Below are positions 1 to 64,000 of a stretch of DNA of 64,000 bases, in pieces. The position numbers were made by a program, and so were the translations under genes. The notes beneath the pieces are model-generated. The model was not told where the DNA came from, did no database searches, and was given only the letters and a program-made list of their open reading frames with translations. The DNA is taken from the NCBI RefSeq assembly GCF_040938485.1, contig NW_027271101.1:186001-250000 (forward strand), written 5' to 3'. Source of the stretch: Diadema antillarum. Its lineage: Eukaryota. The first letter of the stretch is position 1, and each line of letters starts with the position of its first letter.

Positions 1-390
1 TTTCACTTGACCTTTGACCCTTGACCTTTGACTTCATGACCCAAAGCTCTCTCTGGGGAATCTTTATTTGGTAGTTCATGTATACACCAAGTTTCAAGAA
101 AATACCTCCAGGCATTGCATAGATATACGGGAAATAGTGAAATTTTGAGCATTTGACCTTGACCTTTTGACCTTTGACCTTGAGCATGTGCACCCAAAAG
201 TTGATAGGCACAACTTCGCCCACTCATACATATACATGCCAAGTTTCATTGGGATAACTCCAACAGTTTTTTAGATGTGCTGTCCACAAAATAACATTAC
301 GGACGGAAGGACGGACAGACGGATGGATGGACGGACAGACAACCCGAAAACATAATGCCTCCGGCGACACTTCGTGGCGGAGGCTTAAAA
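1..390 (+). mobile_element. Helentron-associated (HINE/pearl-like) non-autonomous element, left part outside window
   Basis: TGACCTTTGACC-rich core, (GGAC/GGAT)n microsatellite at 299-337, then CCCGAAAACATAATGCCTCCG..CGGAGGC 3' hairpin (356-384). Same architecture at 6661-6895; related architecture at 39528-40356. Confidence 0.6.
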
Positions 391-1130
391 ACAAAGTGTC
401 TAGAAAAGCACCTATGTGCCATTATAATGACTCTGGACATGACGATTAAGTTGAAAGAGTAGTTTCGAGTAAAAACTTATGAAAGGCTTTACCAGTAAGT
501 GCTTGAAATATCCGAAACATTAGATGGTAAACGTATATGATTTCCGCTGCCCTATTCTCGAGTACGTAACTCTGGTCTTCTCGAACCCAAACATGTACAA
601 ATCAGATAATTTGATCATCTGTTTCATTTTACAATTTCATCTAAACATAAACAAAACAGTTAAATGACCTTTATGGTGGGAAATTCTTTGTTTTGTACAA
701 TTATTCAACTCACAATATGAATCTTACATCAGTGAAGTCAGCAACTGACAAAAAAATTTAAGAGAGAAGCGTTACATCTTGAATCTCATTTCATCGGCAC
801 AAACAGAACTGTGCGCTGTCTGAAAGACATTGATAGTACATTCAGCTTTGACCTGTAACAGAGTTGAGTAGTGAACAACACTATCCTTCTGCAGACCTCG
901 GACACCTATGTAATCATGCAATTTAAATACATTACCACTAGTTTTCAGTGAGCATTCTGAGATCTTGTCCATAATGCCCCCAAACCATAATTCCTTTCAG
1001 GTATTCATGGTTGAATTATCCACGATACAGAAAGTCTTCTGACTTACCGATCAGACTAATCTACACAAGTGACAATACGCAGTCACCCATTCTCAAGTAA
1101 ATAGGTTTACATTACTCTCATGCTACTATA

Positions 1131-1762
1131 CCGGGTGTCCCAAAAAAAGCGGAACGGTGGATTTTCAGTATCTTGCGGTCTAAAAGTTATATATCTTTTG
1201 ACATCATTAGAAAGAGCATCTTCCGCAGAAGACTATGATACCAAATCATCAATTTGGTTCAGTACTTTTTATTCTACGCCAATTTCTGAAAATGCAGTCA
1301 TTGCCAAATTTCGCCGGATTTTTGCGACTTATGAGATAATAATTAAAGTGCACTACGCGATCCATACGGTGAATATTGTGTAAGCTCGGGTAATCCGTGT
1401 CAACAAAAGATACAGCTTTCACATTGGGAAACCCGTGTGTGTGTGTCTGTGTGTGTGTGTGTGTGTGCGCGCGCTCCCAATATGAAAGCGTTATCTTTTG
1501 TTGACATGGATCAACGAGCTTACACAATTCACCGTATGAAACGCGTGTCGCACCCAAATTATTATCTCATAAGTCACAAAAAATTGAAAATGACTGCATT
1601 TACAAAAATTGGCGTAGAATAAAAAGTGCTGAACCAAATTTAATGATTTTGGTATCATGGTCTTCTGCGGAAGATGCTCTTTCTAATAATGTCAAAAAAT
1701 GTATCACTTTTAGAACGCAAGGTACTGAAAATCCACCGTTCCGCTTTTTTTGGGACACCCGG
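1131..1762. mobile_element. Tc1/mariner-type MITE with long TIRs and central (GT)n
   Basis: TA|CCGGGTGTCCCAAAAAAAGCGGAACGGTGGATTTTCAGTA ... TACTGAAAATCCACCGTTCCGCTTTTTTTGGGACACCCGG|TA. The arms are homologous over much of their length, and mirror-image ORFs 1120+ and 1600- confirm the inversion. Confidence 0.85.
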
Positions 1763-2448
1763 TATAAATATCCAAAGAAAAGCAGCATAAGAATGATGCA
1801 GCCAGTTCCGATTCCATCACCTTTGTGCGATCGGTCAACTAAGTCTGAACATTCTTATCAATTATCCACATCAACAACCAAAAAAAGTATCATTCAGTAT
1901 ATAATTTATCATACATTCCCTGAGCCACAGCAGATCATAAAATCAAAGATTCATTCTAACCTTGTCACATTCTTTCAAGAGACTTACAATTGTACATACG
2001 CTGGCCACACAAGCTCCATCCTATGACTGGTCACATCTTCGGGGGGGGGGGGGGGGGGGGGGGGGCAGGGTGGGTGACTACCGGTATTTAGTAAAGCAAA
2101 CAATGCAGGGTAAATGTTACAAACAGAATATCTTTAAGTTACCATGTAGCCATCTCAAAAATTTGACATGCCCCTTCGGCATTACATAAAGAGGGACTGG
2201 CTGAGGGCAGGAACACTACGACTTTTCCACTGGAGGAGGCAAAAAGTTTCAAGATGGAGGCAAGAGACGTATATCCACATGACAGAAAAGTAATGCAATA
2301 TACAGTATAAACACAAATTTCACACAACAAAAGTCTTATCTATTGCATGGATCAGAGTACCCTGAAAACACATACATATATGTGTACCTTAAACTTACTA
2401 AGTCACACAATCTCTAATGAGCAGTGCTCAATTTTAATGCACTGCGCA

Positions 2449-2510
2449 GAATGGTCATTTGGATTTTGGCACTGCGCAGAATGGTCATTTGGAGTTTGGC
2501 ACTGTGCAGA
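2449..2510. repeat. 30-bp tandem repeat, about 2.5 copies
   Basis: GCACTGCGCAGAATGGTCATTTGGA(T/G)TTTG repeated head to tail. Confidence 0.8.
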
Positions 2511-3299
2511 ATAACAAAATCTATTCAAGTGATTGCACAAAAAATGTAGATCATCATTCAATAGGTTTGCATTGTTTTGCATATGTTTTCAAATGTGGAA
2601 ATGTTTTCTCATGGGAGAACATAGCAGGATGTTCTGTCTATGGGCCAAACATAACAAAGGGTTCAAGTATCATGGGATCATGTTCATCAATATGCTGGCT
2701 GATATATGACAAAACCTTGTTATGATGTATATGAATGCATTACAGAAACATTATCACAACTACCTATAGGGCTTTTGCTTGTCTACAAGCCCTGTGCCAC
2801 TATTCATTGGGTCATCATGAATCAATTATAACATATCTGCACCCAAAAGAGAGAGTTGGTCACATGGAATAGCACAGCACTTGCAAACCTTGTTCATGCA
2901 TATGATATATGACAATTATCTTGCCCTTGCTTTCAGAGACTAAGCATCTGAAATGAAATGACACAGCGTGCAGAAAGAACTATGTCCATTCCAGGTCATA
3001 TCACAATTCATTCATATACATAATATACAAATATAACTTGCCTTGAGAGTTTCTGGTTAAAACTATGGGCAGTGGCTACTCCAAAAGAACTATTCACTGA
3101 GGGGGTCAGCCCCGAAGTGAAAAGTTCTTTTGGAGCCACCGAGGCCTACAGTTTTACTAGAAACTAGAAATTAGGCCCAGTATATTTTGTTAATCAAAAA
3201 AACAAAAAACAAAAAACACCTTAATGCCTCAAAGTCGTGTGATAGATGCGATGTTGTGAAGGGACCGTACACTGACTCTAAGAAGCAGCCCACAATGCC

Positions 3300-3470
3300 A
3301 GAACTGCTTTGTGATGTTACAATTGTTTTGTTAGAAAATGTTACATTTCACACAGTGATGGTACGAAGCAGTGCACAATCTCAGAATTGCGTTGTGATGT
3401 CACAATTGTTTTGTTAAAAATTGTTACATTTCACAAAGCTGTGCACAATTTCAGAATTGCTTTGTGACAT
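3300..3470. repeat. Diverged tandem duplication, unit about 80 bp
   Basis: GAA(C/T)TGC(T/G)TTGTGATGT(T/C)ACAATTGTTTTGTTA(G/A)AAA..GTTACATTTCACA occurs twice, followed by a partial third copy. Confidence 0.7.
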
Positions 3471-4227
3471 CAGTTTGCAAATAGTACAAATTTTTTATTG
3501 AAAATATATTTCGAATTATATGAGTGTTCTATGAATTTTTCACAAATTATCAAACCATAGAGCAAATTAGCAGGCTGACAAGGAAACAATTCTCTTCTCT
3601 TTAGCTCTATGTGGACTGCAGCATTTTCATGACAGGTCTTGAAATTCCATGAGGAATAGGAACTGCTCATATTTGTCGCAGCATGAGTCAAACCCCAGTA
3701 GCAGAACACAGTCCTGAAAATACAACACTTGATGCAGCATGGGCATACCATAAATCCTCTATATCACTTGCTGAATTAAAATCATCCCAAGTCCACTGCA
3801 TTAGTTCTTAGGTTGATGGTCATCCCTGTTCAACTAGAAGCCTTGCATAGATGCAAGAATGTAAGGTTCCTGAAGGGAACCAGACTGACTAAAGTGCATG
3901 GTTCTGTCATCCAGAGGAACACAAACCACTTATTCCATTGAAAAATCATGTTCCAGGTAGCCAAATGTTCAAAGTTTTTTTTTAATGTGTCAAAGTTTGC
4001 TCAAATTTTCACAGATCTTCATTTGTTTCACCACTTTCATTAAAAATGTGAGCTGAAACCCTTTTCATCGAGTCCAACTTGGAAGATTTTTCTGTAATTT
4101 TCTGTGACAAAAGAAATAAAGAACAAAGAGTCAACTGACAACTTGGGACACGAGTGCGGTCCCACACAGATATGCATATTTTGCTAGTAATAACTCCATG
4201 GCAGCAATGCTGGTTATGTACATAGCA

Positions 4228-7200
4228 TCAAAATGGTCCAGTTAGCCATGCATTGACCTCTGCCGGTGAAGGGCTGGGTTTCAGCTTGGCCCCATCTGAC
4301 CCCCTCCGCCCTCCTCCACCTCCTCCATCTGTACTGTCCACTGACACCATCTGGCCGCTCATCCCAGGCCCTGCACCCATCTCCATCGAAGCACCACCTC
4401 TACTCTCGAATCTGGTGCCCGAGAGCCCCGCCCGCTCTATTGCCCGCGAGAGGCCCCATGGGGCAGAACCAGCCCCAGCAGGGTTGCTCTTCTGCACTCC
4501 CGTTGCTGGTTCCACTGGATAGCACACTGTCTCCGGGAGGGGGCGGTAGTACGGTCCAAACCCAAAGAGCCGTCGAGGCTCTGGATGGACCACCGTGCAG
4601 TCTGGTTTCACACCTTTCTGGCTCTGACTGTTCTTGACACTGAAAGAAGACAGTAAAAGGTCTCAGGTCACACGTCCCTACTCATAGTAGGACAAACAGC
4701 AGGTTCCTATCTTGAAAAGTAAGGAGAATATCATTCTTACTACCATATTGTTGATGATTATATAGGAGTCTACTCTAGTCTCATTTAAAAAAAAAAGAAA
4801 AAATATATTCATTGTTGCTTCCTTTTTTCAAACCAGCACCATAACACAAAATGAATGTACAGTGCACCCCTGTTATAACGAACACGGTTATAACTAATTC
4901 TAGTTACAACGAAGTTAAAATTCAGGCCGCAATATCATCGGCTCTATTTTTTTAAAAAACTTTTTATTTATTCCGTTAGAACAAATTTTCGATAAAGTGA
5001 AAGAAAACTGCTGGTCCCGAGAACTTTGTTATAACGGGAGTCACTGTAACCTCGAACCCAGAAAGCATCATCATCATGTGTATTAACATGGGTCTGAATC
5101 TGAATACCTTCTCTATCTGTCTCAACTGATGTTAACAGAAGCTAATTTTACTTTTTTTATCCTTTAGAATGTGACAACTTGACATTCTGAGATGGGTTGA
5201 ATGCAGCAGACCCATTATTTGTTTGGTAATCATGTCCACAACTATTCAGCATGTAGAAGTCAAAATTTCTTCAATGAGATCTCATTTTGCAGGTGATGAA
5301 TTTTTTTGCACCTCAGAATGCTTTTAGTATGAGGCTTCCCATTAATCATCTCCACATATGTAATAACTTCCTATGAAGTATTGTACAGGGTATATCAAGT
5401 CATGCAAGTAGTTTTGGAAGGAAAATTCACAGCATTCATTTTCCACCTTCTATGTCACTCTCGCTCCTAGCAAACACTGCATTCAGTGGCCTCTTGTGGG
5501 AAACACAAAAGTGGTCTGCACAGACAGGTAGGAGGTAGGAGGCAGGATTTGGTTTAACTGCATAAAATTTGTTGCAGATATTATATGCATGTTCCCCATT
5601 GCCCCCCCCCCCCCCCCCATCACAAATTGTCTACCACAGAAATGAATGACTGCACATGTGTTTTGCCTTGGGTTTCATCTGTTGACACTTTGATTGCCAC
5701 CCCCCCCCCCCCCCCTCCCGAAAACCTACGATAACCAAAAAAAAAATATATATATATTGCCCAGTGGGAACATAAGTTGGCCTCTGGCTGCAGTAGACAG
5801 GTGGCTGCTATAATATGCCCGGTCTTTATCATCTAGATATAATTTCTCATCAGTGGGGTTAAAGCAGGTGGCTACGCATCTTTACTGTACCTGAAATCTC
5901 ATTACCTTTTTCCATCAGCACTAGAGGGATTGTTGAGCTTGGTTCCGACATGACCTCCTGTCCCCTGTGGTGATGCCAACTTGTCAGCTGGATGCCCCAC
6001 TGCATGGTCTGCTGACCCAGCTCCAACCACGGGACCCTTCACAGAGTCCATGAACGATTGAGGTATATAGCGAGATTCTGCAGATTCCCCACACAGAATG
6101 GACAAGAAAAGAATATTGAATTGCGGGCACAAGGAAAAATGAAATCTTGTGGGCATAACCATGTCTTCTGAAAGTCTCAATGGATGCAGCTGGAACTGAA
6201 GGATTACATACAAATATGACAATAGTATATCAAAGCACTATGCAATTTACTGGCTATATAAAGTAGCGTGGCAAAGAAACTTCATTTGTGCTTCAAATTT
6301 TGGCATTTTTTGTTTTGTTTTGTTTCTTGTGGGGGTGTGCCTACATGAATATGCCTCAGTATCAGGCCTACTAACCCCTGCAGATCAAGAAAAAACTAGA
6401 AATGTCGCTGATATGCCTCAACCACATCTCATTCAAAGGTCTGTAGTACATCTTGACAGGTTGAGACAACATTTCACATGATTGGTAAAACATTGAACTA
6501 ACATGTTTGAAAGTTTGATGGCACAACCCCAAATGTGTTTACTGCTAATGCATTCCTTAAACCACAATTCATTTGGATGGCCAGATTGTTTCAGAGAGCA
6601 AATTCTCAAGAGAATCATTGTCAGGCAGTCATGAGGACAACTTTAGCCATTTGAAAAATATCGAGGGGGGAAAAAAGGCCATTGACCTTGACCTTTGACC
6701 TTAAGCATGTGTACCCAAACCTTAATGGGCACAAATCTTTCCACTCATACATACACATGCCAAGTTTCATTTGGATACCTCGACGGTTCTCAAGTTAAGC
6801 TGTCTACAAATCGATTAAGGGTGGACGGACGGATAAACGGAGAATCCGAAAACATAATGCCTCTGGCAACACTTCATGGCGGAGGCATAACAATTACAAA
6901 TGCACAGTGGAAAATGGTTTTCTTCTCAAAAAATTATTTTCTTACTTCGGATGAATACAAAACATTATCATATGTTACACCAGCGCACACACGTTGGCAG
7001 ATCTGCATTTTGAACATCAACAGAGCTCAAATAACAGAAGCACTTAGCTGTCACTATTCTCCTCGCAAGGTACCCTGTATGAAAATATAACATGATAACT
7101 AATTCAGGTTTACAATTTACCCATTGCTTTCTCTTTCCTATTTGTGAATACTACAAGCACAGTCAATGACAGTCCTCAGAAGATGACAAAATAAAGCTGA

Positions 7201-8924
7201 ATGACACTAAAACTTATGCCAACAGCCATGAGCATTGTCACCTTCAGGCATACAAAACAGCAAGAATGTCATAATGATTACAAGACTACTGTATAAAAAC
7301 AATCACTGGTCGGGCAAATTCTGCCATGCAAATTTTAGTCAGCAAATCACCTATGAGGATAGACTACACACCTCCCGAACGAATCTCAGCTGGTCCCACT
7401 TGGCTACCCGGCCTGCCGGACATTGCATCTGGCATTGTGAAAGGTGCTGAGCTACCCGTTGGGCCAGTATCATCAGCCGGCGGCTTGGGTATGTTGCTGG
7501 TGGTTCCCATGGTGATGACCTGACCATCTTTGACCTGCATCAAGGCTGGAGACTGTTTGGCACCGCTGCCAGCTTTGGATGTGGTGGCCGTGGATGCATC
7601 ATTGGCACTTGTGCTGTCTTGATCTGTGTCTAGGAGTAGTCTGCAAGGTGAAAGGCAGAGGCAATATTACAGGAAGAAAACAGACAAACATATGGATAAA
7701 TGAACAATCAGTTGGGTACTACAGTGCTGTACACATCATCATATCACATCTACTGTAAAATATGATATATTCGTGGCATGAAATTTTCACAAATTGCCAC
7801 GAGCATTCAATGCATATAGTGTAGGTTAGATCTTTCGCATGCATTTTAATTTTGCAAATCTTGGCTCTCACGAAATACACGAAATTAAAATGCACATGAA
7901 CATTCCTCATTTCACAGCATAATTTTCTTTATTTGTGGACATTTTAACCTGTTGAGGACAGACTGATTTTGCTACAACACGCATTTCCAATAGACCCTTG
8001 CCTGAGTATACTCTGGACTCGTCCTCAATGGGTTTAACATCAAACTGCAGAGTATAGGATTATGACACAGTTTGAGACAAATATTTGGACATCTTACCTG
8101 CTGATCTATGACTAAAGTTAATAAGGCAAGTATTTCTATTTTATCAAATAATTCATGAAGCATATTTGTGTTTTTGTATTTTGCACACTAACACTACAGT
8201 ACTGTACATGCTGTCAATCTACTGTGCAATGCTAAATAAATAAATATCATATCAAGGTACTGAGTTCGATGTTAACAAGCACATTGCATTCAAAGTAAGG
8301 TTCCAAGACTTCAAGTGGGAATTAGGAGCAAAATTTAATGACTCTCTAAATAGCACAGAAAGACACATTGTACACACAGTGTTTCCAGTATACAGCTTAA
8401 CCCAAAACAACTAAACATACAAACTGACAATACCAAATCAATCACTTATGAATACCATAGTCGTGTCTTTTTACCAGACAGGGTGTGGAAAGAGGGCAAA
8501 TTTAGTAATACAGTATTGAGTGCATACTCGGTTAAAAAACAACAACATGCAGTTTTTAAGTTAGATATAGGGAAAAAAAATTATTTTGAAAAACCACTTC
8601 CCTCTGCTCTTATCACCTGTATTTGCGGGGGTGGCTGTGATATATTTTGCTGGAGTCAAAGACTAGCTGAAGATTCTGGGAGGAGCCTGGCGGAGTCAGG
8701 GGTCTGGTCTCTACGCCTTCATCATACCGCCCTGGTCTTGTGGCTGCATTGGCTTGGGCCTTGCCCTGAGATTCGGGGATTTTGATGGGAAATTTGCTGG
8801 GACGAGAGCCAGGCAAGCCGACTGTCATGGCGGAGGTGGAGCCAGCTATTGCAGGTACCGCATCTGGCGAAGAGATGTCTCGATCCAACGAGTTGTCCAT
8901 GATATTCTTCGTCCCCATGACCAT
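4228..8924 (-). CDS. Uncharacterised 386-aa S/G/P/A-rich protein, 4 coding exons
   Basis: Exons 8924-8617, 7640-7372, 6077-5906, 4639-4228. All introns are GT-AG, phases 2/1/2 join without stops, total 1161 nt. Begins MVMGTKNIMDNSLDRD with an in-frame stop 6 codons upstream and ends ...EVNAWLTGPF*. Exons are GC-rich against AT-rich introns. No family recognised. Confidence 0.7.
4860..5046. mobile_element. Tigger/pogo-like MITE (second copy about 51805-51986)
   Basis: TA|CAGTGCACCCCTGTTATAACG ... GTTATAACGGGAGTCACTG|TA. A related sequence in reverse orientation lies at 51805-51986. Confidence 0.7.
6661..6895 (+). mobile_element. HINE/pearl-like element, same family as 1-390
   Basis: TTGACCTTGACCTTTGACC core, CATATACACATGCCAAGTTTCATT block shared with 225-250, GGACGGACGG, and CCGAAAACATAATGCCTCTGG..CGGAGGC 3' end. 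Confidence 0.65.
7948..8033. mobile_element. piggyBac-like mini-MITE, about 86 bp (copies at 29860-29945 and 46882-46967)
   Basis: TTAA|CC(T/C)(G/A)TTGAGGAC ... GTCCTCAA(T/C)(G/A)GG, with TTAA at or next to the ends. Three copies share the internal CTGATTTTGCTACAACA. Confidence 0.7.
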
Positions 8925-9359
8925 CAACTTCCTCGTACATCAAAGCCTGGAATCCACATTATCATAACCAGGCAACTATTCTGCCATACAAAGTCTCTGC
9001 ATTGAACAGGAGGAAAATGAGATGGCACACAAACATGCTGGTTATAATCCATGCAGTCACCAAGGCAACAGGCAAGCACAAGTGTAATATCTCATGCAAA
9101 TGAGGGCAGCAAAACGAACAGAAAGCCAGATACAAATGTTGTTAATAAAAATTAACAAGAAATATGATGAAAATATATCGAAAACTATGTTGTCGACACT
9201 GCACTTATACGATGAACAAAATAAACAGCCATGACACGGTTTCAAACTGTCCTAAATTCTAGCTCTACATTGTAATCTACCTCTAATTCATCTTGACGTG
9301 CAAAGCGACACAGCACAGCGCGGCGACATGTCTGTACAGCTCACGTCACAGTTCTAAGA

Positions 9360-10027
9360 TTCGGTCACTTATCATTAATCACCAGCCAGTAAGTTCTACT
9401 GTCACAACACACGCAAATCACATTGATCCACATATTTGCACACTCATTCACAACAGGAAAGTTCCTTAGTCCCCTCCAAAAATCCATCCAAAATCCCAAA
9501 TTTCACCGTCAAAAGTGCAGAATCGGCATGACTTTCCCAAAGCACGCACGGATTAAGCCCAGTTTTAATATGGGTCACCGAAAAAGTGCTAAAAATCGAG
9601 AAATAAGCAGTTCTCTTGCGGGATTTTTTGCTTATCGCAAGCTTGGAGTGTGATGGTATCGTCAAAAATGCAAAAGAAAAACAAAGTTTCCGTACAGTTT
9701 GTACGTGCCGATACAGACGTCTCAATGTACAAGGGTTGAATGCAAGTGCTGATTCCCCAGTATTCGGTCGCCAACAGGCACCGCCACGTCCCCGATGCAA
9801 TTTTGCGGCAACAAGATAGTGCGCGGCGCATTTTTCAGCTGCCGTGATCTCAGCATGAACACGCATTGACTTTGAACGCGCGAATCGCGTGACCGAATAC
9901 TGGTTGCGATGACCGTATTCTGGGGATTTTCAAGGTGATATATTTTGGGGATTTGTGCAATTCTGTGAGACATTTTATAATTGAAGAAAATGAAAATTAA
10001 GATTAAAGAAATTTGATATACTTCACA
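9360..10027 (+). mobile_element. TAGGGTA/GTATTCGGTCAC MITE family, copy 1 (truncated; carries the empty site)
   Basis: Colinear with 10028-11708 (TTCGGTCACTTATCA..CACCAGCCAGTAAGTT..GCAAGCTTGGAGTGTGATGGTATC..GTGACCGAATACTGG). It lacks the 905-bp insert and has a single GTTCTCTT at 9609-9616. Confidence 0.8.
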
Positions 10028-11708
10028 TAGGGTAGGAGCATCAGTATTCGGTCAGCTACCGGTATTCGGTCACTTATCACTAGTCACCAGCCAGTAAGTT
10101 CAACTGTCACAACACATGCAAATCACATCAATTCACATACTTGCACACTCATTCACAACATGAAACTCCCTTAGCCCCCTCCAAAAATCTATCCAAAATC
10201 CTAAATTTTACCGTCAAAAGTGCAGAATCGGCACTGCTTTCCAAAAGCGCGCGCGGATTAGGCCCAGTTTTAAGAGTACGGGTCGCCGAAAAAGCGCTAA
10301 AAATCAAGAAATAGGCCGTTCTCTCCACTGAACTCTATATTGAAGTGACGTTGCGCGCAGTGCTCAAAGCCACCGGAAAGGCTTTAGTTAGCGCTGCCAT
10401 TTTAGGACTCCCCCTTTAGGCCCCGCCCACTTTACATTACGCTATTGATGCTATTGTTGTGCAGATGATACGCAGAAGAAGCGTGCGTTCCTCAGTGGAA
10501 AGCAAAGAGATTTTTCTCCTCCCCACCACTAGAGGGCGGACTCTACAATGGAGTCAGTGATTTCATGGGGGCCGCCATTGTACCACTCAGTAATGGCGGA
10601 CTTTGTGTACTAAGTATACATTTCTACAGCGCTTATTACGCGAACTTCTGAACTTTTACGTGAGTACGCACTTGATTTTGGCTGCTCCTCGGTTGCTCGT
10701 TTGCTAGCGTGTTAGCACGAAAGGTGAGCCTACCGCCTCGTTGTCATCCAATGCTCCCCTTGCCCCTTGCGCTCACAAAACAATAGTACAGGGCGTACGA
10801 AGACCCCGCACTCTAGCAGTCACAGGGGAAAATCTCTTTGGTAGAAAGTCACTTTGGTGTAAATTATGGGGCACCAAGTATCGCATGGGCTATATAATCA
10901 CGAAATGGCTATTTAGTCGACAACATGAACATGTCCTAACAAAACAACTGTGTTTTGAAAAAAAAGAACATTTCTTCAACGAAAGGACTGATTTCAAAAT
11001 GCAAATTTGTGAACAAAATTACCGGGTACCGGTACTCATTTCGTAACGAAAAAGCCGTGTGATTCTTGGCACCTTATTGGTGCCCCATAGCAAAGTCCCA
11101 AAATGGCCGCCACCGGCCAGCACTTCTGGTGGCTTCAAGCTTTTACCCACTGTGCAACACGAGCGTAGTGGCTTTTCGGTGTAGTGCGCACTAAGTGCGT
11201 ACAGCGCCCTTTCCACTATAGAGTTCAGTGGTTCTCTCGCGGGATTTTTTGCTTATCGCAAGCTTGGAGTGTGATGGTATCCTCAAAAATGCAAAAGAAA
11301 AACAAGACTTTCGTACGTGCCGATACAGTGTCTCAATGTACAAGGGTTGAATGCAAGTGCCGAGTCCCCAGTATTCGGTCACCAACGGGCGCCACAACGT
11401 CCCCGATGCAATTTTGCGCCAACAAGGTAGCGCGCGCGCGCATTTTTCAGCTGCCTTTGAACACGCATATTGCGTGACCGAATACTGGTTGCAGTGACCG
11501 TATACTGGGGAATTTTCATGGCGATATATTTTGCGATTTTGAGAAATTCTGTGTGATATTTACATGTAAGAAAATGAAAATTGAGATGAAAGAAATTTGA
11601 TATATTTCACTTACATTGCTGTAGATATGATGTATGTATACATGTATTATTTTAGTTTGAAAAATATTGCAAAAAAAGCTTAAGTGACCGAATACTGAGG
11701 GTACCCTA
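10028..11708 (+). mobile_element. TAGGGTA/GTATTCGGTCAC MITE family, copy 2 (both ends present; interrupted by 10326-11230)
   Basis: Left end TAGGGTAGGAGCATCAGTATTCGGTCA, right end TGACCGAATACTGAGGGTACCCTA (imperfect TIR). Superfamily not determined. Confidence 0.75.
10326..11230. mobile_element. 905-bp non-autonomous DNA transposon, 14-bp TIR CACTGAACTCTATA, 8-bp TSD GTTCTCTC
   Basis: TSD at 10318-10325 and 11231-11238. TIRs at 10326-10339 and 11217-11230 are perfect reverse complements. The empty site is seen in host copy 1. Confidence 0.9.
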
Positions 11709-11949
11709 CTCGCGTGGAACATGTTGCCCATGATTTGACCACTTCCATGAATCGACCACTCTTAAGAATAGAAAAGGTAGGCCAAGATCTATAAATGTGA
11801 ACTGATATGAATTGGGAAACTGTAACATTATTTCATTCTAATTAGTTAGACTAACGCTTACCTTAACGTTAGTGTAAATAGAGTCTAGAATTCTCTCTAC
11901 CACTAAGTGTAATTTAAATTTAAACATGGTCAATTAAACATGCCTTGAG

Positions 11950-12332
11950 CAGGGATGCCAAGTTCAAGATTTTATGAGTGAGATTTTCATGACTCAGCAT
12001 CTCGGCATGCGAATATGCGCGCGAGCGAGGGTTTGGGAGGGTTTTTTCCCCCTGTGGCCTCCCACGGTAGGGAGCTTTTTCAATTTTGAGCTCTTAATGG
12101 TGCGATCAGGTGCATATTTAAGCGACTATTTTTTACTTATTTTGAAAGACAAAAGGGAAATATACCTTCAATTGCAACTATCGCTTAAATCTTTTGAGCT
12201 ATGCTCATTATAATAGGCCCAAGCTGCAGACTTCGCTCGATGCGTGTGAAAAATGGGTGTCATGCGTGAGATTGTGAGATGACCCCTAAATGCTTGAGTC
12301 TCACGCAGAATGCGTGAGACTTGGTAGCTCTG
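11950..12332. mobile_element. hAT-like MITE, diverged
   Basis: Ends CAGGGATGCCAAGT ... ACTTGGTAGCTCTG, with subterminal GTGAGA repeats. No clear 8-bp TSD. Confidence 0.5.
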
Positions 12333-12706
12333 CTCGAGTTGGCTTTTTTTCAGTAGGCCTAACTATACACAGCCCAGACCAGTTGCTGTACGTAGCGCTG
12401 TATTCGCACAGCGTATTAACAGCGTCTGGTTGTCAGGCTAGCCTTTCAGTTGAATTAAATCTAAAAAAGTAACTAATAAACCGAGTTCTGGATCTGGATC
12501 TGGATCTGGATGCGAGTACAGTGCAGGACCGACCTTTCGGTATAAAGCACCGGCTGAGAGAGGGCGCGTGGTTTTTAGTTGTAATACGATGGCTTTTCTC
12601 AAGTTTTGCTTTAAAGACTTCTGGTGATGTACTACTAACTGTTACTACTGACAACTTCAGTGCCAGTGGGAAGTTGATTCCATGCCAGAGGCAGAGTTGC
12701 TTTCAG

Positions 12707-12739
<33 letters not shown>

Positions 12740-13802
12740 CAGTTGCTCTGTTTTACAATGTCTTACTGAATAACACTTTGTATGATTTGTAACGTATTAA
12801 TGATTTCTCTACAATGTTGTCTACGTTACAATCTTTGAATTTCTTGGCTGTGATGTTTCGCTTTGGTCTTACTCTTAGTTTAGATCTTCTAATAATACAT
12901 ACACTGTCACTGTACTGTCATAAATATATGTACTGGTATAGTGGTAAGTGCTAAAAAGCGACACTGAGTAAAGCGACGACAGTGCATAATGAATTCAATG
13001 CACTGCACTGCGTGTCTGTAAACGGAAACTGTATCATACGGCGGCATTCCTCGTGAATTTGAGCTCATGGCCCCATCGACAAAAAAAGACACGGCAACAA
13101 AATAATGAACATTGTAATCATACTTGCCTGCATCAGCAAACTTAGAGTCGAGTCCAATCTATAGTAGTATAGAAAACTGCTACGGATATATGCGCGGGTA
13201 GCCCGGTTCGTCATCGCATCATACTACGGGTAAGTAGATCAAGGACTTTTGCTTGCATCCATAGCCATGTCATGCACATCATCAACACACAGACCGCAGG
13301 GTCGCAGGGGACCGAATCAGCCGTGGGACCGTTCCAGCGGTGCGCGTACGCGTGTGCTGACCGTGGACCGCAGTACAGCAGTAGTAGTGCATGGGAAGAA
13401 GTCGGCCAGTGATATAGACGTGCGCGAGCCCGCGGAAATCAACATTGTGACAGTGCGGTCAGTGGTAAGACAATCGCTTTCGTTCATAAATATTACATTT
13501 TCATCATTCAATGCCTGAATTCTCAGGCAACGGATCCTTCCACATTATAGATTTTATACGGTAGCAAAAGACAATCCTGGAATGCCCTAGAAAGGGCTAT
13601 GAACTACAAGAATCTAGGGGATACTTCTATGCCCCTAGGCTAAGTCCCACATAATGCTTTTTCGTGTTACTACTATTAGGCCATGCCCATAGACTGTAGT
13701 GTAGGTCTAAAATAACTAACAGTTAGATTCTAGATCCTCTATACACAGCCCAGTCGCTGTATAAATAGCGACGCGGCTGTACCGTCACGAAATTAGGAAA
13801 AC

Positions 13803-14563
13803 ATATCAGTTCGGGAAACCCACTCACAAGGGGGGCCCCTCCTTATAAGTAACCCGTCCCCCTTATAAGTAACCCCGTCCCCCTTATAAGTAACCCCCGG
13901 GGCACCCCTTATAAGGAGTCTCCACGCTTTTTTGCAATGCAACGCGAAAATGAAAGGACTGCGGCAATTCGCTTGATTATGTCCATAAAGCTTCACAAGT
14001 TTCCTAGTTACTCACGAAATTTGAGCAAAATCGGTTCGAGGCATCATATCTAAAATCATGGATTTAAATGCGATGTCAAACGACCCATGCGAATGCTGAA
14101 ATGCGAGCGATTACTGGCGTGAGTGTCGCCAGGCGCGCCGGGCGGCAATGCTTGAGTGCAGACGTGGCGACTGAGTACCGGTACATGTACTCAGTCGCCA
14201 CGTCTGCACTCAAGCATTGCCGCGCCGCCGCGCCTGGCGACACTCACGCCAGTAATCGCTCGCATTTCAGCATTCGCATGGGTCGTTTGACATCGCATTT
14301 AAATCCATGATTTTAGATATGATGCCTCGAACCGATTTTGCTCAAATTTCGTGAGTAACTAGGAAACTTGTGAAGCTTTATGGACATAATCAAGCGAATT
14401 GCCGCAGTCCTTTCATTTTCGCGTTGCATTGCAAAAAAGCGTGGAGACTCCTTATAAGGGGTGCCCCGGGGGTTACTTATAAGGGGGACGGGGTTACTTA
14501 TAAGGGGGACGGGTTACTTATAAGGAGGGGCCCCCCTTGTGAGTGGGTTTCCCGAACTGATAT
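13803..14563. repeat. 761-bp near-perfect palindrome (foldback-type element)
   Basis: Arms 13803-14178 and 14187-14563 are reverse complements, with one 4-vs-5-nt bubble (14138-14141 vs 14224-14228) and an 8-nt loop. ATAT lies at both ends. Four CCTTATAAG subterminal repeats per arm. Confidence 0.95.
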
Positions 14564-14932
14564 TGATGGTAAATGTTCTCAGTGCAGTACATTAGAAACA
14601 TTTCCTCCTAAACACTTTTAGAATTTTTAGAAAGAATGTCCGGGTTCCACTAACTGCGACCAGCCCCAACGACAACGTGCAGCGCAGCGTGTTGGGGCTG
14701 TGCCGTTTTCGCATTCAGATCTTAATGTTGTACAAAAAGGATGCCGTTCCGGCGCTATATTTCCTTAATTTTTCAACAAAAACTACTAGGAATACTTACA
14801 TGGGTCGATTAAACCTGAATGATTCAAATCGGTGACTGTTCGATGCATTTCGTTACTTATGATGCAGAAAATGTTGTCTTATAACTAAGGCTAATTATCT
14901 TCAGCTCACCGATGATCACTAACGTTGCATGT

Positions 14933-15055
14933 TAGCCTTTTGTCAAGGCCCTCTCGCTGTAACGGACGAGCGAAGGGACGAGCGAAGCGAGTCGCGCTAC
15001 CTTACTCGGCTGGGCTCTCTACACCATACAGCGAAAGGGCCTTGACAAAAGGCTA
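14933..15055. mobile_element. 123-bp mini-element with 29-bp TIRs (TAG...CTA ends)
   Basis: TAGCCTTTTGTCAAGGCCCTCTCGCTGTA ... TACAGCGAAAGGGCCTTGACAAAAGGCTA, with one mismatch. Confidence 0.75.
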
Positions 15056-16099
15056 CGTATTACTCGCTACATGCATAGATGCTTGCTAATGGATATACAC
15101 GTTCAAAATGGTAGCACGGCTCTCCCACTAGGGCAGGCCGCTTACTCCTAAAAAATGTGGAAAATTTTGCAGTTTCCAGATAAATTGGTGAAAAGAACCA
15201 AGGCAATGGGGTAATGTATATTTCATTTTTTATTGTCACTGTGTTCATGATGGAAATTTACCCATGATTTATTCGTGAAGTCGCCGTATGTGGCAATAGG
15301 GAGTTGTTCGTGATTCTCACTTTAGCGAAACTGCGAGGTAGCCGCCAGGACCCCGCCGCATCATAGCGGTGCGGTCTCTGGGGCTAGGGTTCCACCAAAG
15401 ATTATACAGAAATCAGTTGCAAAGTTATCTTTGAGTAAGTAATCTTACTATAGGTAATATATTGAATCATCCTGAACAAAAATATATCATTTGTTTTGTT
15501 AGATGCACTGGTAAATATTGGATATTATAGTTTGTATTGATATGTTATGGAATAGCATGCATAATGATAAAAGTGCCCGGTGTGTATGCCTTAAAACCAA
15601 AATTTGTTTCAGGTTGACAGCAATTTGTTTTGTTTTAATAAACCACAAAAATAAAGTTATTCATGCTAATATTTGCCGGGAGCTGTTGCGCAGCAAGGGC
15701 ACAGAATAAAGAGCGCCATCAAACGACTTCAACCAGCAGTGACGACGTGACACACACGAACCGTACCAGGACTCGACAAGCCAACCCATACAACCCCAGC
15801 CTCAGCCCAGTCAGCCACTGTACACAAGCACAACCGCAAACGCACCGTACAGAGTGGCGTAAATAGTCAAGTCTGACTGAAAAACGCCATAAAACTCAAC
15901 AACAACAACAACAACAACAAACCGTCACGACCTACAACACAAAGAGAGCTCAGCGATCGCATTGCAATCGCTTTGAGGTTTGATACTTTAGACTAACGGT
16001 TAGATCATTTTTTGTCACCTCGGCTCGGTCAAACTCATCTAGAATATCTACCTAGTTCTAGATCCCCAATGACTACTGCTATCAATATTGTCGTACACA

Positions 16100-16560
16100 T
16101 TTAACAACTTACTGAAAATGATGATTATAATATGCAGCATGTGCGAACGGTACATCGTCTTTCACGCCAGGCCATTTTGAATATCGGGAGTTCATGCAAT
16201 CTGAATGCACTTTTAAAACTCAAAAAGGTCACGCTGTCAACCGTGCTGCTACACTCAAGCAGCGCACGCACGCAAAAGATCTCTCTGCAGCGCATGCGCA
16301 TAATTTGCAGAGGTCAAAGCGCCATTTTGAATTCTGCAACGATGAACCCCAATGGTCAGGCATTGCGCCAGAAAGTGTCATTTTTTTGTTCTATGGACTT
16401 ATCACGATCGAGGGCTCTCTATGGACTTATGAACCTTCTGTAATATAAACATGCACTTACAGTAACATGAGTAACGTATACATTTTTTATAAGAAACGTA
16501 GAGGATCTATAAAGTTTTGTAGTTGTGTTGTGGTTCCCCACTTTGAAGGTGAGGCCTCGA
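16100..16560. promoter_or_regulatory. Probable bidirectional CpG-rich promoter (ANAPC4 and the minus-strand gene)
   Basis: CpG-rich. YY1-type GCCATTTTG at 16171 and 16321. NRF1-type GCGCATGCGC at 16290-16299. Plus-strand donor AAG|GTGAGG near 16550 suggests a non-coding ANAPC4 exon 1. Transcription start sites are inferred, not observed. Confidence 0.55.
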
Positions 16561-16734
16561 CTGTCTGATGCTGTGCTCGTCTGGTCGGGCTAGGTCTAAA
16601 ATTAAAATACTAAAAAGTTTTGGGGCAATCCAGAGCAGAGGCCAGAGCAGGGGTTTAGTAAGGGGCCACACACTTTTTTGACCTTAAAATTGCTCTAATT
16701 GATATTTTTGATAACAGGATTATATTTTCGAGTA

Positions 16735-17240
16735 TAGGGTAAAACCCCCAGTTTTCGGTCATTTAAGCTTTTCTGCAATGTTTTTAAAACTAAAATTAAT
16801 TAGATTTAGGACATATTACTTTACAGGACACTGTCAGACTGTACAATTACAAGGCTAGAAAAGTTCATACAGCAGTGTATGTTAAATGTATCAAATTCTT
16901 TTATCTCAGTTTTTATTTTGTTAAGCACAATATAGAATTTCGCAAAATCCCCCAATATATCACCTTGATATAATTCCCCAGACTACAGTGAGTCATTGAG
17001 TCAACACAATCAGAATTCGGTCAGGCAATATATATGCCGCAAAGCGTGTTCGATGTCAATGCGCATACACTTCAACAAGGGGAGGCCACTGAAAATGCGC
17101 AGCGCCATACCTTATTGGCGCAGATTTGCATCAGGGGCGGCACCCGATGTTGACTGAATTCTGGCAAGTTGGCGCTTGCATTCAACCCCTGTACATTTAG
17201 TCACTGTGTCGGCATGCACATATTTTTTTTTTTTCGTAAT
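16735..17240 (-). mobile_element. TAGGGTA/GTATTCGGTCAC MITE family, copy 3 (inverted, more diverged)
   Basis: TAGGGTAAAACCCCCAGTTTTCGGTCATTTAAGCTTTTT matches the reverse complement of copy 2's right end. TTGCATTCAACCCCTGTACATT matches the reverse complement of AATGTACAAGGGTTGAATGCAA. Confidence 0.7.
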
Positions 17241-17999
17241 CTAACAAGGATATGGTACTACTACTTAATACTAACTTGTGTAGAGTGGTACTGGTATGTC
17301 AGAATTAGTGTGGTGGGGGACATATGGAAGTCTTTCTGAATTAACACCTAATCAAATATCAACCATAAAATACATCATGTACCAGCTGGGTTAAATCCAA
17401 CGATCTAGTCATTTTGTTTTGTCCCTATTCAAATTCCATTCCATTTCATGCTAAAAATTGGTGATTAGAATAAATTTATACCCTGCCAGTTATGATTAAC
17501 CCCATCATCTTGGCATGGGTATGATGATGATTATTATCATGAAATGCATTTTTTTTTTCCAGTGTCGGATTCATCAAGAATCAATTAAAGAACATGTACA
17601 ACGTATATGCCTTGTTATTTACTTTCAAAGTCTATCTAAAGTCTTTTAAAGTCTATCTAAAACAGTTCTCTGAGAGACCTTATTTATTATATACCAGGTA
17701 GCCAATTTTGTCTGCAGGGGAACTTAAATGCCTTCCCAAAGGACCATACTTTGCAGCTCTCTGATCATCTTTTTGCGAATTACAAATGATGTTGATATCC
17801 ACCAACATCACAATAGAGTGTAATCTTGTATTCTTGATTTTTGGATGTGATCATCACAATGACTAAAGGTGTAATTGTGATGCTTGAAAGCGATCCTTCA
17901 CTATAATTTCCCCAGTCCCACAGTGCATGGTAGAGTAAAAACTCTGTGACGGTATAGTGGAGCCGATGACCTGGCAGGGAGACTGACCCACCACGCACC

Positions 18000-20900
18000 A
18001 TGCAGCAAGCCTTTCGCCAGCTGGAAGAGAGGAACCTCTCCGTTGAGGTCACCCTCATGGAGTGGTCCCCCAAGATGGACCTGATAGCCCTGTCCAATGA
18101 AAATGGGGAGGTGAGCTGATCACAGATCTCTGTAGAAGTTAATTGGATATCTCGTAGGCCAATCGTTTTGAAGCAGCCGTGCCGCCATCTCACCAAGCAC
18201 ATCACCCATGCATTTGTGTACAGAGCTCTCAACATCTTGTGATTGTGATGACAGTCTCTGCTGGAAAATGTTTGCAAGTCCCCATAGAGTGTGCCTGGTA
18301 AGATGGCGGCATGGTGGTTTCACTTGTATGTACGGTTAGAATGAGCCAATGACATATCCAGATAGCTCCTTTAGAGATCAGTGAACCTGATGCACGTGTA
18401 GTAAATTGACTTGCCAGGGATAACTGACTAGTGTCACATAAAACAGTATATTCCTTTTTCCCCCATTTTCTTTTGTTTTAGCCCAAAGAAAACCACCCAT
18501 CTGGAATCTTTGATAATATTTATTACAGTCATTTTATTTATTTTGTGTTATTTGAAAACAGGGTAGTCATTTTAGAGCCCTGTATTCATACAAAACAAAG
18601 ACCAGTATAAAATGGAAACTCAAATATACAAAACCATGGATAAAAGAAAATGTAACTTATCGCATGTTCATTCCAGTTGGCATTAAATAATGTTATCGTT
18701 ATCAATGACACTCCTTCCCAATGGTGACTGGATAACCTCTCAAAGCATTTAGAAAAAAAAATTGCATTCATGTGCGAGTATATGAGTGAGAGAGAGAGAG
18801 CAATGTTGCATGAGAGGAGTAGAAGTAGAGACAGGAATCAGATAAGTTTTAAGCTGAATTGAATTAATCATCAAGTAACTTTTGACCATCTCATCTGGTG
18901 GCCTCAATAGAAACGGAAAAACAACAGCAAACAAACATTCAGCTGTCCTTGTGTCATAAATATGATCTCATGCAATATATGATATGAAGTATGTGTTTGT
19001 TTTCTGTGTGAATGTCATATATTTCATGTTTTCTAAAGAGATACTGTAAAACGAGGAATTTTCGCGTGCATTTTAATTTCGCGAATTTCGCGAGCGCCAA
19101 AATTCGCGAAATTAAAATGCACGTGAAAGCTTTTGTCTACACTACATACATTGAATGCCAGAAGCAATTCGCGAAAATTTCATGCCACGAAAAAGGCTTT
19201 CGACTCCAATTCGCGAAAATTTCATGCCGCGAATATATCATGTTTTACAGTATATTGCAAGACTTGTAATTTTATCAAGCATATCATATTACATTCATTC
19301 TCTAAGACCACAGAATTTTATTTCTTCATGCACTTTTAAAAATAAGAGCAAGTGGGGTTTAAAGAAAAAAAAATCAAATATCACCCATATTGCTTCTGAT
19401 TTCATGGCTTTCATGATCACAGCATAGCATATGAATTTCTTGGCAGGTTTTGTTGCAGCGACTGACGTGGCAACGCCAGCCTATCTGGACCCTGTCTCCA
19501 CCAGGGGAGGAGGAGAGAAAAGAGGTTCGTGCTCTGGCCTGGAGACCCGATGGCAAAGGTCAGTTTACTTTGAGTTTGTAACCTTCTTTTGGAAAGCAGT
19601 ACGATGGTAGTCGTAGGAAGATATTTCATTTTTCATTTCATTTCAATTTATTTTCATATTTCTCACATATATCACAATAAAGTATATGTATAAATATGAA
19701 AATTATACAAAACATAATTTAGATGAGACTTCATCAGAATGTACAAAAGTTTGATTTGGTATAAACATGAGGTCTGTATGCATGCGAATTAAACTGTAGT
19801 CATCGAATGCGAAAAAATATGATGGGGCCTGCGTAAAAGCATTAGCTTGTACAGCCGCAGGTCCCGAGAGTAATCAGATTAGGGGAAGTTTAAAGTACGG
19901 ATGTTTTTTAAGACCAACTATATCTGAGGAAACCGATTTAAAGGGAACGTAAACCCAAAGTACAATGTGGATTGAGTGAAAGCAGCAACATTTGTAGAAC
20001 ACATCAGTGAAAGTTTGAGGAAAATTGGACAATCGATGCAAAAGTTATGAATTGTTAAAGTTTTGTTGTTGGAACCGCTGGATGAGGAGACTACCAAAGG
20101 TTATGACGTATGAGTGGACAACAATATAAAGAAAATATAAAGAAAATTTCGCAAAAATTCATTTTTCACGAAAATTACAAATTCCACCAAATTGATACTG
20201 ACATATGTTAAGGGTAGCAATTATTCCCCCTGCTTTCTGAAAGCGGTTACTCAAGTGCTCTTTCATAATGCTAGAAAAGTGAAATTTTGTTGAATTTCCT
20301 TTATATTTTCTTTGAATTGTTGTCCACTCATACGTCATAACCTCTAGTAGTCTCCTCATCCAGCGGTTCCTACACCAAAACTTTAAAAATTCATAACTTT
20401 TGCATCAATTGTCCGATTTTCCTCAAATTTTCACTGATGTGTTCTACTAATGTTGCTGCTATTACTCAATCCACATTGCACATCCACATTAAATATATGT
20501 CACTAAATAAAAATACAGAAAACAGAAAACAGAAAGCAGAAAACAGAAAGATCACATGTTGCAGCAGTGAACAACAACTGCAGAGATTCAAGGGGTGTGT
20601 TGCAGAGTATAGAAAATGGCGTAACTGTATGTCATAAATACATTTAATAAGTAGAAGGTGGAATAATGAGATTTGTCGTGAATGTAAACAATACCAAAAG
20701 CTCAGGAGTAACATTCCAGCTTGGGTCCTAAAACCAAGCATTCTGTGTGACCATAGTAACCGACAGCTGTCACGCGCGAGAATTTCGATAACCGAGTGGA
20801 ACAATAGGTGCATGAACAGCGCAACAGGCAGACTGTTCAAAAACAGTGTTCATGGTTAGGATCCCGCCGGACTAAGGTGGGATAGACAAGGGGTAACATG

Positions 20901-23900
20901 TAAAGAGCAACAAGAACTATACACTATGCATGCCGTACAATGTAGCTGCTAAGAAGATATTGCTTCAGTTTTCGTTTGAATGAGGTTACAGTGGTACAAC
21001 TTACAAGTTCCATAGGGAGTTCGTTCCAATATTTGGGCCCAGCGAACATAATGGTTTTTTTCGCGAAAATTGTTCGGGTACGTGGAAGGTGATATGCGTA
21101 ACGTTGACGAGTTGGATAATCATGAACTGTATAATTTCTTGTAAACATTTGGGAAAATACGTCTGGTAATTGGCCAGTTGAAAATTGAAACATAAACAGG
21201 CCGACGTTATAATAAAATAACTCGGGAATTTTCAAAATTTGATTACTAACAAAAAGTTCGTTCGTGTGGGATAAATATCCAGTGTGGTTAACAATTCTAA
21301 CAGCGCGTTTTTGTACAAGAAATAACGAATCGATAAGGTTTTTAGAAGCATTTCCCCACACCAGAATCCCATAGTTGAGATAGGGAGATATCAAAATTGA
21401 ATATATGCTCTGTAGAATATTACTTGGAAAATAATAGCTAAGTTTGTTAAGAACCCCGGTATTTTTAGCAATAATTGTGCTTACATAATTAACATGGGTT
21501 CTCCAAGATAAATCACTATCGATATGAAGACCCAAAAATTTTGTACTGTTGACCTGTGACAGATCAATGTTGTTTATCTTGACAGAGAGAGGTAACACAG
21601 ATAGCGAATTACTGAATAACATATACTGAGTTTTATCAATGTTTAAGGATAATTTGTTCGCAAAAATCCAAGATTGGACAGAAACAAGTTCTTTATTTAT
21701 TATGTTTATAAGCGCATCAGGATTTTGATGAGAGAAGAACAAATTTGTATCATCTGCAAAACAAACGAAGGAGAGAATCTTAGAGGAGTTCTGGATATCA
21801 TTAATATATAAAATAAAGAGAAGTGGGCCTAACAAGGAACCCTGTGGAACACCACAAGAAATCAGTTTTGGCTGGGAATCGTGACCGTGAATACTTACAA
21901 ATTGTTTTCTGTTCGTTAAATAATCAGTGAACCATTCTAGCGCCCTTCCCCGAATTCCGTAATGATTTAACTTATAAAGTAAAATGTCATGGTCTATTGT
22001 ATCAAACGCCTTGGAGAAGTCAAGGAAAACACCGACAGTGTGAGAAATATCATCTATAGCATGAGCTATCTTATCAATAAACTTGAGTAATGCGTGAGTT
22101 GTACTATGTTTTTTCCGAAATCCAAATTGAGATTCAGTGAATATTTTTGCCTGAAGAAAAAAATTAAGGGTGCGTTTATACACAAGTCTTTCGAGTATCT
22201 TTGAAAAAGCAGTTAAAAGAGAAATGGGGCGATAATTATTGACAAGGTCTTTTCGCCCTTTTTTAAAAATGGGAACAACTCTGGCTACTTTCATTTTTGA
22301 GGAACTTTACCAGTAGATAAAGATTGATTGAAAATATAAGTAAGAGGCGAAATTATTTCATGAATCACATTTTTTACCAAGAAGTTTGTGATTCCATCAT
22401 ATCCCGAACTTTTTTTATTATTTAACTTATCAACAATCTTTATTATTTCATCTTCGACAATCGGGACAAAAAATAAAGATTCCATATTCCTACTACCCAG
22501 GAAAGAGTGAAATTCTCGCTGCGCTTCAGGAATTTTATCAGCCAGATTTGGCCCAATGTTTACAAAAAAATCATTAAAAACTTCAGCTATATCTATGGGG
22601 TCATCTATGGGGGTCAATATAAGCCCATTATGACTCAAATTCACCCGACCAAATCATATGTGATGCAGCATACGTGTATGGTCCTGCGTGAGGAATGAAA
22701 TTTACTGATTTGTATGATACAAGTTTAGATTCCTTTGATACAAAATTATGTAATGTCTGATTCTATATACAAATATATCATCAATGTTTTGACTCTAAAC
22801 CTTGTTCAGTATCAAATGGCCATTGCTATTAAATGTGTTTTGAATGCATTCATATGACATGGACCAAGGTCAAACACAGGGGGATGGATATAACAGAGAG
22901 TGGAGGAAAGTCATGCTCCTAGTCCTTTATAGGAATTGATATCTTCTGTCAAATTTTTGCATAGAAGGTTATCAAAAGCAGTATGGGAATGCAATAAGGA
23001 GGGGGTTTTAAAATTATATAAAAAACAACAAAACTGTGCAAATTTGATAACCTGTAAAAATATTTCTGTGGTTGCCTGAGTAGTACATTTAAGTATGAGA
23101 GTGATGCATGTACATGCAACATAGGCAGGTAGCAGCTGCATGGAGATACCTCTTGCCAACTATGGGAACATGCACACCTATTATGCTAAGCACATGTAGG
23201 CAGTACAATATGCGCATTCCTGATTGTGACTTAACCACCTGTGAAAAATTTGGAATCTATGGTGTGTTGTGATTATNNNNNNNNNNNNNNNNNNNNNNNN
23301 NNNNNNNNNNNNNNNNNNNNNNNNNNNNNNNNNNNNNNNNNNNNNNNNNNNNNNNNNNNNNNNNNNNNNNNNNNNNNNNNNNNNNNNNNNNNNNNNNNNN
23401 NNNNNNNNNNNNNNNNNNNNNNNNNNNNNNNNNNNNNNNNNNNNNNNNNNNNNNNNNNNNNNNNNNNNNNNNNNNNNNNNNNNNNNNNNNNNNNNNNNNN
23501 NNNNNNNNNNNNNNNNNNNNNNNNNNNNNNNNNNNNNNNNNNNNNNNNNNNNNNNNNNNNNNNNNNNNNNNNNTATTTGTATTACTACTGTTTTTTAACA
23601 TGATGACAATGATAATTGTAATTTTATCCTCTCAGTCCTTGCTGTTGGGTATAGCTCTGGTAAGCTCATTCTGTGCAGTGTTGAGAAGGCAGAGGTGATT
23701 CACACAGCCAACATTGACCAGCCCATTACCACCATGCAGTGGACATCAGCAGTGGACACTGGCCCAAACCTAGAGACCACTGGTCAACAGTCGTCGATCA
23801 CGGCCAAGATAGCCGCATTCTCAGCCTCCTCTGAGGATGGGGCTGAGAAATTCCTGCCCAAATTGCCCTCACTGTCTAAAATGTAAGTAAGCAAAGAAAA

Positions 23901-26900
23901 AGAACTGAAAAAGACACACACATACACACACAGAAAAGAAAATACTGAAAAGAGGATAGAGTTCCCGAATTTGACTCGTAGTTTTCCCTTGATCCGACTT
24001 CAGTATTAGCAATGTACTTTATGCAGTCCTCGTGTAAACATCATGTATAAAGTGAGACCAAACAACAGCTTGTCAATGCTGAGCATTAAAGTTAGCAATA
24101 TTTGTACCAGAAAAACTAATTGTTGAAGAAGAAGAAGAAAAAAAATGTACCAACCATACAAGCAAACATCAGAAGCCATGTCTTATTTGTTCTATGTATG
24201 GCTGTGTGCAGATTGTGTTACTATAAATTCTTTCATGAACTACTTTTAGCATGCATTATGCATCATTCATTAGCAATCATTATTGTAGTGTATTTAAAGT
24301 TCATACTGATTGTTTTATAATTATTTGTACAGATCATCCATCAAGACCTACATTGATGACAATGTCGAGAATGCCAAAAGACTCAAAGAACAGAAAAAGT
24401 AAGTACATTGTGTGAACTGCCAATTAATGACTCGATGAACTACATTTCAGTCTGTAGTACTTCGGTTCTGCTTTGACGAATGTTTATCATGTACAACATA
24501 TTCTCCTATATGAGAGGACATGTGGCAGGAATGAAATCTTTTTCAATATTAACACTGTTCTGATAAGCAGTAGATTTGATTTGGCTGGTTTAGATGTAAA
24601 ATTGTTAATATCAGTAAGCTATTGTATGTTCAACTGTGTTCTGTTAGTAGCTCAATATATAGAGGTTGTGCTGGGAAAAAAAATGAATCTATTCAATGGA
24701 TACTAGTTCCTGTAGATTTACTCTGCGACTGGTTTAATGATGATGACCAGCAAAATTTTTAAGTCTGTAGTGCCTTTATTATAATTGTCACATTCTTCCT
24801 CTGCTTCCCTTTCCATATTTTTTGTTCTTCTTTGCCTCCTTCCTTCACCTTGTTTGTGTTCTCATTTCTCCTTCTGTTTCTTCTTTGTCATTTTCTTCCT
24901 TCTCTGTCCTTCTCCTCCTCCTCTTCCTTCTTCACCTTCTCCTGTCATCTTCTTCTCCTTCCTCATCAGATTAAACATGCTTGTCGTTGGAGCCAGTTCT
25001 GGGCAACTCACTCTTTTGGCTTATGGTGTGGCACCAGTAGCAAGTTTGGAGGTATCACATTTCATTCCTACATTAAAGGTGAGAATTTAAATGGTAAACA
25101 CGCCTAGGAAATGTATTGCCATGTTTGTTGGTACCTTTATTGGTACATTTTTTTTGTGTACGAGGATATTGTTGTGAAAAGTGTTGAATGCCTAGCGCAA
25201 GTCCATGAACACACCAATGACATACTTTTACTCAGCAAAGTGGGCATTCAACCCCCAATCGTACAATCAGGGTAATTCCATGTCTGTGGAATGAAATTTC
25301 CTGAAACTATAGTGGTTGTGGTTCAGTCTGTCATTTAGCACAAAAAAAAAAAAAATCAGCTTACAATCTGTCTTAACAAGTCTTTTTTTAAACAAGTCAA
25401 TTTCTTTAGATTACAACTATGTAACTACAGTCAAACCTTTCTATAGCAGCCACCAAAGGGAAATGAAAAAAAGTGGCCATAGAAGACAGGTAGCTGCTAT
25501 AGACAGAGTCATCGACATGGCTTTTCTCTTGGGGGAAATTGTGTTTTAATGGTTGCATACGCCATTTGGCTGCTATAGACAGTGGTCGCTATTGATGGGT
25601 TTGACTGTATTTTCATGAAATTATAGATATTGTTGGGAAGTGAGGAAAACTCAAACTTATTTTTATGCATTCTTGTCATTCTGATATTTGATTTTTGACC
25701 AAAAAACTTGTGAAACTTCCATTTTGATGTGTGTGTGCCTGTGTGTGTGTGATAAGTAATTCTTTGTATTCTGTGCTCAAATACTCTTCCCTTTTCAAGT
25801 GTGGAGATATTGTTGGAGCATCGCTATCAGCAGATTTGCATACCCTCTCTGTCGTAGTGGAACATTCCAATGAAGATGACATCACAGAGATCTACCAGAC
25901 CATGCTCACAGTAAGTGAATCATCTGACAAGCATTTCAGATACATTCCACTCCGTCTAAGGATAAGTCTCTTTTTTTTGGGGGGGGGGATGGAAGGGGTG
26001 GCACATGTGGTGGAATTCATTTAAAGCTTAATATGCCCACATCCTTAGTTGTGATATGCTCAGCTATTTAAGTTTGTTTGTTCAAATTTGTTTAGTTTAT
26101 TGAAAAAACACAAATGACCTAAATGCAATGTTAGACAATGCACTTAGGTAAAACAAAGCCACAAATTCATGAAAGTTTCATTCACGCAAAAATGTGTGGC
26201 TTTAAAGTAGTATCCATGAATAGAAATAGAGGTGTGTATGCATTTTTCGAGATGATGGTTACTCAGTTTATAACAAAGGTTATTGATATCAAAGAGTATT
26301 TGCTGCATTTAACTTGAGCCATGGTTGGCATAATCATTTCATATACGGTTTGGTCTTTTCTCCTTTCTGTTATCCACGAACGCACCACAGATGAATTGCG
26401 TTCTCCTAGCGTCTAGACATCAGGAAATCTCAAGATACGCAATGAAGTTTGGCAAGATCAGGACTCTAATGGAGGTATGTTGGGAGATGATTCGACTCTC
26501 TTCTTTGAAGCCATGGTTAAAACTTAGAGACAGAAATGCTATTGTAAGAATATTTCTTATAATCACACGTCTGAAACATCATAATATCTTCGTAGTGATG
26601 TTGCTGTATACCAATTAATGATGGTAGTCATATAGTGAACATATCAGTGCATCCAAAGACAATTCTTTACTAGAAGTTGCTTTTGTGAGTAAGTCATGGC
26701 ATATATTGTTATCAGTTATAAGAACGAAGGTACTTGCGTTGCCAGTTTTATTTTTTTTTTTCATAGAGATTGTGGAATTACTTAGAATTAGGGGAAGAAA
26801 AATGGAAACACAGCAGATGTTAGATCAATTCTTGAGTGCCAAATTAATCAAATATTGCAATGCCCTGTTGATGAAAAACTTGCTTTGTTCTAGGTTTGGC

Positions 26901-27885
26901 CAAGTATCCCTGCTTTGTGTATAAAGTTGTTACTATACAGAATATGCAACACGAGCTCTCTGTTAAGATTAGACTGCTGCATTTAACACTATTGTTAATT
27001 GCAAATTAGTTGAAACATGCTTTCATTTACACATTTTGAGTTAATGTCAATTTTGAATCGGGTTTAGTGAGGTAAACTTGAATAATTTACACACAAACTT
27101 GAGGCATAATCTACCACTATGGTGTTAAGAAACCTACGTAATTTGTTGAGCTAATGACCATCCTGTTAACAATGACGAGGGGATTTACCATTTGCTAAGT
27201 GTTACATATGTACATGTATCAGGACAATTTTACCCTGGATAAATACCGGATAGTGATAGGGTTAGAGCAAAGATTTGGGTTAGGGTTAGGTTTAGGTTCA
27301 GGATTAGGATTAGGATTAGGGGAAGAGGAACGGGAAAGGTCTTGATTAAGTTTTCATCGCGTAATTGTCCTAGAATTGTATGGTATGTAAAATGTATGCA
27401 TGTATGCATGCATATGCGTGTGTGTGAATACATACATTTGTATGTATGTACATGTATGTGTGCTATCTATGTATCTCTCTGTCTACACTGTCTATANNNN
27501 NNNNNNNNNNNNNNNNNNNNNNNNNNNNNNNNNNNNNNNNNNNNNNNNNNNNNNNNNNNNNNNNNNNNNNNNNNNNNNNNNNNNNNNNNNNNNNNNNNNN
27601 NNNNNNNNNNNNNNNNNNNNNNNNNNNNNNNNNNNNNNNNNNNNNNNNNNNNNNNNNNNNNNNNNNNNNNNNNNNNNNNNNNNNNNNNNNNATTTGGGTC
27701 TAGGGCAATTACCCCCTGGGCAGTCACCCCAGACCCTTCCCTTGACCCAGGCTAACCCTAATCCTAATCCTGAACCTAATCCTAACCTAAACCAAACTCT
27801 AAACCCAAAACCTAACCCTAACCCTCATCTTTACTCTAACCTTGTCACTAATCAGTAATTAGCTGGGGGTGGGGGGGTTAATTGC

Positions 27886-27920
<35 letters not shown>

Positions 27921-30900
27921 AATCGTCCTGATACGATCCATGTATCTATGTATCTATGCATGCATACATGCATGATCATTGGTATCCCATCTTGCAGTAC
28001 CTTGAGGCGACCCTGAAGGCTGTCACTGAAGCCAAGGAGGACATTCTCATCGAGATGGAGACGAAACTCACCAAGTATGCTCAGGTACTTTCACTTTCTC
28101 TGTCATATCTCCATACATTTCTGCTATGTAACACTCATTAATCTCTGTGCACACAAGTATATATCCATGCTATCATCTCTCATTTTCAACATGCCAGTTT
28201 TATAGCACAGCAATTGTGAGAGCAGTGGTCACACTTCCTAGGGGGAAAATTCACCCTCTATCAACAAGATTTTTTTAAAGGCAGCAAAGGTAGGGTAACC
28301 GCGTGAATAGAATTTTAGTAGAATGGGAAAAGAAGATTCTAAATGATACAGATATAAGGGAACTACAACATGACTTGTAATAAAGATTGTTCATGTGGCA
28401 TTCCATGGGCACCCCAAAGTATCTGGATTACGAGAGTAACTATACAGTGTGTTCACAATTTAGTTGCTTATACTCAGTCATCAAGTCAAGCCATTAAAGG
28501 TGTGGCAAATTTCGCTGAATGTGAGTAGATATGCAACGATCACACTCTCTTCACATTTCTGCAGGTTTTTAATATGCTTGTAAGCCTGCAAGCTGCAGTG
28601 AAGGATGTTTGCCACAGCTTCAGTTGTTATTTAACGTGTTATTTGCATAAGACTTGCAGTTTTGCGTGATATGCCACTTATTGTTCATTTGTCATGTTTG
28701 ACAAGTTTCTTGTCAGTGCAAGATACTTCTAGTTGTAAATCACCCAAGCGATCATTTCAAAATTATATGGAGGCTTAAGGCGTAAACATGTTGTTTAATG
28801 ACATTGAGGTTTCTTTTTCCTCTGTTATTTGCAAGCAGCAAAAGAAAGTGAGTGAGGGCTCGCTCAGCGATGAGTTTCTGCAGCTGTTGCTGTGGGGCAA
28901 GGCTAGCCTTGAGCTCCAGGAGTTTCTTGTCAATGATCTGACAGAGAAGGGCCTAAAGAAACTGGACCAGTCTGTCGAAAACTCATATGTCAGCATCCAG
29001 AAACTGGTCCTCAAACATATTCACAGGTACCGGCAGCCTTCATATAGTCTTGTCTGTTAAGGATAAATAATTCATCAGCAGTTATGCTAAAAATATATAG
29101 GAAAAGAAAAAGTACTATGTTTAAAACAAGCATGCATTTTAAGAAGAGGTGGAGACTTGGATTGCTTCATTATTGCCTGCAGAGTTTATAGTAATCCACA
29201 TAAATTTTGTCAACAAACATGCAATTTGTGAAAGCTGTTGACTGGGATTTGCTCAAGCACTGAATATAGTTAGTATTTACATGAATTCCCATAAAGTTTT
29301 ATAATGTTGTATTTGTAACAATTTGATTCTGCTTTTGTATATATTTGTGAACAAAACTTCAAACCATTTCAACAACCATATTGTTTCATACTACATTTTC
29401 ATGTTTCATTATCATCGTTGTTAATGCCTCTCAGCAGAGTGTAGATTAGAATTGCCTTGCAGGACTCCTTTGATGCCTCCTGAGGTGCTTTAGTCCTAGA
29501 CGTGAAGTCCTCTGAACATTTCACTCTTAAACAGGTTAGATAGTGTGGTGTGTGGAAGTTATGTCCCAAGACACTGCACCCATGTTCCACCTCTGCAGTA
29601 CTAGTAGTGGGGTCAAGAACCAACAGTGAACTTTGCTTTGTTTTTGTCCAGTGTTGGCCGCTCACTGCTCTTCCATCTGAGTGAGCTGAAAGGCATGGCT
29701 CTATGGTATGACAAGTATGGCATGCTGGGCCTCAGTGCCACTGCCATTCAAGGTGAGGATGGAAAGAAGAGACATCATGAAAAACTTTCTTTTTCCTTTC
29801 CTTCTTTTAAGTACAGTCCACAAAAGGTGCATCAAAATACCCCCATGCTCTCCTATTAACCCATTGAGGACGGGCTGATTTTGCTACAACACACATTTCC
29901 TGTAGACACTTGCCCGAGTATACTCGGAACTCGTCCTCAACAGGTTTAATAGCATACTCCGTACTCTTCTGTGGATTGTAGCCCATGCACACTGTGAAGA
30001 ACACTCCTGCTTAGCTCGACTGTCATTAGTAACTGAATCTGTCACATGAGCAACTTCACAATTTTTGTGTTTATTGCTTGAGATTTATATTCCTTATATC
30101 TAGTATCACAAACATGTTCATAGAGCATTATTTCAAAAATACAGATATGGATTGAATACAAATTTAGTAACACAAGTGTTTCAGAATAGGATGCTTACAA
30201 TTATTCATGGTATGACAGACTGATGCAAGCTGGAATTACTATCTATGATGAAGCCAAAGGCCCAAGCTGTGAATTTTTACTTGTCCCTTTCAATTTTACA
30301 GAAAAGATTAGAAGAAAGAAAAATTTATAAATGAAGTAATGACAACAGTAATTACAATAAATGTATGTTAAACATCTTAACTTTTTTCAACATCTTAACT
30401 TTTTTAGATATCTTAATTTTTTCATACTTCATTTGCAGATGCCATGAGTGCTGTTGGATCCTTCATGCTAAAGGCCAATGAACTTTTGCAGTGAGTAACT
30501 CAGAGAATGACTTTACCATAGGAGAGGGTGAACGAGAGTTAGATAGACATAGATATTAAACATAGATTATGTTTCAGCAGGAATCGTGGCAGATAAGCAT
30601 ATTGATGACACCCGAGTCACTCCATGGGTATTTTTTTTTTTTTTTGGGGGGGGGGGGGGTCAAATTAAGGTAAAAATAGTGAGTTTGTTAACAAGTCATG
30701 AAGGCAAGGACCAATAGTTAAACTTTGCTAACCACAACTTCCTCAGTTCAAACTGCCATACTAGGTACTGTATACGGCGAATATTTTGCGAGGTTTTTAT
30801 TTTCACGAATTTCGCACATTGGTTGCTATTCGCAAATTTGAAAGCACATGGAAATATGTATTCAGATCCCAACATGAATGTGATGTGCGCACATGCAATT

Positions 30901-33900
30901 GTCCGTTCAGTACTGTACACCACAATCGCAAATTTAGCCACTCATAAATTTGATGGGAAGTCCTGATTCACAAAAGAAAATAAACTCACTAAACATATGG
31001 TATATACAATATTTGACAACTTCCTGCTTAGAACAAAAAACAATGACAAGCAACAAATGCATACACACAGACAAAACACACACACACATGCACACAGAAA
31101 GAAAAAAAATCAGTCTGTATGAAGTCTATGTTATAGTACACATTCGTTCTCAAGCCATTTGTCTGTGCATGTGTGTAAGAAATGGGAGAACATTGATTTA
31201 CTGTATTTTACTCTGGCTCCTGCTTCATATCAAATTTGCCACCAATAGCGGCCTTGCTTTGACTTTGAAGATCTGTAAATTATATTTCTTTTGTTTCAGC
31301 TGTCATTGTCTCTTTTTGAAGTTTGCTTTTATCTGTTACATGTCAAGTTGAAATTTACAGCCTCATCTCCATAAGTAACAACCTACAAAAGTTGAGATTT
31401 AGCTGCATAGAATAAAGTTGATTTTTTCATAAACTTGATGTCTCATACCATGATAAAGTTTTCCCAGATTTGATCACTCACATTCTGTACAAGACTCAGA
31501 TCTCCTCCTTCTCTTCATCAAAATATATTTGTTCTGTTGCACTGACCTCCAGGGTGATTGAGCACAGTCTGAAGAACTTCAAGGCCTTCTTCCGCTGGCT
31601 CTACGTCGTCTTGATGCAGCTCCTGGAGGAACCAATACAGCAGAGTGTTAGCAGAGTGAGTTTTGTTAGCAGAGTGAGTTTTGTTAGCAGAGTGAGTTTT
31701 GTTAGCAGAGTGAGTTTTGTTGGCAGAATGAGTTGTGTTAGCAGAGTGAGTTTTGTTAGCAGAGTGAGTTGTGTTAGCAGAGTGAGTTGTGTTAGCAGAG
31801 TGAGTTGTGTTAGCAGAGTGAGTTGTGTTAGCAGAGTGAGTTGTGTTAGCAGAGTGAGTTGTGTTAGCAGAGTGAGTTGTGTTAGCAGAGTGAGTTGTGT
31901 CAGCAGAGTGAGTTGTGTCAGCAGAGTGAGTTGTGTTCGCAGAGTGAGTTGTGTTAGCAGAGTGAGTTTTGTTAGCAGAGTGAGTTGTGTCAGCAGAGTG
32001 AGTTGTGTCAGCAGAGTGAGTTGGGTCAGCAGAGTGAGTTGGGTCAGCAGAGTGAGTTGTGTCAGCAGAGTGAGTTGTGTTAGCAGAGTGAGTTGTGTTA
32101 GCAGAGTGAGTTGTGTTAGCAGAGTGAGTTGTGTTAGCAGAGTGAGTTGTGTTAGCAGAGTGAGTTGTGTTAGCAGAGTGAGTTTTGTTAGCAGAGTGAG
32201 TTGTGTTAGCAGAGTGAGTTGTGTCAGCAGAGTGAGTTGTGTTAGCAGAGTGAGTTGTGTTAGCAGAGTGAGATGTGTCAGCAGAGTGAGTTGTGACTTC
32301 AATCTTGTGCTGTTGTTTGTGTATTGTTATTGTTCAGCCTCTTTTGTGATACTGTAAACAAGATATGTTCACGGCATAAATTTTTCGGGAATCAGCATGA
32401 AATCTTTCTGCAAATTTCCACTGGCATTTTATGCATATGGTGTAGACAAAAACTTTCATACATGTGCATTTTGATTTCACAGATCTTGGCTCTAGCGAAA
32501 TTTGTAAAATTAAAATGCATGCAAACATTGTCCTGTAATATTTGCTCATCTTTTACTCCGAGTCAATCTCATATATTGAGATGTTAGGTAGATCAGATTA
32601 ATACTTATGTAGATCTCTCTTCTCCTTGTAGCTACATATAATTGCATTTGACTCTATAATTTGCATTAATATACTGCATGCATCCTTTCTGTATGTCATC
32701 TTATGTTTTCACATATTTTGCTCATTTTGTTTTCTTATGTTGTTTTTGTTTCCTCATAGCTAAGGGTAATATTGACCTTAGAAACAGAGTTAGCATATTT
32801 TGGCTGCATTCACATGCTGACCATTGTGGTGTTCTATTTTTTTATTTTTTTATTTTTTTTTGGGGGGGGGGAAGGATTGTCAATGTTACCCATTTGTTTT
32901 TGTCTCTTTAACTTACCATGCTTCAAATGAGTAGCACTACCATGAGGACTCCTGTCATATTATCTGTTGCCATGACAATGATGCTCAGTCCTATATGCAA
33001 TGGAAATTGGTCTCCATTTTAGCTTTCATTTTTTACCCTCTGGATCTAGTGGTGTTATGCCATTTAAGTTTGTGGCATGATAATATTCAATTGTATAAGC
33101 AATAATTTGTGGCTTGACTTTCTAGCCCTTGCTTTTATTTTGTGTTGACAGATGTACCAACGAGATATCAACTTTGTTGCCGACTTTCTAACAGAGAACT
33201 TCACAGATGTAAGTATTTGTAAATATTCTCCTAAATGTAATGATGCACATTACCTCTAGTCTATGCAGAGTATGAAATTATGATCTCATCAAGGAGAATT
33301 TTGCTGTCAACCAAATTTGCCAGATTTGAAGCCAATTGACTCTATTTCATCTTTTACCACAGTTTCAGGATGTCATACTGTTTGATTGATGGTTGATTGG
33401 TTGGGCTTGAACGATATGCAAAGGTCAAATATCATTGGTTTTAGAATGAAGAGAGCAGTAATGACCAATTAATTAAGAATAACGAGGACTTAAATTCTGT
33501 GCTGAAAGCATCAACACCCTTATATTAAGGCTCTCACGACACTGAATATAATAAACATTAAGATGTTGATAAAGATACTAAAATGTAGACAATTGAAGAA
33601 ACAAAGAGCTAAGTTCAATTGATGCATACATGTCGGATGAAATATTAACTTACACAAAATATTATCTCTCCATGTATTTGATTTGTCTGCATTGCATGAC
33701 TGTCAGAGGTATTTTGGAAGAGGAATTTAGGTGCAAGGAAAGGCCAGTAACTTGTTATACTACTCTTGCAAAATGTCAGCATCTTTTAGATGTGCAACAA
33801 ATTATCAGCTGGTGTATGTAGACAATGCTGTGGCCAGACCTCCCAACCATTCTGAAATTTGAGGAAAGAATCTGAATTTTGACCATTCCCAGCTCTCATT

Positions 33901-36900
33901 TCAGTAAGAGTTCCCTATATTTCTTGATTATTTCACCTCTCACTTCTGTGGGAATTACTCTTTCTTTCCTGCTGTGGAGCCAAATCATCCCTGTTTTTCA
34001 GTCAGAAAGGTTGGGAGGTCTGTGTGGCTCTGGAGGGACTACTTATCATGAACCAACTTGTATTTGTATCTCAGACAAGTATCTTGTCTACTTTTTGTCT
34101 GGTCCCAAAGGAACCGAGTTTAGAAGGGACTAAGTCGGGTTTCACCTTGGAGAGGGTTGGCCAGTACCTGCGCAAGGAGAACCTCCAGTTTCCCATTAAC
34201 TCCGCCCCGGACTCCTGGCAGGACCTGGTCAACGCCACGCCCAGCCTCCGCGAGAGTGACCTGCTGTTTCCATGGCAGCGGGAGAAGTCCCTGAGCCAAC
34301 TTCACGACCTGGTCAAGGAAAGGGTTGATCATGCCCTGAGCAGACCACCTGTAAGTTAACACCAGCAGATTGAAACCAACAAAAAGCATGACAAAGAGAC
34401 ATTGTGGCCATTTCAGATTTTTTTTCTGTGATTTGATTTGATTAGATGCAATTCCTGCATTTTTTCACAAAAAAATCTAACATCACAAGGAAATCTTCAA
34501 AAAATGATTATATATTGAAAAATACTAGTATACTAATCATACAGGTAAAAAAATAGTATGTCATTGAAGTAAAGCATTATGAACAAATGCAGGACACTGC
34601 TGTCGTAAGCAAAGGCTTCGTTTTAATGGCAGCCTCTATATGGAGCAATATCTTCATTGAGTTTCAGATTTCCTGAGTACACAATTGTAAAGAAATGTAC
34701 ATCAAGCTTAGATATAGTCCTGAGAACATCTGTATATACGAATGAAATGAATACATCAGCGCTGCACGCTGGCACTGGTCCGACGGTCCCTGACCAGTGG
34801 AAATCACTTTTGGACCAGTAACTCTTTTTCAGGAATTCACCAGGAAAAAAAAAAAAATGGAAAAACTGGGTACCTACTGGTCTGACAGACAGGTCAGACC
34901 AGTAGAAATGGGTTAGTGCGCAGCCCTGAATATATCAAATGTATATTATATGTAAATTTCAACTCATACTGGTGTGTTGTTGGTGAAAAAGGATGGATGT
35001 GGTTTTTGTCTCTCTCTGTCTCTCTCTCTGGCCCATTCTTGCTTGGTAGTAATACTTGATGAATTTTGTTTAAAACTTTGGGAATTTTCAAAAATTAGTC
35101 AGTGCAGATTTGAGCTGAGTTAGTGAGTGATTATCACAAGACCACTTGGAGGTGTAATCTCTATGCCTGACAAATGTGGAAGATCTGCATTTCCTCCCAC
35201 TTTTCATGCTATATACCAACAAAGACAGTTTTACTTTTCTTGAAAATGAAAATGAAGTCCCTTTTGTTTGCAACATTGGTTCCCGTCTCATCGCAGCATG
35301 TTGGAGGCGAGTCCCTCACCTGCCGAGAGTCCCACCGTCTTGACCACCGGTCAGAAACAGATGACCAGGAGCACTGGATATTCTCGCAGTAAGCTTCAAC
35401 CAATCCTATTCATATGCAAGAGCAAAGTTTCCACTAACACATCCTGTGTATTATGTGTAATTACAGTTGATGGTAAGACTGATATTCATTGTAATTCAGC
35501 GGGTAACTATGTCCTGAACAAATTAGCAATGACTCACATCCTTTGATTATACAGAACTTGAATTTTTTTTTTCATTTTCGTGTAAAAAGGGTCATTCACA
35601 TCACTGTTGTGAACAATTGTAGAAATTGATTTTTTTCAAGCTTTCAGACACTGCAGGCTGTAAAAGAAAAAAGAAGATAAACCCTCTACTGTAAATAGAT
35701 CTTACATATTTTTGTATCCCATGTACACAAACCTAAAGGTCACTTCATTCAAAGTGTGCATTGCATTGCTGGTTGTTTTCTTCTTCAATCAACCTGCAGA
35801 CAAGGTAACCAGGACCTTGGTATCTTGTACACGGTGAAGAGTGTAGCGCCCTCACCGACCAAGAGTATTCACTTGACAAGGCAGTACGCCAAGCCAGACA
35901 GGTGAGTTGTCCTGTGTTTTGTGTATGTATATCAGTCAGGATACCAGATGATAACAATGATGATGATTATTATGATAATAATGCTTTAAAAAAATAGTGT
36001 TTAATTATAAGGCCAAGCAACAAAAGAAAGTAGTTTCTCGTCCTCTCGTTCTCTTTTTCACTTCCATGAACTGTTTGATATGGCAAAATATGTAAACTCT
36101 AATTTTGTTTGTCTGCATTATGTCATTGATCTCATTTTGATTGATTTTAGTTTATGTTCTTTGTAACCACTGATCTTCTATCGGAAAGAATAAATGAACG
36201 AATGAACGAAAGAAGTCGTAGTGTACATCTGACTTTGGTGCTGTGTCAATCTTTTCACTATTTACTTTTAAAAATACCCATCAAAAGATTTAAAAAGTTG
36301 TCTTTCATATCCCCATTCACATCATTTTTGAGTTGCCAGTTTGACTTTTTCTTGATGTTTAGTATATTTGCTATCCAAAAAAGATTTGAAAGTCACCTAA
36401 TATTCTGATCGTGATGTCATTCATGCATTGCGATATAGAATCTAGTGTGATAGTGTGTATTCACCATCGGTGTACTGTACCACTAACCAAGAATCCTGTG
36501 AATGTAACCAGCCGCTATGTAATACTGTGGGCTTGGAAGGTGCACTGTTGAGAACATTTTAAAGTACGTTGTCAATGAACAAGTCTTTGAGCTCATGCAT
36601 TTGTACTCCAGTATGCATCATGAGCCTCACTCTTGTGCTGCTATTGCGCTAGGATGCTGGTGCCATTTCCCACAACAAATGATTTTCAAACATGTACAGT
36701 ATGTCCCAAAAAAAATTACAATCCACTTTTCGCATTGATAACACCCAATATGATTAAACCGTCTAAATGCTACTTCAGTGTCTTATAATATGACATCTTA
36801 GCTCTATTTTGCAGAAAACCCCATTCAATTTGGTTGAGTGGTCACAGAGAAATGCGGATTGTTGTAAAGCATGTCATGAGTCTGATTCTTCCAAGTTCAA

Positions 36901-39900
36901 CACTTGGATGCTCTTGGAAATGCAAATTAATGTGTGAACACAATAGACAAAACTTGGAGGGAAGAGATTTCTGACATGCTCTACAAAATTTCTCATTTCT
37001 CTTTGACCACTGAAGCAAATCGAATGGGGTTCTCTGTAAGATGTGGGCAACGAGTTATAGTTTCATACACTGAAATTGTTTTTGGATTGATTCACTATTT
37101 TTAAAGCTATCATTGCAGAGGGTACCGTTGTATTTTTTTTTTTTTTTGGACATACGGTACAGTCTCACTCTATAACATTTCACAGCCTAAACAACTTGCA
37201 TTTGTGTCCCTAAAGTCCATTGGAAGGTGCTTGAAGACACTGTTTGTAGATTGTAGATATGCGTTCTAGGTTGTTCTCAGCCTTAAAGCATCCATAGATG
37301 ATGATTGATATTCCTTTGTTGCGTTTCCATTTGTTTAGAACGAAAGACCACACAGACATTGTCGCCTTGAACTTTGGTAGTCTTGGTTCATCAGACCCCG
37401 ACGAGAGTATCGTGTCACTGGCAGCTGACAGGTAAAACTATCAAGTGATGTAGAGATTTCTTTTTGCACATGCTTTCTTGATATTTAATGTCAATGTCTT
37501 TCTGTCAGTCACTCTATCTATTTACCTCTACATATTTATCCATGTAGCTGTCTGTTAATTTATTTATTTCTATGAATTTAGCTATCTGTCCTTCCATCTA
37601 TCAATATTTATCTGCTGGTCTCTCCATCTTTTCATTTATCTCTGTATATATTGGTGTATTTGTATGTATCTATCTTTCTTTCTGTCTATCAATTTCTCAC
37701 CTCTACTTCTACCTAGGTATGTTGATATATTGTGATTTTTGAGGTTTCAATTTTCTTCACTTTGTCTCTCTCTAACACATGAAATTTGTCAGATCGCAAC
37801 TGCTGATCTGTAATTTAACAATTTTGGAGTTTGGGTAAGTGTTCCAAGTTCATCGTGTCACTGCCAGCAACCAGGGATAGCCTTGTGGTAGTGTCACTGC
37901 CCGGAAAGCAGTAGATGACAGGTTTGAGTCATGTGGTTCCTTTTTTCTGACGTGTTTGTTGAATTACACATCAACAGTTGCGATCTTACAAAATTTCAGA
38001 GGGAGACAAATTGAAGAAAATTGAAACCTCGACCTTCACCCCTCCACTTACTATTCTCTTGCAATGTGATTTTTGTCACCTCATTCATTTGATATACTCT
38101 GTTTTATTGTAATCTTTCAGCCATCTAGTCCTGGATGCAGCTTTTTATGGTGACCACTCATTGTCCATCCTCCTACAAGAGGTCAAGGAAGACGGTGCTG
38201 GGGGCAGCCCCAAGCCTGTCCTCTGCCAGCTCTCTCTGGAAGCCCTCCAGGGTCAGGCCGACTTCACCCCACTGTCGGAGGTCAAAGGTCACCTCTCTGA
38301 GGTCACTAATCTGTAAGCATAAGACCTGCAAAGGCTCTTTGTTGTTCCCTTGATGGACTTCCACTCTATGCCTATGTGTTGATATCTTTTCTTTTGCCTT
38401 TATTGCTACTGTCTTGGTTTGACAAATGGTGTCTAACAAAAGAAACTTTCAAGGGTATATGTGTACATAGTAAAACATGCATACTGAGTAAAAAATACAA
38501 CAGTATAGTATATTTACATAATTGATTGTACATTATCCATGCATATGGTATGTACCACTTGGCAAGTGTACCAATAAGGGTTCCTGACTGTACAAATATG
38601 TATTTTCATTTCAACATATTTGATATGTTTTCTTCATGTTCAATGCATTATTTTAGGTAAGTTTCTGTTAGTTAGATTTCAAACTTTTTTGCTGACATAA
38701 GAAGTCACTACACATTTAAACAATACTTGATAAAATGGTACTTGCCACAACTTTGCTTGATTCATGGACACATTTGGGCTTGTGCTCTAATTGACTTACT
38801 GTTCTATGCATTGTGTGGTGTGCCTACTTCATACTGTTTCCTAAGTATTACTAGTTACCTCAGGTGAGCCGCAATAGAGCTAAAGCGACTGTTTTGCTGT
38901 TGAATGGCCTTGATCTGGCCCTGTTACTGCTGAGAAAACCTAAATGCTGATAATCTTCAGCTCCAGCATGAATGACATTGAGGTGTTAGCATCTTGTTGT
39001 TGAAAATCTCAACTAATTGGGCTCATGGGGGGTTGACAAGCACTCCAATCTGATATCGAATTACACACTCTGTTCCCAGCCCTACATTTGATGCTGGCCC
39101 ACTGGTGATGTTCCGGAGAATGGATAACATGAGGGCATGTCGTCTGGCGGTCAGCGGGTCCAGGAAGGTTGCTTGTGTGGTGAGTACCTGCACCCCCCCC
39201 CCCCTCCCTACTTAACCACACACTTCCACCTACCCGATATCTGCCTGTGACAAAAATAATTGAATCAGAGTCTGAGGAGCCAAGACTACTTGAGGTCGTG
39301 CAATACTTGTGTGGTCTTTGGTCTGTGAAAGTGAAAACAAACAACAGAAATAATGAGGATAAACAAGAATCCCTTTGCATGCAGTAACCAGTAACATTGT
39401 CATCTCTATGGGAATTCCCCTTTCTCAGGTAAATCTTGATAGATTTTTACAGATGCTTTTTGGGGTGGAGTGACATAGTTATAATCAAATCCCATTTGCT
39501 CCTGTGTGTTGGAAACAAAGGAGAAAAAACAAGGAAAAGTAGAAATTACGCGGTGCATAATATATGTCCCCGCCGGAAGTAGCATTTAGTAGCAAAATGT
39601 ACAATATAGGTAAAAAGATGAAGGTCAAAGGTCAAAGAAGTCAAAGGTCAAAATTCTATGTAGAAGTTTTGAAGCCCTCACCTAGTGCCATCACATAAAG
39701 CAAACGGAATCGAAATCGGGTTAGAAATGGCGAAAGAGTAGCATTTGGTAGCAAAATGTACAATACAGGTCAAAAATCAAGGTCAAAGGTCAAAGAAGTC
39801 AAAGGTCAAAATTCTGTGTAGAAGTTTTGAAGCCCTCACCTAGTGCCATCACTTAAAGCAAACGGAATTGAAATCGGGTTACAAATGGCGAAGGAGTAGC

Positions 39901-41205
39901 ATTTTGTAGCAAAATGTACAATATAGGTCAAAAATCAAGGTCAAAGGTCAAAGAAGTCAAAGGTCAAAATTCTGTGTAGAAGTTTTGAAGCCCTCACCTA
40001 GTGCCATCATGTAAAGCAAACGGAATCAAAATCGGGTTAGAAATGGCGAAGGAGTAGCATTTTGTAGCAAAATGTACAATATAGGTCAAAGGTCAAGGTC
40101 AAAGGTCACAACTGAAATTCTGTATAGAAGTTTCAAAGCTCCCATGTAGTGCTATCATATAAAGCAAACAGAATCAAAATCGGGTTAGAAATGGCGAAGG
40201 AGTAGCATTTTGAACATTTTGATCACACACGGACGCACACACGGACGGACACACGGACGGACGGACGGACACACGGACGGACGGACACACGGACATACAC
40301 ACGTACGGAGCCCGTTTCATAGTCCCCTGCTCGAACTCGTTCGGCGGGGACAATAAAAAAGCAAAAATACTTAACATTGCATGAAAAAAATTTATCTATA
40401 ATACCATACTGGATTACAGTATCACAGATTACTCCTTCCTGATCAGATATTCTTTTTTATATATGAATGAATACTTCACAAAACCGATGCAAAGTTGAAG
40501 TGCAGACCCAGTGTAGACTGTCATTACACAGAGATAATAACTGTTACCTTTTTTTTTTTTTTTGGTACTATTTTTGTATGTATGTGTGTGTGTGTGTGTG
40601 TATGTGTGTGTGTTTTTTGTTGGTTTTTTTTTAACAGGAAATACAGCAGGTTTCATTGAAAATGCTGGTTTTCCCAAATTGTATTACTATACATGTCTAT
40701 TGCAAGGAAGGTAAAACCACCAAACAGTATGCCTTTTCAACATTCAGAATGCTACAATGCTCTTTACAGGATTGGCATTCCTGATTACTTGCCAGTCAGT
40801 CAGATCATTTAGTTTGAAGGGTAGAGCTTTTCCACATTCTCTTCATTTCAATCTGTTTACCAGTAAAGTCGATGCCAAAGTCCGACAGAAGTGTTGCATG
40901 TTTTAACTCTGCACCAGATGAAGGCCACATTCAGGTGCTTAAAAGTCAATCAAACTGATCCAAACTAATGAGTTATATACCATACCATACCAGACTGGGA
41001 GTGTCTGAGAGCTCTGTAGAGATAGCAAAGCCTCACTCTGTGTCGTATTTCTTTGTTGTGACAGCTGTTCTCCAACCAGAGGCGGGTACGCCTGTTCGAT
41101 ATGGACGCCGAGGATGAAGGGGAGGACGAGGACGATGAAGAGGAGGCGGAGCTCGACGACTCCTCCATGCTGGTGGCAGAAGATACTGGTAATGCCGACG
41201 ACTGA
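18000..41205 (+). CDS. ANAPC4: Anaphase-promoting complex subunit 4 (APC4), 20 coding exons, about 795 aa
   Basis: Exons 18000-18110, 19447-19558, 23636-23882, 24333-24398, 24970-25078, 25800-25910, 26391-26474, 27998-28084, 28839-29026, 29652-29752, 30439-30490, 31553-31655, 33152-33208, 34111-34350, 35297-35388, 35800-35901, 37339-37431, 38121-38312, 39080-39179, 41065-41205. All GT-AG, phases consistent, 2388 nt. Motifs recognised from human APC4: WSPKMDLIALSN, LAWRPDGK, FLPKLPSL, DEFLQLLLWGKAS, KGLKKLDQS, LFHLSELKGMA, VGSFMLKANELLQVI, KNFKAFFRWLY, ERVGQYL, LDAAFY, SGSRKVACV, RVRLFDMD plus an acidic tail. Confidence 0.97.
19044..19250. mobile_element. Abundant TA|CTGTAAAA...TTTTACAG|TA MITE family (Tc1/mariner-like); best copy
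   Basis: TIR and TA TSD, with internal TTTCGCG/CGCGAAA repeats. Related copies at about 7753-7918, 30768-30955, 32352-32540, 42810-43032, 46798-47080 (with a nested piggyBac-like mini-MITE), 47450-47673 and 63593-63798. Confidence 0.8.
19625..19900 (-). mobile_element. 3' end of an L2/Crack-type LINE (or LINE-tailed SINE)
   Basis: Minus strand reads GGACCTGCGGCTGTACAAGCTAATGCTTTTACGCAGGCCCC ... AATAAATTGAAATGAAATGAAAAATGAAAT: a stem-loop, a poly(A) signal and a (TGAAA)n tail. Confidence 0.55.
19942..20478. mobile_element. Kolobok-like long-TIR MITE, right end truncated (related copy about 43150-43540)
   Basis: TTAA|AGGGAACG left end. Long diverged inverted arms (GTAGAACACATCAGTGAAAGTTTGAGGAAAATTGGAC / GTCCGATTTTCCTCAAATTTTCACTGATGTGTTCTAC). 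Confidence 0.65.
20924..22610 (-). mobile_element. 5'-truncated non-LTR retrotransposon (L2/CR1 group, Crack/Daphne-like) RT, one frameshift
   Basis: ORF 20924-22294 has YRPISLL, QFGFR, FLDFSKAFDTIDH, GVPQGSLLGPLLF, FADDT, KFLGLHID and YWNELP. The upstream ORF 22291-22644 supplies the linker (FNDFFVNIG, KKSSGYDGI). A one-base deficit in the A-run at 22294-22298 separates the two. No endonuclease domain. Antisense in ANAPC4 intron 2. Confidence 0.93.
23277..23573. other. Assembly gap (297 N)
   Basis: Run of N. Confidence 1.
25428..25607. mobile_element. Tc1/mariner-type MITE
   Basis: TA|CAGTCAAACC ... GGTTTGACTG|TA with internal CTATAGAC repeats. Confidence 0.75.
27220..27355. repeat. Element containing degenerate (TTAGGG)-like repeats
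   Basis: AGGACAATT..GGGTTAGGGTTAGGTTTAGG..AATTGTCCT. A related inverted copy lies at 27692-27932. Confidence 0.55.
27497..27691. other. Assembly gap (195 N)
   Basis: Run of N. Confidence 1.
27692..27932. repeat. Element containing degenerate (CCCTAA)-like repeats and a poly-G tract
   Basis: GGGCAATTACCCCC..CTAACCCTAATCCTAA..ACCTAACCCTAACCC..TAATTGCCC(G)nTAATCGTCCT. Confidence 0.55.
31647..32294 (+). repeat. 18-bp minisatellite, 36 units, spanning the ANAPC4 exon 12 / intron 12 junction
   Basis: Unit GT(T/C)AGCAGA|GTGAGTT(G/T)T; 648 bp = 36 x 18. The first unit contains the exon-12 donor at 31655/31656. Confidence 0.98.
34757..34928. mobile_element. hAT-like MITE
   Basis: CAGCGCTGCACGCT ... 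AGTGCGCAGCCCTG ends with GACCAGT subterminal repeats. The TSD is only imperfect. Confidence 0.5.
36697..37157. mobile_element. Tc1/mariner-type MITE
   Basis: TA|CAGTATGTCCCAAAAAAAATTACA ... TGTATTTTTTT..TTGGACATACGG|TA. Confidence 0.7.
37758..38010. mobile_element. Diverged MITE
   Basis: GAAATTTGTCAGATCGCAACTGCTGATCTGTAATT pairs imperfectly with AATTACACATCAACAGTTGCGATCTTACAAAATTTC. Confidence 0.55.
39528..40356 (+). mobile_element. Complete HINE/pearl-like element with internal tandem array of about 158 bp
   Basis: Starts AACAAG. Subterminal IR TGTCCCCGCCG (39565-39575) / CGGCGGGGACA (40342-40352). Core units start at 39579, 39738, 39896, 40054 and 40202. (ACGG)n at 40228-40307. 3' hairpin GTCCCC..GGGGAC followed by an A-rich flank. 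Confidence 0.8.
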
Positions 41206-42717
41206 CATGCCCTCGGATCAAGGTTCATGCTTTTCCAGCATTGTGGCTGACTTTCACCTGATAGGATGCCTCTCCACCATTGAGTTATGCTGATCTCTAC
41301 CCAGGAGAAAATGCAGGAGCCCTAGCAAAGAAGTAATGTGCTGGCTGGATTTCTACGCATGCAGACATCGCGGTGATGGGTCTTCAGGTTGGCAGGATGG
41401 CAGGATTTTTCTTCAAGAACCTTAATGAATGGAGCTATCGCCAACGTCATCTTGATAGTGACAGATTTTGATATCAGCTTCCCAGCTCATGCGGATGAAA
41501 CTTTGCAATCAGTGAAATGAGAAACAACAATCGAGATTGGTGCACGTGCACTACTCAGATGCACAAAGTCTGCATGTGTGCATCACATTGTCCTGTGTGA
41601 CCAAAGAACCAATCAGTGGCTCACCTGCCAAGTGTCACGCATGGGAAAGCAAGAAAGAAGTTATTGGAAGACAGCATCCACATTAAACTTTCTTGTGTCC
41701 ATTTATATTCAGATTTTCGTGCCAAGTCACAAACTGTGCCACGGGTCACTTGAGAAGTATCCTTCAGAAATATTTTTATTTTCAACTGGCTTTGATTAGT
41801 TCCATCTAGTTCCTTCCTCTGTGTCACACTGTTTCAGTCTACTTTTCCAATGCAGAATGTGGGCACTGCCAGGGTGCCACAAATTTTCATGAAACTGAAG
41901 AGAGCTTGACATTTCAACAACAAAAAAAGAGAAAAAGAAAAAAGAATAAACAAACTGGTAAAGATGCATTTTGTCACTGCAGCCAGGATTGTTACAGCTT
42001 ACTGGCTGTGATAATTGCATTAAAACATGAGAATGTAAACCCTAGATGTTACCAGCCTTGATGGGATGAAGCAGTCAAATGTATTCGTAGATGTCCAAGT
42101 GCTTTCTCAGTTGCCATTGTCAAACTGGAAGCTAATTACAATCTCAACCTTGCTAGTATTGTCCTGAGCCCAAATGTGACACACTGCTGCAATGTTGTGG
42201 ATTTGAATACAAAAGGGAGTATGTAACACCATGCCTCTACAAGATGTGCAGGCACACAAAGCATTGAAATATAACGTTGCTGGGGTGACAAGATGTTGTA
42301 TCTCAAATTTTGGTTAAAATGACTTTCTTTGATTAATGGCCAGATAATCAGTTCAGTGATGTCCTGTCCAAATCTTAGCTTTCTTACCCCAAAAATGAAG
42401 CCACCATAGCATGTCAAATGAAAGGCTATCCCATTTGATATAGTGCTTTGGCTGCCATGTTGTTGTTGTTGTTGGTTTTTTTGCTCTCCTGAACATTTGA
42501 CATTTTGTAGATACGAGGTCTTGTCGCCCCAGCGACGATTAGTTACATGTGAGGTCATTGTCTCTCAGCATGGTTGAAGACTAGGAAGGATTTGTCCTGT
42601 ATAGCATAGCTGTGAATGTGTGATAAAGACTTTATCTGTATTGCTATCCCACACCTTTTGAGATTAGATGCATTTCACTCGGGAGCATAGCTGTGTTTGT
42701 GTCAGTCTGTTGGTAAA

Positions 42718-42752
<35 letters not shown>

Positions 42753-45132
42753 CAAAGTGAGTTTTGAGTGTCAGTTGGTTAGTGTGTGTGCATGCATGTA
42801 CACGTGTTGCTGTGCAAAAGCTGTGATTTTCGCATACAGATATTTTTGCAAATGAGGTCACAGACATTTTTGCGAGATTTTGTTTTTGCGCTTTGAAACC
42901 GAGGCACTAATGCTATAAAAATGTAATTACGATCAAGTGGTGACATTTTCGCGTGTTGTTAAATTTGCGTCCCAAAAATGATTTGCACAATTTGCAAAAA
43001 ATTGAACTGTCGCTTTAATAACAGGCTGTATAGTAAATGAACCATTGATATAGCAATCATACAATCAAAATGATGGGCACTGTATGATGAGGAGACTGAA
43101 AATCATAGTTACAATGCTAACGGCTTCCATGGCTACAACATGGCAATGGAGAAAGAAACTCAAATATATGTGAATTGAGAAAATGTAGCAGTATTCGTAG
43201 AACACATCAGTGAAAGTTTGAGGAAACTTGGACATCCATGAAAAAGTTTTGGTGTTGCTATCACTGGATGAGAACACCATGTGACATCATGTATGGAAAG
43301 TAATATTAAGAAAATGTAAAGAAAACTCAATAAATCTTTAAATTTTGTGGAATTCTCTTTGTATCATTTTCCATCATGTGACATCACACACTGTTGGTCC
43401 TTCATCTAGCAATGGCTGCATCGAAACTTTAAAAGATTCATAACTTTTCAACAGGTTGTCTGATTTTCCTTAAACCTAGCTGATGTGCTCTACTAATTTG
43501 CTGCATTCACTCAATCCACATGTATTTTCAATTTCATTCTCCTCTGAGAGTGTACTATAAACCAGGGCCCTGATGATTAACAGTACAGCCAAATATCACG
43601 AAGTCACACAGGTCTAAAAGGTTGAAAGCCTCAAAGAGCGTATTGCTGGTGTTTTTATTATTTCTTCAGCAAAACAAAGGATATTACACAATATTCTACA
43701 GAAATGGTCAACACAAAATATCAAAAGGTAGATAGTCTCTGTACATGGCAGGATAGCATGAGCTCACAAAATAGAGAAAATATGAAATGCACAAGGGACT
43801 TACACACATACACACATGATAGAAACTTGTAACAGCAGGCATATATACTTTACAAAGAAGAGACTCCTCGAGAATTTTCAACTGATGGCATTTCCAAGTA
43901 CTCTAAACAGGTAGAAACAGTATTTGCTGAAGTTAGCATCAAACCTGTTTTGTGAAAGTGACTGTTCAGCAACAGTAGAATCTGCAAGTTACTTGTTCAG
44001 TTTTGTTACTTTTACATGCATTTCAATCTCAAAAGTGACAAAAGGATCTCTAAAAAGGAGAATTTACTATCAGATTTGTTTGTTCATGCTGTTTTGTTAA
44101 AAGAGCAAGTCTCCATGGGCATAAGGACCTCATATTCCCCAACAATAAGAAATCCATGAGAGATTCCCCTCCGCATACAGTCTTAAGCGGACTCGATCAT
44201 CATTTAAGGTTTGTGACAAGTAAATAATGCGGTGAAAGAAACTCACACAAGGCATTGCTTTAACACATTTTCAAGTACTAATGGACGGAATTTAATTCCC
44301 CTTGTTAAGTCGATGTTGCACAAAATCTGCGAAAGGGGTAATACACCTGGGTTGCACAATTCTTCATTTGCTTGGCATCTTACATTTTTAGAAATGCAGC
44401 CACTCTTGGCAGTGCAGATCAAAAGAAATAGCAACATTTCATCCTGTTAGTGGAAAAAGGTACAAATTTTCCTTCTTATTTTGTTGTTGTTGTTGTATTG
44501 TTTGTCAGGTGGCACCCTGAGTGAAACATTAATGTTAAATGCATGTGTATTGAGTGCACGTTTTCTCCAAATACGAATATATATTTCAGCCTTGTGCTAC
44601 CCCTTATAGTTTGAATATTGCATAACATACACTGTAAAGTCAAGCGCCATATTAGAAACAGCACATATAATCAGCCTTGCATATAACACAACGTGTATTC
44701 TCTGTATGTGCTCTGTACACCACACACCAAAATATGATACGATTTTTCAATACCTACAACAATCCAACCTTAAAAAAACATTTCAAGCAAAAATGCTATG
44801 GACGGCCTATCATGATTCAGGTAAAAAAAATGGCTTGTTCAATGTCAGTGTTCACGGTCATGATGTCGCACCAAGTACTCCATAAATGGATCATACATAT
44901 TCAAGGACCTAATGAATATTTCAAGTACTGGTAGTGCAGCATGGGCAGAATCACATTTTTCTCTGAGATTCAAGTTGATATGAACAGGACTCAAGGTGAC
45001 GGATGAAGGCAAAGTACCAGACAGCCTCTGGTAATAATATGAAGCATTCCATAATAATCTGATAGTTTTCAATCTCTCCCCCTCTATCTCTGTTGGATCT
45101 TGCATAGTATTTAGCCTCTGAAAGACAAAAGA

Positions 45133-45277
45133 GGGGGGTGTTTCATCAACGTTTGTTGATGAAACCTCAATCTCAGCAAAATCCTTGGTTTTGATTGGCT
45201 GAGATAGCTCTGGTCACTGACTGTTACTATGGTGATTCAAGTTGTCAGCGCTGACAAACGTTGATGAAACACCCCCC
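45133..45277. mobile_element. Short palindromic MITE (Harbinger-like GGG ends)
   Basis: GGGGGGTGTTTCATCAACGTTTGT ... ACAAACGTTGATGAAACACCCCCC. Confidence 0.7.
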
Positions 45278-47870
45278 AGGTCATAACACTTGTTGACAGT
45301 TTTCATGTAGTCCATCCAACCAAGAAGGAATCACTTTCCCATTTTGAGGACTTCTAATATTTAAGTTTCTACAAGCATTAAACTCATTCTAATTCCAATT
45401 TGAGGACTTTATGAATGTATAAATTGTACATACAGTGAACATACATTATAAATCAAATGCAGATCTTTTCTTTCTTTCTCTCTCTAAGATGTATTACGAA
45501 AGTATGGGCAATGGAATAATCTTTTGGTTTAGTGTCTTAAGTTAATTGTTTTTCTGTTTAGCATGCTAATCCTGAATAAGCTTTATGTCTATTGAAAATT
45601 TCTGTTGGAAAAAGAACATACACACATTTCACGTAAATGTAATGCACACATCCTAAGAATACTGTTTGTTTTGTTTTGCTTTCCATTCATAGTAACTTCA
45701 AATAAAGCTTCTTCCTTTTTTTTTCCCATCAAGAGCTTTTGCTATCAATTCTAATCTATCTAAATTTTTATGGAATTTACCACTGCACGTATTCAAAGCA
45801 ATCACAGTGACACAGAATCTAATACTCGTATATTGTTGTTTAAATACTACAAGTATTCTACATTCTGTTCCATGATGCCACGGAATTGATTAACACATTT
45901 GATGATAATGATATAAAAAATACACTGATTACAAAGTCATAAATAGGTGCAAAAAGCCACTGCTGAGTATTTTCAGATATACAAAATATTGCCCCTGTAA
46001 TTTCGTCAGCATGATCATCACTATGTGCAGTAGTATAAAAGATCGAGTAGATATTTGCACATGCTGGTAATATATACTTTAATCCATATTAATGAATCTC
46101 AAATTTCTAACAAGATCACATACATAGAAATGCACACTGATATTGAAAAGGTAAAAAAAAACAACAAACAACTCAATGCAATTATTCACATCCCTCTATA
46201 TCCTCTATAAGTTCGGCACATCAATGCAATAGATCTGTACGCAAATCAAATATTACTCTGCATATTTAGCTATGAAACATCACAAATGAATACAAGGCTA
46301 TCACTTCATAGAAACTGGAATGAAAGACCGGCTAGAAGACGGATTTCTGATATCTAAATCGCTGTAAGAATTTGGCATTTCTACAAAATTATATACAGTT
46401 AGCATGAGATGGTGGCTTCTGAGCATCAAGGTGTGCGTTTTACTGCATAGAAAGTGGTAGAAATTAGAGGATAAAGACATCTCCATGGAATTCAGCCTCT
46501 CTCCAGTATTGCTTCATAGCTATGGCAGGCTTTTTGACAAGGTTGCGAGTAAACCTCAACAAGGTGATAAATGGCCTGAAAGCCTTTGAGTCACATGGTC
46601 ATAAATGAATCTTTTACATGGTAGCTTAAAATTTCCTTACAATAGCTTTCAATACACTCTGCAAGTTTGATTCTTTGCTACTGAACAAACATGAACCCAA
46701 TACAATAATAATAAAAAAAAAACTTTTCCTATCAACTGCAAGACCTTGTACTGTTCTAAATGTTTTGGAAGAAGCTCTGTTATGGTATTGTTACATACTG
46801 CAAAAAGGGTTATTTTTGCGCTCAGCTGGGTAAGATGACTTTTGCGTGTTTTTAATTCTGCAGAATCGAGTCATTTATGAACCCGTTGAGGATGAGTCCC
46901 GAGTATATTCGGGGCAGGTGTCCATGGGAAATGCATGTTGTAACAAAATCAGTCCATCCTCAACGGGTTAATGGACCACAGACATGTAAAAATATTCGCG
47001 TGTTCTTTATTTTCGCACTAGTTTCTGGTTGCGCAAAATGCGTGAAAATTTCCACGTGGTGAAAATGTCCACTTTTACAGCAATGATTTTAGTGTTGCGC
47101 TGTCTTCAGAAGACTTTGACACGACACGTGTACATCATGTCTTGGTCATTATAACAACGTTCATACATCGACAGACTGTGTCTGTAGGACACTCTGATGC
47201 CCCGTACCAAATACCAGACACTGGGGTATTTCTTCTACCAACAGCCACGCTGCATTGTTCCCATTGATTCCTATCAATCTCATCAATCTGATCTTCAAAT
47301 GTCGTGAACTGCAAAGGATGCTATATGTGGGACTGACTATTCAGTAAATTCACAATGGTCTGCCATGGAAGTACAAACAAAAAGTCGAGAACCTATTTCA
47401 GCAGAACATTCGGTTGAGACACTTGTTAGCATCGAAAAATCACGGCGCACTGTGTATATGCTGTTATTTTCGCATACAAATATTTTCACAATTGAGGAAG
47501 TCACCGACATTTTCACGAGATGTTGTTTTCACAAATTGACACGGAGGCCATCATAAGCACACCATTACCCTTGCGCATGGAGACATTTTCGCTTGTTGTT
47601 ACATTTGCGGTCCGACTGGTATTCGCGAAATTCGTGAAAACTTAAACCCTCGCGAAAATAACAGCTTATACAGTAAGTGGATAGATTTCTGCCCCGGATT
47701 TGGAGTTACGCCCATCTGTCACTAAACCAGCACCATCGTCATCACGTCATCAACAGATCCAAGTTTGAAGTGGTGGAGCCATGTTGGTAATGGTGGCAGT
47801 GGTGGTGGTGGTGGTGGCAGTGGAAGAAGCTCTCTCTCTCTCTTTTTCACAGGGCATCCATGAATTCTAC

Positions 47871-50800
47871 CTGCATGGTCTTGCGGGGCGAGTTGGTGTA
47901 GGCTGACCGGATGATGTCCATGGCCTGCTGATGGCTGACGTCCAGTAGATTCTCCCCGTCCACTCCGACCAGGACGCAGCCAGTCTGGAGACACAGACAC
48001 ATTAATTCACATTTCATTTCATTTCATTTATTTCCACATTAAAACAACTGACACCACAGTTTCACAATCATGAAGTAAACGTATTGCGAGTGACTAATAA
48101 AAGCCAATCAAGCTTCTTTGAAAAGGTGCCAAAGAACATACAAAAGTGTCTCATAACTTACAATAGGCACACAAAATTTACACAAATAAAGCAAAATCAT
48201 TGCTAGTTGACTGTACACACACAACAGATGGCCGCTTGTCTATGTCATTCGTTTAGTCACTTCTCTTTTCCAGTTAAAAGTATTATTCAAACAAGAATAT
48301 TCGCCATTGCTATTGCTGTCTAGCCACAGACGTATTTTGTTGTAATACTTTGATTTAATTTGATTTCATTCAGTTTTCCTTGTGTTTCAGAGAGAGAGAG
48401 CAACTGACCAATCTAAGCTCAATGAAAGTGAATATCAGTAAAACATGTCCATCCTAGAGTTCTACTTTTGAAATTCAAACAATTCATATCAACTCAAGAC
48501 CGTAAAAAAAGCATGATCTGATCGCATGCTTGAAAGTTAGTAAATTTCACCTTCAGAAGATACACCAGATATGACTCTGTGTGAGGAAAATACACACTGA
48601 AATGTGCGGTTAGAGTGCAATTTCCAGTGTTGATTCTTGGACTATCAGTTTTCTATCAACATTACTGTTATATTGGGTTTGTAGAAGGAGATGGATGCTG
48701 ACTTACAGTGAGTGTGCCGTCTTCCGCCACAGCACCCCCAGGGTATATCTTGTCCACTTTGACGTACGGCTGATTCTTGTAGTCCTTGCCTCCCGTTAGA
48801 CTCAACCCTATGACAAAATACAAGAAGAACTTCATTATCAGATCAGATGGAATCAGAAATCAACCTGGATCCACTTTAAATTTTTTATTTCATTGCATTA
48901 CTGTCTAGTATGGATTATTCAAAACAGAAGACACAAATTTGCTGCAGCATTTCTTTGTTTATCTCGCTCTGTGGAATGCCTCCACAAAATGACAAGGAAA
49001 ATTGTGCAATGCGTGAAAAGACGAAAGGATTCTTTACCGAGTGAGGACTGTGATTTGCTCAGCTCAAATTGGAAAATCTCCCTCCCAGGGAACCCGTCTA
49101 TCCTCCGCCTGGCGGCTGGCTTCACAGGTGACTTCCCTCGGTTTCGTCGAATTATTTCCTTGAGGGGCGATGGTTCGTCGTCATCGTCGTCATCGATGTA
49201 GAGCTGAGGGTTGCGCACAGGGATGGTGGGGCGCTCATTGCCGTTGAAACTGTTTTTGCTGCAAGTGTCAAAGACACAGAAAACCAGGTATTGTAAAGTA
49301 AAAGTGAAAGCAGATTTTCATGTCTTGGAGCTGAGTCAATGTATTGCTTATCAATTGTATTATTGAGATACAATGAAAATACAAATTGATTGAAATTTGC
49401 TGTTTTGGCGTTGTTGTTGTTGTTGTTTTTTGGAGGGGGGGGTGGTAATTTACCAAATACCTGACTAACAAAAATGAAATAGGGAGTTATATCTCTATTG
49501 AGAATATTAATCAGCTAGTCTGACTGAATCAAACAAAGGGATTATTGTAGGACTATATTCTAAGGACATAAGAGACGATGGCATGTTTTGGTGAGGATTA
49601 CAAAATATCATGCATATTTCTCTTCTTCCAAAAACTAAAAAGTCTGAAGATAATATATCAAATTGTTTTCTTAATTTTGATAACTTTGAATTGTAAATCA
49701 TTTGTGAGCATTTCTTCTTGTGAAAAGGGCCCATGAAGTTCAATTACAGCATTACATCAAAACTTCAGACACATATATACTTGGGTAATCATAAATCTGT
49801 ATTTTGCTGCTGAAAGAAAAAGACAAATTCACTTGTGATGTTTTCAGAGTGAAGAGAAAAACCTGAAGATTCTACATTACAAAGGTAAAACTTACAGGAT
49901 GCCTTTCCTTGGAGCCTGGGGCGACCCTCTGTAATCACTGAAGCTCACTTTCTTGACGCTACTCTCAGACTCCGAGGCGCTGTCGATTGATTCTCTCACA
50001 TCAAGTAAGTTAGCCGTCTTCCTCTGACCTTTGTCCACCATGGCGTAGACGGGTTCATCCGAGCTGCTCCCGCTCGATCGGTTGGAGCTGGACCCGTCCC
50101 TCAGGGGAGGAACGGATATTTTGTTCGGAGTTACCCTGATAAGATTGTCAAGGTTGACACTGGCAGACGCCTCTGTTGGGGAGGCTGGAGGGGTCGGCTC
50201 AATCACGCGAGGGGAGGGAGGGGAAGCCGGGATGGGGCTCAGCTTGCGAGGCTTCGTCGGGGACAGCGGAGAGTCCCCTCCAACGTGGACGTCCTCACCG
50301 TCCCTGCCCATCAGATGATAAACGGCGCTCTTTTTGCTCAGGCTGTAGTCTGAATCCACGCTATCGTGATCACTTTCATTTGCATCAGTGGTATCTGCTA
50401 CTTCGTCTGCACCTGGATTGAAATTGATGGTGGCATACGGTGACTCGTACTCGAGCGTACTCGTTGATGGTCCCTGTGAGTATTGAGCATCTCGATGTCT
50501 GCCGGGATAGTCTGTGTTCTGTATCTTTGGAGAAGACCCATTCTGATCGCCAAAGTGTGTTACAGGTGCGTAGGGTGCTCCTCCCATCCCTCTCCCAGAA
50601 TGGTTAAAGCCTTCCTCTTCCTGCCTGTGCCGGCTGCTTTCCGGCCGGTCGTGCGAGAACTGTTCGCCGCTGCGCATCGAGTTCGTGCGGATGATTTGTG
50701 GCGAGGCATTGATGAGGACCTTCTTGGCCGACCGCTTGGACAGACTGCCCTCCGGCGTGCTGTTGGCCGGGCTACCTCCGGCCGAACTTACGGCTGGCTT

Positions 50801-53800
50801 GAAGGTCGTCATCGCTGGTGGCTGGGTCATGTCCCGCCGCTCCCCATTGCTGTAGGTATCAAAGCTGCCATGGCGGCTCTGGTTGGCCGGGTGACTTACC
50901 ACTTCATACGACAAAGAGTCTGTGTCAAGTGACCTTCCAAAAGAGTTCAGTTTTGCCTGGCGGACTTCCTCCTCTCGCTGCTTTCTAAGCCGCTCCAGCT
51001 CATTCTGATGTCTCTTAAGCCTCTCTTTTCCTCCACTGCTAGTGCTGGCAGTTTCTGAAACTATATCATAACCAAAATTCATATCATCATGGTAATGTAT
51101 GTTGTATTCAATATACTGTATGTCCAATTGTCTATAACCAATTACAATTAAACACTTCTTGTCCTGCGAAGGTCATTTCAAGACTGTTGAATAAGGTCTT
51201 GCCTAGTTTGTGTGCATAATGCTACAAAATCTGCTCTAAAACACACATTTGTGAACCATCAATGCCCAGATTCTAGCTTGAAGATTGCCTCATCATATTG
51301 AACTTAATTTCTTTAACTATCTAACCCACTGTGTGCGTTATGTCCAATTTGCTGTAACCGAACAGAAGTATCCAGTCAAACATCACACACAAACTAGATC
51401 ATAATATGGATAAAATCAAGGTACATACTTTCAAATACCAACACACACAAACACAAACATCTGAAAATCAAATTATTTGATCAGACTGAATATAAATGGT
51501 CGAGGCACTATCAACTTTAATAAATAAAAATAGGCAATTATCATATAGCAGAAATTGAAAAATAAAAGATTGCCAAGATAAGTTTGTGACAAACTTCAAA
51601 ACTGACCTTCTTGCCTGGAGTCGGTGTGATCGCTGACTTGTTGGCGAGATTCTCGCATAAGTCTTGGAGAAACTGACCCTTTATAACACGGAAATACGGG
51701 ATAAGATGAACAAAACAACAGCGCAATAAGGTCATCATTACATACACTTGAAACTCAGTATACTGCCTTACTATATCCACGGCTAGAGTAGATGCAATGT
51801 ATTACAGTGGACTCCAAATAACCAAGTCCTCAGGACTGGCCATTTTCTTTTGTTATATCAAAATTTTGTTAAGACGAACAAATAAACAATAACAAACACA
51901 GAGCGGATAATGCTGAGGCCTGAATTTTTCCTTCGTTGTTACTAGAATTTCGTTATAACTGAGTTCATTATTAACGGGAGTGCACTACATTACGATAGCA
52001 ATGATAAAATGATGGCATTGTTCATCACATCAAAGACAGCCAGTGAGCAGAAGACGAAGCTGCCAGTTGTTGTTATAGTGATGATGATGATGGTGATGGC
52101 GATGATGATAAGGATTGATGAGGATGATGATGACATTGATAATGACAACAACAATGATGATGATGATATATGATGATAATAATAAGATGATAATGATGAC
52201 AACGATGATGACAATGAAAACGACAATGGTGATGATGGGCCAAGGCATAACACAAGTTGATAATAATGAGGGGGGGGGGGGGGAAGGCACTACAAAGGAT
52301 ATTTCTTCCACTTGCCCCAATGAATCTTTGAGTTGGGTTCTCTATTTTCAACAGGCAAGTGCCCATTCACATCACTTGCCCAACGGGGAAGTTTTAATTG
52401 CCCTGGGCAAGCAGGCAAGCAGGTTGTTAGCACCCATGGAGGAGGAGGAGCGAAGATGATGGGAAAGATGGTGGGCTAGTGCAGTGATGCATTCACATTT
52501 TATGCATAGCTCCTCCATATAGTTTGCCCATGGCTTTATGAATCTTGTCCAAGGCTTGCCTGCCACAGCAGCAACTTCACGTTGGCAAATCCAAAATTTG
52601 TTTTAGAAAACAGAATGCATCATAAGAGGTACTATGAATAGCTCATCACTTTACATGAAGACCCGAAACATCTATGAATTCTCGTACAAGAGTAAATAAA
52701 TCTCCCGACACTCATTTATTCCATTGTGGGAATCATGATAAGTGGAGAGTAATATTCACTGATATATCGGTTGACAATATGAATCACACTGACAATGCAG
52801 GTGAGCAATTTTATGACACAGACTGTTTTGCATATGGTACAGTAACATGCATTAAAAGTAATGCCAATGGTCAGCAAATGAAACCAACTGTGACATCATG
52901 AATTGTACAAGAGAAGGTGCATCCTACCTGACTTGGCATTTAGGATGTTCCTTGCCTCCAGCTCTCTCCTTGACACCATTGAGTCATACACAGCCAGGTC
53001 GAGGGGTGCAATAACTCCCCTGTAGAGTGCAACAAATGGGGAGGGGGGCGGTTTCAGAATTAGACATCTGCGTGTGACACCAGTTGACCGAACTTTAGGA
53101 TCTAGCTTTAATTCCTCTTGACCCTCTCAAGACCACTGGGCTAACAAGTCTATTGACATTGTGCATAAATATGTCACTCATGGCACTGAAAGAGTTAAGT
53201 CACAAAATATCAACAATTAATAGTCAGGTTGACTCACTGTCAGTCAGTGATAAGTGAATAGATGTATCTGTTCCCTCAATACGTATGCGAGCGTACAGCA
53301 AGCTTCACCCTTTGCAAAATACCAACTGGTATATTCAGGGGTCGCACTTAACTTTTTTTTTTTAACTAGCCAGGCGGACTACTTAGAATCAATTTTGACA
53401 CTGAAGCAATATTTTGGCTAGCCAGACGGACTAGTTACTTCAGAATTTCATGATTTTTAGCTAGTCCGACATGATTTTGGGTGGCCAATGGCCAGCGGAC
53501 CATCGCCAATTTCGAACCCTGATATTCTACCATACATGTACATCAAACAGTCTCTTTTACAGAAAAAGCTCACTTTTTCCGGGTTGGGGGGGGGGGGGGG
53601 GATTAGAAGGACATCACATGGTTGGTACCAACAATCATAGGACTAGTTTGTGGCTAACCATATTGGCTGTTTAGTGTCTGAGAGCTGTCATAATTATGAT
53701 AGTGATAATAAGATGGTATCACACTACCATTTGTCAATGGTATTCCTCTTAGTGTTAGCACTGTTCTTTCCAAAGGGAACTGCTGGTCTACTTTCATCAC

Positions 53801-54881
53801 TTCGTTCCTAGGCAACCATGTTTGCACATGTGGGTCACGGCAGACATCATAGCTAAAAACATCTCGTGCATGGATGCAAGGACCACATTGCATCCACTAT
53901 TGCACCATCTCGTTACCCAGTTTCAATCCTGTCAACTGCTATGCCGCAGAGATCCCACCATGACAGCAAGTGTACGACTCGTATTGAAATATACAAGTGT
54001 AAGTCAGTTTTTTGATGACACTCTGCTTGCGTGATTTGTATACAAAATAAGGTAAGTGCTACTTAAAGAGGTCTTCCTCCTTGTCTTTGCTTTGCTCTGT
54101 AATCTTGCAAAATCCCTGTTATACTAATTCATTTCCTCAACAATATCATCACACCATGAGAGAGTAGATCATACCTGACTTCTCTGAGAAGAACCACCTT
54201 CTCTGGTTTATCCAAGATGGCCAGTAAGGGGGTGACAAGGGAATCGACGTCCCCCTCAGCATGGTACTGCAATAAAGAACACAAAGTTCATGGTAACAGG
54301 TACAATAAGATTATTGTTGATATCCCAAACCTCCTGATCTATGATTTTTCTTTTTAATCATGTCCAACATAGGCACTTAATCACACTGATCCATCTGATT
54401 TCTCATCTCCTTAAAATTCAGCATCTGGTGACACTAAGAAAAGGCCTTAATCCAGTCTGGTAACACACCAATGTGTGAAGCTGACTACACCTTTGCCTTG
54501 GACATTGTCACATGTGACGTTTTGGCTACTAGGGAGTGGGGGGAATTACTGCTGAGAACTGACTGGACTTTATAAGCTAACCTTACGTGAGAATAAATAT
54601 GAAGCATGTATATTTGAATTTGAACTTTGAATTATGAGCTTGAACCAGGGACATTTATTATTGATAGTGTCTGATCATAAGCAATGAGTAAAAACAGCCC
54701 ATTCTTAATACATACTGTTCATCGGTCTGAAAGGCAGAATGCAAAAAAGTGTTCTGGATGTGTACTTCTTCTGTTGCTTTTATATCACACAGGGAGTGAA
54801 GCTTCAGTGACATATCAAATGTGTGTGATACAAAAACATGACTTAGTATCATCCAAAAGCCTTGAGAATTCTGATGGACCA

Positions 54882-54960
<79 letters not shown>

Positions 54961-57900
54961 AAATTACACCTCACACACCATTTCTTCTGTTTTGTGTGTG
55001 TCAATTTCTGCCTGTGTGCAGAGACTCCAACCCCAAGCACCTTCTGATCTGGAGATTCTCCCGCCAAAAACCCCTAGCAAACGGGAGACTCCAAGTTGAT
55101 GTGTGCGAAGCGCGAAGTTCCTAGGATTCTAGATGTTCTCTGGTGCTATCTAAGGCTTATTTTTTCAACATACGATAGAAATAAGTAAGAAATCCTTTCA
55201 ACCGGGAGACACAGAGCCAGGGCGGGAGAAATCAAATCTCAAACGGGAGAACGGGAGATTGTGCAAAAATGGGCTTTCGGCGGGAGATCTCCCGTCGAAA
55301 ACTGGAGAGTTGGAGTCTCTGTGTGTGTGTATGTGGTGTCAGTGTGTGTGTGCGTGTTGAAGTGTCTGTGTTTTTGTCTGATTCCTTGAAGAATGCTGTA
55401 CCCATGTGTTACAAGATCATACTATTATCCGTTTCATAACATCCAAGAACAAACTTTTCATATTGACATGAGAGAAAAAACCATTTACGAAATAAGAGAT
55501 TAAAGGTCAACCCCTCTGTCCTACCCTCTTGACGTGACGGAGGACCGCAGTGGACTCGTCCTCACTCAGGACCTTCTTGACCGCCTCCTCCAAGATGGAC
55601 ATCTGACTGGCCTGGGCAGCATTCATGTGCATGATCTGGGTCCCCGCCCCCGCCATGAACATCCCCTTCTGCCGCCCTAGACTTCCATGGGAACCTGCTT
55701 CACAGCACACACACAGTTAAAAGCAGACACATAACAAGTCACGACTATCCCCTTTAACATTGTCACAAATTAGTTGATTTTTCTTTATCAGAGCCATTAA
55801 GGTTAGGGTTCTCTGTCTAAATTTTATTAACTTGTGGTTTCAAACTTACAATCATTACAAAAATAAGTAGGAAATTGATACTTTCACTCTTAAATTATAA
55901 CATTTGATTCTCAAAGATCACATATGTAAGTTCTAAAAAATAAACAAGGAAGTCTATTGTACATCTACTGAAGTCTTGAAAATGGAAGTGTCAAACTTTA
56001 GGAGTTTCAAACACTCTATCTCTACTACAGAAAGTCATGGTCTTCATCAGCAAGTTTCAAATCAAAGCCTGACTTTGAGTGGGAACCGTGACTTACTGTT
56101 GCTGTGAGATTCCCCGAGGCTGTCCTTCCTGGAAGCCCAGCTGGTGGCCGAACCGGGTCGGTCATCTTGGGGCGGGCTCTCCGGCTCTTCTTCCGGCGAG
56201 TTGGAGGAGGCGTGACGCTTCTTCACGATGCCCTCGGGGCGGGTCTTTCTGAAGCTGGCAATGATACCAGTCATTTTGCTCTTACCTGCCAGGGATTTTT
56301 AATATTTTACAAGAATGTACATTAGGATACCTTCAATGCACCGTGAATAAAATATTACATGCATTGGCACATGCAATCACAAATTTCCTTGGAATGATAA
56401 AAACAAAAGAAAAACAAATCCATCATATAGATTGTCTCATTTGAGTGAAAGTTTGCATGGTGTACAAATCAAGCACGTCCAAATTGTCTATTAACATCAG
56501 TCTTGGAGATGGGGATGTCATGCTCTGGAAGGTGGTGTTTATTGTCAAATCTGGACAAGTCAGAGAGCAAAGTATATGCAAGAAGAACAAAAGGATGTCT
56601 TCTCATTGCTATTCTGACTTGGGCCCACAATATCCTCAACACTATCTAATCACTTTCAATACAATAGACCAACAGGAACACTAAGGTTGGATTGGCAGGA
56701 TCATTCCCAAGAGTGATTCCATTAGTCATTGTTCATTATGTCCTTGTCAAGATCACACAAGGTATATGGAAAATATGAAACATCAAATAAACTACTTGTG
56801 AGTTAAAATGATGATCTCTTTGGTTTTGTCCATGACTGCCAAAAAATTAATATGCAATGAAGGTGGCAGAGTAGTAAAGTGTTTATTGTCGCTGATTGAG
56901 CTTGTTTTGGGCCAATTGTGCATGACTTGACACTTACTGAACAAGTCATGTTGGTACACAAGAGCTTAAAAGAAATATGTGCAAGTTTTATTGGTGACTA
57001 TGGTATACTGACACTCGTTGAGGGTAACAAATGTCAATTTTAGAACTGGGATGGGTAAGTATGGTGAGGCACTGCACAATAGGTCCCCGAAGCTCTAACC
57101 TTTTCTATTGCGCTTGCCATCTTTCTCTTTCTCCACAACCGCGCCCCCTTCCTCGTGGGCTCCCGCCTCCTGGCCAATGGGATCCACCCGGGCCAGATCC
57201 TCCTGAAAGACCTCGGCCACAATCTCCTCCTCCCGCTTCAGATCCTGCTGGCCCACCTCCCTCCCTTTCTCCCTCTCCACCTCGGCCATCTTGGCCCGGT
57301 GCTCCTCCGCCTCGCGAACTTTGACCTTGGGCTTGAGGCCGAACAGCTCTCGGAACGTCTTGTTGCGCTTGACCTTTGTTGGCTTCTGCTTGGACTGCGC
57401 ATCGATTACTGGCAACCGCCTCTCTGCCATTACACAAAAGAAATCAAAATTATATGATTGGGGATAGATGCTCTTTGCATGGCAGAACAAACAATAAACT
57501 TACCAAGTCCATCAATTGTGATTTCATAATTGTGAATAAACTGCAAGACATAACTCAGCACAGCAAATTGCAGTGAATAATACTCATTGATTTCATATGA
57601 CTGTGTTTACTGTGGAGGAAAAAAAAAAAGGTTATAATGTTAGCCAGAAAGAAAATGTACAACAGGATGGACCAACCAAATGGACGAATGCCGAAAGTCA
57701 TAGTCCTTCCCATATCGAAACGTGTTGTCTACTTCCATACATACACTACTGTATATGAGTATTTGCAAGCCTTGACATGCCATATTCCAGTTGAGTTATG
57801 GACGTGAAAATTAATATAATTCATCAAAAATATGGAAGTGATGCAGTATAACAAGACAGTTGTAAAGTTTCAATGTATCAGCAATAAATTCTCAAATCTA

Positions 57901-60900
57901 GAAACTGCGATGTATGTAGATGAGCTTCATATGCAGAGCCATCTATAAACATCCTGATTTTTACTCATGCAGGGGTATGACGTTTAAAAATACCTATCAT
58001 GCATGCAGGCAATAATATTTTTGCAAATGTGCATGAAAATAATGGGTGAGACTGTACACTATGAATTACACATTGTTAATGGTAAGGCAAAGAGGGAGAA
58101 TAACAATCTTTAGTGCTCTAATGGAGAATGAGATGAGGGAATATATTCTGAATTGAAGTGGAAAATGAGAATATGAATACAATAAATGGTAGGTGCAACT
58201 GTGAATCCAGATGTAGGTCCTTTTCAGCAAGTCCTCTTTCTGTCTGTTAAGAAGATAGAGGCACTCTAATCAAGAAGCCAAGTTGAATAGTGCAGATCAT
58301 CTTTCACCAAGTGTGAAATCTTGTTCCAGTGTGCGAGTAAAGACCATACACTATTTCTTTTATGCAGCACCTTGGACGTCAACAGATGTAGTCCACACAC
58401 AATCTTGAATTTAGTGCAGACATGGCAACCATGTTTTCGTGAAGGGTGAATGAGTAGCACAGTCAGTCATTTGTACGTACACAAAATGATCGGTTGAAGA
58501 TGTTTACAAAAAATGATTGCCAGAAGGCATACTTGTAACTGTTCAGTGTGCGCAGCAAAGACTTGTTTATTGCGACACCAGAGCTGTGCAATGGAACAAA
58601 ATCTATGAGATGATCATGAGTTTACACTGGAGTTGATTGACGTTGGTGATGTCAGCAGTGCAATATCCATTTTTGCTCAAACAAAACTGCGTGACTGACA
58701 GCAACAGCATGCAATGGTACTTTTAATTGCATGTCACCTGATGAGCAATCAACCAATTGGATAATGAAATTGTTTTTAGTTGTTGAATAAAGACTACACT
58801 GGTTAGTTGCTATTGGATATAGAAACAATGAGGTGAGATTATTACAGATCTAGACAGTGAGTCAGGAAAAAGACAAGACAGATGGACAAGGAATCTTACC
58901 TCCGGAGTGCTTCATGCTCAGTGACCGCCCCAAGGCTCGTTTCCTGTCCTTGCCCCCACCTTTACCCCTACCACCACCACCACCTTTACCACCACCACCA
59001 CCGGTATTACCATCACCACCACCACTCTCCTGACCTTGTCTACCATCCTGCTCTGGGTAGGTCTGGGGTCGCGGAGGGGACTGCGCCTGAGATTGGGGCC
59101 TGGAGTAGGAGGCCGGGTGGGGCTGCGCGTACGCGACCTGCTGCGTGGCCGGCGCCACCGCAGGTTGCGACAGCCTGGACGACAGATGGGATTGGGCGGA
59201 GCTGGGTCTGGATGAGCTTGGTTCGGCCACAGTGACCTCTCCTGGCAGCATACCCATATGACCCTACAAACAGACATTTCAACAACGATATTGAACCATA
59301 CTAGTTATTCAGACTTGGAGAAAAATCCTAACACGAAGTTTGGAACATAAGCATAAAATCTATCTTCACAGTGAAGAATATTTTCCACTCAGAACATTCA
59401 AAATGACACAGTAGGTACTTCACATCTTTGTCAGAGATTTGAGTGCTGCAGATGATCACTAGATGGACAAGTATCATTCATGCAAATCACACAGATCACT
59501 TATAATTGCCGATCTATGTAGTGCTAAGCATATATGTGACCGTGCATCACAAAACGAACAAAAAGTCGCACACACTGATTTGGCGTCAGGACTGAAAATA
59601 AGTGAAATGGGTCAACCTAGCCGATCTTGACTTTTTCATATTTTCTGAAAGAGAAAGTCTTCTTTTACATTATGCTAAAATTTGGGATCATTAAACGGAC
59701 AGGAAAGTGTGTTTTTTTAAGCAGTTTATCTCGAATACTTTTGGTAGAATAGTGGGATTAGGCGTGTGTTTAGAGTCCCCTTTTCATTTCTGAAAAACCT
59801 TGTACACACTCTTCACTTTCAACTCAAAGAACTTTTGAAAGGATAATGCTACTGCTTTGAAAGTTGGTATTAATTATGGACAAAATGTGTTAATGAGGCA
59901 TGCTCAATTTCAGTTTAATCTGATAATCCCTTCACTGTTGTTACTCTGGTGGATTACTTCCTGTTTTTTGTCCCATTCATCACACAGTCAGGGCGGTTAG
60001 GTAAAGATTAATCGCTTGAATAGACACTGTACTTCAGAGCCTTTTTTCACAGTTCACACTTTTCCTGAGTTTGTGCTTTCTTTCCAATACTTAGATAGGT
60101 TAGAAGAGTCCATTTGATTTGAGTTATACATCATTTTAAAGCTTAAAGTCTGCTCTTTCAGAATATGGTCTTAACTAAAAATTCATGTCTGGCAACTTTT
60201 TGTTTGTTTTGTGGTGCAGGGTCACATATACTCTTATGTTAAATGATATTCCTACATTTACATTAAACACATAAATTTACTGTTTGTAATTTACTGTTGT
60301 CATTACTATTAATATATTGACCTGCAGTCACAGTCTTACCACCTTTACTGTTGACAAGTTAAGGAAAATGATATAACTGATATCTACATAAGACTCAGGA
60401 GCTACAGACAACAGAATAGAATTCACTAAGCACCTGAACAACAGGCCTTGTTGGGTGCACACTGGGTGCATCCATGCCAGAACGTTTGGTCTTTCCCTCC
60501 CTTCCATCAAGCCTCTGCACCCCTCCCTGGGGCTGTGCCCGGGTCAGCCAGTCCTTGTTCTGTTTAGGGATTGGTGGGACTGGTCCATTGGGAAGTGGGG
60601 GAGACTGCTGCTGCAATGCCGAAGGGGCTCCGATAAGGGAAGATGTGGCACTTGGTGATCTCTGAGATCCTGGGTTTGATGGAAAGAGAAGATGACATGT
60701 GATGAGGTCATTTTATGGTTGAAATAACTTGAAACTTGACACTTTTTGCACTTCATGTACGGTAGCATAATGAGTGGCGATTGACAAGAAATCCAACAAA
60801 CGCAACTCAAAATTTCAAATAGATGCATAGCAAGTTATCTAGGCAAATTTCCCAAACACAGGGTTACTCTCTTGTACAACTCTCTTGTACACTTAATAAC

Positions 60901-63900
60901 CAGTTTTTCATGATTTTTGGCATGGTGTCTATGGCAGTATTACATGACTGAATATGATATCAAGAACATGTTCACAAGATAGGTTAACACAGACTTTCTC
61001 TCACCTCATGCAGTAAAACCCTCTGTAGACAACTACAACATCATATACCACTGACAATTTAGGCAGAATAGTTGTGACTGGTAATGGCAGGGGGCTCAGA
61101 AAAACTTCACAATCATATGCATATCCTCCAAATCAAATCAGAGTGAAGTGATGATGTGTCCCCGTGACCACAAGATGTTTTTCTTTTTTTCTTTTCTTTT
61201 TTTCCACTCACTGCTCTGACTCTGATTCAGGGTATTCCCCATGCTGCGGATGGTCAGCACCAATCTCTTCTGGCCGCGGATGAGGTCCACGGCCTCGGCG
61301 TGCCGGATGTTCTCGCAGTTGGTGCCGTTGACCGACAGGATCTGGTCCCCAACCTGCACCCTGTGGTACTCCGCCATGCCCCCACGGTCAATCCTTAGTG
61401 GCGATGCAATGAGGCACACAAAAATGGAAAAATTCTTGAATGCCTGGTACATTTACATGCATATAAAACTTATTTAGACTGCACAGAGTGTCAAAATTAT
61501 CTAATAGAAGTGGAGCAGTCTCTTTTTGTGCCCTTGAATTTTCTTGGATAATGGTATCCATAGGTCCCATTATGCAACCTCCTTGTTTCACTGTAAGTCC
61601 ATCCTTGAACTTCTTATATGTTAACTTCCCGAAATCTAGAATCTTTGGTCATCTACCAGATACCTTCAAAAGCTGACTCAAAATGATATTTGTGACAGTC
61701 ATGAGAGGTCTCAGTTGTGGACTTGATTCAAATGACATAGACTTTAACTGTACACATAATGTCAGGTTACACATTCAAGTGCATTTTTTTTTCCCATCCA
61801 GATTGACTATGGTTGTATGTGAGACAGAATATCACATTAAGTTGGACTTGTTTCTATACAACACAGAACACCACAGTGCTATACTAAGTAAAATTGCCTG
61901 GTAAAAAGAAAAAGAAACAAAAATGTAAAACTGAAGTACAATTCCAGTGTGGTACAATTGCCCTAATATCACAACTATCTACTGACTTCTTGGTTCTGAT
62001 TGGCTTCTTTGTTGTGTGAGAATGTGTGTATGTTTAAATATATGTTCTGTGTGTCTGTGTGAGTGAGAAGAGAGCAAGTTGCTGTTCTTTCCCCTTTTTA
62101 TTCTTACTTTGAGACAAAGATGCCCAGACCATACTCGCTGCCCCCTCGGATGTTGAATCCAATAAACCTGTGTTTCTCATCCAGCTGGATCACCACCTTC
62201 CTGTCCGTGTTGGCTTGGGGAGGTGATGTGTTCAGTCCAGCAGGGGGTCCTCTTGACCGCGAGTAGGTGTCAAACCTGAGGAGGATAGGCAATGGAGAAA
62301 AAAAATGTTATGTTGTATGAGGCACACTAGTAGAAACACTGCTTTGTCTCCGGCTATAAAGACTATGTTTTGTCATAATTATATTGACTGGCCTTGAGGG
62401 GGCTATCAAAATATGTTGTATGAGCTAGGAACATACAGCCCTCTTTTTCAATTCACTCAGTATTTGCTGGCCTTTTTCTCGTGGATAACAAATTATGTTG
62501 CCAGAGCTTGGAGCATAATATGCACTGTTCTTCAGCTTAAGCAGTATTTTCCACCGTTGAGGGGAATATCAAATTATGTTGCCTCAGTTTGGATCATAAC
62601 GAATCATGATACCACAGTGGCAATGTTTTCTAAGTTTTAGAAGAAAATAAAGGCTAGCTCAGGATAATCAAGATATCATTCACATTGTACTCTTTCCTTC
62701 ATAATCTAAGAAAGAGGAGCAACAAAATAATATCATTCTGGCTCTCTTCTGCTAGGATTAATTGCTTACTGGGAATAATAATAAACGTTGCACAGCCTCC
62801 TACTCATCAATGAAAATATAATCAGACAAAAGCACTCTTGGCAAGAACACTATCTGTGTTTAAATGACCACAGAGATCCTTTTCTGTCAGAGGGCAAAGG
62901 TCAACCTCCGTACCATTTCATCTTCTCCTTAGACTGCCGTCGGTGAGTGTGCTGTGAGGCGGCCAGGGCGGGGTTGTGCTGCACAGTCATCCTGAGGCGA
63001 GTGGAGCCCTGCAGCACCCTGATGGCGCTGCTGATGGCTATCTCCTCGAAGCTGATGTTGTTCACCTCCACGATCTCATCGCCGACCACCAGGCCGTTCC
63101 TCTCTGGGGTGTTTTGTGACAGGAGCAACCATGGGATGTCATTACATAGGGGTGGTGCAGCTTTCAATGTTATAGCAATTGTACATCATATCATGTTTGT
63201 GTGGGTGTGTGTGGTCTTGTTGATGCTGCTGTGTTGTTACTTTTTTTCGTATCAAGCCTTACTATGCTGGTCAAAACTGGAGAGAGGAATTGTTGCTTAA
63301 GTTCTATAAATCATCATATTTGATGACTGCTATGCACTAGCCGTTGACCCACATATAAAGTAAACAAGTAAAAGCATCAAAACAAATATGAAATTCAGAT
63401 GTAGCATGCTAGAACAAAAAGGCAATTCTACAGTAGGAAGACAATCAAAAATTGAGATTAATGTTCAGAAAGTTCCAGCTCTACTTTGTGTGTCTTCGTT
63501 GGAGTTCTTCACTCAACGTAAAACTAAACACTGTGTGACAGAAGAAACAATTTCATGAAACACACAGATAATCAGGTATACACTGCATAATACTGCAAAA
63601 CCAGACATTTTTGCATGCATGAAACTTTTGCAAGGAGGCAAAAATTCAAGAAAGTAAAATGCATGGTACGATTGTTTTCACACAATGCATTGAATGCCAG
63701 GGGCAATTCACAAAAGTTTCATGCTGCAAAAAAAAAAAAAAAAGCTGTCGGCTGTAAGTCGAAAAAGTTTCATTCCGCGAATGTTTCTAATTTTACAGTA
63801 TGGAATAAAGTCTCCAGCCTACCTGCTTCCGACCCCCTTTCCACCCTGCTGACAGAGACGGGGGCACCTTGCTCAGATCCTCCCTTGATGGTGAAACCAA

Positions 63901-63963
63901 GGTCCTCACTCTTGTTTGCGATGGTCAGTACCCTGGGCCCACTGCCCACATAGTGGTTGAAGT
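47871..63963 (-). CDS. PDZD7: PDZ domain-containing protein 7 (PDZ1-PDZ2-HHD-PDZ3; Usher/whirlin family), 5' partial
   Basis: Exons 63963-63823, 63103-62914, 62275-62108, 61393-61212, 60669-60434, 59263-58900, 57423-57100, 56285-56097, 55694-55525, 54266-54175, 53019-52928, 51678-51607, 51054-49896, 49258-49038, 48807-48707, 47984-47871; GT-AG, phases consistent. PDZ1 LGFTIKGGSE..GDEIVEVN followed by SKEKMKW (human PDZD7, from memory: SKEKTTW). PDZ2 GFNIRGGSEYGLGIFVSK. HHD LRHVKRYHAEGDVDSLVTPLLAILDKPEKVVLLREVRGVIAPLDL (PDZD7-type). PDZ3 LGLSLTGGKD..IYPGGA. The last exon is not resolved. Confidence 0.9.
48008..48130 (-). mobile_element. 3' end of an L2/Crack-type LINE
   Basis: Minus strand AAGCTTGATTGGCTTTT...GTGGAAATAAAATGAAATGAAATGAAATG tail. 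Confidence 0.5.
52075..52270. repeat. Degenerate (ATG/GAT)n low-complexity tract ending in poly-G
   Basis: ATGATGATGATGGTGATGGCGATGATGAT...; it generates spurious His/Ile/Met-rich ORFs. Confidence 0.85.
53336..53521. mobile_element. MITE with CAGGG...CCCTG ends
   Basis: CAGGGGTCGCACTT / AATTTCGAACCCTG imperfect TIR. GGACTA(G/C) subterminal repeats. ATATT directly flanks both ends. Confidence 0.55.
54885..54946. repeat. (AT)n microsatellite
   Basis: About 31 perfect AT units followed by poly-T. Confidence 0.98.
55019..55321. mobile_element. hAT MITE
   Basis: TIR CAGAGACTCCAAC / GTTGGAGTCTCTG. 8-bp flanks CCTGTGTG / TGTGTGTG (7 of 8 match). Internal CGGGAGA repeats. Confidence 0.75.
59535..60226. 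mobile_element. 692-bp non-autonomous TIR element, TGT...ACA ends, TATA flanks (possibly Ginger-like)
   Basis: TATA|TGTGACCGTGCATCACAAAACGAACAAAAAGTCGC ... GCAACTTTTTGTTTGTTTTGTGGTGCAGGGTCACA|TATA. Confidence 0.7.
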
Positions 63964-64000
63964 CTACGGAAAGAAGAAATGAATAACAACAAGCGCATCT

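What the first reader, a model, noticed from the sequence alone, without database searches (positions are those of the whole stretch)
31647..32294. The ANAPC4 exon-12 splice donor is amplified into a 36-unit in-frame array of 5' splice sites
Seen: the 18-bp unit is exactly the last 9 exonic plus the first 9 intronic bases (GTT AGC AGA|GTGAGT TGT). By my count 34 units keep GTGAGT, one has GTGAGA and one has lost the GT. The unit length is a multiple of 3 and the frame has no stop through the array ((VSRVSC/F/W)n). Exon 13 starts in phase 0, so use of any downstream donor would give an in-frame APC4 with 6n extra residues (up to 210) and no premature stop. Established: nearby competing 5' splice sites can be alternatively selected, and U1 snRNP binds GURAGU sites. 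Inference: VNTR length could tune splicing, act as a U1 sink, or generate a ladder of isoforms of an essential cell-cycle subunit. Alternatively, strict use of the first donor would make this a natural test of splice-site choice.
Basis: partly seen in the sequence, partly recalled or inferred. Interest (0 to 1): 0.8.

Follow-up and report, generated by a model that had tools for sequence, protein, structure and literature searches.

The report
Splice-donor minisatellite in urchin ANAPC4
In the sea urchin Diadema antillarum, an 18-base stretch spanning the exon 12/intron 12 boundary of the cell-cycle gene ANAPC4 has been copied 36 times (47 on the other haplotype), making a row of identical splice donors; this arrangement is already known from several human genes, where only the first one to three donors are used.

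Summary
The array has 36 units of 18 bp at 31647-32294: 34 carry GTGAGT, one GTGAGA and one ATGAGT. The frame stays open through it, and exon 13 starts in phase 0 at 33152.

The genome is not a vertebrate. The window is Diadema antillarum (long-spined sea urchin), assembly GCA_040938485.1.

The array is not an assembly artefact. The second retained haplotype of the same individual, assembled from HiFi reads, has it at the same place with 47 units and a different interior. The sister species D. setosum has exactly one unit, so the array arose in the D. antillarum lineage by amplifying the boundary itself.

All three RefSeq models (both D. antillarum haplotypes and D. setosum) are 795 aa and join ...SVSR|MYQRD, which is donor 1. 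APC4 proteins from other animals have the same length at this junction. No protein carrying VSRVSC inserts turned up in any of the four collection searches.

I could not test transcripts directly, because no RNA run was listed.

The kind is already described. Human F7, IFI6 (6-16), CBS, LMNB2 and PDGFA have minisatellites whose first unit spans an exon/intron boundary, and only the first one to three donors are used (PMC1557585).

Verdict: a real, polymorphic intronic VNTR and a new member of a known kind. The proposed isoform ladder and U1 sink remain untested and have no support here. An unchecked first-reader note in this scan reports a similar five-donor array at GFM1 in the same genome.

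The parts
31553..31655 (+). ANAPC4 coding exon 12 (residues 424-457 of XP_071491646.1, ending ...EEPIQQSVSR)
   Evidence: Matches human APC4 residues 407-433 in the PDB at E 4e-6. The RefSeq protein P0165 maps onto it exactly. The acceptor AG is at 31551-31552.
31656..31661 (+). Authentic (first) 5' splice site, AGA|GTGAGT
   Evidence: This junction gives ...SVSR|MYQRD, as in all three Diadema RefSeq models. It also gives the same protein length as other echinoderm and vertebrate APC4 proteins. In D. setosum it is the only donor at the homologous position.
31647..32294 (+). 18-bp minisatellite of 36 units. Unit 1 is the last 9 exonic plus the first 9 intronic bases. Units 2-36 are intronic pseudo-donors.
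   Evidence: TRF output, per-unit table, pattern search with 36 matches against 0.02 expected, and variant-repeat map.
31719..31736 (+). Unit 5, GTTGGCAGA|ATGAGTTGT, where the donor GT is lost. Both haplotypes share it at the same position.
   Evidence: Both variant maps begin BBBBEB.
32259..32276 (+). Unit 35, with the weakened donor GTGAGA
32277..32294 (+). Last unit, GTCAGCAGA|GTGAGTTGT, identical to the single ancestral-type copy in D. setosum and followed by the conserved flank GACTTCAATCTTGT
   Evidence: Alignment A1 and the single D. setosum match.
32295..33151 (+). Non-repetitive remainder of intron 12, ending with the acceptor ttgtgttgacag
   Evidence: Downstream of the conserved post-array flank (which aligns to about 32352), roughly 32353-32576 finds no match on the other haplotig and 32577-33449 aligns at only 82%.
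33152..33208 (+). ANAPC4 coding exon 13 (residues 458-476, MYQRDINFVADFLTENFTD), phase 0 at both ends

Best explanation
This is a lineage-specific, length-polymorphic intronic minisatellite. It arose when the 18 bp spanning the ANAPC4 exon 12/intron 12 boundary were duplicated in tandem and then expanded by slippage or unequal exchange. This happened in the Diadema antillarum lineage after its split from D. setosum. The first copy holds the authentic donor. The other 35 copies (46 on the other haplotype) lie inside intron 12 and are removed with it. The normal product is therefore the 795-aa APC4, and changes in array length are tolerated. The downstream copies are intact pseudo-5' splice sites. 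By analogy with the human boundary-spanning minisatellites, they are outcompeted by the most upstream site, probably through exon definition or 5'-to-3' selection. At most, the second and third donors would yield rare in-frame +6 or +12 residue forms.

Shown here: the structure, the origin, the polymorphism, and the junction used in the gene models.

Inferred: that donor 1 dominates in vivo, and the mechanism by which it is chosen.
For: Structure.

Identity: the window is 100% identical to D. antillarum GCA_040938485.1 contig JBFRCO010000213.1. P0165 (XP_071491646.1) maps exactly onto 20 coding exons of the window.

Origin: D. setosum has exactly one unit at the boundary. Its left flank matches the end of exon 12 and its right flank matches the sequence that follows the D. 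antillarum array. Other urchin APC4 proteins read ...QQSISK|MYQRD at the same length, so the exon end predates the array.

Polymorphism: the second contig, JBFRCO010001252.1, has 47.2 units. It shares the first six units and the 3' flank with the window, but its interior differs. PMC13511894 states that this assembly retains both haplotypes of one individual and rests on HiFi reads.

Donor use: all three RefSeq models are single 795-aa products that use donor 1. The annotation pipeline used 12 same-species RNA-seq runs (PMC13511894). No insert-bearing protein was found.

No sign of selection on the pseudo-donors: variants fall in the donor hexamer about as often as elsewhere in the unit (rough count of 4 of about 14 distinct variant types, against one third expected).

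Precedent: in F7, LMNB2 and PDGFA only the first donor is used, and in IFI6 and CBS the first three (PMC1557585).
Against: I saw no transcript reads. No RNA run was listed, so read laying could not be used. Gene models can follow protein homology, and this annotation records few alternative isoforms overall (36,155 coding transcripts for 33,123 genes, PMC13511894). The absence of annotated isoforms is therefore weak evidence.

The downstream donors have the same nine bases as the authentic one, and their use would not trigger nonsense-mediated decay, so minor isoforms are plausible.

Experiments with duplicated strong 5' splice sites have sometimes favoured the downstream copy (the opposing results are discussed in PMC1557585). 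All experimental precedents are mammalian.

That the two contigs are alleles is inferred from the published description of the assembly and from 93-99% identity. It was not shown for this locus.
Confidence: 0.8

Rival explanations
1. IFI6-type alternative donors. Besides donor 1, the next one or two donors (31674, 31692) are used at a low but constant level. This would give APC4 forms with 6 or 12 extra residues (VSFVSR repeats) between R457 and M458.
For: Units 1-4 are identical, including positions +7 to +9. The frame is open and exon 13 is in phase 0. IFI6 and CBS use the first three donors of comparable arrays (PMC1557585). In the AlphaFold model the junction lies in a three-residue linker between helices 453-456 and 460-473, where a short insert might be tolerated (pLDDT about 75 locally).
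Against: No such isoform appears in the RefSeq models of either haplotype or in the protein collections. F7, LMNB2 and PDGFA use only the first site.
Confidence: 0.25
2. Many donors along the array are used, so VNTR length sets a ladder of APC4 isoforms with up to 210 (or 276) extra residues.
For: There are 34 identical AGAGTGAGT donors, all in frame.
Against: The gene models and ortholog lengths fit donor 1 only. No known boundary minisatellite uses donors beyond the third (PMC1557585). The two haplotypes differ by 11 units and in many interior variants, including R to G in 10 units, which suggests no coding constraint. Exons of 300-750 nt would be unusual for this gene, whose exons 12-14 are 103, 57 and 240 nt.
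Confidence: 0.03
3. Regulatory U1 platform. The 34-43 GUGAGU sites bind U1 snRNP within the intron, so array length tunes splicing efficiency, transcript retention or premature polyadenylation of ANAPC4.
For: Each unit has six contiguous positions complementary to the U1 5' end (plus established knowledge of U1 pairing). The intronic VNTR of ABCA7 is reported to affect splicing (PMC5954066, title and abstract only).
Against: No data bear on this. D. setosum manages with one unit. The 36 and 47 alleles coexist in one animal. Variants destroy donors about as often as expected by chance.
Confidence: 0.07
4. Assembly artefact, or an exonic coding repeat.
For: Long perfect arrays can be mis-assembled, and the frame is open.
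Against: Two independently assembled contigs carry the array with different interiors. They were built from HiFi reads of mean length 6.8 kb, which span an array of 650-850 bp. No APC4 from any species has the repeat in its protein.
Confidence: 0.01

Closest known systems
Human F7 intron 7 minisatellite (37-bp VNTR, 5-9 copies; Borensztajn et al. 2006, PMC1557585)
   Same: The first monomer spans the exon/intron boundary, so the authentic donor is followed by pseudo-sites of identical sequence. Copy number is polymorphic. Only the most upstream donor is used physiologically, although the pseudo-sites are functional when tested.
   Different: The F7 unit is 37 bp, not a multiple of 3, so most pseudo-sites would shift the frame. 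F7 has 5-9 copies against 36-47 here. It is a mammalian coagulation gene, and its donor choice was shown by experiment, which has not been done here.
Human IFI6 (6-16) intron 2 minisatellite (Turri, Cuin and Porter 1995, as summarised in PMC1557585)
   Same: A long array of reiterated donors (the authentic site plus 25 pseudo-sites) that starts at an exon/intron boundary. Use of extra donors gives in-frame products. From my own memory of that paper, which is not held in the library, the unit is 12 nt and adds 4 residues per step.
   Different: In IFI6 the two nearest pseudo-sites are used constitutively. Here no such transcripts are known. The unit here is 18 bp, with more copies, in an essential cell-cycle gene of an echinoderm.
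Human CBS intron 13 31-bp VNTR, LMNB2 100-bp repeat and PDGFA 81-bp intron 4 repeat (listed in PMC1557585)
   Same: These minisatellites reiterate an exon/intron junction. They use either the authentic donor alone (LMNB2, PDGFA) or the authentic donor plus two more (CBS).
   Different: Their units are longer, and most are out of frame or of unknown frame. All are mammalian.
Intronic VNTRs that modulate splicing without reiterating a splice site (ABCA7 intron 18, TERT intron 6; PMC5954066, PMC11830802)
   Same: They are length-polymorphic intronic tandem repeats close to splice sites.
   Different: Those arrays do not copy the donor. An effect of length on splicing is documented for them and not for this array.

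Membership tests
Exon/intron-boundary-spanning minisatellite (F7 / IFI6 / CBS / LMNB2 / PDGFA type) | Head-to-tail array of a minisatellite-sized unit (about 10-100 bp) | tested here: met
   18 bp x 36.2 copies, 96% matches, no indels. The second haplotype has 47.2 copies.
Exon/intron-boundary-spanning minisatellite (F7 / IFI6 / CBS / LMNB2 / PDGFA type) | The first monomer contains the authentic exon/intron junction, so the donor sequence recurs in the intron | tested here: met
   Unit 1 is 31647-31664, with the junction at 31655|31656. The junction is fixed by an exact mapping of the RefSeq protein, by ortholog length and by the single-copy state in D. setosum.
Exon/intron-boundary-spanning minisatellite (F7 / IFI6 / CBS / LMNB2 / PDGFA type) | Variable copy number between alleles (VNTR) | tested here: met
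   36 and 47 units on two contigs of one individual's assembly, with different interior variant maps. That the contigs are alleles is inferred from PMC13511894 and from 93-99% identity.
Exon/intron-boundary-spanning minisatellite (F7 / IFI6 / CBS / LMNB2 / PDGFA type) | Only the most upstream donor, or the first two or three, is used in mature mRNA | not testable with these tools
   No RNA run was listed. The indirect evidence is that all three RefSeq models use donor 1 and no insert-bearing protein was found.
In-frame alternative 5' splice-site ladder producing protein isoforms | Unit length is a multiple of 3 and the frame is open in phase with the downstream exon | tested here: met
   18-bp unit, frame open 31422-32354, exon 13 in phase 0. 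The frame is also open through the 47-unit allele.
In-frame alternative 5' splice-site ladder producing protein isoforms | Transcripts or proteins that contain extra units | tested here: inconclusive
   None in the RefSeq cluster (three members, all 795 aa). None among 517 APC4 relatives or shorter fragments, and none in the search with the read-through ORF. Raw RNA reads could not be examined.
Exonic coding tandem repeat | The repeat is part of the mature coding sequence in this species or its relatives | tested here: not met
   The 795-aa models exclude the repeat. APC4 proteins from echinoderms to mammals have no insert at this junction.
U1 snRNP decoy or sponge element | Many U1-complementary sites, with U1 binding shown and an effect on RNA fate | not testable with these tools
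   The sequence requirement is met (34 GTGAGT). Binding and effect need experiments.

The most novel reading that the evidence does not exclude
The array is more than a passenger. In D. antillarum some of the 34-43 identical in-frame donors are used, or they load U1 snRNP, so that VNTR length (36 against 47 within a single animal) changes the isoform mix or the output of an essential APC/C subunit. That would make this the longest natural series of competing identical 5' splice sites with a phenotypic readout, and the first outside mammals.
Probability: 0.08. Interest if true: 0.65.

Novelty: new member of a known kind. Interest (0 to 1): 0.35.

Why it matters
How the spliceosome chooses among identical neighbouring 5' splice sites is still debated. 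The candidate explanations are 5'-to-3' scanning, exon definition and proximity to the 3' splice site.

The natural test cases studied so far are a handful of human genes with 5-26 repeated donors. This locus adds a non-mammalian case with these features:
- 34-43 intact, identical donors at a fixed 18-nt spacing.
- An open frame, so products from downstream donors would escape nonsense-mediated decay and be visible.
- A heterozygous individual with 36 and 47 units.
- A sister species with a single donor as the ancestral control.

For genome annotation it is also a reminder that such arrays can mislead splice-site predictors.

If donor 1 is used exclusively, as expected, the result is confirmatory rather than surprising.

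Tried and rejected
- RNA reads. The look-up of sequencing runs (kind rna, window:31400-41300) was first busy and then listed no run. With hindsight a shorter stretch covering one gene might have passed the one-twentieth word threshold.
- Word search with the 311-aa read-through ORF. It found only an unrelated repeat protein from a bird.
- Word search with P0165:377-536, aimed at transcript-derived fragments. It found no Diadema fragment.
- The look-up of encoding contigs for the Lytechinus pictus protein P0047. It is not on record, so no third urchin genus could be compared at the DNA level.
- RNA folding of exon 12 plus the array. The z-score is -6.7, but the ensemble is diffuse (MFE frequency 0, centroid -78.8 against MFE -240.4 kcal/mol). 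Any GU-rich array pairs with itself out of register, so I do not count this as evidence that the donors are masked.
- Turri et al. 1995 (PMC306954) is not held in the library. Details of IFI6 come from PMC1557585 and, where marked, from memory.
- The vertebrate context I had at first assumed was rejected. The closest proteins are echinoid, and the DNA is 100% identical to a D. antillarum contig.
- Spliced model. I did not build or search a joined spliced model. Exons were searched by reference one at a time, and full-length comparisons used proteins returned by the tools.
- Masked stretches. Locus L003 is the same contig as the window and holds letters where the window is masked (N at 23277-23573 and 27497-27691). 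I did not read, print or use those stretches. The whole-locus TRF of the other haplotig listed repeats along the entire locus, and I made no use of any that lie opposite the masked stretches.

Full report
**What is there**

The window carries a near-perfect tandem array at 31645-32295: period 18, 36.2 copies, 96% matches, no indels. It is the strongest repeat in the 64 kb.

Thirty-four units carry GTGAGT after the bar. Unit 5 has ATGAGT and unit 35 has GTGAGA. The unit occurs nowhere else in the window: 36 matches against 0.02 expected, all inside the array.

The exon frame runs open from 31422 to 32354, while the other two frames hit a stop in every unit.

**The gene and the organism**

The open frame before the array encodes VIEHSLKNFKAFFRWLYVVLMQLLEEPIQQSVSR. 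This matches human APC4 residues 407-433 in solved APC/C structures (E about 4e-6).

A search with exon 14 (34111-34350) returned an 802-aa APC4 (P0002). A word search with that protein showed the nearest relatives to be sea urchins, not vertebrates. One of them, Diadema antillarum XP_071476965.1 (P0049), reads exactly ...EEPIQQSVSR|MYQRDINFVADFLTENFTD....

Its 90% cluster has three members, all 795 aa: two from D. antillarum and one from D. setosum. The locus of the second D. antillarum protein (P0165, XP_071491646.1; contig JBFRCO010000213.1 of GCA_040938485.1) is 100% identical to window 16000-43205. P0165 maps exactly onto 20 coding exons of the window. Exon 12 is 31553-31655 (residues 424-457) and exon 13 is 33152-33208 (residues 458-476), with a phase 0 junction.

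**Which donor is the real one**

Three lines of evidence point to the first donor (31655|31656).

- All three RefSeq models use it.
- With it, the protein has the same length at this junction as APC4 from other urchins (...QQSISK|MYQRD), other echinoderms and vertebrates.
- In D. setosum the homologous position holds the only donor (see the next section).

The donor itself is ordinary for this gene. It has a full GTRAGT match on the intron side and a non-consensus A at position -1, like several other donors of the gene.

**Origin**

The D. setosum locus (L002, chromosome OZ188203.1) has exactly one copy of the 18-mer, GTCAGCAGA|GTGAGTTGT, at the exon 12/intron 12 boundary, and no tandem repeat there.

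Its left flank aligns with the end of D. antillarum exon 12. Its right flank (GACTTCAATCTTGT...) aligns with the sequence immediately after the D. antillarum array (alignment A1).

The array is therefore 35 (or 46) extra copies of the boundary itself, gained in the D. antillarum lineage. The last unit in the window still has the D. setosum sequence.

**Polymorphism and assembly quality**

The other D. antillarum contig (L001, JBFRCO010001252.1) is 93-99% identical to the window along the gene. It carries the array at the same place with 47.2 units.

Coding each distinct unit variant as a letter gives these maps:

| Haplotype | Units | Variant map |
|---|---|---|
| Window | 36 | BBBBEBAAAAAAAADDHBADFFDDAAAAABAADAID |
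| L001 | 47 | BBBBEBBAACABBAACABACCCCCCCCAAAAGDJGAAAAKLMANADA |

The first six units are the same, including the GT-less unit 5, and so is the 3' flank. The interiors differ.

The published description of this assembly says it retains both haplotypes of one individual: 1.75 Gb against a haploid estimate of about 703 Mb, with 84.4% of BUSCO genes duplicated. It rests on PacBio HiFi reads of that individual (PMC13511894; mean read length 6.8 kb in the preprint). Reads of that length span a 650-850 bp array, so an artefact is very unlikely. The animal is most likely a 36/47 heterozygote.

GT is kept in 35 of 36 units in the window and in 43 of 47 in L001. Variants fall within the donor hexamer about as often as elsewhere in the unit. 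I see no sign that the pseudo-donors, or the peptide they would encode, are under selection.

**Is the array used in mRNA?**

I could not look at reads. None was listed, which is not the same as none existing.

The indirect evidence is as follows.

- The NCBI annotation of this assembly used 12 same-species RNA-seq runs, 274.5 million reads in all (PMC13511894). It yields one 795-aa product per haplotype, using donor 1.
- The read-through ORF finds no relative in 5.8 billion proteins.
- No APC4 or APC4 fragment with an insert at this junction was found.

This evidence is weak for rare isoforms, because the annotation records only about 1.09 coding transcripts per gene.

If a downstream donor were used, the insert would fall between R457 and M458. 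In an AlphaFold model (mean pLDDT 77.8) this is a three-residue linker between a short helix (453-456) and helix 460-473. It lies after the long helix 401-446 of the helical domain. A short insert there is not obviously destructive. An insert of 200-276 residues rich in Val, Ser, Arg and Cys would be another matter.

**What is known**

This arrangement is a described class. Borensztajn et al. (PLoS Genet 2006, PMC1557585) list human genes in which a minisatellite's first monomer spans an exon/intron boundary.

| Gene | Array | Donors used |
|---|---|---|
| IFI6 (6-16) | authentic donor plus 25 pseudo-sites | authentic plus the two nearest |
| CBS, intron 13 | 15-20 repeats | authentic plus two |
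| LMNB2 | 10-15 repeats of 100 bp | authentic only |
| PDGFA | 16-18 repeats of 81 bp | authentic only |
| F7, intron 7 | 5-9 repeats of 37 bp | authentic only |

[quoted passage not shown] As the first usable site is moved further downstream, exon skipping rises.

The Diadema array fits this class on every feature I could test. It differs in having more copies, an in-frame unit like IFI6, and a non-mammalian host. An earlier, unchecked first-reader note in this scan (s1-229802) reports a five-donor array after GFM1 exon 17 in the same genome, so this locus may not be the only one.

**Verdict**

The best explanation, at about 0.8, is a young, polymorphic, probably neutral intronic VNTR whose first donor does the work. 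An IFI6-like minor use of donors 2-3 is a live possibility (about 0.25, and compatible with the main reading). A full ladder (about 0.03) or a U1-platform function (about 0.07) has no support. The locus is a new member of a known kind. Its value is as a clean natural test case, and public RNA-seq from this species would settle the question directly.

Noticed in passing
window 39578-40212: A 158-bp tandem repeat (4.1 copies, 91% matches) lies in the last ANAPC4 intron, followed by a 24-bp CACACACGGACGGA-type repeat at 40224-40309. The other haplotig's alignment skips roughly window 39546-40352, so this block appears absent or strongly diverged there.
   Followed up: partly
window 19625-22616: About 3 kb of intron 2 has no counterpart in the other haplotig: L001 positions 3413 and 3410 abut window 19624 and 22617. 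This is a large heterozygous indel, possibly a transposon. Together with other intron differences it makes the gene 23.2 kb here against 19.3 kb on the other contig.
   Followed up: no
window 32353-33449: The unique part of intron 12 just downstream of the array is far more diverged between the two haplotypes than the neighbouring introns. There is no match for about 32353-32576 and 82% identity for 32577-33449, against 98-99% nearby. The cause could be elevated mutation or old haplotypes around the minisatellite.
   Followed up: no
window 31638-31658 and L002 13384-13404: The ancestral boundary already held a short direct repeat, CAGCAGAG ... CAGCAGAG, 11 bp apart in D. setosum. Such a repeat may have favoured the first slippage, although its spacing does not match the 18-bp period.
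   Followed up: no
If true, minisatellites that span exon boundaries recur in this repeat-rich genome.
   Followed up: no
window 13841-13897 and 14469-14525: Two 21-bp tandem arrays (2.8 copies each) are reverse complements of each other. They lie within the 761-bp palindrome that another first-reader note (s1-224683) describes.
   Followed up: no
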